Below are positions 1 to 64,000 of a DNA stretch of 64,000 nucleotides, in pieces; position 1 is the first letter of the stretch; each line of letters opens with the position of its first letter. The notes beneath the pieces are model-generated. The model worked only from the letters and a program-made list of their open reading frames with translations, did no database searches and was not told the DNA's origin. Made by a program: the position numbers and the translations under genes. The stretch covers positions 151,714,001 through 151,778,000 of the forward strand of contig OZ024743.1 in NCBI GenBank assembly GCA_964016885.1, given 5' to 3'. This DNA is from Eledone cirrhosa (taxonomy: Eukaryota).

Positions 1-37
<37 letters not shown>

Positions 38-1543
38 TTCAATCTGTCAGTCTGGTAATGTAACAAATATTGCTTTAAAAAAGAATATCAAATCTTAAAT
101 GAGATGATATAGACTCAATGCTAGATTTATAAACCATCATTATTGTACATCAGGAGTACGTAGGTTTGATTTATTTATTTTGAGTCTCTTTTTATTGGTA
201 TAGATTTATGCAAAAAGAAGCTGATCCCATTACTTACATTCAACCAATGAGACAAGTCAATAATCCCCGTAGCATATCAATAAATGCTTACTATATCTCG
301 ACATTTCAAATATCGGAATAGTTTTGTCCGGTCCATATTGGTTAAATTAGCCTTTTACAGCCCAAAAGAGTTGAGTAGTATATTTTCTGGCCAGTTTTTA
401 AATAGCTTAGAGATTAAATTATATGAAATATCAACATTAAATCTGGGGAAAATACAATGTTTTTTGGCAAGAAACCCATAAGAAAATAATTTTGCTACAA
501 AAAGTACTTCTGAAATTATTTCTTTATTGTTCATTGACTGTAACTTCTTTCCACATGTGTATGCACATACATGGCCACACAGGTATACTCGTACAGAAAA
601 CATATGCATAGACACATAAATATAAAATATGAAGCTTTTTCACATTGATGAAGACTAACTTTTTGGTTTCACACACAAGCATATACATGACACATGTATA
701 TACATGTACATTGTATACACACACATCCATACACATACACATACATGAACACACGTTAAAACAATGAAGCAGTGCTCCACTGCAGAATACTGGGGTTTTG
801 GCTTTATTTCTGCTCCATTCTAAAGCAGGCGATTCAAACGCATCGTTCACGGACCACATTTGGCCAGCAGACTACTTTTCTATAGGCCACAGCAGAACAA
901 TTTTCATAACTATTTTATAAATATTTTCATAAAAATTGGTAATTTGTCCCTCACCCCCTTGTTTCTTGATCTGGATTTTAAAAAGATCACAAAATTTTGT
1001 TGAAGACATTTCTTTAAATGTTATAAAACTTTGAATTTTGCTTTTATTTTCCATTTTAATAATATTTATAATAAAATTTGTTGCAATTACCCATGAAATA
1101 CAATAAAATGGAAAAAGTGGAATTTATCAAAAGTGAAAATGATAAAAAAAGGATTTTACCAATGGTAAAATCAAAATTAAGGAAAATTTGAAATGAAAAA
1201 TTCATCTCCCACATATTATACTGATTCACATATCCCATTTACTATCATGTGGGTATTCATTTTGATGAAAAAATAATAAATATCCAATCAGCTGCATTTC
1301 AGATTAGCATTATAACTGGTGGAGATCACACCCACTCCACTCATCTCACTGTTAACCAACTGTGCCTCTCTCCCAGGACATAATGGTCCTTTTGAGTTTG
1401 AGATCCCTGTTCTAAGGCATGTGAAGCAAACATTGCAAGAGATGTCAACTGACTGAAACAAAAATAGCTGTATGAGGAGCATGCTCAACTGGGATTTCAA
1501 CTTGTCTTGCAAACATGATGACATCTTGGAAGTTTTCCATCAC

Positions 1544-1772
1544 AACCCCTTTTAGCATTTAAACTGGCCATCTTCGGCCAGAATTCTCTCACCTCTTTCT
1601 GTTCAAACCATCCATAACCATCCATTCATACTGATGTTAAGGTATTGTTCTCAAAATAAATAATATCAAAATCACATAGATTCGATATTATGTGAGATAA
1701 TTATGTGAGGTAAAGCCTTTACTGTAAAAATATAATATTAAATATAGAGTAATGTAAATGCTAAAGAGTTAA
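1544..1772 (+). mobile_element. Non-autonomous TTAA-type (piggyBac-like) MITE, family 1, copy 1
   Basis: Ends AACCCCTTTTAGCATTTA ... TAAATGCTAAAGAGTTAA form terminal inverted repeats. The body is near-identical to 15804-16022. Confidence 0.7.
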
Positions 1773-2838
1773 AGTGTATAGGTACATGCATTATATATTG
1801 TTTTATTTCTTTGTATTTTATCATTTAGTTACAAAATAGGGTGGCGAATTGGTAGAATCATTAGTGACATTTGTTCTGACTCATTATATTCTAAATTCAA
1901 AACCTGCCACAGTCATCTTTATCTTCAGAGTTTCATTCAGGGTCGTTTTAATCAACTTTTCCCCCTCTTCCCAAACTACTGGCCTGCTGCCTAGATTAGA
2001 AATAATTATTTAGTCACAGAATAATGGGTAGTATGAATGATATTGGCTTTCCTTCCCAAATATCATCATTTAACATCTGTTTTCCCTGCTAGCGTGAGCT
2101 GGATGGGTTGCTAGGACTACAATGCTATGTACATCCTATGTGTATGTTATCCTACACTCTATTGACTGCCAATCTGCCACCTTCAGGTGACTTATAATAT
2201 TTTCATCCACTTAAGTATCTCATATCTGTTACAAGAATTCATCTCACTAATAAACAATCAATGTTGAATATTTCATATATCTGATACAAACTATACTTCA
2301 AATGAACTTGTAGCTATTTATAGTAGATGCAATCTCTGACAAATTAGTTGGCCTAATTATTAGAAGTATCATGCACTTTTAAACTGACCTTATATTTCAA
2401 TTTATCTGACCATTATGTACAGTATATATTAATTCATTCCCATAACAACCTTTGCAAACTTATGTAAATTAGGAAGACCAGTTTTGTTTTGTCCAGGTTT
2501 TTGTATACTATAAATAGCTATGACATACCATGCTGTGTATGTAATCTCTAATGAGAGTTTTATAAAACTTCAAACAAATCAGATTGAGACCTTTTGTACT
2601 TACAGACTTTAAAAAAACAACCTAATAGACTAACCACAGAATCTACCATTCATAGTGAAGCTAGAATCTGTGTTTACTAAAACCACAGGCTAGTAAGTGT
2701 ATTACACTGTTAAGTATAGCTTCATTGTATGTATGTATGTGTATATATATAAATCAATGTTAGGAAAAACAGACAAGGCGTGATTAGAAAAACTTACTTA
2801 ATTATACCTGTATATATATATATATAATATATATATAA

Positions 2839-3565
2839 TCATCATTGTTTAATGCCTAGTTTCCATGTTTCCATGGGTTAGATGGCTTGTCACAATATGA
2901 GACAAGTCAGGTCAGGAGACCATGTCCTGCTCATATGGATATCTATTTTGGCATGGCTTCTATGGCTAGATGCCCTTCCTAGAACCAACCACATTACAGT
3001 ATGGATTGGGTGCTTTTTATTGTAGCACCAAAACGACCATCTAACAGAGTTGACTGGGTGCTTTTTGTTGTGTCAGCAGCATGACCACCTTACAGGGTGG
3101 ACTGCGTGATTTTTCACATGTCACCAGCATGACAACCACACAGGGTGAGCTGAGTGCTTTTTTGTTGTGTCACCAGCACGACCACCATTATGGGGTGAAC
3201 TCGGAGCTTTTTTGTTGTGTCACCAAGATGATCACCTTACAGGGTGGACTGGGCGCTCTTTTTGTCATGTCACTTGTACAACCACTTCACAGGGTGGGCT
3301 GAGTGCTTTTTTCATGTCACCAGCATGACCTCTATACAGGGGGAACTGGGAGTACCCTGTCATGTCACTAGCACTATCATCTTATCGGGTGCATTTGTAG
3401 CTGCTTTTTTTATGTTATTATGAACCCCTTACAAGATGGAATAGTTGTTTTTAATGTAGTTGTAATGCCAGATTGCCATACAAGGTGGACAAAGTGCCTT
3501 TTCTAATGGCAGCAGATTGTGGGAGGAGGAGCAGATTTGGAGCAAGTCCTTCTATATAGGTGTTG
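2839..3565 (-). mobile_element. RTE-related 3'-UTR fragment containing a ~49-bp tandem array of about 10 copies
   Basis: The reverse complement has the AGGAAGGGCATC...AACCCATG...GATGAT tail also seen at 6700-6860. The array unit GTCACCAGCATGACCACCTTACAGGGTGGACTGGGTGCTTTTTTGTTGT recurs at about 3072, 3120, 3169, 3219, 3269, 3316 and 3365. Confidence 0.65.
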
Positions 3566-3618
3566 AGCTATATATACATACATACACACACACACACAAA
3601 TATATATATATATATATA

Positions 3619-3773
3619 TGGCGTTAGGAAGGGCATCCAGCCGTAGAAAACCAGCCAGAAACACTTCTATATGAGTGAGACATGGTCACCCAACACAACT
3701 TGTCTCAAAATAGGACCCATTTAACCCATGCTAGCGTGGAAGATAGACGTTAATCGATGATGGTGATGATGAT
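3619..3773 (+). mobile_element. 5'-truncated RTE/SINE 3' tail inserted in (TA)n
   Basis: TGGCGTTAGGAAGGGCATCCAGCCGTAGAAA...AACCCATGCTAGCGTGGAAGATAGACGTTAA followed by (GAT)n. Related copies at 4712-4880(-), 40025-40240(-) and 57845-58030(+). Confidence 0.7.
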
Positions 3774-4317
3774 ATATATATATATATATACATATACATT
3801 TAAATATATGTATACATACATACAACTTAAACTATTCCATTGATCATATAAATATGAGATTCTCTCATTGACCCATCATGAACTTACAAGAAGCAATTAC
3901 AACAAACATCATACACAATAAAACAAAGCATTAGTGGATCATACATCTAAACTATATAGGTTTCACTACAGAAATAGATGATTAATTATGGAAGCAGCAG
4001 AAGGTTGAACAAAATTCACAGTCAACATACACATGCCAGAAACAAAATAAACATGCAACTGATGACATTTAAATCTAAAAATAAAATCTCAAATTTCAAA
4101 TTACAGTGATAAAATGATAAAATCAACACAAATTCTGGTGATTAAGTCTACACAAATTCCATTAGGTTATTACACACATACTCAAAAAGCCCCCAACACT
4201 TCACATCTTGAACATAATCATGTTTTTAACACACACACATATACGTGTATGTATGTCTGCATGAGTAAATAAATAAATATATATATATATATATATTTCA
4301 TTATTATCATTGTTTAA

Positions 4318-4716
4318 GGGCGGTGGATTGGCAGTATTGGTAGAGGGTTGGACGCCATGCTTTTCAGCAAAGAGTTACGTCCCTTTATGGTCTGAGTTCA
4401 AATCTTGCCGAGGTTAACTTTGCCTTTCATCCTTACGGGGTCGATAAAATAAAGCACCAGTAATATACTGGGATAATTGCTGGCCTTGTGCCAAAAGTAG
4501 AAACAATTATTGTCATCGTTTATGGCGGTCGATTGGCAGTATTGGTAGAGGGTCGGACGCCATGCTTTGACGCATAGAGTTACGGCCCTTGCCATTCTGA
4601 GTTCAAATCCCGCGAAGGTTAACTTTGCCTTTCATCCTTACAGGGTCGATAAAATAAAGTACCAGTAATGCACTGGGTAATTGTTGGCCTTGTGCCAAAA
4701 AGTAGAACCAATTATT
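4318..4716 (+). mobile_element. Head-to-tail dimer of a tRNA-related SINE with a Deu/Nin-like central domain (4318-4511 and 4524-4716)
   Basis: Two ~195-bp copies, each with an A-box-like TGGCAGTATTGG, a B-box-like GAGTTCAAATC and the core GCCTTTCATCCTTACGGGGTCGATAAAATAAAGTACCAG. The Deu/Nin assignment is from memory of that core. Confidence 0.75.
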
Positions 4717-5028
4717 ATCATCGTTTAACATCTATCTTCCACGCTAGCATGGGTTAGACGGGTTTATCCTATTTAAGACAAGTTGGGTCGGGTGACTGTG
4801 TCTTGCTCATATAGGATTGTTTCTGGCTGGTTTTCTAATGCTGGATTCCCTTCCTAATGCCAACCACATTTAGAGTGTGTGCTATATATATATATATATA
4901 TTATATATATATATATATATATGTGTGTGTGCGTGTATGTATGTGTTGTTCGATATGCCAACAACCAGCAGGTAGCTACTCCTGTTCCCCCTGCCCCATA
5001 TCATTCTATCATTCTATTTCCATTTTGA

Positions 5029-6860
5029 CCTAGATGAAATGCAGTTCGGGTTTGTGTCAGGCAAAAGTACCACAGACGCTCTTTTCATAGTACGACAACT
5101 ACAGGAGAAGTACCTAGCTAAAGGTAAACCCCTCTACTTAGCTTTTGTCGACTTGGAGAAAGCCTTCGACTGGTGGGCTCTTAAAAAACTAGGCGTTGAC
5201 GAATGGCTTGTGAGGGCTATACAAGCCATGTATAAAGAAACAGTCAGCAAGGTTAGAATTAACAACGAATATAGTGAAGAGTTTAGCGTAAAAGTTGGCG
5301 TCCATCAGGGCTCTGTTCTCAGCCCCCTACTATTTATTATTGCCCTTCAGGCTATAACAGAGGAGTTCAAGACAGGCTGCCCATGGGAACTCCTATACGC
5401 AGACGACCTGACACTCATAGCGGAATCAATGGCCGAACTAGAGAAGAAATTCCAAACATGGAAGCACGGCCTAGAGTCAAAAGGACTTAAAATTAACCTG
5501 GCTAAGACCAAAGTTCTAGTTTGTAGGAAAGAAAACAAGGCGGCGATCCCTGCTGGGAAATGGTCGTGCTCGGTGTGTAGGAAAGGCGTAGGTAGAAACT
5601 CCATTTTATGTCCTAAATGCAAAGTATGGGTGCATAAAAGATGTAGTGGGATCACAGGTAAGCTAACTAAGAACATAGATTTTACATGTGGCCGGTGTTC
5701 TGGTGCAATAAGTAGCAGCAAGTGCCCACAAAATACTAGCTCTTTCAATTGCGCAGAGGGTTCTATAGAAATAGTGGACAGCTTCCGTTACCTGGGCGAT
5801 AAAATCAGCAGTGGGGGAGGGTGCTCTGAAAGTACTGTAGCTAGAGTCAGAACTGGTTGGAAAAAGTTCAGAGAGCTTATACCACTATTAGCTGCTAAAG
5901 GGTTCTCCCTAAAAATGAAAGGCAGGTTGTACGATGCCTGCATACGAACAGCAATGCTGCATGGCAGTGAGACCTGGGCATTGTGTGCAGAGGATATACG
6001 CAGACTAGAGAGGAACGAAGCTTGCATGCTCCGCTGGATGTGTAACAGTAATATACGTGAACGGCAAAGCATAAACGAACTAAGGAAAAAATTAGAGATA
6101 AGAGGGATCAGATGTTGTTTACTCGAGAGAAGGCTACGTTGGTATGGACACGTGATGCGCATGAAAGTCGATAGCTGTATAACAAAGTGCAGGGCAATAA
6201 AGATAGACGGTAGTCACGGAATAGGCAGACCTAGAAAAACCTGGGACGAGCTGATAAACTCCGACATCACACACTTACACCTCTCCAAGACAATGTCACT
6301 GGACCGAGACCTTTGGCGGTACTCAGTAACAGAGAAGACCCGCCTTACCTAAATATATAGTAAAACCTACTCCAGCCAGTAGGCATCTCTAACAAAATAC
6401 ACCCCGTCCCACCACCACCACCCCCACCCCATCCACACCACCCCGTTCTATGTAAAGTTATGTTGGTGCCGCGCCATCGAGGCCGAAACAAATGAGATCG
6501 TGTAGGTGTCACGACAAAAAAACACACAGTCCACGCTGTAATGTGGCCGTGTAGGCAACACGGTAAAAACCTCCCAGTCCCACACTGTAAACGTGGTTGG
6601 TGTTAGGAAGGGCATTCAACTGTAGAAAACCTGCCAGACAGTCCACGCTGTAATGTGGCCGTGTAGGCAACACGGTAAAAACCTCCCAGACCCACACTGT
6701 AAATGTGGTTGGTGTTAGGAAGGGCATCCAACTGTAGAAAACCTGCCAGACAGTCCTATGCGAGCAAGACAATCACTCTTGCCTCAAGTGGGACTACCCC
6801 CGTCCAAACCCATGCAAGCGTGGAACACGGACGTTAAACGTTGATGATGATGATGATGAT
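5029..6860 (+). mobile_element. 5'-truncated RTE-clade LINE, subfamily A, with a structured 3' UTR and (GAT)n tail
   Basis: The RT ORF 5039-6352 is followed by a ~500-bp 3' UTR containing a 112-bp direct duplication (6527 and 6639) and ending GGACGTTAAACGTTGATGATGAT. Confidence 0.92.
5039..6352 (+). CDS. RTE ORF2 fragment: reverse transcriptase, internal PHD finger and RTE C-terminal domain (endonuclease missing)
   Basis: Motifs QFGF, FVDLEKAFD, GVHQGSVLSPLLF, YADD, FRYLG, HGSETW, RLRWYGHVMRM and GRPRKTW. It has a 7-codon in-frame deletion (DRVPRSVIWW to DWW) relative to the 50231 copy. Confidence 0.9.
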   Translation: MQFGFVSGKSTTDALFIVRQLQEKYLAKGKPLYLAFVDLEKAFDWWALKKLGVDEWLVRAIQAMYKETVSKVRINNEYSEEFSVKVGVHQGSVLSPLLFIIALQAITEEFKTGCPWELLYADDLTLIAESMAELEKKFQTWKHGLESKGLKINLAKTKVLVCRKENKAAIPAGKWSCSVCRKGVGRNSILCPKCKVWVHKRCSGITGKLTKNIDFTCGRCSGAISSSKCPQNTSSFNCAEGSIEIVDSFRYLGDKISSGGGCSESTVARVRTGWKKFRELIPLLAAKGFSLKMKGRLYDACIRTAMLHGSETWALCAEDIRRLERNEACMLRWMCNSNIRERQSINELRKKLEIRGIRCCLLERRLRWYGHVMRMKVDSCITKCRAIKIDGSHGIGRPRKTWDELINSDITHLHLSKTMSLDRDLWRYSVTEKTRLT

Positions 6861-7259
6861 ATATATATATATATTCATACACTTTTCACATTTAACCCTT
6901 TGACCAAAACTCCCCTTCAAGCTACTTTCGGGTACTTTGCTTTGAAAGGATAGAAAGGATGTAGGGTGGAAAGGACCATTTTTTCATATAGGGTAGAAAG
7001 GGCTATTTAGTCTAGTGCTGGAGCCATGATAAAATAAGGTCAAGTGGTTGTTGTTAAGAAGGGTATACAGAAACCATGGTTCCTCCAATCAGTCTTAGGA
7101 GGAGCTGTGACTAAATAAGAACAAATGACTAAAAACATAACAGCTCCTTGAGCATGTAATAGTGTTGAAAGTATATGTAAAATTAAAATGATGGATGATG
7201 ATGATGATGATGCGTGTGTATATATCATCATCATCATTGGCACTTAATGTCCATTTTTT

Positions 7260-7304
<45 letters not shown>

Positions 7305-7305
<1 letters not shown>

Positions 7306-7510
7306 ATTAGTATATCTACCAACATATGTATACAGATGTATACCCATGCTAGCAAATATATATATTATGTCTTAGTACCTTTGTGGTTCTATGCAGGGGG
7401 GGGGGTGCAGAACAATTATATGAAAGACGTAAAATAAGAAAATTTAAAAAATTTTAGTGAAAATTTTAGTAAGTTAATTTTTAATTTTTAAAATTTTCTT
7501 ATTTTACGTC

Positions 7511-7519
<9 letters not shown>
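7305..7519 (+). repeat. Repeat unit ending in a fold-back hairpin (7417-7519), with an inverted homolog at 8770-8975
   Basis: TATATGAAAGACGTAAAATAAGAAAATTT is paired with its reverse complement. The ~110-bp flank matches the reverse complement of 8860-8975. Confidence 0.75.
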
Positions 7520-7541
<22 letters not shown>

Positions 7542-7707
7542 AAGAAAGAGAGAGAGATAGAGATATGTAAAATCATGACTGCGATGCCAAGCAGACTATA
7601 TATATATATATATATATATACAGACACGCTCACACACACATATATATATATGTGCGTGTGTGTGTGTGTATGTATATATAAGTATAAAGAAAGTGATCAA
7701 GTGCAGT

Positions 7708-7873
7708 AATGCTATAACGATAACTTATAAAATAAGGTAAACACCCTTAAAAGACTGTAAAAGAAATTGCCATCGGTCGCTATGGAGTTCAATTCCTTAT
7801 AGCAGCCGATGGCAACATTTTTTCCATCTTTTTAGGGTGTTCACCCTATTTTATAAGGTATCTTTATAGCATT
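7708..7873. repeat. Imperfect 166-bp palindrome
   Basis: AATGCTATAA...TTGCCATCGGTCGCTAT pairs with ATAGCAGCCGATGGCAA...TTATAGCATT. Confidence 0.8.
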
Positions 7874-7952
7874 TCCGGGCTTGAGCACTTACTTTATACT
7901 TATATATATATATATATTCACAGCACTTCTAAAGGCTGAAAATTCGGTTTTG

Positions 7953-7989
<37 letters not shown>

Positions 7990-8540
7990 AACACACACAC
8001 ACACATATATATATAAAATATGTAGGTTCCAAGTGCACTTGGGTCCAAGTAGACAGCTCACAAAAACAAAATGGTGTAAGACAGATCAAAGGAGATACAC
8101 AAAATAACAAAAGTAGTCACTGAGGAGGTCACATAATGTGTGACAAAACACCTTTGATGACAATCAATAACTAAACAACCATCCAGCCCTATTATTAAAC
8201 TAACCGTTTGGGAAATTATAATAATAAATTAAAGTGAAACCCAACAGGTGCATGTGTTTTTATTGGCAGCATGACCCTCCCAAAGTATAACAATATCTGT
8301 TTCAACATATGGTTTCAGATAAAAAATTTTACAAAACAAATACAAAATATCATTTACTCCAGTAACCAGTTGAGTGCTCTAAATCAGTTATAAACATTTA
8401 TGTTTGTCGGACTTCCAACAAATTAAATACAACTTCTACTTATATATATATATATGTGTGTGTGTCTGATGGTAGCTAAGATGCTTCCATAGGCAGTATG
8501 CCGGTTGAGCACTCTATGCTCTTACAGAGCAGAGTATGAT

Positions 8541-8688
8541 AGAATAGAAAACGAAAAATCAGTGATGCATCTGAACTCAATTTATTGTGTGTTACAATAG
8601 TTACAATAGCTTGAGCTGTCCACCGGTGAAACTATTGTAACACACAATAAATTGAGTTCAGATGCATCACTGATTTTTCGTTTTCTAT

Positions 8689-8691
<3 letters not shown>
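8541..8691. repeat. Perfect 62-bp inverted repeat with a 27-nt loop
   Basis: 8541-8602 is the exact reverse complement of 8630-8691, checked base by base. Confidence 0.92.
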
Positions 8692-8769
<78 letters not shown>

Positions 8770-8776
<7 letters not shown>

Positions 8777-8975
8777 AGACGTAAAATAAGAAAATTATAA
8801 AATTAAGTTATTTTAGTAAGTAAGTTAATTTTATAATTTTCTTATTTTACGTCTCTTATATTATTGTTCTGCAACCCCATGCATTGAACCACACTGTTAT
8901 TAAGACAAAACCTATATATTTGCTAGCATTGATATGCATCTGTATGTATATATATGTTACTAGATATGAATTCTT
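8770..8975 (-). repeat. Second copy of the hairpin-terminated unit (perfect ~36-bp arms at 8771-8806 and 8825-8860)
   Basis: TATAAGAGACGTAAAATAAGAAAATTATAAAATTAA and its reverse complement, flanked by long (TA)n tracts. Confidence 0.8.
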
Positions 8976-9079
<104 letters not shown>

Positions 9080-11934
9080 AGTGAGAGAGAGATCGTAAAT
9101 GTCCAATATCTATTGCTAAATTAAACACTTCCAATGCAGTAAAACCAATGGATATAAAAATATCCCAAGAAAATCAAAAAGTAATTTCTTTCTTGAATCA
9201 TGTCTATAGTAAGTTTCTAAAAATGGCAAATGTGTAGGTAGAAATAGTAGACTGCCAGACTAAATGTTTTACAAAGTAAACAGTTAGTTCTGATGACACT
9301 AACACTAGTCTTTGTCAGCAATTAGTAAGTTGAAATAGTTTAAGAGTAGAATAAATTGCTTTTCTACTAGGAAGAGAAAAAGACAAACGCGGTTTCCTGT
9401 TCTCTTCTACAATTTGATACATTTGAAGAGTTTTGTATGAACCTTAACATAGAGAAAGACCTCAATTTTCACAATTTTAATTTCAAAAACCCCTGGAAGT
9501 TTCATGGTGACAAGTTATAAAATCTTTGATGGGATTTCACGTTTTTCTCTTTCTTTCTGTAGTGGGCATCCTTTGAGAGTTTCAAGTTATGAAACCATTG
9601 TGTTTCCATCCTAAACATCCCAGGACAACTCTCAGGCCTACTGCCAGTTTACATGGCATTAGATGGCAACTGTAATATAATTTTTGAACATTCCTCTCTA
9701 ACTAAGGCCTAAATGTGTCCCTTGTTACCCTGCATGAAGGATGATACAGTATGATTGCTTCTATTGAATCCTACCATACTACGGTTTCTTTTTGGTGATC
9801 CTATTCATACCCATCACCAATTTGGTAATTCTCTCAGACCCACAAAGACTAAATGTTTTTAGAGGCAACCTTTACTCATCTTGGCATAACTACAGAACTG
9901 GGTTGCTGACTTTTCCTGAAAGCTAACAGTGTTACCCATTGTTCCATCCCCTCTACTAGCTGACTGCTATTTGGTCTGGGGATGCTTATTCTTCTGGCAG
10001 GAGCCTACTTATGTCAAAACTCAGATCAATTGAAAGCAGTTGCTTCTAAAAGGACACTCTGGAAGGTATATCTGAGGACTCTGCCCTCACAACCCTCCCA
10101 CGAATAAGTGAAAGGAAGAGAAAGGGGAGGCAGAGGCAGAGGAGAGATTTTATTCTTCTTAATTTAAAGTTCGAACCTTACTATAATCAATTATGCATTT
10201 AATTCCATATTCTTCAGATAATAAAACAGTTATTTACCAGCAACCTTCTAGTTTAGGGTGGTGATTTGTATAGTCTTGTGGTATTTGTTCCAACTCATTG
10301 TATTCTCAGTTCGAATTCTAGCTTAGTCTACCTAGATGGCAGACTTAATCAATCACCATTGAAAAACCTACCAGCAGGGTTTTGAGTACCTTGAGGGGTG
10401 TCCATTCTGCTGTAAACATTTTGGGCAAGCATCTGGTCTGAGGATTCATTTCTCCCTCCCCACACACCAGTCTCAGAAGCCTTGAAGAAGGGTTATACTT
10501 CAAATAGTAACAAACTGCATACACAGCCAAAATCTTCAGAAATGTTTCTACTTAGGAGAATTGAAAGTAAATATATTATCATGTTTATTAAATTAGTTTG
10601 GAACCAAGTTACTTGGTTCCAATAATAGAGATATTGCAGTAGATAAATTTAAACCAACTAGAAACCTTATTTTCTGTGAAACCAGTGAATCTAATTAACC
10701 TATTTCTTGAAATTGCAACATTACTTAAATTATATAGATATGTTAAAATAATGCCAATACTTAAACGGTTCTGCTGGTAGGTATTTTTAACATTTTTATT
10801 TAATTCTTTTTTTTAATGTCAGCTAGCCTCAATTGTACTTCTCACGGCCATCACAAAGGAAATGAAAACAGAATGTGTTTGACAGATTTTGTATCTAAAC
10901 AATCTCATTTCATTGCTAAATCTGTAGAAGAGTAAAACTTGATAAGAAAAGGTTTATATAGAAAATACCTCAAGGTGTTCATGACTAAAAGAAAAGTATT
11001 ATTACAAGGAACAACAGAAGTCCAGCTGTATAAGACAAGCAGCCTAGTTTGGTATAGGAGATAGGAGTAGTATTGTCAGTGCAAATAATGAATGCACTAA
11101 AGTTGTAGTAGGAACTCTGGAAGCCTGATAAGAAATCAGGAGAGAAAGTATACCAAAAGGAGAAATCCCAAAGAGAAAATTTGCATATTATTAATAGGGA
11201 GTGAACAATAATCAATATTCAAGTGAAGTTTTGGTGGTAACAAAGGTGTACACACATTCTATTCTTTTACTAGTGATTCGAAGAGAGAAGGGCAGTGCCT
11301 AAAATTATTTCAAGGGCCCTAAATTGGTGGGAGAGAACATCATCGAATTGGAAACCTGGCTTGAATAATTTAAACAGAATAGACTTTGATATAGTCACTT
11401 AATGATGTTAAACTAGACAACAAATTAATTCTATCACCCAAGGGTGGATTAAATTTACCACCCAAATATATGAACTATGTGTACTATGATTATATGGCAG
11501 TGAAATATGGAAAATAAATGCACAGATCTTTGAAGACTGAACGTATCATGGTTGGTTGTGCAATGATAGTTTATCCAAGTAGCTGACTGCGAGTTAGAAA
11601 AGTGGGCAACAAAGATATTGCATAGAGAAGTACTGCTAGTACAGTTTGTAAATCCATTGAATTCATACCAGCTTTGAAAAACTGAAGTAAAAAACCCCAG
11701 TGCCAATGAAGAAGCCTGTATACTGTTTCATAGCCTGCTAGAAGTAGCAGCCAAATCTCTATCAAATTACATTGTTCCATATTAAAAAGTAAGGACACAT
11801 TAGATAATGCAAATGTAGTTTTAAATGTCTGAAAAAGGACATGGGATAGTAAAAACTGAAATAGATTTGATTACAGGTATGCTCAAACAATCTATCCCTT
11901 CCAGGTACAAAGAACTCACCATCAAGTAACACAT

Positions 11935-12750
11935 TCCAGAGTAGCCACGCAATATGGGCACTTTAAAAGGAAGATTAGAAATTGAAGAATTGCTAGAGAG
12001 GCGGCAAGTAGATGTATACTGTGTCAGTGTTGTTGGTGAAAACTGTTTTTAGATTATTCTGGTGCATAAAGCAACATTAAGGCTCAAAAGAAAGAGTCTT
12101 GGAAATGAATGTGGGGAATGAGTGGAAAGATGAGAGACTACCCAAGCCAACCCAACAGAGGGCCCATCTATTGATAACAGCAGTTATAGGGTCAAATAAG
12201 CGATCAAGGAGATGGAGAATGGTAAAACCACAGGACGATCAGAGATAGTTACTGAGAAGCAAAGAGCATCGGGAGAAGTAGAAACTGAACTAGAACCCAC
12301 ATAGTCAATTAATTAATACCGGACAGTCATATCCAAGTACTGGTACACTCATTAATTCCCACAAAGGAAAAGGTGATACTCTAGAAAGGAGCAACTACAA
12401 AGGAATAAAATGGACCATGTTTTGAAAGTGACAGAAAGAGTTCTAGCACAGCTAATTAGGGAAAGAGATACAGTTAGATGAGGTGCAGTTCAGTTTTGTG
12501 AAGTACTATAGATGCCCTCTCCCTAGTAAGACAACTACAAGACAAGTTCCTAGTCAAGAATAAGCCACTATATTTATCTTTTGTTGATCTAGAAAAGGCC
12601 TTTGACAGAGTACCTTGATCTGTCATCTAGTGGTCTCTAAGGAAACTAGGAGTAGAAGAGTGGCTTGTGAGAGCAGTGCAAATGCTGTACAGAAGAACAG
12701 TCAGTAAAGTGCAAGCATGGAAAAGCAGACATAAAAATGATGATGATGAT
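11935..12750 (+). pseudogene. Decayed, internally deleted RTE LINE (endonuclease N-terminus, part of RT and 3' tail)
   Basis: Decayed RVATxNMGTLKGR..ELLERRQVDVYCV, KGKGDTLERSNYKGIK and FVDLEKAFDRVP..LGVEEWLVRAVQ, joined directly to GCAAGCATGGAAAAGCAGACATAAAAAT(GAT)n. Confidence 0.8.
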
Positions 12751-12891
12751 GCATGTATCAATATCCTTATCCTTTTACAACAACTGCTTTTTCCTGTTGG
12801 ACAGCATTGCTTCACAGGCTTGTTTGTCCATTATGTTCAACTATTTCTCATAGTCAAAACACTGTATTGAAGCAGTCAACCTTAGGCTAAC

Positions 12892-12925
<34 letters not shown>

Positions 12926-13123
12926 GATATATAGATATTTCATAATTTTAGGTCTGTTTTCCCATGCATGCACGCATCATTTCCATCTACCAGCTTCCCT
13001 TACATGGTATGAGAGAGCCTGAAGCCATATAATAGAGGAAATTGCCCAAGGTACTACACAATGGGACTGAACATGAAACAGGCAAGTGGTTGCAAAGTAA
13101 ACCTCTTAACCACACAACCAAGC

Positions 13124-13125
<2 letters not shown>

Positions 13126-13198
<73 letters not shown>
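13126..13198. repeat. (CA)n microsatellite, one example of many (also (TC)n 1-34, (TC)n/(TA)n 8688-8773, (TA)n/(GA)n 8978-9075, (TAA)n 23108-23163, (TA)n 49540-49650)
   Basis: Directly visible simple repeats. Confidence 0.95.
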
Positions 13199-13199
<1 letters not shown>

Positions 13200-14644
13200 C
13201 ACACACACCTACAAGTCAATAACAACCACCATAATATAGTTCTCCATATATATAATACAAGAGTAAGAAATAAAGGACAATAGGAAGAAAGTCAGCTCGA
13301 GATAAGGAAACTAGAGATAGAGGTAAATAATAAGTTTGAATTCTTTTACAAAGTATTGCAATAGATACAGAAGAAAAAAATGAATCTTTGATAAATGTGT
13401 TATAGATAAAAATAGGTATTATTCAATATTGGTTGGAACAGAATTCTCTTTCTTAGATATAATGTTATCATTCTTATCTTTGTAGTTAAACAAGTAATTA
13501 GTTTTCCCAAAAAGGACAGATATAACTTTTCTTTCTCAGTATTGAATAAAACACAAGCAATATTGGCAAAAATAGCCTTCTTTGACTTAAGATAATATAG
13601 TTTATATGGTATGGCTAAAATAGTCAATCTAGTGAAGTAGTGCTCAGTTACATGCTTGCTGACCTAAAAAAATAATATGCTTCAATAGCACCCACATGGA
13701 ATACTTTCTCTGAATATCTGTGTAAAAGGTAAGTTTTCAAAATGTACAATAATAGCTTATCTGTTTTGCATAATTTATTTGTGAGATAAGTAAATATTAA
13801 TTTTCAGCAGCTAAAAACCCATACCTTTATCAAATGGACATCTACATTCAATAAACCTTTTAAAGCTTTCATGTACAGAACCACATAGAGAAAAAAACAT
13901 GAATAATTAGTTTGAATATACTTTGAAACTATTGTCATTATCAAATATGTCCTCACTATATGACAGTAGGCGATGATCTGAGAAGTATTTGGCTACTATT
14001 ATTTGCAAATCAATCCGATATATTTTTAAAGCATACATTTTATCTTGTTATGGCAGGATACATTACACCTTCTGAAATGTTATAATGTATATGTCTCTCA
14101 TCAATCTAATTACAGCTGATTGCTCTATATATTTCTCTGTATGTTACATGCAAAATTACAATTCACATATTCAACTCTCCCCAGATGTCAGTTACATTCA
14201 CATTAACTTTTGATCCTTTTCCAACCTTTACCATTATTACTCCTGTTTAATCATTATCATATCAATTCACAATTAACCCTATTAAAGAAAAATACATAAC
14301 AAAAACCCATAAGTCTATTTCTAGTCATAAACTAAATAATTGTAGTAATTCATTGAAGTTGATGGAGATAGATGCATAGATTTATAGAGTAAATTAAGTT
14401 TATTACTGGAAGAAATACATTGTAAGCCACACAATACATTAACAGATGTCACATTCTGTATGTATTTGATCTATTTTATAGTAGTGACTAACAGCTTTGT
14501 ATATGAAGACACCAATCTTAGAGAATACTTATTCCAAAATTAAATCCTTTTGATTGTTTTAAAAGATTGTGAAAATGAACCATTTAAGAATTGGCTTTAT
14601 AATAAATATAATCAATCCTATTGGGAATAGATAGCATTGTAGCT

Positions 14645-14844
14645 CAGGCATGTCAAACTGAGGGTTCCCTTAGGGCCACATGGGTCACATATGTGTTGTC
14701 ACAGGGCCACACCCGACAATTAATTGCGCATATTACAACTAATTTTTTTATTTTATATCACGAAGATAAACGATGCTCGCACTGTAAAAACCTTTGTGCA
14801 GGCTGCAGGTGTGCTTGTAAAGGGCCGCATGTTTGACATGCCTG
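14645..14844. mobile_element. hAT (Charlie-like) MITE
   Basis: 14-bp TIR CAGGCATGTCAAAC / GTTTGACATGCCTG and an imperfect 8-bp TSD, TTGTAGCT / CTGTAGAT. Confidence 0.75.
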
Positions 14845-14976
14845 CTGTAGATAATAGAATTAGTAAGAACACTGGAAAAAATACCATGTAATATCTAGTC
14901 ACATCCTTCATATCATGAGATCAAATCTCTCTTGTGTAAACTTGTCCTTTCACCCTTGTAGGGTCAATAAAATATG

Positions 14977-15511
14977 TACTCTAAAGTCCCAAATAATAGG
15001 GGTGGGATTAGAATAAGAGTAGGTGTGTGGGTAGAAAAGCGGTAATTTTTCTAGATTGTCTCCTTTGATTTTTTTTAAAAACCAAAATTAGTCATTTAGG
15101 ATGGGTTTCAATAAACCCAACCCATCCTATTTCTTTAATAATTGTTTCTACTTTTGGCACAAGGCCAGCAATTACCCAGTACATTACTGGTACTTTATTT
15201 TATCGACCCCGTAAGGATGAAAGGCAAAGTTAACCTTGACGGGATTTGAACTCAGACCATAAAGGGACGTAACTATGCTGGAAAGTATGGCGGCCAACCC
15301 TCTACCAATACTGCCAATTCATGCCCTATTTATTTAATAATGTTGGGGTTTTTTGAAATGTTCTCTTTTTGTCATGTATAATGTTTTTAATGTCTAAAGA
15401 AAATTGTCAGAAAAATGCTGCTACCACTTAAAATAAAATGTTGCCAGTGATAGATTAGCAAAATTTAATAAGTGTGTGTGTGTTAAGACGATTCGTTGAG
15501 ACCCAAGAGTA
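14977..15511. mobile_element. TA-flanked MITE (TIR approximately TACTCTCGGGTCCCAAATAA) with a nested SINE
   Basis: Ends TACTCTAAAGTCCCAAATAA and TTGAGACCCAAGAGTA. Same family as 18746-19132, in the opposite orientation. Confidence 0.6.
15137..15326 (-). mobile_element. Deu/Nin-like tRNA SINE
   Basis: Reverse complement of the 4318-4511 unit, flanked by CCTATTT(C/A)TTTAATAAT repeats that look like a TSD. Confidence 0.8.
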
Positions 15512-15803
15512 CTAGTTTTTACAGTCGTTTATCCAAATATCAGCCATATTGAACAAGGCATAAGATGAAAAACATTCCTGCTGTCATCACCCCATCTTTC
15601 ACCCAGAGACAATGTATAAACAATTACATTATTAAATTTGTCAATTTCTTTTAAAGATGGTAAGGTGTTTTGAGAAAGATTTGGCTGCTATTTCTCTAAG
15701 TCTGAGTAACCACATTCACAGCCACCTATTGATTAGATAAATAACAACCAACTACTGGGGATGATATAATTGATTATTCCCCTTCATTTTAAAATGTGTA
15801 GAC

Positions 15804-16022
15804 TTAACCCTTTTGCATTTAAACTGGCCATATTCAGCCAGAATTCTTACCTCTTTCTGTTCAAACCGGCTGTAACCGGCCACTCATACTGATGTTAAGG
15901 TATTTATTGTTCTCAAAATAAATAATATTAAAATCTCATAGATTCGATAATTATGTAAGATAAAGCCTTTACTGTGAAAATTGAATACTGTATATAGAGT
16001 AATGTAAATGCTAAAGGGTTAA
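15804..16022 (+). mobile_element. TTAA-type (piggyBac-like) MITE, family 1, copy 2
   Basis: TTAA|CCCTTTTGCATTTA ... TAAATGCTAAAGGG|TTAA. Confidence 0.8.
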
Positions 16023-17044
16023 GTTAATGTTAGAAACCATTATATATGAGGGAAGGCATTTCAATGTAAACTGCTGTTGAATAATGTACATATTGAAATT
16101 TGATTTGCAAGTCAATATAATGGAACATAAACTACTATTATGAAGCAGTTTAAAGAAAGATTGTAACTTTCTATGGCAATGTTTTGTAAATTGTGTTCTA
16201 CAAGAAAATTTTAGGGTCCCTCAAGTTAGGTGTATTTTAATAAAATTTAATAAAAATGTATTGTTCTTTTTCTTCCTTTTATAGGCATAAATTATCCCTC
16301 TAAAATAATTTTTGGTTTATTTCATGCCTTATTAAAACTACACTGGTGGGAGTTTTAATAAAATATCATCATTTTAGATATTTTTATAAGGGTCCCATAA
16401 CAAAAGATGCTAGAAATCACTGTTCTGTGTTAATTAAGTAGTTATCGTTATTATTCAGCACATGGCGAGCTCTGCTGAAACACCCTATCAAAATATAATT
16501 CTTGTTAAAATTTATCCTTAGGTTAGTCTTGATCAAGCAGACATATGGCCAAAAGTATCCAAGCTATTATCACCCATCTTTTCTTTGTTCAAGCATATTG
16601 TATCTAGGACTAAATTAGCGGATGTCTCTTTGTCTTAATCAAGATGCCAGGATGTGAATTGAGTAAGATTTTTCTGCTAGTTCTCACAGTTTGAACAACC
16701 ATATAAAAACTACCTTGTTGATTTATGAGCAGTTTTTGAATTCAGATTAGTGAGAGTAAATATATAGAACATGAAAGATATATTGTTATAGACAGAGTAT
16801 AGAGGATGACGGCATATGAATCTTTAAAAAATAATTTTGAAGCAAGTTATGAAACAAAATAAATTAAAGGCTATCATGGGAGTACATTTGTGTAAATAAC
16901 ATAAATGGTTTGAAAACTGCTGGTCATTTTTAGATTCAGAATAGAACATAAATTTATAAAAACATAAAACTTTTAGGTATCATTCATCAATGAATATTGT
17001 TTATATGTTTCTAACACGAGAAAACAACAAAAGTAATAATAGAG

Positions 17045-17269
17045 TTAACCCTTTCATAACCATATTTCTAATAAAATACTCTGCTTATGATTTTCACATT
17101 ATCTTGAAAATAATCAAGAATTAGAATTTTTTTCATAATATAATTAACTTTCTCATTAAGTTGGTGCTTGGAACATAACTTACATAAAATCCCAATGGAA
17201 AAACTTTAGGTCAATATAAACACTATAATGCAAGAGCAATTTTAGACAGTTTAGTATCAAAAGGGTTAA
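17045..17269 (+). mobile_element. TTAA-type (piggyBac-like) MITE, family 2
   Basis: TTAA|CCCTTT ... AAAGGG|TTAA. The interior is homologous, in inverted orientation, to 40605-40864. Confidence 0.65.
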
Positions 17270-17791
17270 AATAATGATTTTGTACATTGGCACAATATCA
17301 AATTAAGAAACGATGATGTTAATGATGAAATGTTTTTGAATTCACATAAGAGTATGAAAAGATATTATAAGGCATTATGATACATTGCAAAATAATATAG
17401 AATAACACTAAATGTTAAAAGGAATTTAATCCCACAATCACTTCAATAATGACAACATCCTTCCATATGTTCAGCACAATACAAAGTAACCCAACATCAT
17501 ATTCGTTTTAAGAATTATAATATCTGGCTAATTTTTTTTACAGCTCTATGGTTAATATTTTTTGTGTCTGGTAAACTATGTATCAAGTTAAGTCAATCTC
17601 ACCTAGTGCGTTCCTCATTTATTTATATTTCTTATCAAGTAAGCACTGTAACATGTTCACTTGTCCAAAAGGTATGAATCAACAACTTAGCTGACTGAAA
17701 CTAGACATTTTACCCAATGAACTGTAAATATATATACATATATATATACACACACACATATATATGTATGCATATATAATGTATATATATA

Positions 17792-17904
<113 letters not shown>

Positions 17905-18216
17905 TCATATCATCATTGTCATCATATATATCATTCACTATAGAAATATATTGAAAGACACTTTAATAACACATTGTGATCTGACAAAATAACAATATGA
18001 TAATAATAATAATAGTGACAGATATTTCTAAGTGGCAAAGTTATAATAACAACAGGAAGTCATGATCAGAATAATGGTTGACACAAAAACTGAAAATGAT
18101 ATTAACTAAAAGAAGATCAAGAAAAGCAGAGGAGAGAAATTAATGTCGAAACTTTAAGCAAAGTCAGAAATACTTCACTGACGCAAGAAATTAATATGAG
18201 CACAAAGACACATTAC

Positions 18217-18255
<39 letters not shown>

Positions 18256-18745
18256 TAATAGTAATAATAATAACAACAACAACAACAGTTGTGATAATGA
18301 TGATAATAATTATTTCTTGCCTTATATTAATAATAATAAAAAAAAAAATTAAAAAAATTAAAATAATAATAATAATAATAATAATGATAGCAGTTTCCTA
18401 TGTTACTATAGATCTTGTTTTGTTTCTCTTTTTGTACTTGCTGTTTTTCAATATCTTTATAAAGTTATTCAATATGCTGGAAGATTCTCAGAATATATAT
18501 TGATTACTATGTCTGAGAGGTAAGAATATAAGATTAATTTGCATCATTAAAATAGACATTTGTGGAGCAACACAATAAGCAGACCAACTTTGTCATGATA
18601 CTAATAAGATTTATGCAAACAGGAAGCAAAATTTTATTACCTTAAAAAAGGAAAACTTTTGTCTATTCGTAAAAAAATAAGAAAAAAAATGTCTAACATA
18701 GGCACAAGGCCAAGCCATCAGAATGTCAAAGATGAATTCAGCATA

Positions 18746-19132
18746 TACTCTTGGGTATTGAATAATGCACCACCACCCCTATTAATTTTCCAGATTTTTC
18801 CAACCCCTCCACTCTTATTCCAACCCACCCCACTTATGAAATTTTGCTAATCTATCTCCAGCAAATTTTATTTTAAGTGGTAGCATTACTGTAACAATTA
18901 ATTTTCTTTAGACATCAAAAAACATTATACATGATAAAAAAAAGAACATTGCAAGAAATCCCATACCTTATAAAATATATAGGATGGTTTCGGGTCTCAA
19001 TATGTAAATTAAATGAATAATTCTGTTTTTTTTTTAAAAAAGAATGAAGGGAAACAACGTAGAAAAAATTATCAATCTTCCAACCTCCCTGCTTATTCCA
19101 CCTCACCCCTCATTATTTGGGACCCGAGAGTA
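18746..19132. mobile_element. TA-flanked MITE, same family as 14977-15511
   Basis: TACTCTTGGGTATTGAATAATG ... CATTATTTGGGACCCGAGAGTA. Confidence 0.65.
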
Positions 19133-20094
19133 AAGGGACATAACTAAATACTGTATTGGACTTTATCAGATACTCTACCAATTTTGCCAATTCACTGTCC
19201 AAAATATTGAATGACTAAAAGAGTTTTGGAAAGAACAAAGGAAACAGAATACTCTGTAAGAAAACATGTAAAAAAATCTTGTTATTGAATCCAAGAGCAG
19301 AATGAAGAATCCAAGTGGAAAGAGCGGTTATTGTATTTCCTGTTATGTACAACTTATACTTATTTTATGTCATCATGTGTTGATTATGCACAAAATAATC
19401 TGCTTACAATAATATCAGACTGTGGTTAATCACAAACAATAAACAAAACATAGTAGATCAGGAATACATAAACAAAATGAACTAATTTAAAACGAACTGA
19501 ACATGTCACAACATATGAACAGCAATAAAAACCAATACCCAGGGACCCATGATTTATGAGGAATGTTGTTATGTACGTTTAATGCAATTATACTGCAATG
19601 CACATGTAATATGAATATCAGAAGTGGTGCCCACTCAAAGGGTTAATCTCTAACAGAAAAAACGAAAAAATAGCAAATAAATAAAAATAATTCTTACCAA
19701 AATGAAATCAAAATCAATGAAAACCACAAGACTAAATAATAATATATACATGACTATGCTATACATAACATATACTAGCAACATAAAAACAATGTACAAG
19801 ATTTGTGGAAGGAAATTAACTGAAATATATCAGCAAATGCATGGAGATTTATAATTAAGAATGTGAGTCACATTACAAACATTCTGATTGTCACCCCTTG
19901 TTAGATATTATCTGAAAATTGTGCTAACGCTATTTTCAATCTTTTGAAATCTAATCTAATCTCACAAATAATAGTCTCAAATTCCCAAAGCTATTGTTTT
20001 GAGGATTATTTGAGAAATAATAATTGCTTACATTGGCACAAGGCAAGAGATTGTGTAGTGAGTGAGCTGATTAAAGTCACCTCTATATGTCAAG

Positions 20095-20345
20095 TCACAT
20101 AGCGTAGTTGTTAACGTGTTAGACTTACAGTTATAATGTCGTCAGTTCAATTCCTGGATCAGATTGTGTTTTGTGTTCTTGAGCAAAACACTTTATATCA
20201 CATTGCTCCAATATACTCAGCTGAAAATGAGTACCAGCAGTGGTCTAGCATCCTTTCCAGGGTAGAGTCTTTAACTCTCAGTTGTTTAATGGCAAGGAAA
20301 CTAGGATAAGTACCATTGTAATGAGCCACTGGGCTTTAGACAGAC
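20095..20345 (+). mobile_element. Diverged tRNA SINE (CTTGAGCAA(G)ACACTT-core family) with an alternative tail
   Basis: B-box CAGTTCAATTCCT, core TTCTTGAGCAAAACACTTTATATCACATTGCTCCA, and tail CTAGCATCC...CCAGGG...GAAACTAGGATAAG...ATGAGCCACTGGGCT. Confidence 0.55.
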
Positions 20346-23106
20346 TTTAGAATATTTAACAGGTAATTTATTGTAAGGAGCCTAGAAGGATGAAAGGCAA
20401 AGTTTACTTCAGAACATAAGTTGCAACAAATTCTGTAAGGTATTTTATCAGGCTTTCTAACAATTCTACAAATCCACTATGAACAATAAAAAGTATCTTA
20501 GGAACAGAAATAGAATAACTTTTACAAAGAACATACACTGAAAATAAAACAAAAGAACTGATCACACAAAGAAGACAATGCTCTATGAACAAATAAAAGC
20601 AACAGAATCCAATACACACAAAATACATGAACCTCTTGTGTGTATTGTGTGAGCTGGGTTCTGAAAATATATAACAAAGCAGAAACAACAACAAAGAATA
20701 AGTCAGCAGAGCAACACAAAAAACAGACACCAAAGGAGAAAAACCAAAGATTCATAGAAATCAATTGTTGAAATCCCCAGATACTACAAATATATATTCT
20801 TGACTCCATAGATAATAACAAACAGAAGAAGGAGCCTCTACTTGATCACCAATCTGCAAGAAATAACAGCCATAATCTACCTCAAATCTCACCCTACCAT
20901 CTTATATATACATGGGATACATTAATATAGTACTACATACTTCTAAAATGATGGGATAGTCATAGCTAGAATTCCCTTGATCATAGGTCTGCTTCATCAG
21001 GATCAGCCTCGGGCTAAACAACAATAGCAATAACAAAAATAGAATAATAATAATATACATCACATCAGAATCATCAGTCAACAAGAGGAGGATCTAAGAG
21101 AAACAATGAAGAAAATAGAAGGAACTGACCACAAGAAAATTAATCAACATAGATCAACATGCAAAGATCTGTATCATACTTAAAAACAAGTTACAGTAGA
21201 TGTCAAGAAGAGCATCCAGGCATAGAATACGGCCGCAAAAAATTTCATTTAACCCATACTAGCATGAAAAATAGGATGTAAAACATTGATGATGACGATG
21301 ATCTGTGGAAAGAAACTACTTCCCAAACTATGAATATACAAACTATGAGAAATATATGCAACAAAACATTTCAAAAACAGGTTTCTCACTGATGTAAACT
21401 AAAACATCTCTATGATTTCTAACTTAATTTACTCAGTAAATGGCTATATCGAGGGAAACCAAACTTTATGCATGATAAAGTAAGTCAACCACACACCTAA
21501 GCTCACCAATAAACAAGTGGAAATAGAATATAGAATACAAAAGAAATAAAATGAGAAAGAAAGGTGTCTAATAGAGAAAAAAACTAAGAAAGTAAAACAA
21601 ATTGAATACTAATAAAAGGGAAAAAATCCTGGAAGTGAAAAAAATGATCCTGGTAATGAAATCCAGATATGTTATCTAGAATTCTTTGAAACAGATGAGC
21701 ACTCCTTTATCAGGTTCATGTATATGAATCAATTTCTGTAATAATTCTAGCAAAACATTATAGTGTATGATACATTAGCTCTTAACATGCAATGATTTAG
21801 CAGAAAATATTTTAAAATAGAATTGTTAATTCGAATGTTTATAGTATCTTTACCAATGGATAGATCATTGTGAAAATTTTCAGTGGCAGAGTAAAGATTT
21901 TTCATTTTAATGTGATGAATTCATAATGCTTACTGTCTTTTAATTTTCAAGAATGTCTCGTTGTTTCATGCAGTACAGGATTTTAGTAATGGAAATGCAG
22001 CATATCATGAGAAATTCTAGAACTAAAATATACAACACTCTAAACATGGATAAACATTCACAGAGAAAAGAAAAACACAATATTGCAAGTATGACCCAGA
22101 ATAATTAGTGGATACTTTAGTAACAACTAGCACATAGTAGGTTTCTAGACTTGATAAAGTTCTATAACAGCATTCAATAGATTCCAGTGTTGTTTATACT
22201 GGGAGGATGGGATTCAACTTTGATGGGTTTCTATCATGTTCTGCTCCTGGTTATCTATATGTAAAGTTAAACTAACCTTTTGAAATCATAACACACACAC
22301 TTCCTTAGAGTCACAAAAAAGACAGTTGATGAATGATAAAATGCCACAATCTCAACATTACATTTAGCCTCTATGCAATCACTCAACCTCTTGGAAATAA
22401 TAGTTAAATTTCACTCAAACCATACCCCACCCTCTTAAAAGAAGGAAAAAAATTGAACAATGTGGTTCTGTAAAGAAAAAAAAGATGATCATGACTGAAG
22501 CATTTTTGATCATATGACTGTTGAATCAAGGTTGACCTGAGGTTAATGTCAATAACATCAACATTACTAATTTCTGTCATTAGTCTGTATTGGAAGGTCT
22601 TCAGTAGTAGTAATCACCCAGTGGTCCAGCAAGCAATAACATTCTGGAATATTTGTCATTTTGACTCATCTACGAAGGTCAATGGATCATCAAACTCCAC
22701 AGCTTTGGTCTCATCTAAATTTGTTATCAACTCTTAGTGAAATAATTCCTCAGTTGAAATTAACACCATCATTATCATAACAACCACAGCTAAAACATCC
22801 ATGAGATCTTAAAACACACACCAGTTATATAATGCTTCTTTGATTTGATTTCAAAGCTCGCTTCAGTTCTACAAGAAGCAAAACTTCATTTCTACAAGAC
22901 TCAAATAGCATATGAATTTCTTTAGCATCACATATTCAGTTTTTGTTTTAGAGATAAATCACTTGATGCATGGGATTCATCAACAACAGTTTAACATACT
23001 GCAATAACTGAATTTGAAAATTCCAGCTACTATTTCATTAGTTTTCTAAGACATTATTTTAATACTTTTTTATTAATATTTTGATGTCATTCTAAGTGAG
23101 TGGCTC

Positions 23107-23163
<57 letters not shown>

Positions 23164-23879
23164 TTATATTTGCAATCAGGCTTAACAAAGTAGTTAAATC
23201 CAAACATATTTTAGCTTAAATATTAGTCAAAGTTCGATAAATTTTCAGACTGTTGTCATAACTGTTCCACTGCATGCATGCACATATGCACACACATGCA
23301 CACGCACACACACATATTAGAATAACTAGAGATGCACACACACACACACACACACAAACAACCCATACATTTCTACAGATGTTTATGAGAATTCAACTAA
23401 TCTGAATTGTATGCTTCTTTTAGTATTGAAATCTCTGGAAAGAATCCTGATGTAATTCAGGATAACATCCTACTGCATAATAGAAGATTATTAAACAAGG
23501 TATTATATTAGTTAATGTTTTTATCTCTGTTTTCACACTGTAATGTCAAGGTGAGGCCTGGTAGCTAGAAAGAAGCTTTTATACACACAAACAAAATATT
23601 ATTTATTTTACTCTTTCATTTTATTTTACATTATATTACTGTATAAAAGAAATGCCATTCCTTAAAAATTATAACTAAAATCATCATTCAATAACCAATC
23701 ACATTAATGTTTTCCATTTCTTCCTATCCAACTTACTTTTGTACTTAATTTCTAATAAAGGATGTTATATGTTGTTGCAGTCAGTAAAGAATATCATTTC
23801 ATTTAAAGCCTGCAGGATTATATAGTAAATACACATCATGTGTATGGGCGATTGCAGAGTATTAGGCAACAATATTGAG

Positions 23880-24110
23880 GTTACTCCAGCATGCATGGAG
23901 GCTATAGATATGATACAGGGAATGAGGAGAGATCAATGCTCCCAATGTTCTGTGACACAAATTATTTAACCATCTACTCCTCTAACTTCAGGAAACTAAT
24001 CTGTGGTCTAACCACTGATCAAGCAGATGAACACACAAGCCAGCTAGACTTCATGTTCACCAGGAAACAGAACACACAAGCCAGCTAGACTCCATGTTCA
24101 CCAGGAAACA
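23880..24110 (+). pseudogene. RTE apurinic-like endonuclease fragment
   Basis: HGGYRYDTGNEERSMLPMFCDTNYLTIYSSNFRK...HTSQLDFMFTRK resembles the RTE APE segment HGGYGYG.RN.EG..LLEFC....L...NT.FRK...SQIDY.L.RK. It includes a local ~41-bp tandem duplication. Confidence 0.65.
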
Positions 24111-27100
24111 AAATAGCCTACCGGTTGTCGAAAAGTAAATGTAAAACCCAATCATATTAGCAATAAAGATCCAAATGAGCTGTTAGAATGATGGATAAAA
24201 GCTACTTCTTACTGAGAAAATCAGACAGATGGAAATAGTCAATTGTTTTACAATTATCCAGATTTCTATAACTTTCATGTCGTATGCAGTTTTGCAAATG
24301 TAGGTGAAACCAATACAGTTGATGTTCAGATACTCAGTTTCAGCATCAACAGCAGCTATGGGCAAACTGGAGTCCATAGACCACATGGAGCTCATTTAGA
24401 TTTCTGAATGGAATGCCTAATTATAAAATTGCCTTTAATTTTTTAGTAGTGTGGCCTATCTTATGATGAGCCATATCATATGCAGCTCACTGCCTGAAAA
24501 ATGTTACCCATGTATGTTCTATAGATTGAAGGCAAGATAAAGTATGTAGGCAGGTAGGGAATTTCAGAGGGTTGCACCTCTGGAAAGGAATGATTTTGTA
24601 AAAATATTTAGTGACAGGGTGATGAGAGGACCAAGAGTTAGATGGGGAGAGAAGCAGGTAAACAATGGTAGGTGGTAGTATACAGCATGCTATTTTGATG
24701 TATCTTTTTATTGTTGGCTGTTTGGTTTGAAGGCAAGAGCAGTGCCTATCACTACTCTGACTTTCTTAATTGTTTTTCATAGTTTCTGTGAAAAATGGAT
24801 AAGTAAAAGCTCCAATGTCAAGTATGTATGTATGTTCATTTGGTTTTACTTTTTAATTTCTCACCAATAGAGAGAAAGAGAGCCAGTTTCTAATACAGAA
24901 ACAAAACTCTTTCCTTGGAATTCGGGCAACATCAATTAGGTAATTGTGTGAGTGTTTATCTGTATGTTTTGAGTTATATGTGCACATGTACATATGATTC
25001 TATATTTATATGTATGTATATGCAATTATTAAATGGAAAAATTCTGGGATGTTCTACATATTTTTAGAGTTTCGTAAATGGACTTTGCTTGTAATTTCCT
25101 AATTAGCCATGCTCTTTCTGGTTTTGAGAACCCAACTTCTCAAGATTTCTGCTGATACTGTTAATATCATATGCAAGTGCTCCAATGATCACAGCCATAA
25201 ATCTAAAGGTACAATCAGGGTGGAGTATCTGCAGGTCATTCATCAGTTTAGCATGTATACATGTATGCATGTATGCACATGTGCTGGCATGTATTATGTA
25301 TGCATACAAGCATTTATGTTTGTATGTATGCATGTATTTATGCATGTATATATATGCCTGCATACATTTATGCATGTATATATGCCTGCATACATTTATG
25401 CATGTATATATGCCTGCATGCATTTATGTATGTATGAACATAATAAATAGTAAATGCAATAAAATTATGAGATATGCAAAGAACTATAGTACTTGTTATA
25501 ACAAGTGAAATAGTAATTTCCTCAAAATAAACAACTATTATCCTCTCATGTAGGGGGGAAATTATAATACTCTGAATTGTAATCTGCATTCACTCTTTAA
25601 CTTATATGTTCTTTCTCTAGATTGATATAATCATCTATCCCCACTATACACACACACAGGATTGGTGCCTCAGCAATAAATCAATATTTACATTATTTGA
25701 TCACTTTGATTTTTGATTGTCATCATGTCTTATTGCTATATGAGTACATATTATCAAACTGGATTCAAGCTAGAAACATTTATTTCTAAACTAAAATAGT
25801 GTTTGTATCTACTGCTAGGTTACTGATGCAATAAAATAAATATCTGGTGATGGTCAGATATCAAATATATTGAATGGTAGTATAGATGTAAATAGTCACA
25901 AATTTTTATTCCAATACATGAGGTTTATAGCCCAAAGAATCTTAGAAACCTTTTAAATATGGAGAATGAACCATAAGCTATTTAAATTAATAACAACGCT
26001 CCTATATTGTTGATCTGTTCTTTAAATACTTTGCTTAAAATATATTAAACTTGCATTTACATCATGATAGTTATTTTAGCCATTTACACACACACTTTTA
26101 TTTTTAATTTTCATTTACTTCATAGTATCAAAATTTTTGTTGTATTATTTGCAACCTATTGCTGACAATTCCACTAAAACTTGTATAAAATTTAACAAAC
26201 TCACTTATTCAAGCATTCAAACTGGGCATCAAGGTTGGAAAAACATTGATTTGCTACACTTATACAATATATGTAGGGTAGTGTCTTATTCATAGTAGCA
26301 CACATATGTAAACATGGAAACAAGGTGAATAAGTAGATATATTACAACATAAGGTACTAAAACCTTTGCAGTATTCACTCGGGGTCTCTACACTTAAAAG
26401 TTTGAGTCCATGACTGGTAGTTTATTCTTTTCTCTCTGTTTTCTTCTTTCTGGATTTTATTTGTATTTCAAGGGCCCAGTCATATCACAATGTGTCATGC
26501 AGATTTGACTTAAGAATTGTATAAAGAACTATACAAGTCCCTGGAATATTTAGCCATGTTAATCTTTCAAGTAGGAAATAATTTTGTTGAACTACTGAAT
26601 GCTTATCATCAAGAGTGATGGAGAATTCACCTTAAACACACGTAGAGAATAGCTTTAGCTATCTTTCTCAATTCAAATATTGTAAAGAAAAGTTTATTGG
26701 TAAACTCATTTGGGTAGAAAGACTAGATTAATTTTCAAATTGGCTTAGACAGTAAATTTAAAGAGATAGTGTCTTGGCATAGTTATAAATAGTTTATTAA
26801 AACTAAGAGCAGTAAAAGCATATGTAAAGATTGCCAAGTAGACATATAGACGACTAGGTAGACAGAGATAGATCAAATGTTTAATTTTTGACATCCTAAA
26901 ATATTTCGAAGGAATACAAACTATAAGAACGCTTCCAGGAACACATTTTCTCTATATGAAACGAATCTTGCTCAATGACACCAAGCTGAATATAATCTTC
27001 CCCAACTAACAGTGTCTGAACATTGCTTTACACATAAATCATTATTCATCTTATGCATCGCTTTATGTTGGTCAAAATATTGCTGGCAGCGATCCAAGAT

Positions 27101-27445
27101 TATTCTATTGCATGAAAACAGACAAAACTGAATTGCTTTTCTTTTACTGTCTGAATTCTATACTTTAGAAAGATATAATTTTCAAATGCGTATTAATAAC
27201 TTTCTTTGGGAATTTAGGAATATTTTCTCTCAAAGCTAGCATTTTTTTCAGGAAAATGCTAAAACTAAATAAATGAAATAAATAAAAATCTACATTGATA
27301 TACGTTATCATTGCTAGGGTCAAATCAAATAACAGCATTTTTATTTAATTTTAAAAGCCTTTAAAAATCCGGATATCCAGCATTTGATTTTAACACTGGT
27401 TGATGAACTGTTTTCTTTGATCACTATTTCCTGTTCTTGTAATAG

Positions 27446-27500
<55 letters not shown>

Positions 27501-28136
27501 TCTTTCTCTCTTCTTTACTTCTCTGCAATTTTCTTTATATTTACCTAAAGAATTTATCAGTTTTTTTTCTACTTTCACTTTCACACATCCTTCATCATTT
27601 TTATTTCTCTCTTCCATCAATTTGCCTAAAATTAAATCTTTGTATGTTACCTCCAGTTTCTTTTGATTTTTCTGTCATAAATATGTCTTACCATTTTCCA
27701 CCCTGTCAATTTAAGGTCACTTCCATTCTTCACAAGATTTTAAAATGCAATTCAGCCATAATTTCTAAATCATATTGATTTCTTTTTATACAGGCATATG
27801 CTGGATTTTTATAGCAAAAGATTATATTCATCTGGATGAGGACAGGCATGACTCTGTGGTTAAGAAGTTTTCTTTGCAACCATGTGGTACTGAGTTTGAT
27901 GCTATTGAACAGCACCTTGAGTAAGTGTCTTCTACAATATTCTTGAGCTGATCATGAACTTGTGAATGGAATTTGGTAGAGGGTGAATGTACAAAAGCCT
28001 GTCATAAAAGTTTTTGTAGTATTTGTTCTGCACCCAGTTATAGACACCCCTATGCTACTCTAACTATTAGAAATACAATGAACAAATGATTAGTCCTTTG
28101 GAAACTTGTAACCAACAATGATATTGCCCATTAATT

Positions 28137-28540
28137 CATCATCATCATCATCATCATCATCATTTTACGTCTGCTTTTTCCCTGCTTGCAAGAGTGGGAC
28201 GGGAACTGATTCTGGCTTTATTTCTACAGCTGGATGCCCTTCCTAACACCAACCTCATTTACAGTGAGTGCTGGGTGCTTTTTCGTGGCGCCTACACGTC
28301 CACTTTACAGTGTGGGCTGGGTTCTTTTTTTTTTTTTTGCCGTGGCACCTCCACGACCACTTTGCAGTGGAATGATATGGACCCCAGTCCCTATCATCTC
28401 ATTTCTACAGCTGAGTAAACTGGAGCAATGTGAAATAAAGTGTCTTGCTCAAGGAAACAACACATCACCCGGTCTGAGAATTGAACTCACAACCTTTCGA
28501 TTGCAAAGCCAATGCTCTAACCACTAAGCCATGTGCCTCC
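28137..28540 (-). mobile_element. Full-length tRNA SINE with the RTE-B-derived 3' tail
   Basis: Reverse complement of 32672-33020, carrying one extra hairpin/pseudoknot module. Confidence 0.85.
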
Positions 28541-29183
28541 AACTGCTTAATTGTGATATGAAATTAAAAAAATATACAAATAATTAATTTCATCAATTTA
28601 TTGGCACTTATTTTCTCAAAGAGAAAGAGGAGGGATTTTAACAAACAGGAAATATCAAATCAAATTACATAACATAATGTAGGTGCAGGCATAGCCATGG
28701 GGTTAAGAAGTTTGCTTCACATCCATGTAGCTTAGGTTTTCGATCTCATTGGATGACACCTTGAACCAGTGTCTTAAGCTATATCCTCAGGTTGATCAAT
28801 GTTTTTTTGAGAAAAATACTGTACACAGAACTTCATTGTGTGCATGTGTGAGTGTGTATGCATGTGTGTGTGTGTATATTCATGTTCACACTGCTTAAAC
28901 AGTTGGTGATGTTTGTTTATGAGCAGCAGCTTAACAGTTTGATAAATCAGTATATTAAGTATCATACATAAAAAAAAAGTAAATGTTAATGTCAGGAAAG
29001 GTTGCCAGCTGCAGAACAGTGACTTATAAATGTCTCATCCAACTCATGCTAGCATAGAAAATTGGATGTAAAATTGATGATAATGTGAATAATCTAAGTC
29101 TGATGCTCTGCTAATTGTAACACTTTCATCACCATCATCTTAAAAGTTAAAAATTATATTGAAACACTGTTTTCACACATAAT

Positions 29184-29276
29184 TGTTTCTACTTTAGGCA
29201 CAAGGCCAGCAATTACCCAGTGCATTACTGGTACTTTATTTTATCGACCCCGTAAGGATGAAAGGCAAAGTTAACC
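29184..29276 (-). mobile_element. 5'-truncated Deu/Nin-like SINE
   Basis: Matches the 3' half of 4318-4511 in reverse. An 11-bp TSD TCACACATAAT lies at 29173 and 29277. Confidence 0.8.
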
Positions 29277-29455
29277 TCACACATAATGAGTATTAGTAAG
29301 AGAACCATTGACAGAAACATTCCATGATGACACCCGCAACTACAACTAAGTCTAAGTTACACATAAAAGAAGTTGCTAAGTCAACTCTCCAAAACACATG
29401 AAGCATAACCTATTTTAGAGTACAACTCATATACCTGGTAAAGTGTTGCTGATAT

Positions 29456-29556
29456 GTATGTATGGTCCCATAACTCCTGATAGAGTCATAGGGATGCCGT
29501 ATTGACATACAGCGTTTCTTGGGCATTTTTAAGGCTGGCGGAGCCCATCCCTCTCC
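29456..29556 (-). mobile_element. Short 3'-end retroposon insertion with a (CATA)n-like tail
   Basis: GC-richer 101-bp segment flanked by a perfect 14-bp TSD AGTGTTGCTGATAT (29442-29455 and 29557-29570). Confidence 0.7.
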
Positions 29557-30504
29557 AGTGTTGCTGATATACAGATACATAAATATTCTAGACTACGTCC
29601 CCAAAAGAAGGAATTCAGTTTGTGAAACGTTCATTCACCAACATACGAATCATTTCATTAGGCCTAATAGAGGTCATTTATATAGTTGCTCAACCTGCTA
29701 GAAATAGCATCTAAATTCCCTCAAATTACACCCTACCATCTCAGAAAAAGACACGCTTAATAAGGTGGTCCTGAAATCCTGCACCTAGAAAAAAATATAG
29801 GATGGTCATGACTGGAATGATGTTGATCGTATGTCTACTCAATCAGGTTTGACCTGAAGATAAACAATGACATGCTGAAATTATTCCCAAACCATCAGCA
29901 TACTGTATTCTTCCTCTATCTGTTAAAATGACTGAGGCTCCTTTGAACTAGTAAATTGAGTTCTTATCATTCTTTAAACTAACTAGATGCACCCTCTTTA
30001 CTTAAAGGCTTCATCCAATGTTTCATCACAGTCAACAATGGGCTGGGATTTGAATTTAGTTTGTAAAAGAAAGTAGCTAAACACTGCAAATTATTTGATC
30101 CAGTTCTCTAATATTTTTGCCACTCTACTTACACAAGGTCACATATTTTGGTATGTAAGCCTGTATTGATCCTGGAAGAATGAAGAATAAATTGTTTATT
30201 GCTAGGTCTTCTCTGATTGAGCAGGACATTGAGTAAGAAAACGTTCCTTCTTGTTATAGGATAGGAGTATCTGTCTACATTAACCACTAAGCCATTTTTA
30301 ATAGAGTTGGGTGTGGTTTGAAGGGTATCTGGCTTCTATTTCCCATATAAGTTTAAAAAAACTACAAGGATGCTTTTTTTCATTGGCTCATAGTTGAGTT
30401 CAAAGTTGATGCCAGTTTTGTTGAAATGCAGAATATAAAGGAACATAATTAGATACTAAGCTGTATTTTGAATGGCTTTGCCATTCACAGCTATAATAAT
30501 TTAT

Positions 30505-30720
30505 TTTAATATAAGTGCAAAGCTAGCTAACATGTTCATGGGAAGGGAAAGTCAATTAAATCGATGTTAGTACTTTATTGGAACTTTATTTTATTGGCTC
30601 CAGAAGAATAAAAAAAAACCTGATTTCAGCAGGATTTGAACTCAAAACATAAAGGATTGTAACTAAATGCTACAAAGCATTTTGTCCAATGCTCTAAGAA
30701 TTCTGCCAATCCACCGCCCT
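30505..30720 (-). mobile_element. Older Deu/Nin-like SINE copy
   Basis: ACTTTATTTTATTGGCTCC...GGATTTGAACTC...CTGCCAATCCACCGCCC is the reverse complement of the SINE head and core. Confidence 0.6.
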
Positions 30721-31914
30721 ATTCCGAGTCCTAATGATAGTAATAACAACAATAATAAATGACAATTTTGAAGACATTATGATTGAAGTATTATCAAAGG
30801 AATTTTAAAAAACATCAGAAATATGGAGGGTCGAAAGATACAGAATGTATATTATTTACTGAGTGCGTAATATGAGTTATGAAGTAAAAAAGAAAATGGT
30901 AATTAAAAACAACAGAGAATGTTCATATAATAGAAAAGTGAGCTGGTTATGACACAAAGTAGACTGGACATTTAGAACAATGAACAAGTTCTCTATGTGA
31001 TTAGCAATTAAGGCCTAAATGAATCTAAATTAAGTTTAGCCTTTGACAAGATTATAATTAAGAATATTAAAAGGAAAGTTTACTGCCATATGAATACTAA
31101 AACAGAATAACAATGGTAGAAGCTAAACAAATTCTTAAATAATTTTATCAATGGAAATATATTAAGGTAAATTTCTTTTATTCTTGATGAAAGTAGGATA
31201 TTAAAAAATTTTATATTTTAATTAATTTGTACAATAAATTGAATATTTGATATAGATTATAGGAATTGAAAGGTAATTAATTAGGCTATTCAATACTTTT
31301 TAATTTAATACTTATCGAAATTCTATTTCTCAGAATGTTGGTTAATGCCAGGACTAAAAAGTGCTGTTCGACAGAGTGTATTAACTTCACCTATATTAAT
31401 TTATCAAAATATAGGTGTCATACTTAGTTGATTATTGAGTTCATGGCACCAGAAAGAGAGACTGGATATAAGACTATGGCACCAATATTTCTAGACTGCT
31501 CTATCAAAGGAAGATGGATGAAGAATTATCTAAGACAAAGTTTATTCAATTTGTATTGAGTCAATACAATATATTTTTCCACTGAGGTTGAATTAATATT
31601 TCAACTAGAAAAATATTCTGAATCTTATGTCAACAGAAACAACAAAATTTGTAAATCTAATTTACTTTTGTATGTGCAAGCAGAAACAAAAAAAATATAT
31701 ATTTTAAATTATTCAAAATTTAAAACAGTATTTAAAAATGCACGTTAAATTATTTTCTTTTTAATAATAGCTATGGAACCAATTTTTATTTAATTAATAG
31801 TCATAATAAAATCTTTCATTAATGAAGGCTGGATTCTACTGTTATAGACTATTTTATATCAACATCTAACAGGAAATAGAATTAGTTATCCCCCATTTCA
31901 TTCATAAATAATGA

Positions 31915-32335
31915 AACGGTCAATGGGTGTACCATTAAACTAATACATATATATCTTGAGTTCAAATCATCTTGTAAATGGGAAGTACACTTAATTCTAC
32001 ACATTTCAGTTCACATAGCTGCCGGGAATAGGATCCAGAACATCTGGAAAGCATCCAGAACATCTATTACTACTAATTGATTGGCATCCTTTTCATTGGA
32101 AGATTGTATAGATAACCAAAAAAATTGACTTCTTATTCAGAATTCATAATACTCAACTCAAATTAAGATATATAAAAATAAAAAAAGAGAATAAAAATGT
32201 CTGGAATAAACTTTACCCCCTCAGTTGGACAGCATATCTCTGTGGACAATATGGTGAAAAGATTTACTGGACAAAACAGTCAGCAATGTCTGCAGCATAT
32301 GCCATTTCACATAACTCCATGGCCAAATTCTTTTT
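31915..32335 (+). pseudogene. Possible decayed piggyBac-family transposase fragment
   Basis: Broken frames read GNRIQNIWKA, GRLYR*P and NFTPSVGQHISVDNMVKRFTGQ...LQHMP...W. These resemble, in order, the piggyBac blocks SRNRF..I, DRLYKIRP and YTPG..ISVDESM..FKG...QYMP.KP.KWG. Confidence 0.5.
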
Positions 32336-32671
32336 ACATTTTCTTTATACATGTACAATATTGGATTTTATTATAATGACCCTAAATAAACAAAATATTA
32401 TTTAGTGCCATAGAATCTGAATCAAAACATATGAAGTTTGTACTTTGTTACTAAACTCATGTTTTATAAAACATTCAAAGTTTAAAAAGAAAATAGAGCA
32501 CTTAAAAAAGAACAGTTTATTCAAGAGAGTATCACATATATGTTAAGTTTAATTACTTCTACTGTTATATATGTATCTAGTCAAGTAACTCATGTGAACT
32601 TTTAAGTATTCAATGTCAACAATATCTTTATTAACACAGAGTTCAATAAAATGAAGTAATTGTATCTAGAT

Positions 32672-33020
32672 GGAGGCACATGGCTTAGTGTTTAGAGCAT
32701 TGGTCTTGCAATCGAAAGGTTGTGAGTTCAATTCTCAGACCAGGTGATGTGTTGTTTCCTTGAGCAAGACACTTTATTTCACATTGCTCCAGTTTACTCA
32801 GCTGTAGAAATGAGATGATAGGGACTGGGGTCCATATCATACCACTGCAAAGTGGTCGTGGAGGTGCCACGACAAAAAAGCACCCAGCACTCACTGTAAA
32901 TGAGGTTGGTGTTAGGAAGGGCATCCAGCTGTAGAAATCAAGCCAGCATCAGTTCCCGTCCCACCCTTGCAAGCAGGGAAAAGCGGACGTAAAATGAATG
33001 ATGATGATGATGATGATGAT
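32672..33020 (+). mobile_element. Full-length tRNA-derived SINE with the RTE-B 3' tail
   Basis: A-box TGGCTTAGTG, B-box GAGTTCAATTC, core CCTTGAGCAAGACACTTTATTTCAC, tail CCCGTCCCACCCTTGCAAGCAGGGAAAAGCGGACGTAAAAT(GAT)n, and flanking ATCTAGA repeats. Confidence 0.88.
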
Positions 33021-33064
33021 CTAGAGTTTCCAGATGGCCAAGCACTTTTAAGTACCTTAATAAC

Positions 33065-33425
33065 ACTTGAAAGTCACAGCCAGTCAAGCTCTATCATGGA
33101 GTCTAATTACATCTGGAGGCTATGGATGGGCAAGCTCAATTAAGTAGCAGCAGCCTAATTACATCTGAAGGTGCTACAGTCAATCAAACCTTATTAAGTA
33201 ACCTAGTTACATCAGGAAGTCACAACTGACCAAGCTCTATTAACCTAATTACATCTAGTGGTCAGAGTCAGTTAAGCTCTATAAGTAACCAAATTACATC
33301 TGGAAATCAAAGTCAATGAAGCTTTGTTAAGGAACCTAATTTCATCTGGAAGTCACAAGTGACTAAGCTCAAGTATTCTAATTACAGATCGTCGAGTTCT
33401 ATTAAGGAAGCAAATCACATATGGC
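33065..33425 (+). repeat. Degenerate ~46-bp minisatellite, about 8 copies
   Basis: Recurring unit CTAATTACATCTGGAAGTCACA...CAAGCTCTATTAAGTAAC. Confidence 0.75.
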
Positions 33426-35564
33426 CAAAGTGTTTATAGTTTATTACCTGTACAGTATCACTGGACATATACAACTCGATTCTCAGCAATGTTTTGCATA
33501 AATAACACAAGAAAATGTAGTTCATTCTTTTCCTTGCATTCCACTCCTGAACTGAAACTTTTATGATTTCAGTATAGATAAAGAAATTTACAGGGAAACT
33601 GTCACTGGCACATTGGATTAAGACAGCCTATACTCTATCTGTTAGCAATCATGATAGCCATTTAGTCACCACAAAATACAAGAAGATGGTTTATCAGATA
33701 TGTACAGAATAATTGATAATTTAGAAGCTAGTTAGGGGCATAATTAATGTTTTCAATATATTTTTGAATAATGCATTTTATTTTACTGTTTGGTGAGATT
33801 GAAAATAAGATAGAGAGATTGGGTTTCTTTCAAATAAATTAGTATCACATTAAAAAGAAATTCATCTACTTCATCTTATTCCAAGTGATACACATGCTTA
33901 GAAAAGATTTCAACTAATAGATGAATAGCATACTCAGGAGGGCTCCGATAACATAATACATTGAAGGGCAGAAGTCATAAGAAAACACAAAGATGGACTT
34001 AGAAATAAACCCAACAGAAAACTATATTATTAAACAATTAAATTGAAAACTGAGCACTGATTGATTAGCGTCCAAGAAAATAATTCTAAGATTTGTAAAG
34101 ATGATATTACTTTGAACAAGGAGACTATCAAATTCAACTACCTTGAATACAAACCAATTACACTGAAAGTGAGCTAAAAGGAAGTGCTTTTTAGAAGATA
34201 AATTATCCATTTTAAATAGAATATCAACAAATCCATTGTCATTAGTAATAACACAACAAAAATGAAGGGTAAAGAAACCAATACTCAAACATATGCTAAT
34301 GCTTTTCAATCTTATTGTTTAAAATACTAAAAAGAGGATACAAAATACTATAATAGAATCTTTAATTTTTGTTTAGTGAAGACTTTTTGTCAGCAATCTG
34401 AAGGGTAAAAGGCACTTTTACTAGATAAAAGAAAAAGAGGATAATTTATGGTATAACAATACAAAATGTTTTCAAAAATATAGAAAACAAACAAAAACTC
34501 CAAAAGAAAGGAAAAACAAGAAAGCATTCAAGTTTGTTTTGAAGAAAATATGAACATCAATTATGTGAGAAAATTCAAAAGCATATTTAAAAGGTAAAAT
34601 TAACACTATTTGAAACAAATATATAAATTCTTATGTCAATCTTTCATTTCTTGGCTACACAGTGCAAAGAGCAGCTTTTCATTAGCAGGCACATCTGACA
34701 ATTCTGTCAAAGCTTTCACTGAGTTGTTTTGTAATTTCCCTAAATCTTTTTATTTTATTTTGCCTCCATTTAAAGAAGTACTTTTCTAAGAAACAAATAC
34801 TGAGGTGTCAATATGAACAAGTGATTAAATTCAAGATTTTGAAACAACTAAACTAAGTTGACTTCTAAACTGTCATAGAGATGATAATTTATTATTCTGT
34901 TTAATGGTAATTTGCAAAGCAAAACTAAGACAAAGGAGATAAAATAGAATTTTTTCTTTCTGTTTTTGTAAAATCAATGGCTTAAATCTGAACTAACAGT
35001 ATAATATGAAATATCCTTTACAACAATGTTTTAAACAATGGCTGGATATAATTTTTGAAATAGAAGATATGACAGGAAGCCTACTGCAAGCCATAAATAC
35101 TGATCTGACAAAATAAACAAATAATCAGTGAACTATTGTTCTGTTAAATATTAAATATATATTTAAACCCAAGGAAAGAGTGTGTGTGTGTGTGTGGGGG
35201 GGGGGTATTTTGTAACATTTCTGGAAAGCATGAATTAAAGCAACATTTTTCAAAAGGCACATCACCAAACTGAACATTAAATAAGTGTGGTTAATCAAAC
35301 TTGTAGAGTTAACTGAAGAATGCTATACAGAGTTGAGTTCAAATCTCATTGATGTTAACCTTGCCTTATATTCATCCAGAATAAATAAAATAAGTACCAG
35401 TAAACTACAGAAGTCAAATCAACTGCTTGATTCCCTTGAAAATAGTGACCTTTTGCCAAACCCTGTTCAAAGCAAATTTATAACATCAAGTTAATCCATC
35501 AAATATTTTAGGACAACATTTATATTCAGCTCTAAAAACAGGTAGATATACAAAACATTATCTT

Positions 35565-35709
35565 GCTTGGGGATCCAGCCAGATTAGTTGGAAATAGTTA
35601 CTTTTAACAGGGCCTGCTGAAAGGAGTATTTGAGGACAGTGCCCCCACAACCCCCTCGGGAATAAGTGGGAGAAGAAGAAGAAGAAGAAGAAGAAGAAGA
35701 AGAAGAAGA
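35565..35709 (+). mobile_element. 3' tip of a Rex3/Expander-like RTE with a (GAA)n tail
   Basis: Homologous to 56320-56445 (GGGATCCAGCCAGAT...TGCCCCCAC.ACCC..C..GAAT.AAGTGG(GAA)n). A further tip lies at about 10050-10120. Confidence 0.65.
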
Positions 35710-38085
35710 CATTATTTAAAACAAATATGTTTATAATATTTCTGTTGTTTTCACTAGTAGGTTTTAAAAACCAAATCCACTCTAATTTGCATCATCCATG
35801 TTGTCTAAACATTTTAATCCACTGATCTTATTGCAGTTTTTTAGATTTTGAACACCCCTAAAGGGAGTTTTGCCTGCTAATTGCAGCTGATTGAGATTTT
35901 TCAAATCCCTATATTATATATAAGTACTACTTTTCATCTCTAAAAACAGAAAAATGCTTTTCATGTTTGAGCAGTTTTTGATTTTCTACAAGGCACAAAT
36001 GTACACTTCATCATAGAATAGTTCTATGAGGATGAATATTTTTTTATGATTGCTCATATTCAGATTAGAGCTATCTGACTAACTTTGCCTGTTGTTTTTC
36101 TATATCTTCAAAAGTCATAATGGATGTTGATATTCATAATTTACTTGCTGCATTATACCTTAAATTAAATTCATGCAACTCATTACTTATTTGCTGCACA
36201 CACACACTATTAGTATCCAAATCTAAAATAAACCATTACCATGCAGTATTTCATTGTGAGGATGACCAGCTTATAGAACACCCCTCTATCCCATATATAT
36301 ATAGTTGCATAAAACTTAACTTTTTCAAACTTCAAATGAATCCTGTTCCTATTAATGATAAGAGAGAGAGTCATACGAAACAGTGAGAACTATCCTCATG
36401 TTTCAGTCACACTCATCATAAACATTTTATTTCAAATAATCCTGAACTGAAAAATAAAAGCTATCTTTTATCTGAAACTAATATTGATTGTGGAACATCT
36501 GAAAATTTATAAATTAGTTTAGTTTATTTAAGTAAATGCCATTACAAATCTAATCTTTTATTGACCACATTTATTGGTTAGATGGCCAAAGACAATATTG
36601 CTATATCAAAGTGAAAGTGATATAAAGGTAATTAAATTAAAAAGCCATTTGAAGTAATATTTGATGTGATAAATTTCTCAAATTATGAAAGCAAATACAA
36701 TAAAAAATCTAATTTGTTTCACTATTGGTGTTAGAAAAAAAAATCAAAAAGATAAAATTAAAAGAACTTTGAAATATTTCTATAATGTAAAAGAATATTG
36801 ACTATAATTGCTACATATGGATATGATCATAATCATTATCATAATCATAATAGAGCTTCTATGTGGTCACTTGACCTGCTAGAAATAGCAACCAAATATA
36901 AAAATCCTACCAAAATTTTAAGATATAAGGAAAGACACACTCAACAATGTAGTACTGGATATATAAAAAGACAAGATTATAATGGCTGGAATGCTTTCAG
37001 TCATTGGTCTGAGGGATTAGGGCTGATCTGGTGCTAAACAACAATAACAATCATCATAATTGCCTTTATGTCTATTTTGTCTATTGTTATATGAGCTGGA
37101 CTGGTCTTTAATACAGCCTATCAAAATATTTCTTGATTGATTTAATTTTATTCCTGAAGACCTCTACACATCTTTTATCTATTACACTCACATCTTTCAT
37201 AATGATTGTGCTGTTCTTTTCTTGACTGTAACCATGCTAAGGCACCACATTCAAGGGTTTAGTTAATAATATGAAGCCCACTATATATTTAAGTCTGGCA
37301 CTTATTTTAGCAATTGTTATTTGCCAAATTGCGAGGTTTGGGGATATATACAACAAAACCAATTTTAAACAAAGTAAAACACACACATATTCATATATGA
37401 CAGGCATTTGTACAGTCTCAACACACAGAAGGCATTGGTCAATTTGAGATTATAGTAAAAGACAATTGTCCAAGGTGCCATGTAGTAGGTATGAACCTGA
37501 AACCATACAGTTGCAAAGTAAGCTTTTTATTCCCACAGACGAGCTTGAACCTCAAAAATTAATCATGTAAGGTTTTCATAATACCTGAACTCAGACCATT
37601 GGATTTGGAGTCCAAAATGCTAAACATTAGAGCAGAGAACCTCCTTTTCTACAATATTTTCCACTGACAATTTGAAGCACATCTGTAATTCAGTAGATCC
37701 ATACCAGTTCAACTATTTCTTCCATATTATAAACCATAATACATTTATATAGAGAGATATGTGAGTTAAGCTTAGTCGTCCGGTCGACTACCCGCATTCC
37801 ATAGGCTTGCTCAATCAGAATTGATATGGAGCTACACAACAGCAATAATACATTTAATGTCCATCCCCCTTTCCAAATCACTTGCACTTAGCTTTTCATT
37901 TAAGCTAATGTTATACATGTAACAAAGCATTCCTAGTTCCTTCTACTTTTATCACTGCAGATTTTACACAGTAATAACACACACTTCACTGACATGCAGC
38001 ACTATGCTTCTTACACATGCCTCATAAAGTCTGTCCTTTGCATACACACACACCATACACAAACATATGTACACTCACAAATGCA

Positions 38086-38165
<80 letters not shown>

Positions 38166-39567
38166 TCCCTTATCACCAAAAGACTTAACAGAAGCTTATG
38201 TTTCTTCTACATAACTCTAATGATTTCATCTAGATATGAAAACTTATCTACTATTTCCAGCAAGCCATTTGGACATGCCACAAAATTTCTGGTTCATAGT
38301 CAGAGAACCAATAGAACTACTTAATGTATCTATTGATTTTACATTCAGAACATAATGTTCAGCTTCTATTAAATCCCTACAAAGTAAAGTCTCTTCTCAG
38401 GTAGAACTGGGATATTGTACTATCTCTTACAGATTAATACATCAGGTTTTGACAAGTTAACTTTTACCTTCTTTTAAATCTAAATGTAATTATAAAGGTC
38501 AGCTGAAAAGTGCATTGGCTGACTATGAAGAAGTAATGCTAGTACTGTGAAATCTTGCAAGCATAAATTTCCACTCTTCTTATTAATAAATGCATTGTTT
38601 CTTTCCAGGGACTATGTTGAAAAATAAACCTCACTTGGTCATTCCATGAGAGTGTCTTGGTCTGCCTATGAACTTTTCATCCAACCTTGAATAATATATT
38701 GTAAAGATTAAAGCTACAAGCAAATCCTCTTTGTACACCCTTGACTTGCTATAAATAGCAGCTAAATCTGCCTCAAATAACACAACCCTACTGTTTCAAA
38801 TAACAAAAAACATTAAATTATGCTTGAGAAAAACGATGGGATAACCACTGGTCTTATTTCTATTGCTCCGAGAAATAAGAGCAGTACCCATGACATTTCC
38901 AGGGCCTCTGAGACTTATTGGAGAGAATGATGAAAGTATCCTCAAATTACAGACTCTGCCAGAATGTTTGCAACAGTGGGAACTCTGCTGAAACAAGCCA
39001 AGGGTTATGTGATTGGGTTAAACCAGGTGACAAACTAATCTATCATTTGCTTGATCAGGTCTGACCGGGGGATAAATAGCAACAGTTATAGCATACAAAA
39101 ATATTTAAGGAATTACATAGTAATTAAAGTAATATGAGTATATATAAGATTGTTGTGTAAAACTTCATTATCTCCCCCCACACACACACACACACTCGCA
39201 CACACTTCTATTGCCTGTTTTGGGTAAAAATATGTTTTGAAATAAATAAGATAATTTTCATTTACAAAAACAACAGGAAAATAATTATAAGTCCTAACTA
39301 TTCAAAATATTTGACCCTTGAATAGTTCATCTGTCAAAGATCAGGTGACCTTCATTTACTGTCAGAATATAAAATTTCAACCTATTAAAATAGACAGTCC
39401 CCTTATATGTAATCGAAATAAACAAATCAAATATAATATCAAGACTCCATTTCACTTAGTTGACATAAACATTTATTTTTAGCTGCTCAGTCTAAAACAC
39501 ATTACAAACATTTTAGCACTGTCCCACTGTATAATTCTTAATTTATCTAGCAAAACCTATATATATA

Positions 39568-40009
39568 TATAAGAATAACATTAAGAAAGATGCTGATGTC
39601 ACATAAATCGTTTATTCATAATAATTATTTCAACGGTTCTCCCATGCAATCCAATATGTAAGTCATGCATTTGTTGTTGTTAGAGAACAGTATCTTCAGA
39701 TGAAATTTGATTTTGTGATATACCACAGGCAGAAAAACATGTCCTTCTGTTTGTGCGCACGGCAGACATATAAGTTGCTAAAAGGGTCCTTTTTTTAGGA
39801 ACTGATATGTCTGCCAGGTGTACGAACAGAAGGACGTGCTTTTCTGTCTGTGGCATATTACAAAATCAAATTTCACCTGAAGATACTGTTCTCATAACAA
39901 CAACAAATGCATAAATTAGATCTTGGATTGCATGGGAGAACCGTTGAAATAATTATTATGAATAAACGATTTATGTAACATCAGAATCTTTCTTAATGTT
40001 ATTCCTATA
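39568..40009. repeat. ~440-bp fold-back palindrome (arms ~215 bp, roughly 90% complementary by eye)
   Basis: TATAAGAATAACATTAAGAAAGA...GGCAGACATAT pairs with ATATGTCTGCC...TCTTTCTTAATGTTATTCCTATA. The left edge abuts (TA)n. Confidence 0.9.
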
Positions 40010-40310
40010 CTGAATCTCCATCGTAACTAGAAACGTCCATTTTCCATACTAGCATGGGTTAGACGGGTGTCCCATTAGAGATAAATTGGGTCAGGTGACC
40101 ATGTCTTGCTCAAATAGGATTATTTCTGGCTAGATGTCCTAACACCAACCACATTTACAGTGTGTGCTGAATGCTTTTTGTCGTAACTTCTAAATGAACA
40201 CTTTACAGCGTGGGCTAAGTGCTTTTTGTTGTGACACCTACACAACCAATTATTTTTTGAGGCAACATTTTGGTTAAAACAGATTGTGATGTCTATCAGT
40301 ATGTATGTGG

Positions 40311-40347
<37 letters not shown>

Positions 40348-40604
40348 TATCGTTGAATTGACAACCTACCTAAAACTGTCCTAATTATATGATACAAATC
40401 TTCCATTACAATTCTATTGTATGAATTTTTGTGAAGTTATACTTCAAATAGCAAGTTATTTTCCTAAATTCCTTCCAAATCCTTCATTATTTAAACACTT
40501 GAATTTGAAAAACAGTAAACGGGTTAAATCTCAGATAATGCTTAGTAAACCATATCTATGGACAATATGCTATAATTGAAATGCCATTAAATCATCTTTG
40601 ATCA

Positions 40605-40864
40605 TTAACCCTTTTAATTTCAAACTGCTTGAAACTGCCTCTAGTTCAAGGATACAAAACTGCTTGCTTCAACATATCTATATCTAAAACCATTCCATCT
40701 TAATGCTATGTAAGAATCATTGTTAAGCCATGCTCCAAACACCAGCTTAATAATGAGAAAGTTAATTATTTTACCAAATTCCTTCAAATTCTTGATGATT
40801 TTCAATATTATTTGAAACTCATAAGCAGCAATTTTCATTAGAAGTATGGTAACAAAAGGGTTAA
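40605..40864 (-). mobile_element. TTAA-type MITE, family 2, copy 2
   Basis: TTAA|CCCTTTT ... AAAAGGG|TTAA, homologous to 17045-17269 in inverted orientation. Confidence 0.65.
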
Positions 40865-41773
40865 TTCAAGTTAGATTTTCCTATACTGAATTAACAAAAT
40901 GATAAGAGGCCTATAATGAAAGAACACCCACCACCAATGTAATGTAAAGGATAATTATAATTATGACAATATTACTTAAAATTATCAGCAGTTAAACTTA
41001 CAAATGAATATATCTGAATAAAATTGAACATCTAAAAGGAAATGTAAAATGAAATACACAAGAAAATGAAAGAAGAGATGCAAGTAGTGACTCTAACATA
41101 TCAGTGCAGCAATGAGGAAACAAGCAAAAATGTTAAAGTATGTGAAATAAATTTTAAAGGAAGCTATATAAATAGGTGAGGATAACAAATAAAAGAAAAA
41201 GAGGATGGAAAGAAATAAGAAGGGAGAAGAGATAGAGAAAGAGAGAAAAGGGAGAAAAGAGGAAGAGACAGAGAAAAATCATGATGCAAAAACATCACAA
41301 GGTTTGTCAATAAAACAAGCACTAAATATACAATATAATATAACCTGTGACCTAGTACACAGCTTCTCCTATCACTATGTAGCAAGTGTTTGTGAAGAAC
41401 TACTTCAGAAATAAACCATTCTGAATATATGAAAAGACAGTAGTTTTGTAATGTAAAAAACCATTTAATGTTAAATAAGTGAAGATTTGTTTTTAGTTTG
41501 GTTTGTGTTATGGAGTAGATAATTTCACAAAGATTTGAATTTAGGTATAACAGTAAACAGTCCTTGTTAAACTATTTATGAAACAAATAGAAATACATTT
41601 AAAATTCAATATACCATATATTAAATGGTTTGTTTAAGTTACGGGTACCCCAAACTAATCAAGCTAGAAAGCTTCTTGTTTTCCCACCCAACTAATTTCA
41701 CCCAACAGCCCAGCCACATAACTTACTATATTTCTCTCTCCCTCCCTCCCCCTCTCTCTCTATCTATCTATCT

Positions 41774-43730
41774 TTGGCCAAGGTGTTAGCAGCGAGGCTG
41801 GCGCTTGTCATCGGGAACCTGATAGGCGAAGCGCAAACGTGTGCAATCCCGATCAGGTCCATACACGACAACCTCCACCTTATGCGATACATCATAGAGA
41901 GGGTTGGGTGTAAACCTGGCTTCGGTGGAGCTCTGATCAATTTAGATCAGCCTAAGGCATTTGATAGGAGCGACCATCAATACTTGGAAGTGGTTCTCAA
42001 GGCAGTCAGCTTTGGTCCCGTCTTCAGAGGCTGGATCGCTGCCATGCACACCAGCATCTGCTCGGCTCAAGGTGAATGGCTACCTATCGGAGCCATTCCA
42101 AATCATGCGTTCCATCCGTCAAGTGTGCCCTCTCTCCTCCATTCTGTATGTACTGACTCACGAGCCATTACTGCGGAAGTTGGAGCTGTTGCAGGGCATC
42201 CCGATTGAACCAGGACTGCAGAAAGCAGTGTCAGGCTATGCTGACGACATAACCGTAATGGTGTCGAAAACCTCGGACATCGGAGTAATCAGCAACCTAT
42301 TACAGAAATACGAAACGTTGACAGGAGCAAGACTAAACCCAAACAAGTCTGTTGGTTTGCAACTCAGCACATGGAGAGGCAAACCCATGCCTTCCGACAG
42401 TGTCGTTGGACGCTGGACAGAAGGACCGGTGAAATTGCTTGAGGTCTAGTTTGGTCCAGACCTCCAGGTGGACAAGTACTAGAACGAGGTCACGGCGAAG
42501 GTGTTTGCACTCACCCAGAAGTGGGCTGAGTGCAAACTCAGGTCGAGCAGAGGTGGCGAACACTTACATAGCGTCCGTCATCTGCTACTGCTTGACAGTC
42601 GTGCCTTGTCCCTCGTGAATACCTCACTAAAATGGAACGCCTACTCTTCAAGTTCCTCTGGAAGAAACAAGCTCCATTGGTGAGGAGATCCATCTGCTGT
42701 CAACACCCTTCTAACAGAGGACTGGGCATGCCTTGATGATGCACAAACATGCGCTGAGGCTACGCCATCTCCAGGTATTCCTGACCAGCGAACTGGTGTG
42801 ACTGTCGTTTGTGAGACAAGCTCTTCCACAACTCGTCTCACTAACAGAACTGCAGTCCTGGGTCAAGCAAAGACCGAAAATGGGCGTCTGGCACATCAAG
42901 TGCCTTTAGGCGCTCACAGCCCTCTACCAAGTGGAAACGGCAATCAGCAGAGACTCCACTTCGACATTCTATAGGGGATTAGTGGAGGATAAGTGCGACG
43001 ACGTTCTCAGGGAAACTCTAGGCATCAAGGAAGACGAACTGAGCAGTTTGTTTGAGAGGATTTTCCGTCCAGGGCCTATGGATAACTTCCAGAGGTCTCT
43101 GGCCTTGCAGTGCTACCGGGGAGCTCTACTAGTTCGAGACAAAATCTACAGGCATGGATGCCCTGGCAGAGATGCTGCCAAAAAGACCTGTCCAAGATGC
43201 GAGCAGGACATCAAAACCATTCTGCACACAATTGTTCAGTGCCCAGGGGCGACCGACCTATGGAATTATGTCGAACAGCTACTGCCACATGTGGGACGCA
43301 TCCAGTTGTCAGCTGAGTCCATCGTGAGGATCACCCTGCCGCTTTCATTTAAGAATGAAGGAGAGGCAGTCTTCCTCTGTCTGATGGCTATGGCGAAAGA
43401 GGTTAAAAGAACTGAGGGCAAGCACCTTTCTCTCCAAACAACAACTCATCCCCTTCTTTAAGTACCGCTTCAGAAGGAAGGTGAGAGTAGAGAGAGAGGT
43501 GCTACACCCCAGTAAATTCTCTGAAAGGTGGGTGAATGGGCCTTCACTGTATATAAACCTGTAGGTTGAGGAAGATAAACAGAGGGAAGACGGGAACACC
43601 TACAAAACGTGTTCCTGGTGTTGAGGGTTGTTCTATCCATGGGGTATAAAACAACCCCGCAATAGCGTTACCCCCCCCCCCTAATGGGGATTTCAATTGT
43701 TTTATTTTTATATAGTTTATTGTTATTTAT
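41774..43730 (+). mobile_element. 5'-truncated, frameshifted Tx1/L1-clade LINE (RT and C-terminal CCHC zinc knuckle)
   Basis: LAKVLAARL..QTCAIP.RSIHDNL, LDQ.KAFDR.DH.YL, RQ.CPLS, YADDIT, GARLN..KS and CPRCEQDIKTILHTIVQC are spread over several frames. Both flanks are (TC)-rich. Confidence 0.85.
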
Positions 43731-43760
43731 CTCTTTCTCTCTCTCTTTCTTTCTCCCCCT

Positions 43761-43789
<29 letters not shown>

Positions 43790-43791
<2 letters not shown>

Positions 43792-44385
43792 CCCCAGTTA
43801 CTTACATACATGAGCTGCTACCACTCATGTTACCTCCCTTTATCGGTATGTTTTCTGTGCCTTTTTTCTCTTTTTTTCCTTTCTGTTTAATTTATTTTTT
43901 CTCTATCCTTTTGTCCTTCCCCAATAATTTACGAAAGTTATTGACGCACTACGGATAGACATATTGTCTTTAATGCGTTGAAATGTCTGAGACCCCTTTC
44001 AGACAACTGAAGAGATCTGTCCCTTGTTTGTGCTTTCCTTTTATTTCTAAATACACTTTATTAAGTAACCACACAGCTCCTTAGAAGGAATAAGGAGCTG
44101 TGTGGTTACTTAATAAAGTGTATTTAGAAATAAAAGGAAAGCACAAACAAGGGACAGATCTCTTCAGTTGTCTGAAAGGGGTCTCGGACATTTCAACGCA
44201 TTAAAGACAATATGTCTATCCGTAGTGCGTCAATAACTTTCGTAAGTTATTGGGGAAGGACAAAAGGAGAGAGAAAAAATAAATTAAACAGAAAGGAAAA
44301 AAAGAGAAAAAAGGCACAGAAAACATACCGATAAAGGGAGGTAACATGAGTGGTAGCAGCTCATGTATGTAAGTAACTTGGGGGG
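43790..44385. repeat. ~600-bp near-perfect palindrome (arms ~290 bp, 7-nt loop GAAGGAA at 44084-44090)
   Basis: The arms give the same spurious peptide LLTYMSCYHSCYLPLSVCFLCLFSLFFLSV on opposite strands. A third partial copy of the centre lies at 44551-44595. Confidence 0.93.
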
Positions 44386-44846
44386 GGGGGGGGAGAAAGA
44401 GAAAGGGGGAGAAAGAAAGAGAAAGAGAGAAAGGGAATGAAAGAAAGGGAAAGAAAGAAAGGGGGAGGGAGGAAGGAAAAGAGTTAATAAAAACAACAAG
44501 GGAGATGGAGAGAAAGAACACATCACAGCAAAAAATTAATACAAATTTAGAAGGAACAAGGGGCTGTGTGATAAAGTGTATTTCGAAATAAAAGGCTTAT
44601 AAAAGCTTATAGATCTACACACACAAACAGACCCTTTCACAAGCCTAGTGAAAAACCTAGGTACATACACAATGTTTCTTGACATCCACCTATAGTCTTC
44701 AAAAACTTCATCAAAATTATTAGCAAGAGGGTATCCAGCCTCTTTTCTAGCACAGCTGTGCATGACAGGGTAGCTCCCTACTGTTATACAGCTCTAAGAA
44801 ACAGTGGTTTCTCTAAGAAAATTGTTCAGATCAACACCTTATATAT

Positions 44847-45066
44847 TTTAAGGACGATCGACTTTCGTCAAATCGGACCGAGGGAACAATGTTTCCGTTG
44901 GTCTTTCCAATTGCTAATACTATCTATCGGTCGCAACTCCTGGTAGAAGGAGCAACGTGAAATAAAGTGTCTTGCTCAAGGACATAACGCATCGCCTGGT
45001 CTAGGAATAGAACTCACAACCTTACGATTGCGAATCCAATTCTCTAACCACTCAGCCACACGCCTT
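44847..45066 (-). mobile_element. tRNA SINE with the same head and core as 32672 but a different short tail
   Basis: Head GTGGCTGAGTGGTTAGAG...GAGTTCTATTCC, core CCTTGAGCAAGACACTTTATTTCAC, and a 12-bp TSD CACCTTATATAT at 44835 and 45067. Confidence 0.8.
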
Positions 45067-45094
45067 CACCTTATATATAGCATGAAGAAATCCA

Positions 45095-45600
45095 AGCATA
45101 AACCCATTATACCTTTCTCACCACCATTCTCAAACTAATATGGGTAAACAATTCCTAGCACCTTTAGATAAACACTTCCCTGTAGGCGACATATACTGTC
45201 AGATATTTAACCACCATACAGTGAAAATCTGCTACTCTTGTGCTAAAACATGAAATCCCACATCACAAACAAATACAAGAATGCTCCACTTTCCAGATAC
45301 TCATGCAGAAGGCCAACACTAATATATGAATGAAATGTAGCTTTCCCCAACCAGAACTACCAAACAGAAACCTGGGCATATATAGGTATGTCAGAGGGCC
45401 ATTTTAAAAGCCCTTTCTTTAACTAGAAAACGATATTTAGACAAGAAGCATACCACAAAGCTCACAAGCTACGTGTAGAATCTCAAAAGAAATCTCATGG
45501 ACTTCTCCATAAAATGAAGGATAGTAGAAAAATCCGAAAACTTGTTATTTATGTACCACAGAAAAATGGAATACAACTGTTTTCTAAAAAGAACTGCTTG
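45095..45600 (+). pseudogene. Decayed Penelope-like element C-terminal region (linker and GIY-YIG remnant)
   Basis: TNMGKQFLAPLDKHFPVGDIYCQIFNHHTVKICYSC matches the Penelope-like motif N.GK.FL.L.DKHFP....HKIFN.NTVK.SYSC. Later fragments read YIGMSEG and CYLCTTEK. Confidence 0.7.
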
Positions 45601-46149
45601 AACAGTGTGTACTGGTTGCACTCTATTGTGACACCAATATTAGGGCAATTGTGGTATCCTTAGCCAAGCAGTGATGGAAGCAGGTAGTAGAGATTATGAA
45701 AACATGGCGAAAGTAGCACTGCAGGTTGGGTAACAATAGCTGCTGCTGAGAGAGGAAGAGGAAAGACTGAGAGCAAGTGTTTGGGTGATTGAGGTGGCCA
45801 CAAAGAGAGGAAAAGTAATGACTGGAAGCTCATCATGGAGTGTGGGGGAGGTTCATTACATTAGTGGATATATATAAGGCTTTGATGCCCCAATTGTGTG
45901 TGGGTGGCTATGTCTTTGTTATGTAAGCAGTAAATTACAGAAAGGGTAGCTGGAGATGATTTAGTTAGTGTGGGAGGATGGGGGATGTTTTAAGGAGGGA
46001 AAACAGGCTGAGGAGAGGTCAAGAGGAATGGGCATATTGGCTGGAGGATCTAAAAGCTGATATTCCTCTCAGCTTCTACACTATCATGCTCTACATAATG
46101 GTTTCATACTGCTCATATGATGGGGTGGATATAAACATGTATACATATT

Positions 46150-47590
46150 TGTTGTATGGACTGGGAATCGAGTTCACAACCTCATTGTTGTGTGGATTGT
46201 TGGATTTCTATTCAACTTGCACATGCTCGCACATTTGCATATGGATCACGTGACCTGGGTGGTCAGTCAGCGTTGGTGTTAAAAACTCGGTCACAGACTG
46301 CCACTGACTTACTTTATGTTATTCTGCTACTGCGAGGAGGGGCGTTTTGGTTGTTTCACAAATTACACAAATTATTTGATATAACTCGTGTTTTCTCTGC
46401 GAGTACCGAGAGGAATACAACAGAGTTTATTGGCGTCGCCGATAGGATTTAACTACATTGCCGATAGGATTTACCTACATTGCCGGGAAATTGTTTATCA
46501 CAAAAACATGGCGGAACAACAAACAGCGGAGCTAATAAAGTTGTTTAAAGAACAGATGGAACAACAAATGCAACAACACAAGAAAGATATGGACACTCTG
46601 ATAAAACTGTTTGGTGCTCGAGATTCTGAACAACAGAGTTTATTGGCGTCGCCAGTTGCTTCGACACCAACAGCATTCATCCCACGATTTGCTGCTTTTG
46701 ATTCAACAACAGAACTATGGTCAAGATTCTGCACGTTTGTGGCTGCTAACGCTGTACCCGAGCAATGCCTAGCACAAGTGTTCCTGACTAATCAGACGGC
46801 TGCTATCTACAAACAACTTGCAAATCTGGCTGCTCAACAAAATCCGCCTAAGAATATCAACAAGTTGACAATGGACGAAATTGTTGACTTCATGAAAGAA
46901 CAGTTCGACCCAAAACTTTTCATTGTGAGAGAACGTTTCAAGTTCTGGAGTGACATGCGACGGAAGCCAGGCGAAACTCTCCAGGAGCTGGCAGCACGTA
47001 TACGTCAGGATGCAGCTACCTGTGATTTTCCTTCGATCACAAATCCACAAGATGAAGCTCTAAGACAGAGATTTATATGTTCTGTCAATAATGAAGTTGT
47101 GTTGAAGGCTATTTTCAAGATCAAGGATACAGAACTAGATTTCGCCCGTGCTGACCAAGTTGCCATCGGGACCGAAGACGCAGCAAAGGTTGCTAAGGAA
47201 ACTGTTTACGGTTCCAAAACCAAGCAACTCGAAGACGGTCCAAGAGAACTCGTAAACCCTCAGAGAGACTTTGCTGTTGATGCTTCTTTTGTCGCATCAA
47301 TTTCGGTGGGGAGGTGTTGTATGGACTGGGAATCGAGCTCACAACCTCATTGTTGTGTGGACTGTTGGATTTCTATTCAACTTGCACGTGCTCGCACATT
47401 TGCATATGGATCACGTGACCTGGGCGGTCAGTCAGTGTTGGTGTTAAAAACTCGGTCACAGACTGCCACTGACTTACTTTATGTTATTCTGCTACTGCGA
47501 GGAGGGGCGTTTTGGTTGTTTCACAAATTACACAAATTATTTGATATAACTCGTTGTGTTTTCTCTGCGAGTACCGAGAGGAATACAACA
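46150..47590 (+). mobile_element. Gag-only Ty3/gypsy (Mag-like) LTR retrotransposon, 1441 bp
   Basis: LTRs at 46150-46422 and 47315-47590 (TGTTGTA...TACAACA) differ by about 5 transitions and one 3-bp indel. 5-bp TSD ATATT, PBS at 46431-46448, PPT GGTGGGGAGG before the 3' LTR, and no pol motifs. Confidence 0.93.
46431..46448 (+). promoter_or_regulatory. Primer binding site, probably for tRNA-Ser
   Basis: The complement of TGGCGTCGCCGATAGGAT reads AT-CCTAT-CGGCGAC-G-CCA: T-stem, acceptor strand, G discriminator and CCA. Confidence 0.75.
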
Positions 47591-47701
47591 ATATTAAAGT
47601 TTGAAGAGGATTTTATTCATAATAACAGTTTTATATTTCTACTACAACACTTTATAACACTAGTAATTTCAACTCTTCTTGAAATGTATTCCCTTGACTA
47701 G
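46508..47701 (+). CDS. Mag-like Gag ORF, open through the 3' LTR into flanking DNA
   Basis: MAEQQTAELIKLFKEQ coiled coil, F.AFD...ELW..F.TF..AN.V, and ERFKFWSDMRRKPGETLQELAARIRQDAATCDF..ALRQRFICSVNNE (capsid region). Gag similarity ends at about 47225. Confidence 0.8.
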   Translation: MAEQQTAELIKLFKEQMEQQMQQHKKDMDTLIKLFGARDSEQQSLLASPVASTPTAFIPRFAAFDSTTELWSRFCTFVAANAVPEQCLAQVFLTNQTAAIYKQLANLAAQQNPPKNINKLTMDEIVDFMKEQFDPKLFIVRERFKFWSDMRRKPGETLQELAARIRQDAATCDFPSITNPQDEALRQRFICSVNNEVVLKAIFKIKDTELDFARADQVAIGTEDAAKVAKETVYGSKTKQLEDGPRELVNPQRDFAVDASFVASISVGRCCMDWESSSQPHCCVDCWISIQLARARTFAYGSRDLGGQSVLVLKTRSQTATDLLYVILLLRGGAFWLFHKLHKLFDITRCVFSASTERNTTILKFEEDFIHNNSFIFLLQHFITLVISTLLEMYSLD

Positions 47702-47745
47702 ACCAAGTACTTCTAAGGATTCTTTTACAAACAGGTTTGATCCTG

Positions 47746-47887
47746 CTATTCTAGATCACCATCAACAGAAGTGTTTCTCAAACCCGGAGATACACCATTC
47801 CCTTTCCCATCATTCTCACTTGTTTCAAGTGCATCATATTCAAATTTAATTTCGTCGGCATGAACCAAAGTTCCAATTTCCTTCTTT
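47746..47887 (-). CDS. Candidate terminal coding exon of an unidentified host gene
   Basis: Acceptor CTGATCTTTTCAG|A, then an open frame KKEIGTLVHADEIKFEYDALETSENDGKGNGVSPGLRNTSVDGDLE* and a minus-strand AATAAA at 47612-47617. No homolog was recognised and no upstream exon was found. Confidence 0.4.
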
Positions 47888-48810
47888 CTGAAAAGATCAG
47901 TGTTGTTTCTAGCTTAAATCACAAAATGTGCAATTTCCAAATCTATATATAGTCATTCCTAATTACTAAATATTTGTTGTTATATTTTAGTTCAAGTCTC
48001 TAAACTGAATCCTTACTATAAGTGTTTATATTTGTGTTTATATTTTCATTCTGAAAGAATTGTGAACAATTTGAAATGTTATTTATACAACTGTGAATAA
48101 ATGTTTTTAAAATAACATTTTAAAAAAGTATTTTATTTAAAACATATACATAATTTCCTATTTCTAATATATTTTTTATTTATGTTTGTATGCTGTGTTT
48201 AACATTAACTCAAGATTATATTGCTGAGGTTTGCTTTAAATTAACTTCAATATAGTCATGACCATCCTATATTTTTCTCAGGAATATAATTCCATGTACT
48301 GTATTATCCATCATGTCCTTTTCTAAAATAGTAGAATGAATTTGAGGGGATTTGGCTTCATTTTTGGCTTCATTCGGTTATATTACTAGAATGTTAATGT
48401 CAACCCTACCAGCAATCGCTTTATTAAAAAGCCATGGATGAATAGATGTGTAGGTGGGTAGCTGGGTGGCTGAAAGGACAGGTAGATAGTTAAGTAAATA
48501 GATAGAATGATAAATGTTTAAGCAGAGAGACCAGTGTTTATAAGACCTAGAGACAAACAAGTGGAGAAAATAGTAATTTAATGGAAGAAACTATTAGGTA
48601 GATAAGTAGACACAACATATATACAGGTGAATAAATTGATAATAGAAAAAGAAGAAAGAAAGTTATTGATAGATAGTTAGATAAACAGGGAGTTAGTTAG
48701 ACATATATATCAGGGTCGACGCATGTAAGTGTGCCAGGACATCTTCGAGCATCTTGAAACAAAACCAGACTTGCTAGGGACAGTCATCATGGATCTTTGA
48801 GTACGACCCG

Positions 48811-48982
48811 GAGGGACACGTTTTGAAGATGTGGACGACATGCAAGCGTGGTAGAAAAGGATGGAAAAGTGCATTAGACTCCAGGGGGATTACTTTGAAG
48901 GAGAAAATTCTTAGTGTGAAGTTTGGGTTTCAAATAAATCTTTTGTAACATCAGTCCTGGAACTTTTCTGACCCACCTCGTA
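48811..48982 (+). mobile_element. Mariner transposon 3'-end remnant
   Basis: W*KRMEKCIRLQGDYFEG is a typical mariner C-terminus, followed by a right TIR ...GAACTTTTCTGACCCACCTCG|TA. Confidence 0.7.
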
Positions 48983-49562
48983 TATATATATATAGAGAGA
49001 GAGATGTGAGTAAGTAGCTAGAGAGATAGATAACAAAGAATATGCATAAATTACAGTAAACAAAATATCATTAGTAAACTTTCATAAACTTTGGCACTTC
49101 TGAGAAGAAGGTTGACTTAAATCTGTTCTACAATCTGCATGATAAACAAATCTCAAATGTCTTTTGACCTTCCAGGGAGGGGTTGTCAGGGAAACTGATA
49201 TTTTATCAAAATAGATTTATGGTAAACTACTGATTAATTCATCAATAGTGGAAATTTGAATTGCTTGCGAAATCTTCTATTGAGAACAAAATATTTACAG
49301 AGATTATTTATAACATATGCCATAGAGAAATGAAAACAATGGAAATGGGGAATAGAACATTGTCTGTCAGTTTATATTTTCTTATATTTCAGGTTATTAC
49401 AATACACTAATGAATTCATGTTTGGCATCATGTCACTTCTGTATTTCAAGATACTTGACAAATGACAACTTTAACATTTATGAAACCATTTTATATGTGT
49501 ATATATATGTGTGTGTGGTTGTGGGGCGTGTATACATACATATATATATATATATATATATG

Positions 49563-49634
<72 letters not shown>

Positions 49635-49651
49635 TATATACAAATATATAC

Positions 49652-51902
49652 AAATTTAAGAAAGCCCTTCAAGATGTGTATGACAAAAAAAAGACGATTT
49701 AGAGACGTATGACATAGATAATAACTGGAATTTCTTATGTGACAACTTACTGCAGGCTACTGATGAAACTTGTGGCTGGAGCAGAGCTCCAGCCAGACAG
49801 AGAGTGACCTGGTGGTGGAACAGCACAGTAGATAAGGCCATTAGAGTCAAAAGACTAGCATGGAAGGATTGAGAAAAGGGTGGGTGTAGGGAAGAATATA
49901 CAGCCGCTAAGAGAGAAGCTAGACATCAGGTGTACTTAGCATGCAGGGAGGCTGAGAGTAGGAGGTTTGCCAATGTTCTGCGACGGGAAGATCAGAGGCG
50001 TGCAGTGTTCCACATTGCAAGGCAGTGTGTCAATGGATGTTGTTGGAGATAAATGTGTCCGGGATGATGCCGGTGTACTTAGTGTCACGAATGATCAGAA
50101 AAAGGAGGCCTGGAAATGTCATTATGAGAGACTGATGAATGTGGAGAACGAATGGGAGAGAGAGAAATTACCCTCAGTAGATCCGACAGAGTGACCAGCT
50201 ATTGAAATTGACGAATATAGGGTCCAAGCGGTGATAAAGGAAATGAAAAATGGTAAGGCTGCTGGACCATCGGGAATAGTTGCTGAGATGCTGAAGGCAT
50301 TAGGGGACGTAGGCACTAAAATGGTTGCATGCATCATCAATCAGGCTATATATGGTGGTGTCATACCCAAAGACTGGTGCAGCAGTATTCTCATAAATTG
50401 CTACAAAGGTAAAGGGGATGCTCTGGAGAGGAGCAATTATAGGGGTATAAAACTGATGGATCAGGTTATGAAAGTGGCAGAAAGGATATTAGCACTACTA
50501 ATTAGAGAAAGGGTCAAACTAGATGAGATGCAGTTTGGTTTTGTGCCTGGGAAGAGTACAACAGATGCCCTCTTCTTGGTGAGACAATTGCAAGAGAGGT
50601 TCTTAGAGAAAAATAAGCCACTATACTTAGCCTTTGTTGACCTAGAGAAGGCTTTTGATAGGGTACCCCGATCTGTCATCTGGTGGTCCCTAAGGAAACT
50701 AGGTGTTGAGGAATGGCTTGTGAGGACAGTGCAAACTTTGTACAGAGGTACTCTCAGTAAAGTCAAGGTAGGAATGGAGTTTAGTGAGGAATTACAGATA
50801 CAAGTAGGAGTACATCAAGGTTCGGTCCTCAACCCGCTCTTGTTCATTATAGTCCTCCAAGCCATAACAGAGGAGTTTAAGACTGGCTGTCCATGGGAAC
50901 TTCTCTATGCTGACGATCTTGTTCTTATAGCAGAATCAGTAGAGGAGCTAGAGAATAAATTCTGGCTTTGGAAACAGCAGTTGGAAGCAAGAGGACTGAG
51001 AGTGAATCTAGCTAAGACAAAAGTGTTGATGAGTAGCAAAGAGGACAAAACTCTGATTCCGTCAGGGAAATGGCCATGTTCGATATGCAGAAAAGGAACT
51101 GGCATAAATTCTATAAAATGCACACAATGCAGATCCTGGGTACACAAGAGATGTAGCGGGATAGCAGGCAAACTAACAGGTAGGGAGAAATATGTATGCA
51201 GTAGATGTACAGGGAAATTAGACAGTAGATGTCGCATTGATAGACACATTTTTCAAATGCAGGTGGGTGCTATAGAAGTGGTGGATAGCTTCCGGTACCT
51301 AGGAGATCAGATTAGCATGGGAGGGGGGGTTTTCCGAGGCCATAGTATCTAGAATAAGGACAGGTTGGAAGATGTTTAGGGAGCTGCTTCCTCTGCTGAC
51401 GAAGAAGGGTTTCTCCCTGCATATGAAAGGCCGGTTATATGATGCCTGTGTGAGGAACGCGATGCTGCATAGTAGTGAGACATGGGCAGCAACTGCAGAG
51501 GATATGCGACAGCTGGAGAGAAATTAAGCAAGTATGCTCCATTGGATGTGCAGTGTCAATGTGCGTAAACGACCCAGCATGAATGTGTTGAGAGAGAAAC
51601 TGTGTCTGAGAGGGATAGAATGCAGTGTACGGGAGAGGAGACTGAGGTAGTATGGACATGTGATGCACACGGAGGATGACCGATGGGTGAAGAAGTGCCA
51701 GGAAATGCCAGTTGAAGGAAGACATGGTAGAGGTAGACCACGAAAAACATGGTCGGAGGTCGTGAGAACAGACCTCAGATCGCTGAAGCTCACGGTGGAG
51801 ATGACAAAGGACCATGACAAGTGGAGAGATGCTATGCTGAATAAGACCCGTCCCACCCTTGCAAGCAGGGAAAAGCGGACGTAAAATGATGATGATGATG
51901 AT
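49652..51902 (+). mobile_element. 5'-truncated RTE LINE, subfamily B, inactivated by frameshifts and stops
   Basis: TWWWN linker, then ORF 50231-51352 (GKAAGPSG, YKGKGD..NYRGIKL, QFGF, YADD, PHD finger, FRYLG). A frameshift falls in a G-run at about 51325 and the C-terminus reads GRPRKTW. Short tail ...GCGGACGTAAAAT(GAT)n, flanked by (TA)n/(CA)n. Confidence 0.93.
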
Positions 51903-51916
51903 ACATATACATACAC

Positions 51917-51966
<50 letters not shown>

Positions 51967-52403
51967 GTGTGTGTGTGTATTAATATATATATATATACAG
52001 GAAAAGAGTCAGGACCCCGACAGCTAGATCCAAACTAAGCCAGGCTTAGTATTGAGTACTCTGGTACGTTATGGTCTACCTGGTATCTTACCACACTTTC
52101 TTTGTTATATATATACATGCATACACACACATACATATGGGTGACTGAATACACATGGGCTTCTTCTCAAATTTGTTTTTCCACTCCTTCTTCTCTTCAC
52201 TTTATACCTCTTTATTTGATCTTTCATTTCTTATTCTCTCTTCTGTTGAAGGACAAACGTCCAAAACGTAAAAACTCATTTCCTACTATATGGAGCATTA
52301 AACTAATATATTTCTTCATTGCACTGTGTTGTATGCATTGTTACTTCCATATATATATTTAATATAGAAATGGCTTCTACAGGAAAAGAACTGTTTCATA
52401 CAT

Positions 52404-52691
52404 TGGTTAGAGCATTGGCCTTGCAATCGAAAGGTTGTGAGTTCAGTTCTCAGACCGGGTGGTGTGTTGTTTCCTTGAGCAAGACACTTTATTTCACATT
52501 GCTCCAGTTTACTCAGCTATAGAAATGAGATGATAGGGACTGGGGTCCCTATCATTCCACTGCCACGGCAAAAAAGCACCCAGCACTCACTGTAAATGAG
52601 GTTGGTGTTAGGAAGGGCATCCAGCTGTAGAAAAATCAAGCCAGAATCAGTTCCCGTCCCACCCTTGCAAGCAGGGAAAAGCAGACGTAAA

Positions 52692-52725
<34 letters not shown>
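52404..52725 (+). mobile_element. Slightly 5'-truncated tRNA SINE with the RTE-B tail
   Basis: Near-identical to 32690-33020. Confidence 0.85.
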
Positions 52726-52739
52726 CATATATATGTATG

Positions 52740-52771
<32 letters not shown>

Positions 52772-52808
52772 TATATATAGGTAGATATGTACATATATAT
52801 ATGTCTAT

Positions 52809-52865
<57 letters not shown>

Positions 52866-53286
52866 AATATCTATATATATATATATATATGCACACACAT
52901 ACATACACTCATATATGTGTGTGCACGTGTGTGTGTTTAAACACACGCAATGATATACATATATATCTGACTCAGCCTGAAGCAGTCAATTCTTTTATTT
53001 ACTGCTTTGCCACTCAGTCATACCAGTTCATGTTTTGATCACCACCCACTCTTCCACTTATTCCCTTGGTCACAAGCATTGAAATGCACAAAACATATGC
53101 ACATATATGCATACATATGTATACATATATACAAATATATTCACATATATGTAGACATATATACATAAAGTTGCACTTAATTATACCCACACATATACAT
53201 ATATACATACATACATGTATTTTATTTAGAAATGACTTCTACAGGGCTAGAACTGTTTCATTCATATTATATCATCAGGAATGGGT

Positions 53287-53475
53287 GGCGGTGGGTTGGC
53301 AGTATCGGTAGAGGGTCGGACGCCATGCTTTCCAGCATAGTTACGTCCCTTTTCGATCTGAGTTCAAATCCCGCTGAGGTTGACTTTGCCTTTCATCCTT
53401 GCGGGGTCGATAAAATAAAGTACCAGTAATGTACTGGGTAATTGCTGGCCTTGTGCCAAAGGTAGAAACAATTAT
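53287..53475 (+). mobile_element. Deu/Nin-like tRNA SINE
   Basis: Near-identical to 4524-4716. Confidence 0.82.
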
Positions 53476-53514
53476 ATCATCAGGAATGCCTGGACATTTG
53501 TTTTCATTGATAAT

Positions 53515-53569
<55 letters not shown>

Positions 53570-54611
53570 ATACATACACACACACACACACACACATATA
53601 AATGCATACATAATCAAGAAATCTGAGGACTGTCAGAGTTAAATGCCAGCTTATTGTGATTAAGGAATTATACAATATGCAAATATGTTTAGTGTGTTGC
53701 TAGACCGAAGGTTACTCGAGTAAATGTCAGCGGATTCTAACTACTAAATTTTATACAGAAAAAGATAAGATATTTTTACATAACACCATGTCGAACGAGA
53801 GTTAATTCTCATTACAAAGGTAATGATAAAATGCAGGCAGTTTCTTGGAACGAGTATCAAATATAAGTCTTCATTTTATTGTAGCTCCATGTTACAATTG
53901 TGGTTAGTAAATATTCTTCTACATATTGGTATAATCCAGATCCATGATCGGTGCTTAGAGAGAAGTTAACATGCTTGTCTTCAGTGTTGTCAATTCAAAG
54001 GAAGGCGCCAAAAGAGAGTCTTCTTCACATTTGTGAACCAATAAATGAGTATATCAACAACATCATCATCATCCTTTAATGCTCAGTTTCACTGTTAGCA
54101 AGGGTTGGACAGGTCTTCACAGACCGAGTTTGTATTGAAGCAAGGCTACTGACCTGCCAAGATAGATATCTTGCTTACATATGGTTCTGCATTCTACTTA
54201 GTGCATTTTATTGATATCAGCATTAAAGTTATCCTGTTTTTGATACAACTAGATGGCTCTCCCAACCTTTTGTTTGACAATCCTTCTATGGCAGGATGCC
54301 CTTACTAACACCAACCACTTTGTAGTGTATAGTGAGTGTTGTATCATGTTAATCATCAACACTAGGGAGATTGTCATTATTTTGACACAGCTGAAGCTCC
54401 CCCCCCCCCCTCCAAACCACTTGTTGCCATTCCTATCACCTCCCACTTCAGAGGTTGTACTTTTTGTTTATATCGTGTAGATCACCAAAATTAGGGAGGT
54501 TGTCATGCCCTTGATATAACTAGAGGGTTTTCCCAACCCTTTGTTTGGAAAGTTTTCTTATCACCAAATACTTTACAGCATGTACTGGGTACGTTTATAT
54601 ATATATATTTA

Positions 54612-54905
54612 AGGCCTCCATCAGTCACTAATAACCATGGTTTTGCACCTAGAAAGTTTCCTTCCGAGGCACAAGCCTGGGCAAGGTTTGTTTATGAAAG
54701 ACCAGCAGCTGTGGTCTTATCTCTCCATGCCACCGATGTTGTCCAAGGGAAAGTCAATGGCCGATACAGCTTGGCACTAGTGATGTTGCAGCTGTTGAAA
54801 TAAAGTGTCTTGGTCAAGGACACAATGCATTGCCTGGTCCGAGAATCAAACTCACAACCTCTCAATTGGAAGCCCAATGCTCTAACTACTAAGCCATGTG
54901 CCTTC
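54612..54905 (-). mobile_element. tRNA SINE with the shared head and another tail type
   Basis: Head GGCACATGGCTTAGTAGTTAGAGC...GAGTTTGATTCTC, core CCTTGACCAAGACACTTTATTTCA, then the unrelated tail GCTGCAACATCACTAGTGCCAAGCTGTATCGGCC...GGAGGCC. Confidence 0.7.
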
Positions 54906-54914
54906 ACTACATAT

Positions 54915-54972
<58 letters not shown>

Positions 54973-55649
54973 CTGTCTGTGTGTGTATAAACATATATAT
55001 ATATATTATACATATTGAGATCAGGTCTTCCTTGGTTTACTTCTATTGCAGCTTCCTTCCAAAGGGATCTCTTGGCATGGCTTCAGATGTGAAAGTTCCA
55101 AATTACAGCAATTTTTGCTTCACTCTCTTGCTTAGAGTTGATATAAGTATAAATATATATTGGTTGTAGGAAGAGCAAGTAATTGTAAAACCCATACCAA
55201 AAATACCATGAAATATATATTAATAATTTAGTTTTACTCAGTTGGAGTATGTGTCAAATGACAGAGGGCCACAAGTCACAAGACAGAGATCAGTTCATCC
55301 CCATGCCAGCAAAGAAAAACAAACATAAAATCATAATCAAGATAACAATAAAAATGAAGCTGATGATGAAAACACATAATAATCCTCAGTTGCATTTCTT
55401 TGCTTTTCTTCTATAATATACATTTTGTAGTAGAAAGACACAGATGTCAAAACATTCAACATACTCCTCTGAAATATAAAATCTCCAAGGATGGAGCAAA
55501 GTTTAGTTGATGATGCTTTTAAAATAATGTGGATTAAGTATTTGTTAGAAAATAATTTTCATGAACAGGATTGACATGCACACCGGGTTGGAAGTGGTAT
55601 CACAACTGGCAAGAGTAGAATTTGTTGCTGGAATTTGCAAACAACATGG

Positions 55650-56445
55650 CATTACTTAACTAGAAAAAAGGTGATGTCTGACTTGAGCTTGATAGATTTG
55701 ACATTGAGTGCTGCATGGCTGGAATGAAAATCAGTGCTGTGAAAACTGAGACACTCATCCACTCAAAGAAACATGAGCAGTGCACTCTACTTGTGAATGG
55801 TTCCACTGAAGCAGGTGGAGAAGTTCAAGTATCTTGGGGCTGTGCTCACGGCTGATGGAAGGCATGATTCTGAATTAAGTGCAAGAATTGTGGAAGCTGG
55901 AGCAGTAATGTGCCAACTTCAGCATTTGGTCATCAGTAGAAGGGAGGTAGGTGTAAAAGTCAAACACGCTATCCTCAATTCAGTATTCGTGCCAACCCTT
56001 ACCATTGTCATGAATCTTGGGAAATGACCAAAAGAATACAATCACGAATACAAGCAGCCAAAATTGGGTTCCTCTGAAGGGCCTTTGGAGTAATATTACT
56101 TGATAGAGTGCATAGCTTGAAGATCAGAAAGTCACTCCAGATAAAGCCACTACTTCTCTGACTTGAGAGATCACAACTCCAATACTATGAGCATGTGGTT
56201 AGAATATTTCAGGAAAGAACCGCTGGACAGATTTTACAGGCAAAGCCAACCAGCAAGAGACCCAGAGGCAGACCCCGAATAAGATGGTTGGATAGCATTC
56301 ATGTGCTCAGCTGGTCTTGCTTTGGGATCCAGCCAGATCAGTTGGAGACGGTTGCTTCTGACAGGACCCGCTGGAAGCAGTGTTTGCGAACTCTGCCCCC
56401 ACGACCCTCTCAGAATTAAGTGGGTGGTGAAGAAGAAGAAGGAGG
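55650..56445 (+). pseudogene. Decayed Rex3/Expander-like RTE 3' fragment
   Basis: GMKISAVKTE, PLKQVEKFKYLG, SVFVPTLT, RPRGRPRIRWLD, ASDRTRWK and a (GAA)n tail. Confidence 0.8.
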
Positions 56446-57806
56446 AGGAGGAATAGTAAAGAAATCTAATGAAAGGTTATAAAATAAATGAAACTTTAGT
56501 TTTCTAATACAAGGTTTCCTGAGAAGACCCCTTGTTCAACTACTGTGAAACCACTTCATACGTAAATTAAATGTTTATATTGAAATATGGTTAACCTATT
56601 CAAATAAAATATTGTAATTAGATTAGTTTCAGGCAAAAATCCCTTCATAATTTTATTTTAACTTTTTATCGTGGTATTTAAAGTGTTAGTTCAAGAAGCA
56701 AAATGAACCAACGATGTAACATGGATGCAACTGCTGAACATGCTAGAAATAGCAACCAAATTTCTGTAAATTATACTCTACATGTCTTAGATAAGAAAAA
56801 GATATATTGGAAAATGTAATTCCACATTAAACTAACCGGAAGGTAATGTTATGGCTTGAATGCTTTTAATCATAGGTCTGTTTAATCAGGATTGCCTTAG
56901 AACCAAAGAACAATAATGAGTAACAAAATCAAAATTATCATATTAAACCTCTTCAGAGTCTTGTTTGCCATGAAAATTTAGTTGAACTCACAGGCATTTG
57001 ACTTAAGTTTAGAAATATGGTCCTAAAAGTGTTAATGTTATGTGTAGGATCGACATGATTCTTTGAATGTAACAAAAATAAACAATCTCAACATGACAGC
57101 TTGTTGTACAAACTACAATGTAGTATCTTTCTCAACCAGTCTCATAGATAAAAGAAATCACCTCTGGTCAACTGGCTGTCTCTTCTAATTGACTTAAATG
57201 TCAAATACTGAGTGAGATAGAGATCATTGTTTTATATACATAAATACCTAACACTGTTTTTCAATGAAGGAGCTTGTAACAAGTCATCTAATCTGGTAAG
57301 AATAGCAGCTACATTCCCTCAAAAATGAATTGGTCACTGTGCAGTACATTATCTTCTGAGGGAAAATTGGTAGATCGAAACTGCACAGAAGCCCATTAGA
57401 GAAAACATTCCCATTTATGTTCTTGTGTGATATACTTAATCCCTCAACCAAATTAACACCACCACCCGGACCCTGGGTGACTTTTGCAGAGTCCACTTTG
57501 TTGCAAGCATTCAAACCTTGCCTCTGATCTGAGGTCATTTTCCTCCCTTTAAATCACGAATCTGAGGTCTAGTAAAGAATCAGGGGGGCAGCCCTTTCAA
57601 GTCGATAAAACACAAATTTTCCTACCTTCCAGCATCAATTCTTGCACATTTTACATGCCAAATCTGTTGTCCATTTATTTCTAGATGAGATATTTTATAT
57701 ATTTATTTCTCTTGCAAATGAACCAAATATAAATAATAATATTATTATTCACTCATGAATGCATTTAGATATCTACCATGTTAGAGCAAAACAAATTTTG
57801 TTTATA

Positions 57807-57844
<38 letters not shown>

Positions 57845-58052
57845 CAGCACTCACTGTAAATGAGGTTGGTGTTAGGAAGGGCATCCAGCTGTAGAAATCA
57901 AGCCAGAATAAGTTCCTGTATGAGCAAGGCATGGTCAGCCGACCAGACACTGCCCACAACAGGACAACCCGTCTAACCCATGCTAGCGTGGAAGAACGGA
58001 CATAAAACGGTGATGATGATGATGATGATATATATATATATATGTATATGTG

Positions 58053-58095
<43 letters not shown>

Positions 58096-58102
58096 GTATA
58101 TG

Positions 58103-58140
<38 letters not shown>

Positions 58141-58145
<5 letters not shown>

Positions 58146-58703
58146 TCTAGAATAAGGACGGGTTGGAAGAAGTTTAGGGAGCTGCTTCCACTGCTGATGA
58201 AGAACGGTTTCTCTCTGCGTACGAAAGGCCGGTTATATGATGCCTGTGTGAGGAGCGCGATGCTGCATGGTAGTGAGACATGGGCAGCAACTGTAGAGGA
58301 TATGCAACGGCTGGAGAGAAATGAGGCAAGCATGCTCCGTTGGATGTGCAATGTCAATGTGCGTGACTGACCCGGCATGGATGTGTTGAGAGAGAAACTG
58401 TGTCTGAGAGGGATAGAATGTAGTGTGCGAGAGAGGAGACTGCGATGGTATGGACATGTCATGCGCATGGAGGATGACCGATGAGTGAAGAAGTGCCAGG
58501 AAATGCCAGTTGAAGGAAGACGTGGTAGAGGTAGACCATGAAAAACATGGGCGGAGGTGGTGAGAGCAGACCTCAGATCACTGAAGCTCACGGTGGAGAT
58601 GACGAAGGACCGTGACAAGTGGAGAGATGCTGTACTGAATAAGACCTGTCCCACCCTTGCAAGCAGGGAAAAGCGGACGTAAAATAATGATGATGATGAT
58701 GAT
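58141..58703 (+). mobile_element. RTE subfamily B 3' fragment inserted in (TA)n
   Basis: Highly similar to 51345-51900, with the same tail. Confidence 0.9.
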
Positions 58704-58704
58704 A

Positions 58705-58767
<63 letters not shown>

Positions 58768-58769
<2 letters not shown>

Positions 58770-60218
58770 CTGGCTCTTAGAAAACTAGGAGTAGATGAAT
58801 GGGAGCACTCAGCAAAGTCAGGATTAGCAATGAGTATAGCGAGGAATTTAGTGTACAGGTTGGTGTCCACCAGGGCTGTTCTTAGCCCTCTCACGTTCAT
58901 CATAGTCCTGCAGGCAATAACGGAGGAGTTTAAGACTGGATACTTATGGGAACTCCTGTATGCAGATGACCTCGCACTTATAGCTGAATCTGTGGTAGAA
59001 CTAGAGAAGAAATTCCAAACTTGGAAGCAGGGACTAGAAAGAAAGGGTCTCAAAGTCAACCTGACAAAGACTAAGATCCTTGTAAGTAGACGAGAAAACA
59101 GAACCCAGATCCCCTCAGGGAAATGGCCTTGCTCAGTATGTAGGAAAGGTGTAGGTAGGAACTCCATTCTCTGCCCTAAATGCAAACAATGGGTACACAA
59201 GAGATGTAGCGGGATCTCAGGAAGCTTAATTAAGAATGTAGGCTTCACATGTAGCAGCTGTGCTGGGACAGCAAGCAGCAAACAGCCACAGGAAACAATC
59301 TCTGAGAGGGCTCTGTAGAAACAGTAGACAGCTTCTGCTACTTAGGTGACCGAATTAGCAGTTGAGGTGGGTGTTCAGAAAGTACAATAACTAGGGTAAG
59401 AATGGGTTGGAAGAAGTTCAGGGATCTACTGCCACCGCTAGCTGCAAAAGGCTTTTCCATCAAAATGAAAAGCAGACTGTATGATGCATGTATACGAACA
59501 GCAATGTTACATGGTACTGAGACCTGGGCGCTGTTTGTGGAAGACTTGTGTAGATTAGAAAGAAACGAAGCCTGCATGCTCCGATTGATGTGTAATAGTA
59601 ATATACGCGAATGGCAAAGCATTAACGAATTGAGAGAGAGACTGAGCATAAGAGGAATAATCAAATGCTGTGTGCAGGAGAGGCGGTTGTGTTGGTATGG
59701 ACATGTGATGCGTATGAAGGATGACAGCTGCATAAAAATCTGCAGACCACTAGAAGTTGATGGAAGCTGCGAAGTGGGGAGATCTAAGAAGACCTAGGAT
59801 GAGGTGATAAAGCCGACCTTACCCAATTACACCTCTCAAAGGTGATGACACACGACCGTGACCTCTGGCGTCACGCAGTAATACAGAAGACCCAACCCCC
59901 CATGGGTACAAGCCGAAGCTGAAGCATATAGACAATATGCCCCCACACCCTCCCACTGCAAAGTGGTCGTGGAGGTGCCACAGCAAAAAAAGCACCCAGC
60001 CCACACAGTAAAGTGGATGTGTAAGCGCCACGGAAAAAAAGCACCCAGCACTCACTGTAAATGAGGTTGGTGTTAGGAGGGGCATCCAGCTGTAGAAATC
60101 AAGCCAAAATCAGTTCCTGTATGAGCAAGGTATGGTCAGCCGGCTTGCTACTGCCCACAACAGGACAACCCATCTAACCCATGGTAGCGTGGAAGAACGG
60201 ATGTAAAATGGTGATGAT
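58768..60218 (+). mobile_element. RTE subfamily A 5'-truncated decayed copy with a structured 3' UTR
   Basis: YADD, PHD finger, HGTETW and WYGHVMRM. The 3' UTR has two pseudoknot modules and a (GAT)n tail. Flanked by (TA)n. Confidence 0.9.
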
Positions 60219-60252
60219 GTATGTATATATATATACAGTATATGTATGTATT

Positions 60253-60301
<49 letters not shown>

Positions 60302-60305
<4 letters not shown>

Positions 60306-62419
60306 TTACGACTCAGTGAAGAACTATTCGACCAGTAAAATGAGGATGAATCATTAGCCAGAAATAGAAGCAACTAACACCCCATCAAAAGGTAGAAATA
60401 AAATCCTGGACGAATTCTGTGAACACATCACAAACTTCCCTTACCAACACTTGCACAGACAAAAACACAAGCCAAACCTCAACAAGAAAGAATGGGAAGA
60501 ATTAAATTGATTAAAAACCGACAGGACCATTACAATTAAAGAGGCTGATAAAGGGAGTACAGTAGTCCTAATGGAGACAGAATTCTATATCAACTTAGCG
60601 CTCTCCACTTTGGAAAACGAAACATACTACGAAAAGGCTGAACACTACAATGAACAGAAAATTATGAGAAACCTAAAAATTCTGATCAACCAATACAAAG
60701 AAGGACTCACTAACAAGGAATTCAGCTTCATCACAGACTTCACAAGTAAATCCAGCCTTTTCTACGGTATCCCTAAAGTACATAAAAGCGAATTAATAAG
60801 TAAGGCATGCAAGGAAGCCACAGACAGTCATCAATGTCCCCTCACCCAATGATCTCAAATTAAGACCTATAATAGCAGGCCCCGCTTGCGAAACCCACCG
60901 CCTTAGCAACTTCATTGATACCCTTCTCAAGCCTTTTCTCAAACACATCAATAGCTATATAAGGGACGACCTAGATATGCTCAAACACCTCCCTAATATG
61001 CCCGTTTCTGAACAAACCCTACTAGTGACGTTCGATGTAGTCAACCTATACTCCAACATCACCCCACAACCTAGGAATAGAAATATCCAATTCTGGCTGG
61101 ATAATTACCGCAATGAACTCCCACAACGCATCAAAAAAGAATTCGTGATAGAGGGACTCAAATTTATCTTGGAGAACAATTACTTCGTTTTCAATAACAA
61201 ATCCTACAGGCAGAAATCTGGGACCGCTATGGGAACGAAAACAGCCCCCACTTATGCCAACCTAGTCATGGGATACCTGGAAATCACCCTCTACACTAAA
61301 GTACTAAACAAATTTGGAAACACTCTCCACTTACACATAGAAAAAAACTGGAAGCGATATCTAGATGATTGCTTCATCCTTTGGCACGAAAACATCGAGA
61401 AACTTAAAGAATTTCACACCCTTATAAATGGGCTCAACACGAATATTAACTTTACGATGGAATACCGCCATCAACAACTCCCCTTCCTCGACATCCTCAT
61501 TAAGATTCATAACAAAAAAATAGAAACAGACATATACTACAAGCCCACAGACTCCAAGCAATATCTTCCTTTCAACTCTTGCCACCCTAGACACGTTAAA
61601 ATTAATATTCCCTACAACTTAGCCAAGAGAATCTGTACTATAGTCTCCAATAAAAACACCTGTTACTTACGGCTACAAGAACTAAAGGACACACTCATAG
61701 GTAGGGACTACCCTGCATCACTAATTGACAATGGAATCCAACGTGCCCTAAAACACAGTACCCAGGACCTTAGACACCCTAAAGTAAATCAACTGAAACT
61801 AAAAGCTCTTCCATACATCTCCATACACAACCCCTTCAACAATGAGGCCTTTGACACCATCCTCCAGAACATCCCTGTGTTAAAAAAGGACCATAGAATG
61901 AACCAAATCCTTCGAACACACGATATCATAAAGAGCAAAAGACAATCTAAGTAAATTAAAAACATCCTAACACATGCCAAAGTACTGCCAACCACAACAA
62001 CGAAACCCACAGTAAAAAAATGCGATAGACCCAACTGTGGCATATGCATTAACCTAATAGAGGGTTCGGAATTCTATTTCAAAGAAAGACAACGTTTTAT
62101 AGTAAAACACAATTTCACATGCGCATCAGAAAATCTGATATATGTATTAACTTGCTCAGGTTGTCGAGAACAATACATAGGCCAGACCAAAAACAGCCTC
62201 CGCCAACGCATGACTGTCCATAGATCCCAAATTAAAATATGGGAATACAGGAAAATACCACTGAGTGGACACATTGATACCTGTGCCGCCAAAAATCATC
62301 CCAACTTTAGAATCTTTCCCCTCTACAAATTTAAAGATAATGCCACCCACACCCAGCGCATCAGCAAGGAATCTCACTTTATTAACAAATACGGACCCCG
62401 TCTAAACACTTCTCCCTAA
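60302..62419 (+). mobile_element. Penelope-like retroelement (RT and C-terminal GIY-YIG), 5'-truncated and disrupted
   Basis: IKEADKGSTVV, FYGIPKVHK, RPIIAG, FDVVNLYSNI, GTAMGTKTAPTYANL, RYLDD, LPFLDI, YYKPTD, CDRPNCGIC and NLIYVLTCSGCREQYIGQT..LRQR..H. It has a frameshift at about 60830 and an in-frame TAA at 61952. The non-coding 3' part may extend to about 63430. Confidence 0.93.
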
Positions 62420-62904
62420 GACGAACCCACAACATACACACGTCAACATACATACCTACATCAGCATACATCCTACATACATCTCTATCCACATATAAAT
62501 ACAATGACATACGTAAACACACATGTTCTATGGTGCAACACAAATATACACAAATTTGCATACCTTTTGATGTCTATAGATATAAACGTGCCGACACACA
62601 CTCATACATATACGCACACATGCATTGCACACTGATGGGCACATACATATTTGTACACAAGTATTCCAATACGGCAGGGCCTAATGGATTCCCGTTGCAG
62701 TACGTACAATATGGACACTCACACACACCTTGGTGTTATGACAGTACTATATATCATTTCACACCGCTTATTATTAATGTTTTTAATGTTCTCTTGAGAG
62801 AATCGTTTTTGCTGAAAATATCGAATAATGTACACCGTTTTTACCAGTATCACAAAAGTACTGGTGTCCCCCCCTCCCACACACACATACACTAACATAC
62901 AACG

Positions 62905-62939
<35 letters not shown>

Positions 62940-64000
62940 TCTCCGTATAAGACAAGAGCTGAAAAATATATTTCAACATGTTAAAATATCCCCCACACAC
63001 GTACAGACACATTCCTACTGACCGATTCCTCTACCACGAATTATTTTTCAGTGACTTCTCAATCAGGCGAAAAAGGACACTCTTAGACAAATCTACATTT
63101 GGCGCAAAATCAATTTTTAACATTCACGTGACCTCTACCGACCAATAAAAATTGTTTTGACCACAAGAATTTTTGCAACACGAATTGGTGCGAAACTTAT
63201 TTTAATGCCTCTGGAGCCACTTTTTTCACATAAAACAGGTAGAATTTCCAAAACTGATCAGATTAGAGCAAACATCACGGGCACTCTATCTCAAAATTAT
63301 TTTTGAAAAGCATTAGAAATGCACAACCGGTAAAAACTTAAACTAAAACTGAATACTAACCAATACTTATTACTAATTAAACTATTTTTCACTGGGAACA
63401 ATTTGTCAGCATTTTCTTTTCCTTTTACCAATATATATATATATGTATATACGTATATATATACATGTGTGTATACTTATGTGTGTGTGTGTAAAGGCAT
63501 ACATATATACATGTGTGTATACTTATGTGTGTAAAGGCATACATACTTCCTGGGGAATGACCTGATTTGACCACCTACAAAGACCTACATTTTCACTTTC
63601 TTAGAATCTAGGCATCATACATTGTTTAAATCCACCCATTCCATATGCCAAAACTCCCTTCTCCATAGTTGAAGGCAATTACTTATGATACATAGTTAAC
63701 TGGTTTTATGAATTTTATGAATGATTCTTAATTACAATGCTACTCGTCTTATATCCTACCCCTCAGGATACGTGTGAGGTGGTTTATTTATTTTTTTATG
63801 TGTGTGTGTTTGAGTGTAAATTTGTGTATCATCAAACTGATATTTCCAAATCAATATGTGTATGTAGGCACTTTTCTGTATGTGTGTTTCAATATGTGCA
63901 TATAACTACATATATATTTGTATGTATGACTGAAAAATATGTATCAAATTATTAGTACTAGGATGAGTGTGTGTGTGTGTATGTATTAGGATTTTTTTGA

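What the first reader, a model, noticed from the sequence alone, without database searches (positions are those of the whole stretch)
32842..32905. Recurrent hairpin plus H-type pseudoknot module in RTE and SINE 3' regions, with compensatory changes
Seen: GTCGTG-GA-GGTGC-CACGAC-AAAAAA-GCACC at 32855-32884 can fold as a classic H-type pseudoknot (S1 GTCGTG/CACGAC, S2 GGTGC/GCACC, A-rich loop). It sits between small CCAC..TG(T/C)AAA..GTGG-type hairpins. Other copies keep the pairing while changing sequence: TCGTG/CACGA with GTGT/ACAC (6498-6527), GCCGTGT/ACACGGT with AGG/CCT (6546 and 6658), and GTCATG/CATGAC with GGTG/CACC (2990-3400, minus). More copies lie at 28270-28365(-), 52560-52580 and 59966-60045. 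It occurs downstream of the RTE-A stop codon and inside SINEs. Inference: this is a selected RNA structure in elements ending in (GAT)n rather than poly(A). It could act as an RT-recognition, stability or translation element, loosely analogous to the tandem pseudoknot domain in tobamovirus 3' UTRs. I do not know of a description of it.
Basis: partly seen in the sequence, partly recalled or inferred. Interest (0 to 1): 0.75.

Follow-up and report, generated by a model that had tools for sequence, protein, structure and literature searches.

The report
Pseudoknot chain in RTE retrotransposon RNAs
A 48-base unit present tens of thousands of times in this animal's jumping genes is predicted to fold into a small RNA knot plus hairpin, sits at the front of one element family and at the back of two others, and likely helps these RNAs engage ribosomes, although neither the fold nor that role has been tested and the changes between copies support the second stem only weakly.

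Summary
The 11-pair pseudoknot at 32855-32884 is really there: it is the only such fold in the window, and 0 of 300 shuffles reach it. It lies in a young tRNA-headed SINE and is one link of a chain: CORE-like knot, GNRA hairpin, this knot, hairpin, second knot, RTE tail. The unit has at least 76,915 genomic copies. It sits in the 3' UTR of two RTE families but in the 5' UTR of a third, whose 3' end (18 of 18) lacks it, so it is not the reverse-transcriptase priming signal. The claimed compensatory changes are weak: no pair is significant in a tree-aware test, stem 2 breaks more often than it is kept between subfamilies, and one cited change is CpG decay. Support comes from outside: two distant RTE leaders hold a knot of the same shape in the same slot, and in three the next knot ends 8-13 bases before the in-frame AUG. 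Best reading (0.4): a relocatable RTE-leader module that engages ribosomes. The scan already reported this module on at least five other pieces of this genome and in one other genome; I found no paper on it.

The parts
32671..33018 (+). Young tRNA-headed SINE that holds the flagged unit; flanked by a 7-bp direct repeat ATCTAGA at 32664-32670 and 33019-33025 (likely target-site duplication)
   Evidence: 30 of 30 best genome matches lie in the same SINE body, one being the window itself
32681..32738 (+). tRNA-derived head
   Evidence: Rfam tRNA 27.9 bits, E 8.7e-4, below the gathering score of 29; ARAGORN finds no tRNA gene
32754..32814 (+). CORE-like body, predicted H-type knot (S1 32754-58/32768-72, 4 of 5 pairs; S2 GAGCAA 32762-67/TTGCTC 32784-89, 6 pairs), then CAG and a CTCA/TGAG hairpin
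   Evidence: pairing read from the sequence; older copies have a perfect S1; CORE identity by eye against supplement text
32815..32840 (+). 10-pair spacer hairpin
   Evidence: in the minimum-energy fold
32841..32856 (+). Hairpin with GCAA (GNRA) tetraloop; closing pair T-A in the SINE, C-G in an RTE-C subfamily
   Evidence: T-A/GCAA 33, C-G/GCAA 12, T-G/GCAA 4, T-A/GTAA 60 of 134 hairpins
32855..32884 (+). The flagged predicted H-type pseudoknot (PK-A): S1 6 pairs, S2 5 pairs, A6 loop
   Evidence: S1 pair probabilities 0.54-0.95 in the whole SINE RNA
32885..32904 (+). Conserved CAG linker and CTCA-CTGTAAA-TGAG hairpin
   Evidence: pair probabilities 0.88-1.0
32904..32944 (+). Widely conserved 'anchor' (GGAAGGGCATCC core), predicted second knot PK-B; only three S2 pairs in this SINE
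32955..33020 (+). RTE-B-type 3' tail with CCTTGC-AA-GCAGGG hairpin region and (GAT)n
   Evidence: same tail follows the RTE-B ORF directly
4976..6860 (+). 5'-truncated RTE-A LINE: RT ORF to 6352, then 3' UTR with PK-A units at 6496-6546, 6543-6591, 6655-6705 and two anchors (112-nt duplication)
   Evidence: RVT_1 E 5.6e-23
2989..3379 (-). Decayed tandem array of eight 48-nt units ahead of an anchor and tail
28137..28535 (-). Second SINE copy with two units (28256-28360)
40152..40248 (-).
49654..51902 (+). 5'-truncated RTE-B LINE whose ORF runs straight into the tail with no module; full-length relatives carry the module in the 5' UTR
52405..52725 (+). SINE copy with an internal deletion at about 52560 that removes the 5' half of PK-A
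57845..57900 (+). 5'-truncated copy that begins at the CAG right after S2
59366..60220 (+). RTE-C LINE fragment with two units (59963-60063) and an anchor in its 3' UTR

Best explanation
The flagged stretch is one unit of a chain of hairpins and predicted H-type pseudoknots that lies in the 5' UTR of one RTE family, in the 3' UTR of two others and in the body of an RTE-tailed SINE, and that likely came from the RTE leader and likely engages the host ribosome. Shown: the positions, the copy numbers, the pairing potential, and that in three distant RTE elements the last knot ends 8-13 bases before the in-frame AUG. Inferred: (1) the RNA folds as knot-CAG-hairpin-knot; (2) in a leader the chain places a ribosome on the start codon of an RNA that may lack a cap; (3) after a leader-plus-tail fragment was appended behind the ORF of RTE-A and RTE-C, the same fold works from the 3' end, as a translation enhancer of an RNA ending in (GAT)n; (4) the non-coding SINE keeps it to sit on ribosomes and pick up newly made RTE protein, while its 45-nt tail does the priming. 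The last knot (anchor, PK-B) is likely the core; the flagged PK-A is likely an accessory, partly redundant link.
For: Position: module and anchor precede the ORF in 10 of 13 RTE-B copies that reach the N-terminus, the other 3 being 5'-truncated; RTE-A and RTE-C have no anchor within 1.5 kb before the endonuclease start in 0 of 9 hits and carry it about 3.2 kb downstream in 5, and after the stop in 30 of 30 RTE-A loci. Each of the three families has the block at one end only. Distant elements from metagenome contigs: anchor upstream of an RTE-type endonuclease frame with an in-frame ATG 10, 13 and 8 nt after the predicted S2 strand in L235, L275, L315. A knot of PK-A geometry fills the same slot in L235 (changed S1 letters, 3 of 200 shuffles) and L315 (1 of 200). 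PK-B S2 partner found in 14 of 25 hand-picked family representatives against 6.1 expected. Eleven hand-picked unit types: 80.9% of cells paired against 76.4% (1 of 500 shuffles), three pairs with two-sided change (32 of 500), slid controls 29-62%. Contigs from four other coded organisms align over the RTE-B-type unit with listed differences only in the loop, the outer S1 end, the first S2 base and the hairpin. Kojima 2018 reports that a conserved RTE 5' UTR domain also occurs in Ingi and R4 elements, which points to a host partner rather than one RT; tandem 3' knots replace poly(A) in TMV and the HCV IRES knot binds 40S near the AUG.
Against: No function was tested. No proposed pair is significant in the tree-aware test (best E about 32, 141 distinct units). 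Between the five main types, stem changes keep pairing 7 times and break it 8 times (S1 6:2, S2 1:6), against 30:50 for private mutations. The second RTE-A unit (13 elements) has a broken S2. In the whole-SINE fold the 3' strand of S2 pairs instead with the 5' arm of the anchor (unpaired probability 0.01-0.33). 6 of 8 distant loci scanned show no PK-A-like knot. In RTE-B the ATG lies about 44 nt after PK-B, not about 10, and the largest distant family (118 of 148 loci clustered) lacks the PK-B S2 partner in its representative. The ATG after the anchor in the 3' UTR copies is not kept in one frame. The tree does not resolve whether 5' or 3' is ancestral among the three families.
Confidence: 0.4

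Rival explanations
1. The chain is a position-independent handle for the RTE protein itself (RNP assembly), like the pseudoknot-hinge-stem of vertebrate R2 3' UTRs, and has no direct ribosome role.
For: Each family has the block once, at either end; the non-coding SINE keeps it in 25,377 intact-length copies against 320 with deletions; R2 protein binds a 3' UTR pseudoknot and compensatory changes restore activity; RTE-dependent SINEs commonly keep a 5' UTR piece as well as the tail.
Against: It ends 114 nt before the (GAT)n in the SINE and is absent from 18 of 18 RTE-B 3' ends; the short fixed distance to the AUG in three distant elements is not explained; similar knots appear, by eye, in CORE bodies of SINEs that use other LINE partners.
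Confidence: 0.25
2. Only the hairpins form; PK-A stem 2 is incidental, and the unit spread as a passenger of successful elements and as a 48-bp minisatellite.
For: No significant covariation; S2 kept once and broken six times between main types; rival nested helix; arrays of 27, 54 and more than 70 listed units that decay freely; one cited change is CpG decay.
Against: 11-pair geometry not reached by 300 shuffles; same geometry in the same slot in L235 and L315 with different letters; the junction base takes all four letters across types and pairs with one of its two possible partners in 8 of 8 types that I listed (noticed after the fact).
Confidence: 0.25
3. The compact knots are barriers to exonucleases and stabilise uncapped, non-polyadenylated element RNA.
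For: Tandem compact folds at either end of the RNA; the HDV-like fold protects R2 template RNA; some truncated copies begin right after S2 (7 of 30 events at two positions, hand count).
Against: The truncation tally is confounded by microhomology and has a larger peak elsewhere (10 of 30); genomic truncations reflect RT stops, not RNA 5' ends; the link to the AUG is unexplained.
Confidence: 0.1

Closest known systems
Bipartite RTE-derived SINEs and the conserved RTE 5' UTR domain (Kojima 2018, PMC5786205; parts 1-4 of the main section, supplement part 3 and two supplement searches read; Kojima 2020, PMC7245038, passages)
   Same: tRNA head + CORE-like body + piece found in an RTE 5' UTR + RTE 3' tail; tail exchange between families; domain repeated in some elements.
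   Different: The motif here has 0 matches in that supplement; the paper proposes no RNA structure for the domain and suggests binding of a transcriptional regulator; autonomous elements carrying the leader block behind their ORF are not described in the parts I read.
CORE-SINE superfamily (MIR, Ther-1, octopus OR1/OR2; PMC4824008 and PMC4758252, passages)
   Same: Central body after the tRNA head resembles CORE; by eye the CORE sequences printed in the Kojima supplement can form the same knot-CAG-hairpin order with changed but pairing letters.
   Different: No pseudoknot is mentioned in PMC4824008 (0 occurrences); PK-A has a short A-rich loop and different letters; identity with OR1/OR2 could not be tested.
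Vertebrate R2 3' UTR pseudoknot-hinge-stem (PMC11601368, passages)
   Same: A pseudoknot in a non-LTR retrotransposon UTR followed by a linker and a stem.
   Different: R2's fold is single, within the last 65 nt and bound by the protein; this one is repeated, mobile between ends and absent from RTE-B 3' ends.
Tobamovirus upstream pseudoknot domain (bioRxiv 10.1101/2025.10.12.681957, passages)
   Same: Several small knots in a row behind a stop codon in an RNA without poly(A); unequal importance of the links.
   Different: TMV knots stack directly and precede a tRNA-like structure; here hairpins separate them, no tRNA-like 3' end exists, and the block also sits in leaders.
HCV-type IRES pseudoknot (review PMC7178104, passages) and HDV-like ribozyme leaders of R2/RTE/L1Tc (review PMC6765202, passages)
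   Same: A knot shortly before the AUG; cap-independent start proposed for these retrotransposon leaders.
   Different: No domain II/III equivalent; no Rfam ribozyme or IRES match.

Membership tests
Bipartite RTE-derived tRNA-SINE | tRNA-derived head | tested here: met
   Rfam tRNA 32681-32738, E 8.7e-4, just under the gathering score
Bipartite RTE-derived tRNA-SINE | Body related to an RTE 5' UTR | tested here: met
   Unit and anchor in the RTE-B 5' UTR in 10 of 13 copies; the SINE's letters are closest to the RTE-C 3' UTR copy
Bipartite RTE-derived tRNA-SINE | 3' tail shared with an RTE LINE, microsatellite end, target-site duplication | tested here: met
   Same tail in 18 of 18 RTE-B ends; 7-bp flanking repeat
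Kojima's conserved RTE 5' UTR / Ceph domain | Sequence match to the published domain | tested here: not met
   0 matches of the anchor core or the PK-A 3' strand in the supplement text; figures could not be seen
CORE-SINE | About 60-bp CORE domain alignable to MIR | tested here: inconclusive
   Resemblance read by eye from supplement text; no alignment to a CORE consensus was run
Conserved RNA pseudoknot | Two crossing stems with sterically usual loops, beyond chance | tested here: met
   11 pairs, 0 of 300 shuffles
Conserved RNA pseudoknot | Significant covariation in both stems | tested here: not met
   No pair significant in 141 distinct units; weak signal in 11 hand-picked types; power is low because few lineages differ
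Conserved RNA pseudoknot | Fold shown by probing | not testable with these tools
   needs SHAPE/DMS
R2-type 3' UTR recognition pseudoknot | Sits next to the primed 3' end in every mobile family | tested here: not met
   114 nt from the repeat in the SINE; absent from 18 of 18 RTE-B ends
R2-type 3' UTR recognition pseudoknot | Bound by the element protein | not testable with these tools
   needs binding or structure
Tobamovirus UPD | Directly stacked knots ahead of a tRNA-like 3' end | tested here: not met
   Hairpins between knots; no tRNA-like or Rfam match at the 3' end
Tobamovirus UPD | Replaces poly(A) in translation | not testable with these tools
   needs reporters
Small self-cleaving ribozymes (HDV-like, pistol, twister) | Match to a ribozyme model | tested here: not met
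   No Rfam match in the window or in 10 related loci

The most novel reading that the evidence does not exclude
The RTE leader domain, this unit and the CORE domain of CORE-SINEs (MIR and relatives) are one ancient class of knot-CAG-hairpin RNA module that recruits ribosomes from any position; this would explain why SINE bodies have been conserved across animal phyla and across different LINE partners, and why RTE-dependent SINEs need a 5' UTR piece as well as the tail.
Probability: 0.25. Interest if true: 0.85.

Novelty: new variant of a known kind. Interest (0 to 1): 0.5.

Why it matters
Why SINE bodies such as CORE stay conserved, and why RTE-dependent SINEs carry a piece of the RTE leader, are open questions with only guesses in print (Kojima 2018). 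A concrete 30-50 nt fold with named base pairs makes both testable with a few mutants. RTE elements are also being developed as gene-insertion tools whose UTRs are optimised by screening, so a defined leader module would be useful. If PK-A stem 2 is not real, the flagged unit is an ordinary repeat piece and only the anchor deserves attention.

Tried and rejected
Rfam: 0 matches at gathering score in the window; only the tRNA head in 32600-33050; only simple-repeat noise and one weak tRNA in 10 related loci. Pistol, twister and HDV-like ribozyme considered from recall and dropped: the loop between S1 and S2 is six A with no inserted stems, and there is no Rfam match. Tree-aware G-test with my own R-scape-like null (60 simulations): nothing significant except two adjacent columns, an alignment artefact. 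5' truncation points as a record of RT stops: hand count of about 30 events from the first 100 rows gave 7 at the two positions right after S2, 10 in the next hairpin arm; microhomology with TA/TG repeats confounds it, so not used. Deletion forms: 320 against 25,377 intact-length; 76 of the first 100 listed share one precise deletion between two GCAAA words (hand count); 20 of them fetched carry both alleles of subfamily sites, like 30 intact copies, so they recur independently, but this cannot show selection because few copies ever become masters. Sequencing runs: no RNA holder listed; all laid runs were contigs. Viral contigs: 26 short anchor matches without the flanking motif, read as chance, 0 PK-A matches, no RTE endonuclease relatives. 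The sequence-only PK-A profile gave no hit below E 0.2 in 147 plus 40 overlapping outside loci; L235 scored E 0.37 and L353 E 0.23. GNRA frequency in the downstream hairpin (264 of 301) is biased by how I collected the units and is not used. Endonuclease tree: 3' versus 5' placement unresolved (62/86). Literature searches (listings and abstract starts only, except the papers named) found no description of this fold; subscription papers (Ohshima and Okada 1994, Akasaki 2010, Gilbert and Labuda 1999, Ruminski 2011), figures, Repbase, Dfam and SINEBase could not be seen and may bear on novelty.

Full report
What is there. The flagged letters pair as stated: S1 32855-32860 with 32868-32873, S2 32863-32867 with 32880-32884, loops of 2, 0 and 6 nt. 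A sequence-blind scan for A-loop H-type knots with at least 10 Watson-Crick pairs finds only this site on either strand of the 64 kb window, and 0 of 300 dinucleotide shuffles of the surrounding 331 nt reach 10 pairs. The site lies in a SINE at 32671-33018 with a tRNA-like head, a 7-bp flanking repeat and a (GAT)n end; 30 of the 30 best genome matches fetched lie in the same SINE body, one being the window itself. The host genome is 3.0 Gb; that it is octopus-like is my recall from its repeats, not a tool result.

Anatomy. Read 5' to 3', the SINE body is: a CORE-like segment that can form a knot (S2 six pairs) followed by CAG and a hairpin; a spacer hairpin; a GCAA-tetraloop hairpin; the flagged knot (PK-A); CAG and a CTGTAAA hairpin; a conserved 'anchor' that can form a second knot (PK-B); and a 45-nt RTE tail. 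The repeating unit is therefore knot-CAG-hairpin, 48 nt. A sequence-only profile finds 461 units in 157 elements in 1.254 Mb (window plus 119 loci of 10 kb, some chosen in dense regions; reversed control 0), 170 of them in 890 kb of evenly spaced loci. One exact pattern for the PK-A core has 76,915 genome matches and a pattern for older types 11,215, both with control 0 (the two overlap). The unit also expands into minisatellite arrays of 27, 54 and more units.

Where it sits in LINEs. RTE-A carries two units and the anchor after its stop codon in 30 of 30 loci (one is the window, two overlap), with the last 112 nt repeated 1-4 times. RTE-C does the same. Neither shows the anchor within 1.5 kb before the endonuclease start (0 of 9 hits). 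RTE-B is the reverse: 18 of 18 3' ends in the sample run from the ORF straight into the tail, while unit, hairpin and anchor lie 71-78 nt before the ATG in 10 of 13 copies that reach the N-terminus, the other three being truncated. The SINE has RTE-C-like unit letters and mostly the RTE-B tail, sometimes the RTE-C tail. So the module is not tied to (GAT)n ends and is not the priming signal. A tree of 11 endonuclease fragments does not settle which end is ancestral among the three families.

Covariation inside the genome is weak. On 141 distinct units, aligned without structure, no proposed pair is significant against a tree-based null (best E about 32); power is low because most differences are post-insertion decay. 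Among four master sequences (identical in 31, 14, 13 and 11 independent elements) and the majority of 31 older strings, S1 is paired in 26 of 28 cells and S2 in 19 of 25; changes keep pairing 6:2 in S1 but 1:6 in S2, against 30:50 for private mutations. Real two-sided changes are few: T-A to C-G at the second S1 pair, C-G to T-A at the inner S2 pair, and T-A to C-G closing the GCAA loop (33 versus 12 of 134 hairpins). The base at the S1/S2 junction takes all four letters and pairs with one of two partners in 8 of 8 types, which I noticed after the fact. Eleven hand-picked types, two from outside the genome, give 80.9% paired cells (1 of 500 shuffles), three two-sided pairs (32 of 500) and slid controls of 29-62%; relatedness and my choice inflate this. 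A rival nested helix takes the 3' strand of S2 in the computed fold of the whole SINE (the program cannot form knots).

Outside the genome. The anchor has 121 matches in metagenome contigs (scan stopped at its limit) and 14 in prokaryote bins, most with the full flanking motif and so likely eukaryotic contaminants. In the three metagenome loci where an RTE-type endonuclease frame follows (L235, L275, L315), an in-frame ATG lies 10, 13 and 8 nt after the predicted S2 strand of PK-B. The S2 partner of PK-B is found in 14 of 25 hand-picked family representatives against 6.1 expected, mostly at offsets 8-11; the loop strand was fixed by my search pattern, so this is conservation, not covariation. 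The largest outside family lacks it. In the slot ahead of hairpin and anchor, L235 has a PK-A with changed S1 letters (3 of 200 shuffles) and L315 an 11-pair knot (1 of 200); six other loci scanned have none, though L353 shows a decayed PK-A with a CTGTAA hairpin and L364/L257 a CORE-like segment in that slot (by eye). Contigs from four other coded organisms align across the RTE-B-type unit (3, 15, 18 and 25 contigs), with listed differences outside the S1 core and the 5' strand of S2; three of four runs hold hundreds of anchor contigs. These show presence only.

By-eye comparison with published sequences. In the Kojima 2018 supplement text, CORE segments can form the same order of knot, CAG and hairpin with different pairing letters: S2 GGGCA/TGCCT in MIR1_AMi, WALLSI2 and THER1, GGACA/TGTCC in MIR_Xt, GGGA/TCCC in SepiaSINE and OegopSINE, against GAGCAA/TTGCTC here; S1 GTGAC/GTCAC, ATACC/GGTAT, ATGCC/GGCAT. 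Vertebrate RTE leader pieces there (SINE2-1_EC, Bov-B, MonoRep87A) can also be drawn as knots, the first two about 10-12 nt before an ATG. This is six CORE sequences out of a supplement of which I read one part of 15 plus search passages; it was not computed and is a lead.

How it most likely works. The fold has to work at either end of the RNA and in a non-coding SINE, and its last link keeps a short distance to the AUG in distant leaders. A host partner fits that better than the RT: I put 0.4 on ribosome engagement (start-codon placement in leaders, enhancer from the 3' end, hitch-hiking by the SINE), 0.25 on a handle for the RTE protein, 0.25 on PK-A stem 2 being incidental, and 0.1 on a nuclease barrier. 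Precedents are analogies: R2 3' UTR knot bound by R2 protein, TMV knots replacing poly(A) and touching uS7, the HCV IRES knot on 40S, IRES-like activity proposed for ribozyme leaders of non-LTR elements, and SRP9/14-dependent Alu mobilisation.

Known or new. The element is a bipartite RTE-type tRNA-SINE, a known kind. The structure has no Rfam match and I found no description in eight searches, but older subscription papers, figures, Repbase and Dfam were out of reach. The scan's own notes already describe this module on at least five other pieces of this genome and in another genome; they gave me the CORE and start-codon leads and are not independent support. Verdict: real feature, plausible but unproven fold, new variant of a known kind, interest 0.5.

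Noticed in passing
G000 genome-wide; L366-L385: A precise 25-nt deletion between two GCAAA words removes the S1 hairpin in about three quarters of 320 deleted SINE copies and recurs on all subfamily backgrounds, which would fit RT jumping across a folded stem.
   Followed up: partly
G000:C1:12057972-12064371; L166, L035, L105: The 48-nt unit expands into minisatellite arrays (more than 70 listed matches in 6.4 kb; 54, 27 and 21 units in other loci).
   Followed up: partly
window 5570-5700 and 51080-51210 (inside the RTE-A and RTE-B ORFs): Both RTE proteins carry a PHD-type finger right after the RT domain (Pfam PF00628, E 1.6e-5 and 2.2e-6).
   Followed up: no
L105, L152, L113, L161 (5' ends of RTE-A and RTE-C): These families have long 5' UTRs with CCAAT words, tandem duplications and an AAGATGGCC word near the start (YY1/initiator-like from recall), unlike the RTE-B leader.
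   Followed up: no
L305, L255, L315, L206 family: Upstream of the anchor lies a small stem with a TAAAAGG/TAAGAGG loop that recalls the 3' part of HDV-like ribozymes; Rfam gave no match at E up to 1.
   Followed up: partly
L352-L364 (genome contigs): Several prokaryote MAG contigs hold the animal-type anchor with SINE-like context, likely eukaryotic contamination of the bins.
   Followed up: no
window 6352-6440: After its stop codon RTE-A keeps short words resembling the start of the RTE-B tail, as if an older tail was overwritten by the appended block.
   Followed up: no
window 60800-62419: RT ORF (weak RVT_1) followed by a frame with a GIY-YIG-like motif, Penelope-like from recall.
   Followed up: no
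window 46385-47701 and 41696-43461: A gag-like open frame without Pfam match, and fragments of another LINE-type RT; observed only.
   Followed up: no
window 4300-4727: Tandem pair (205-nt period) of a different tRNA-headed SINE without the module.
   Followed up: no
window 33154-33360: Decayed 45-nt tandem repeat of 4.5 copies just downstream of the SINE, unrelated to the module.
   Followed up: no
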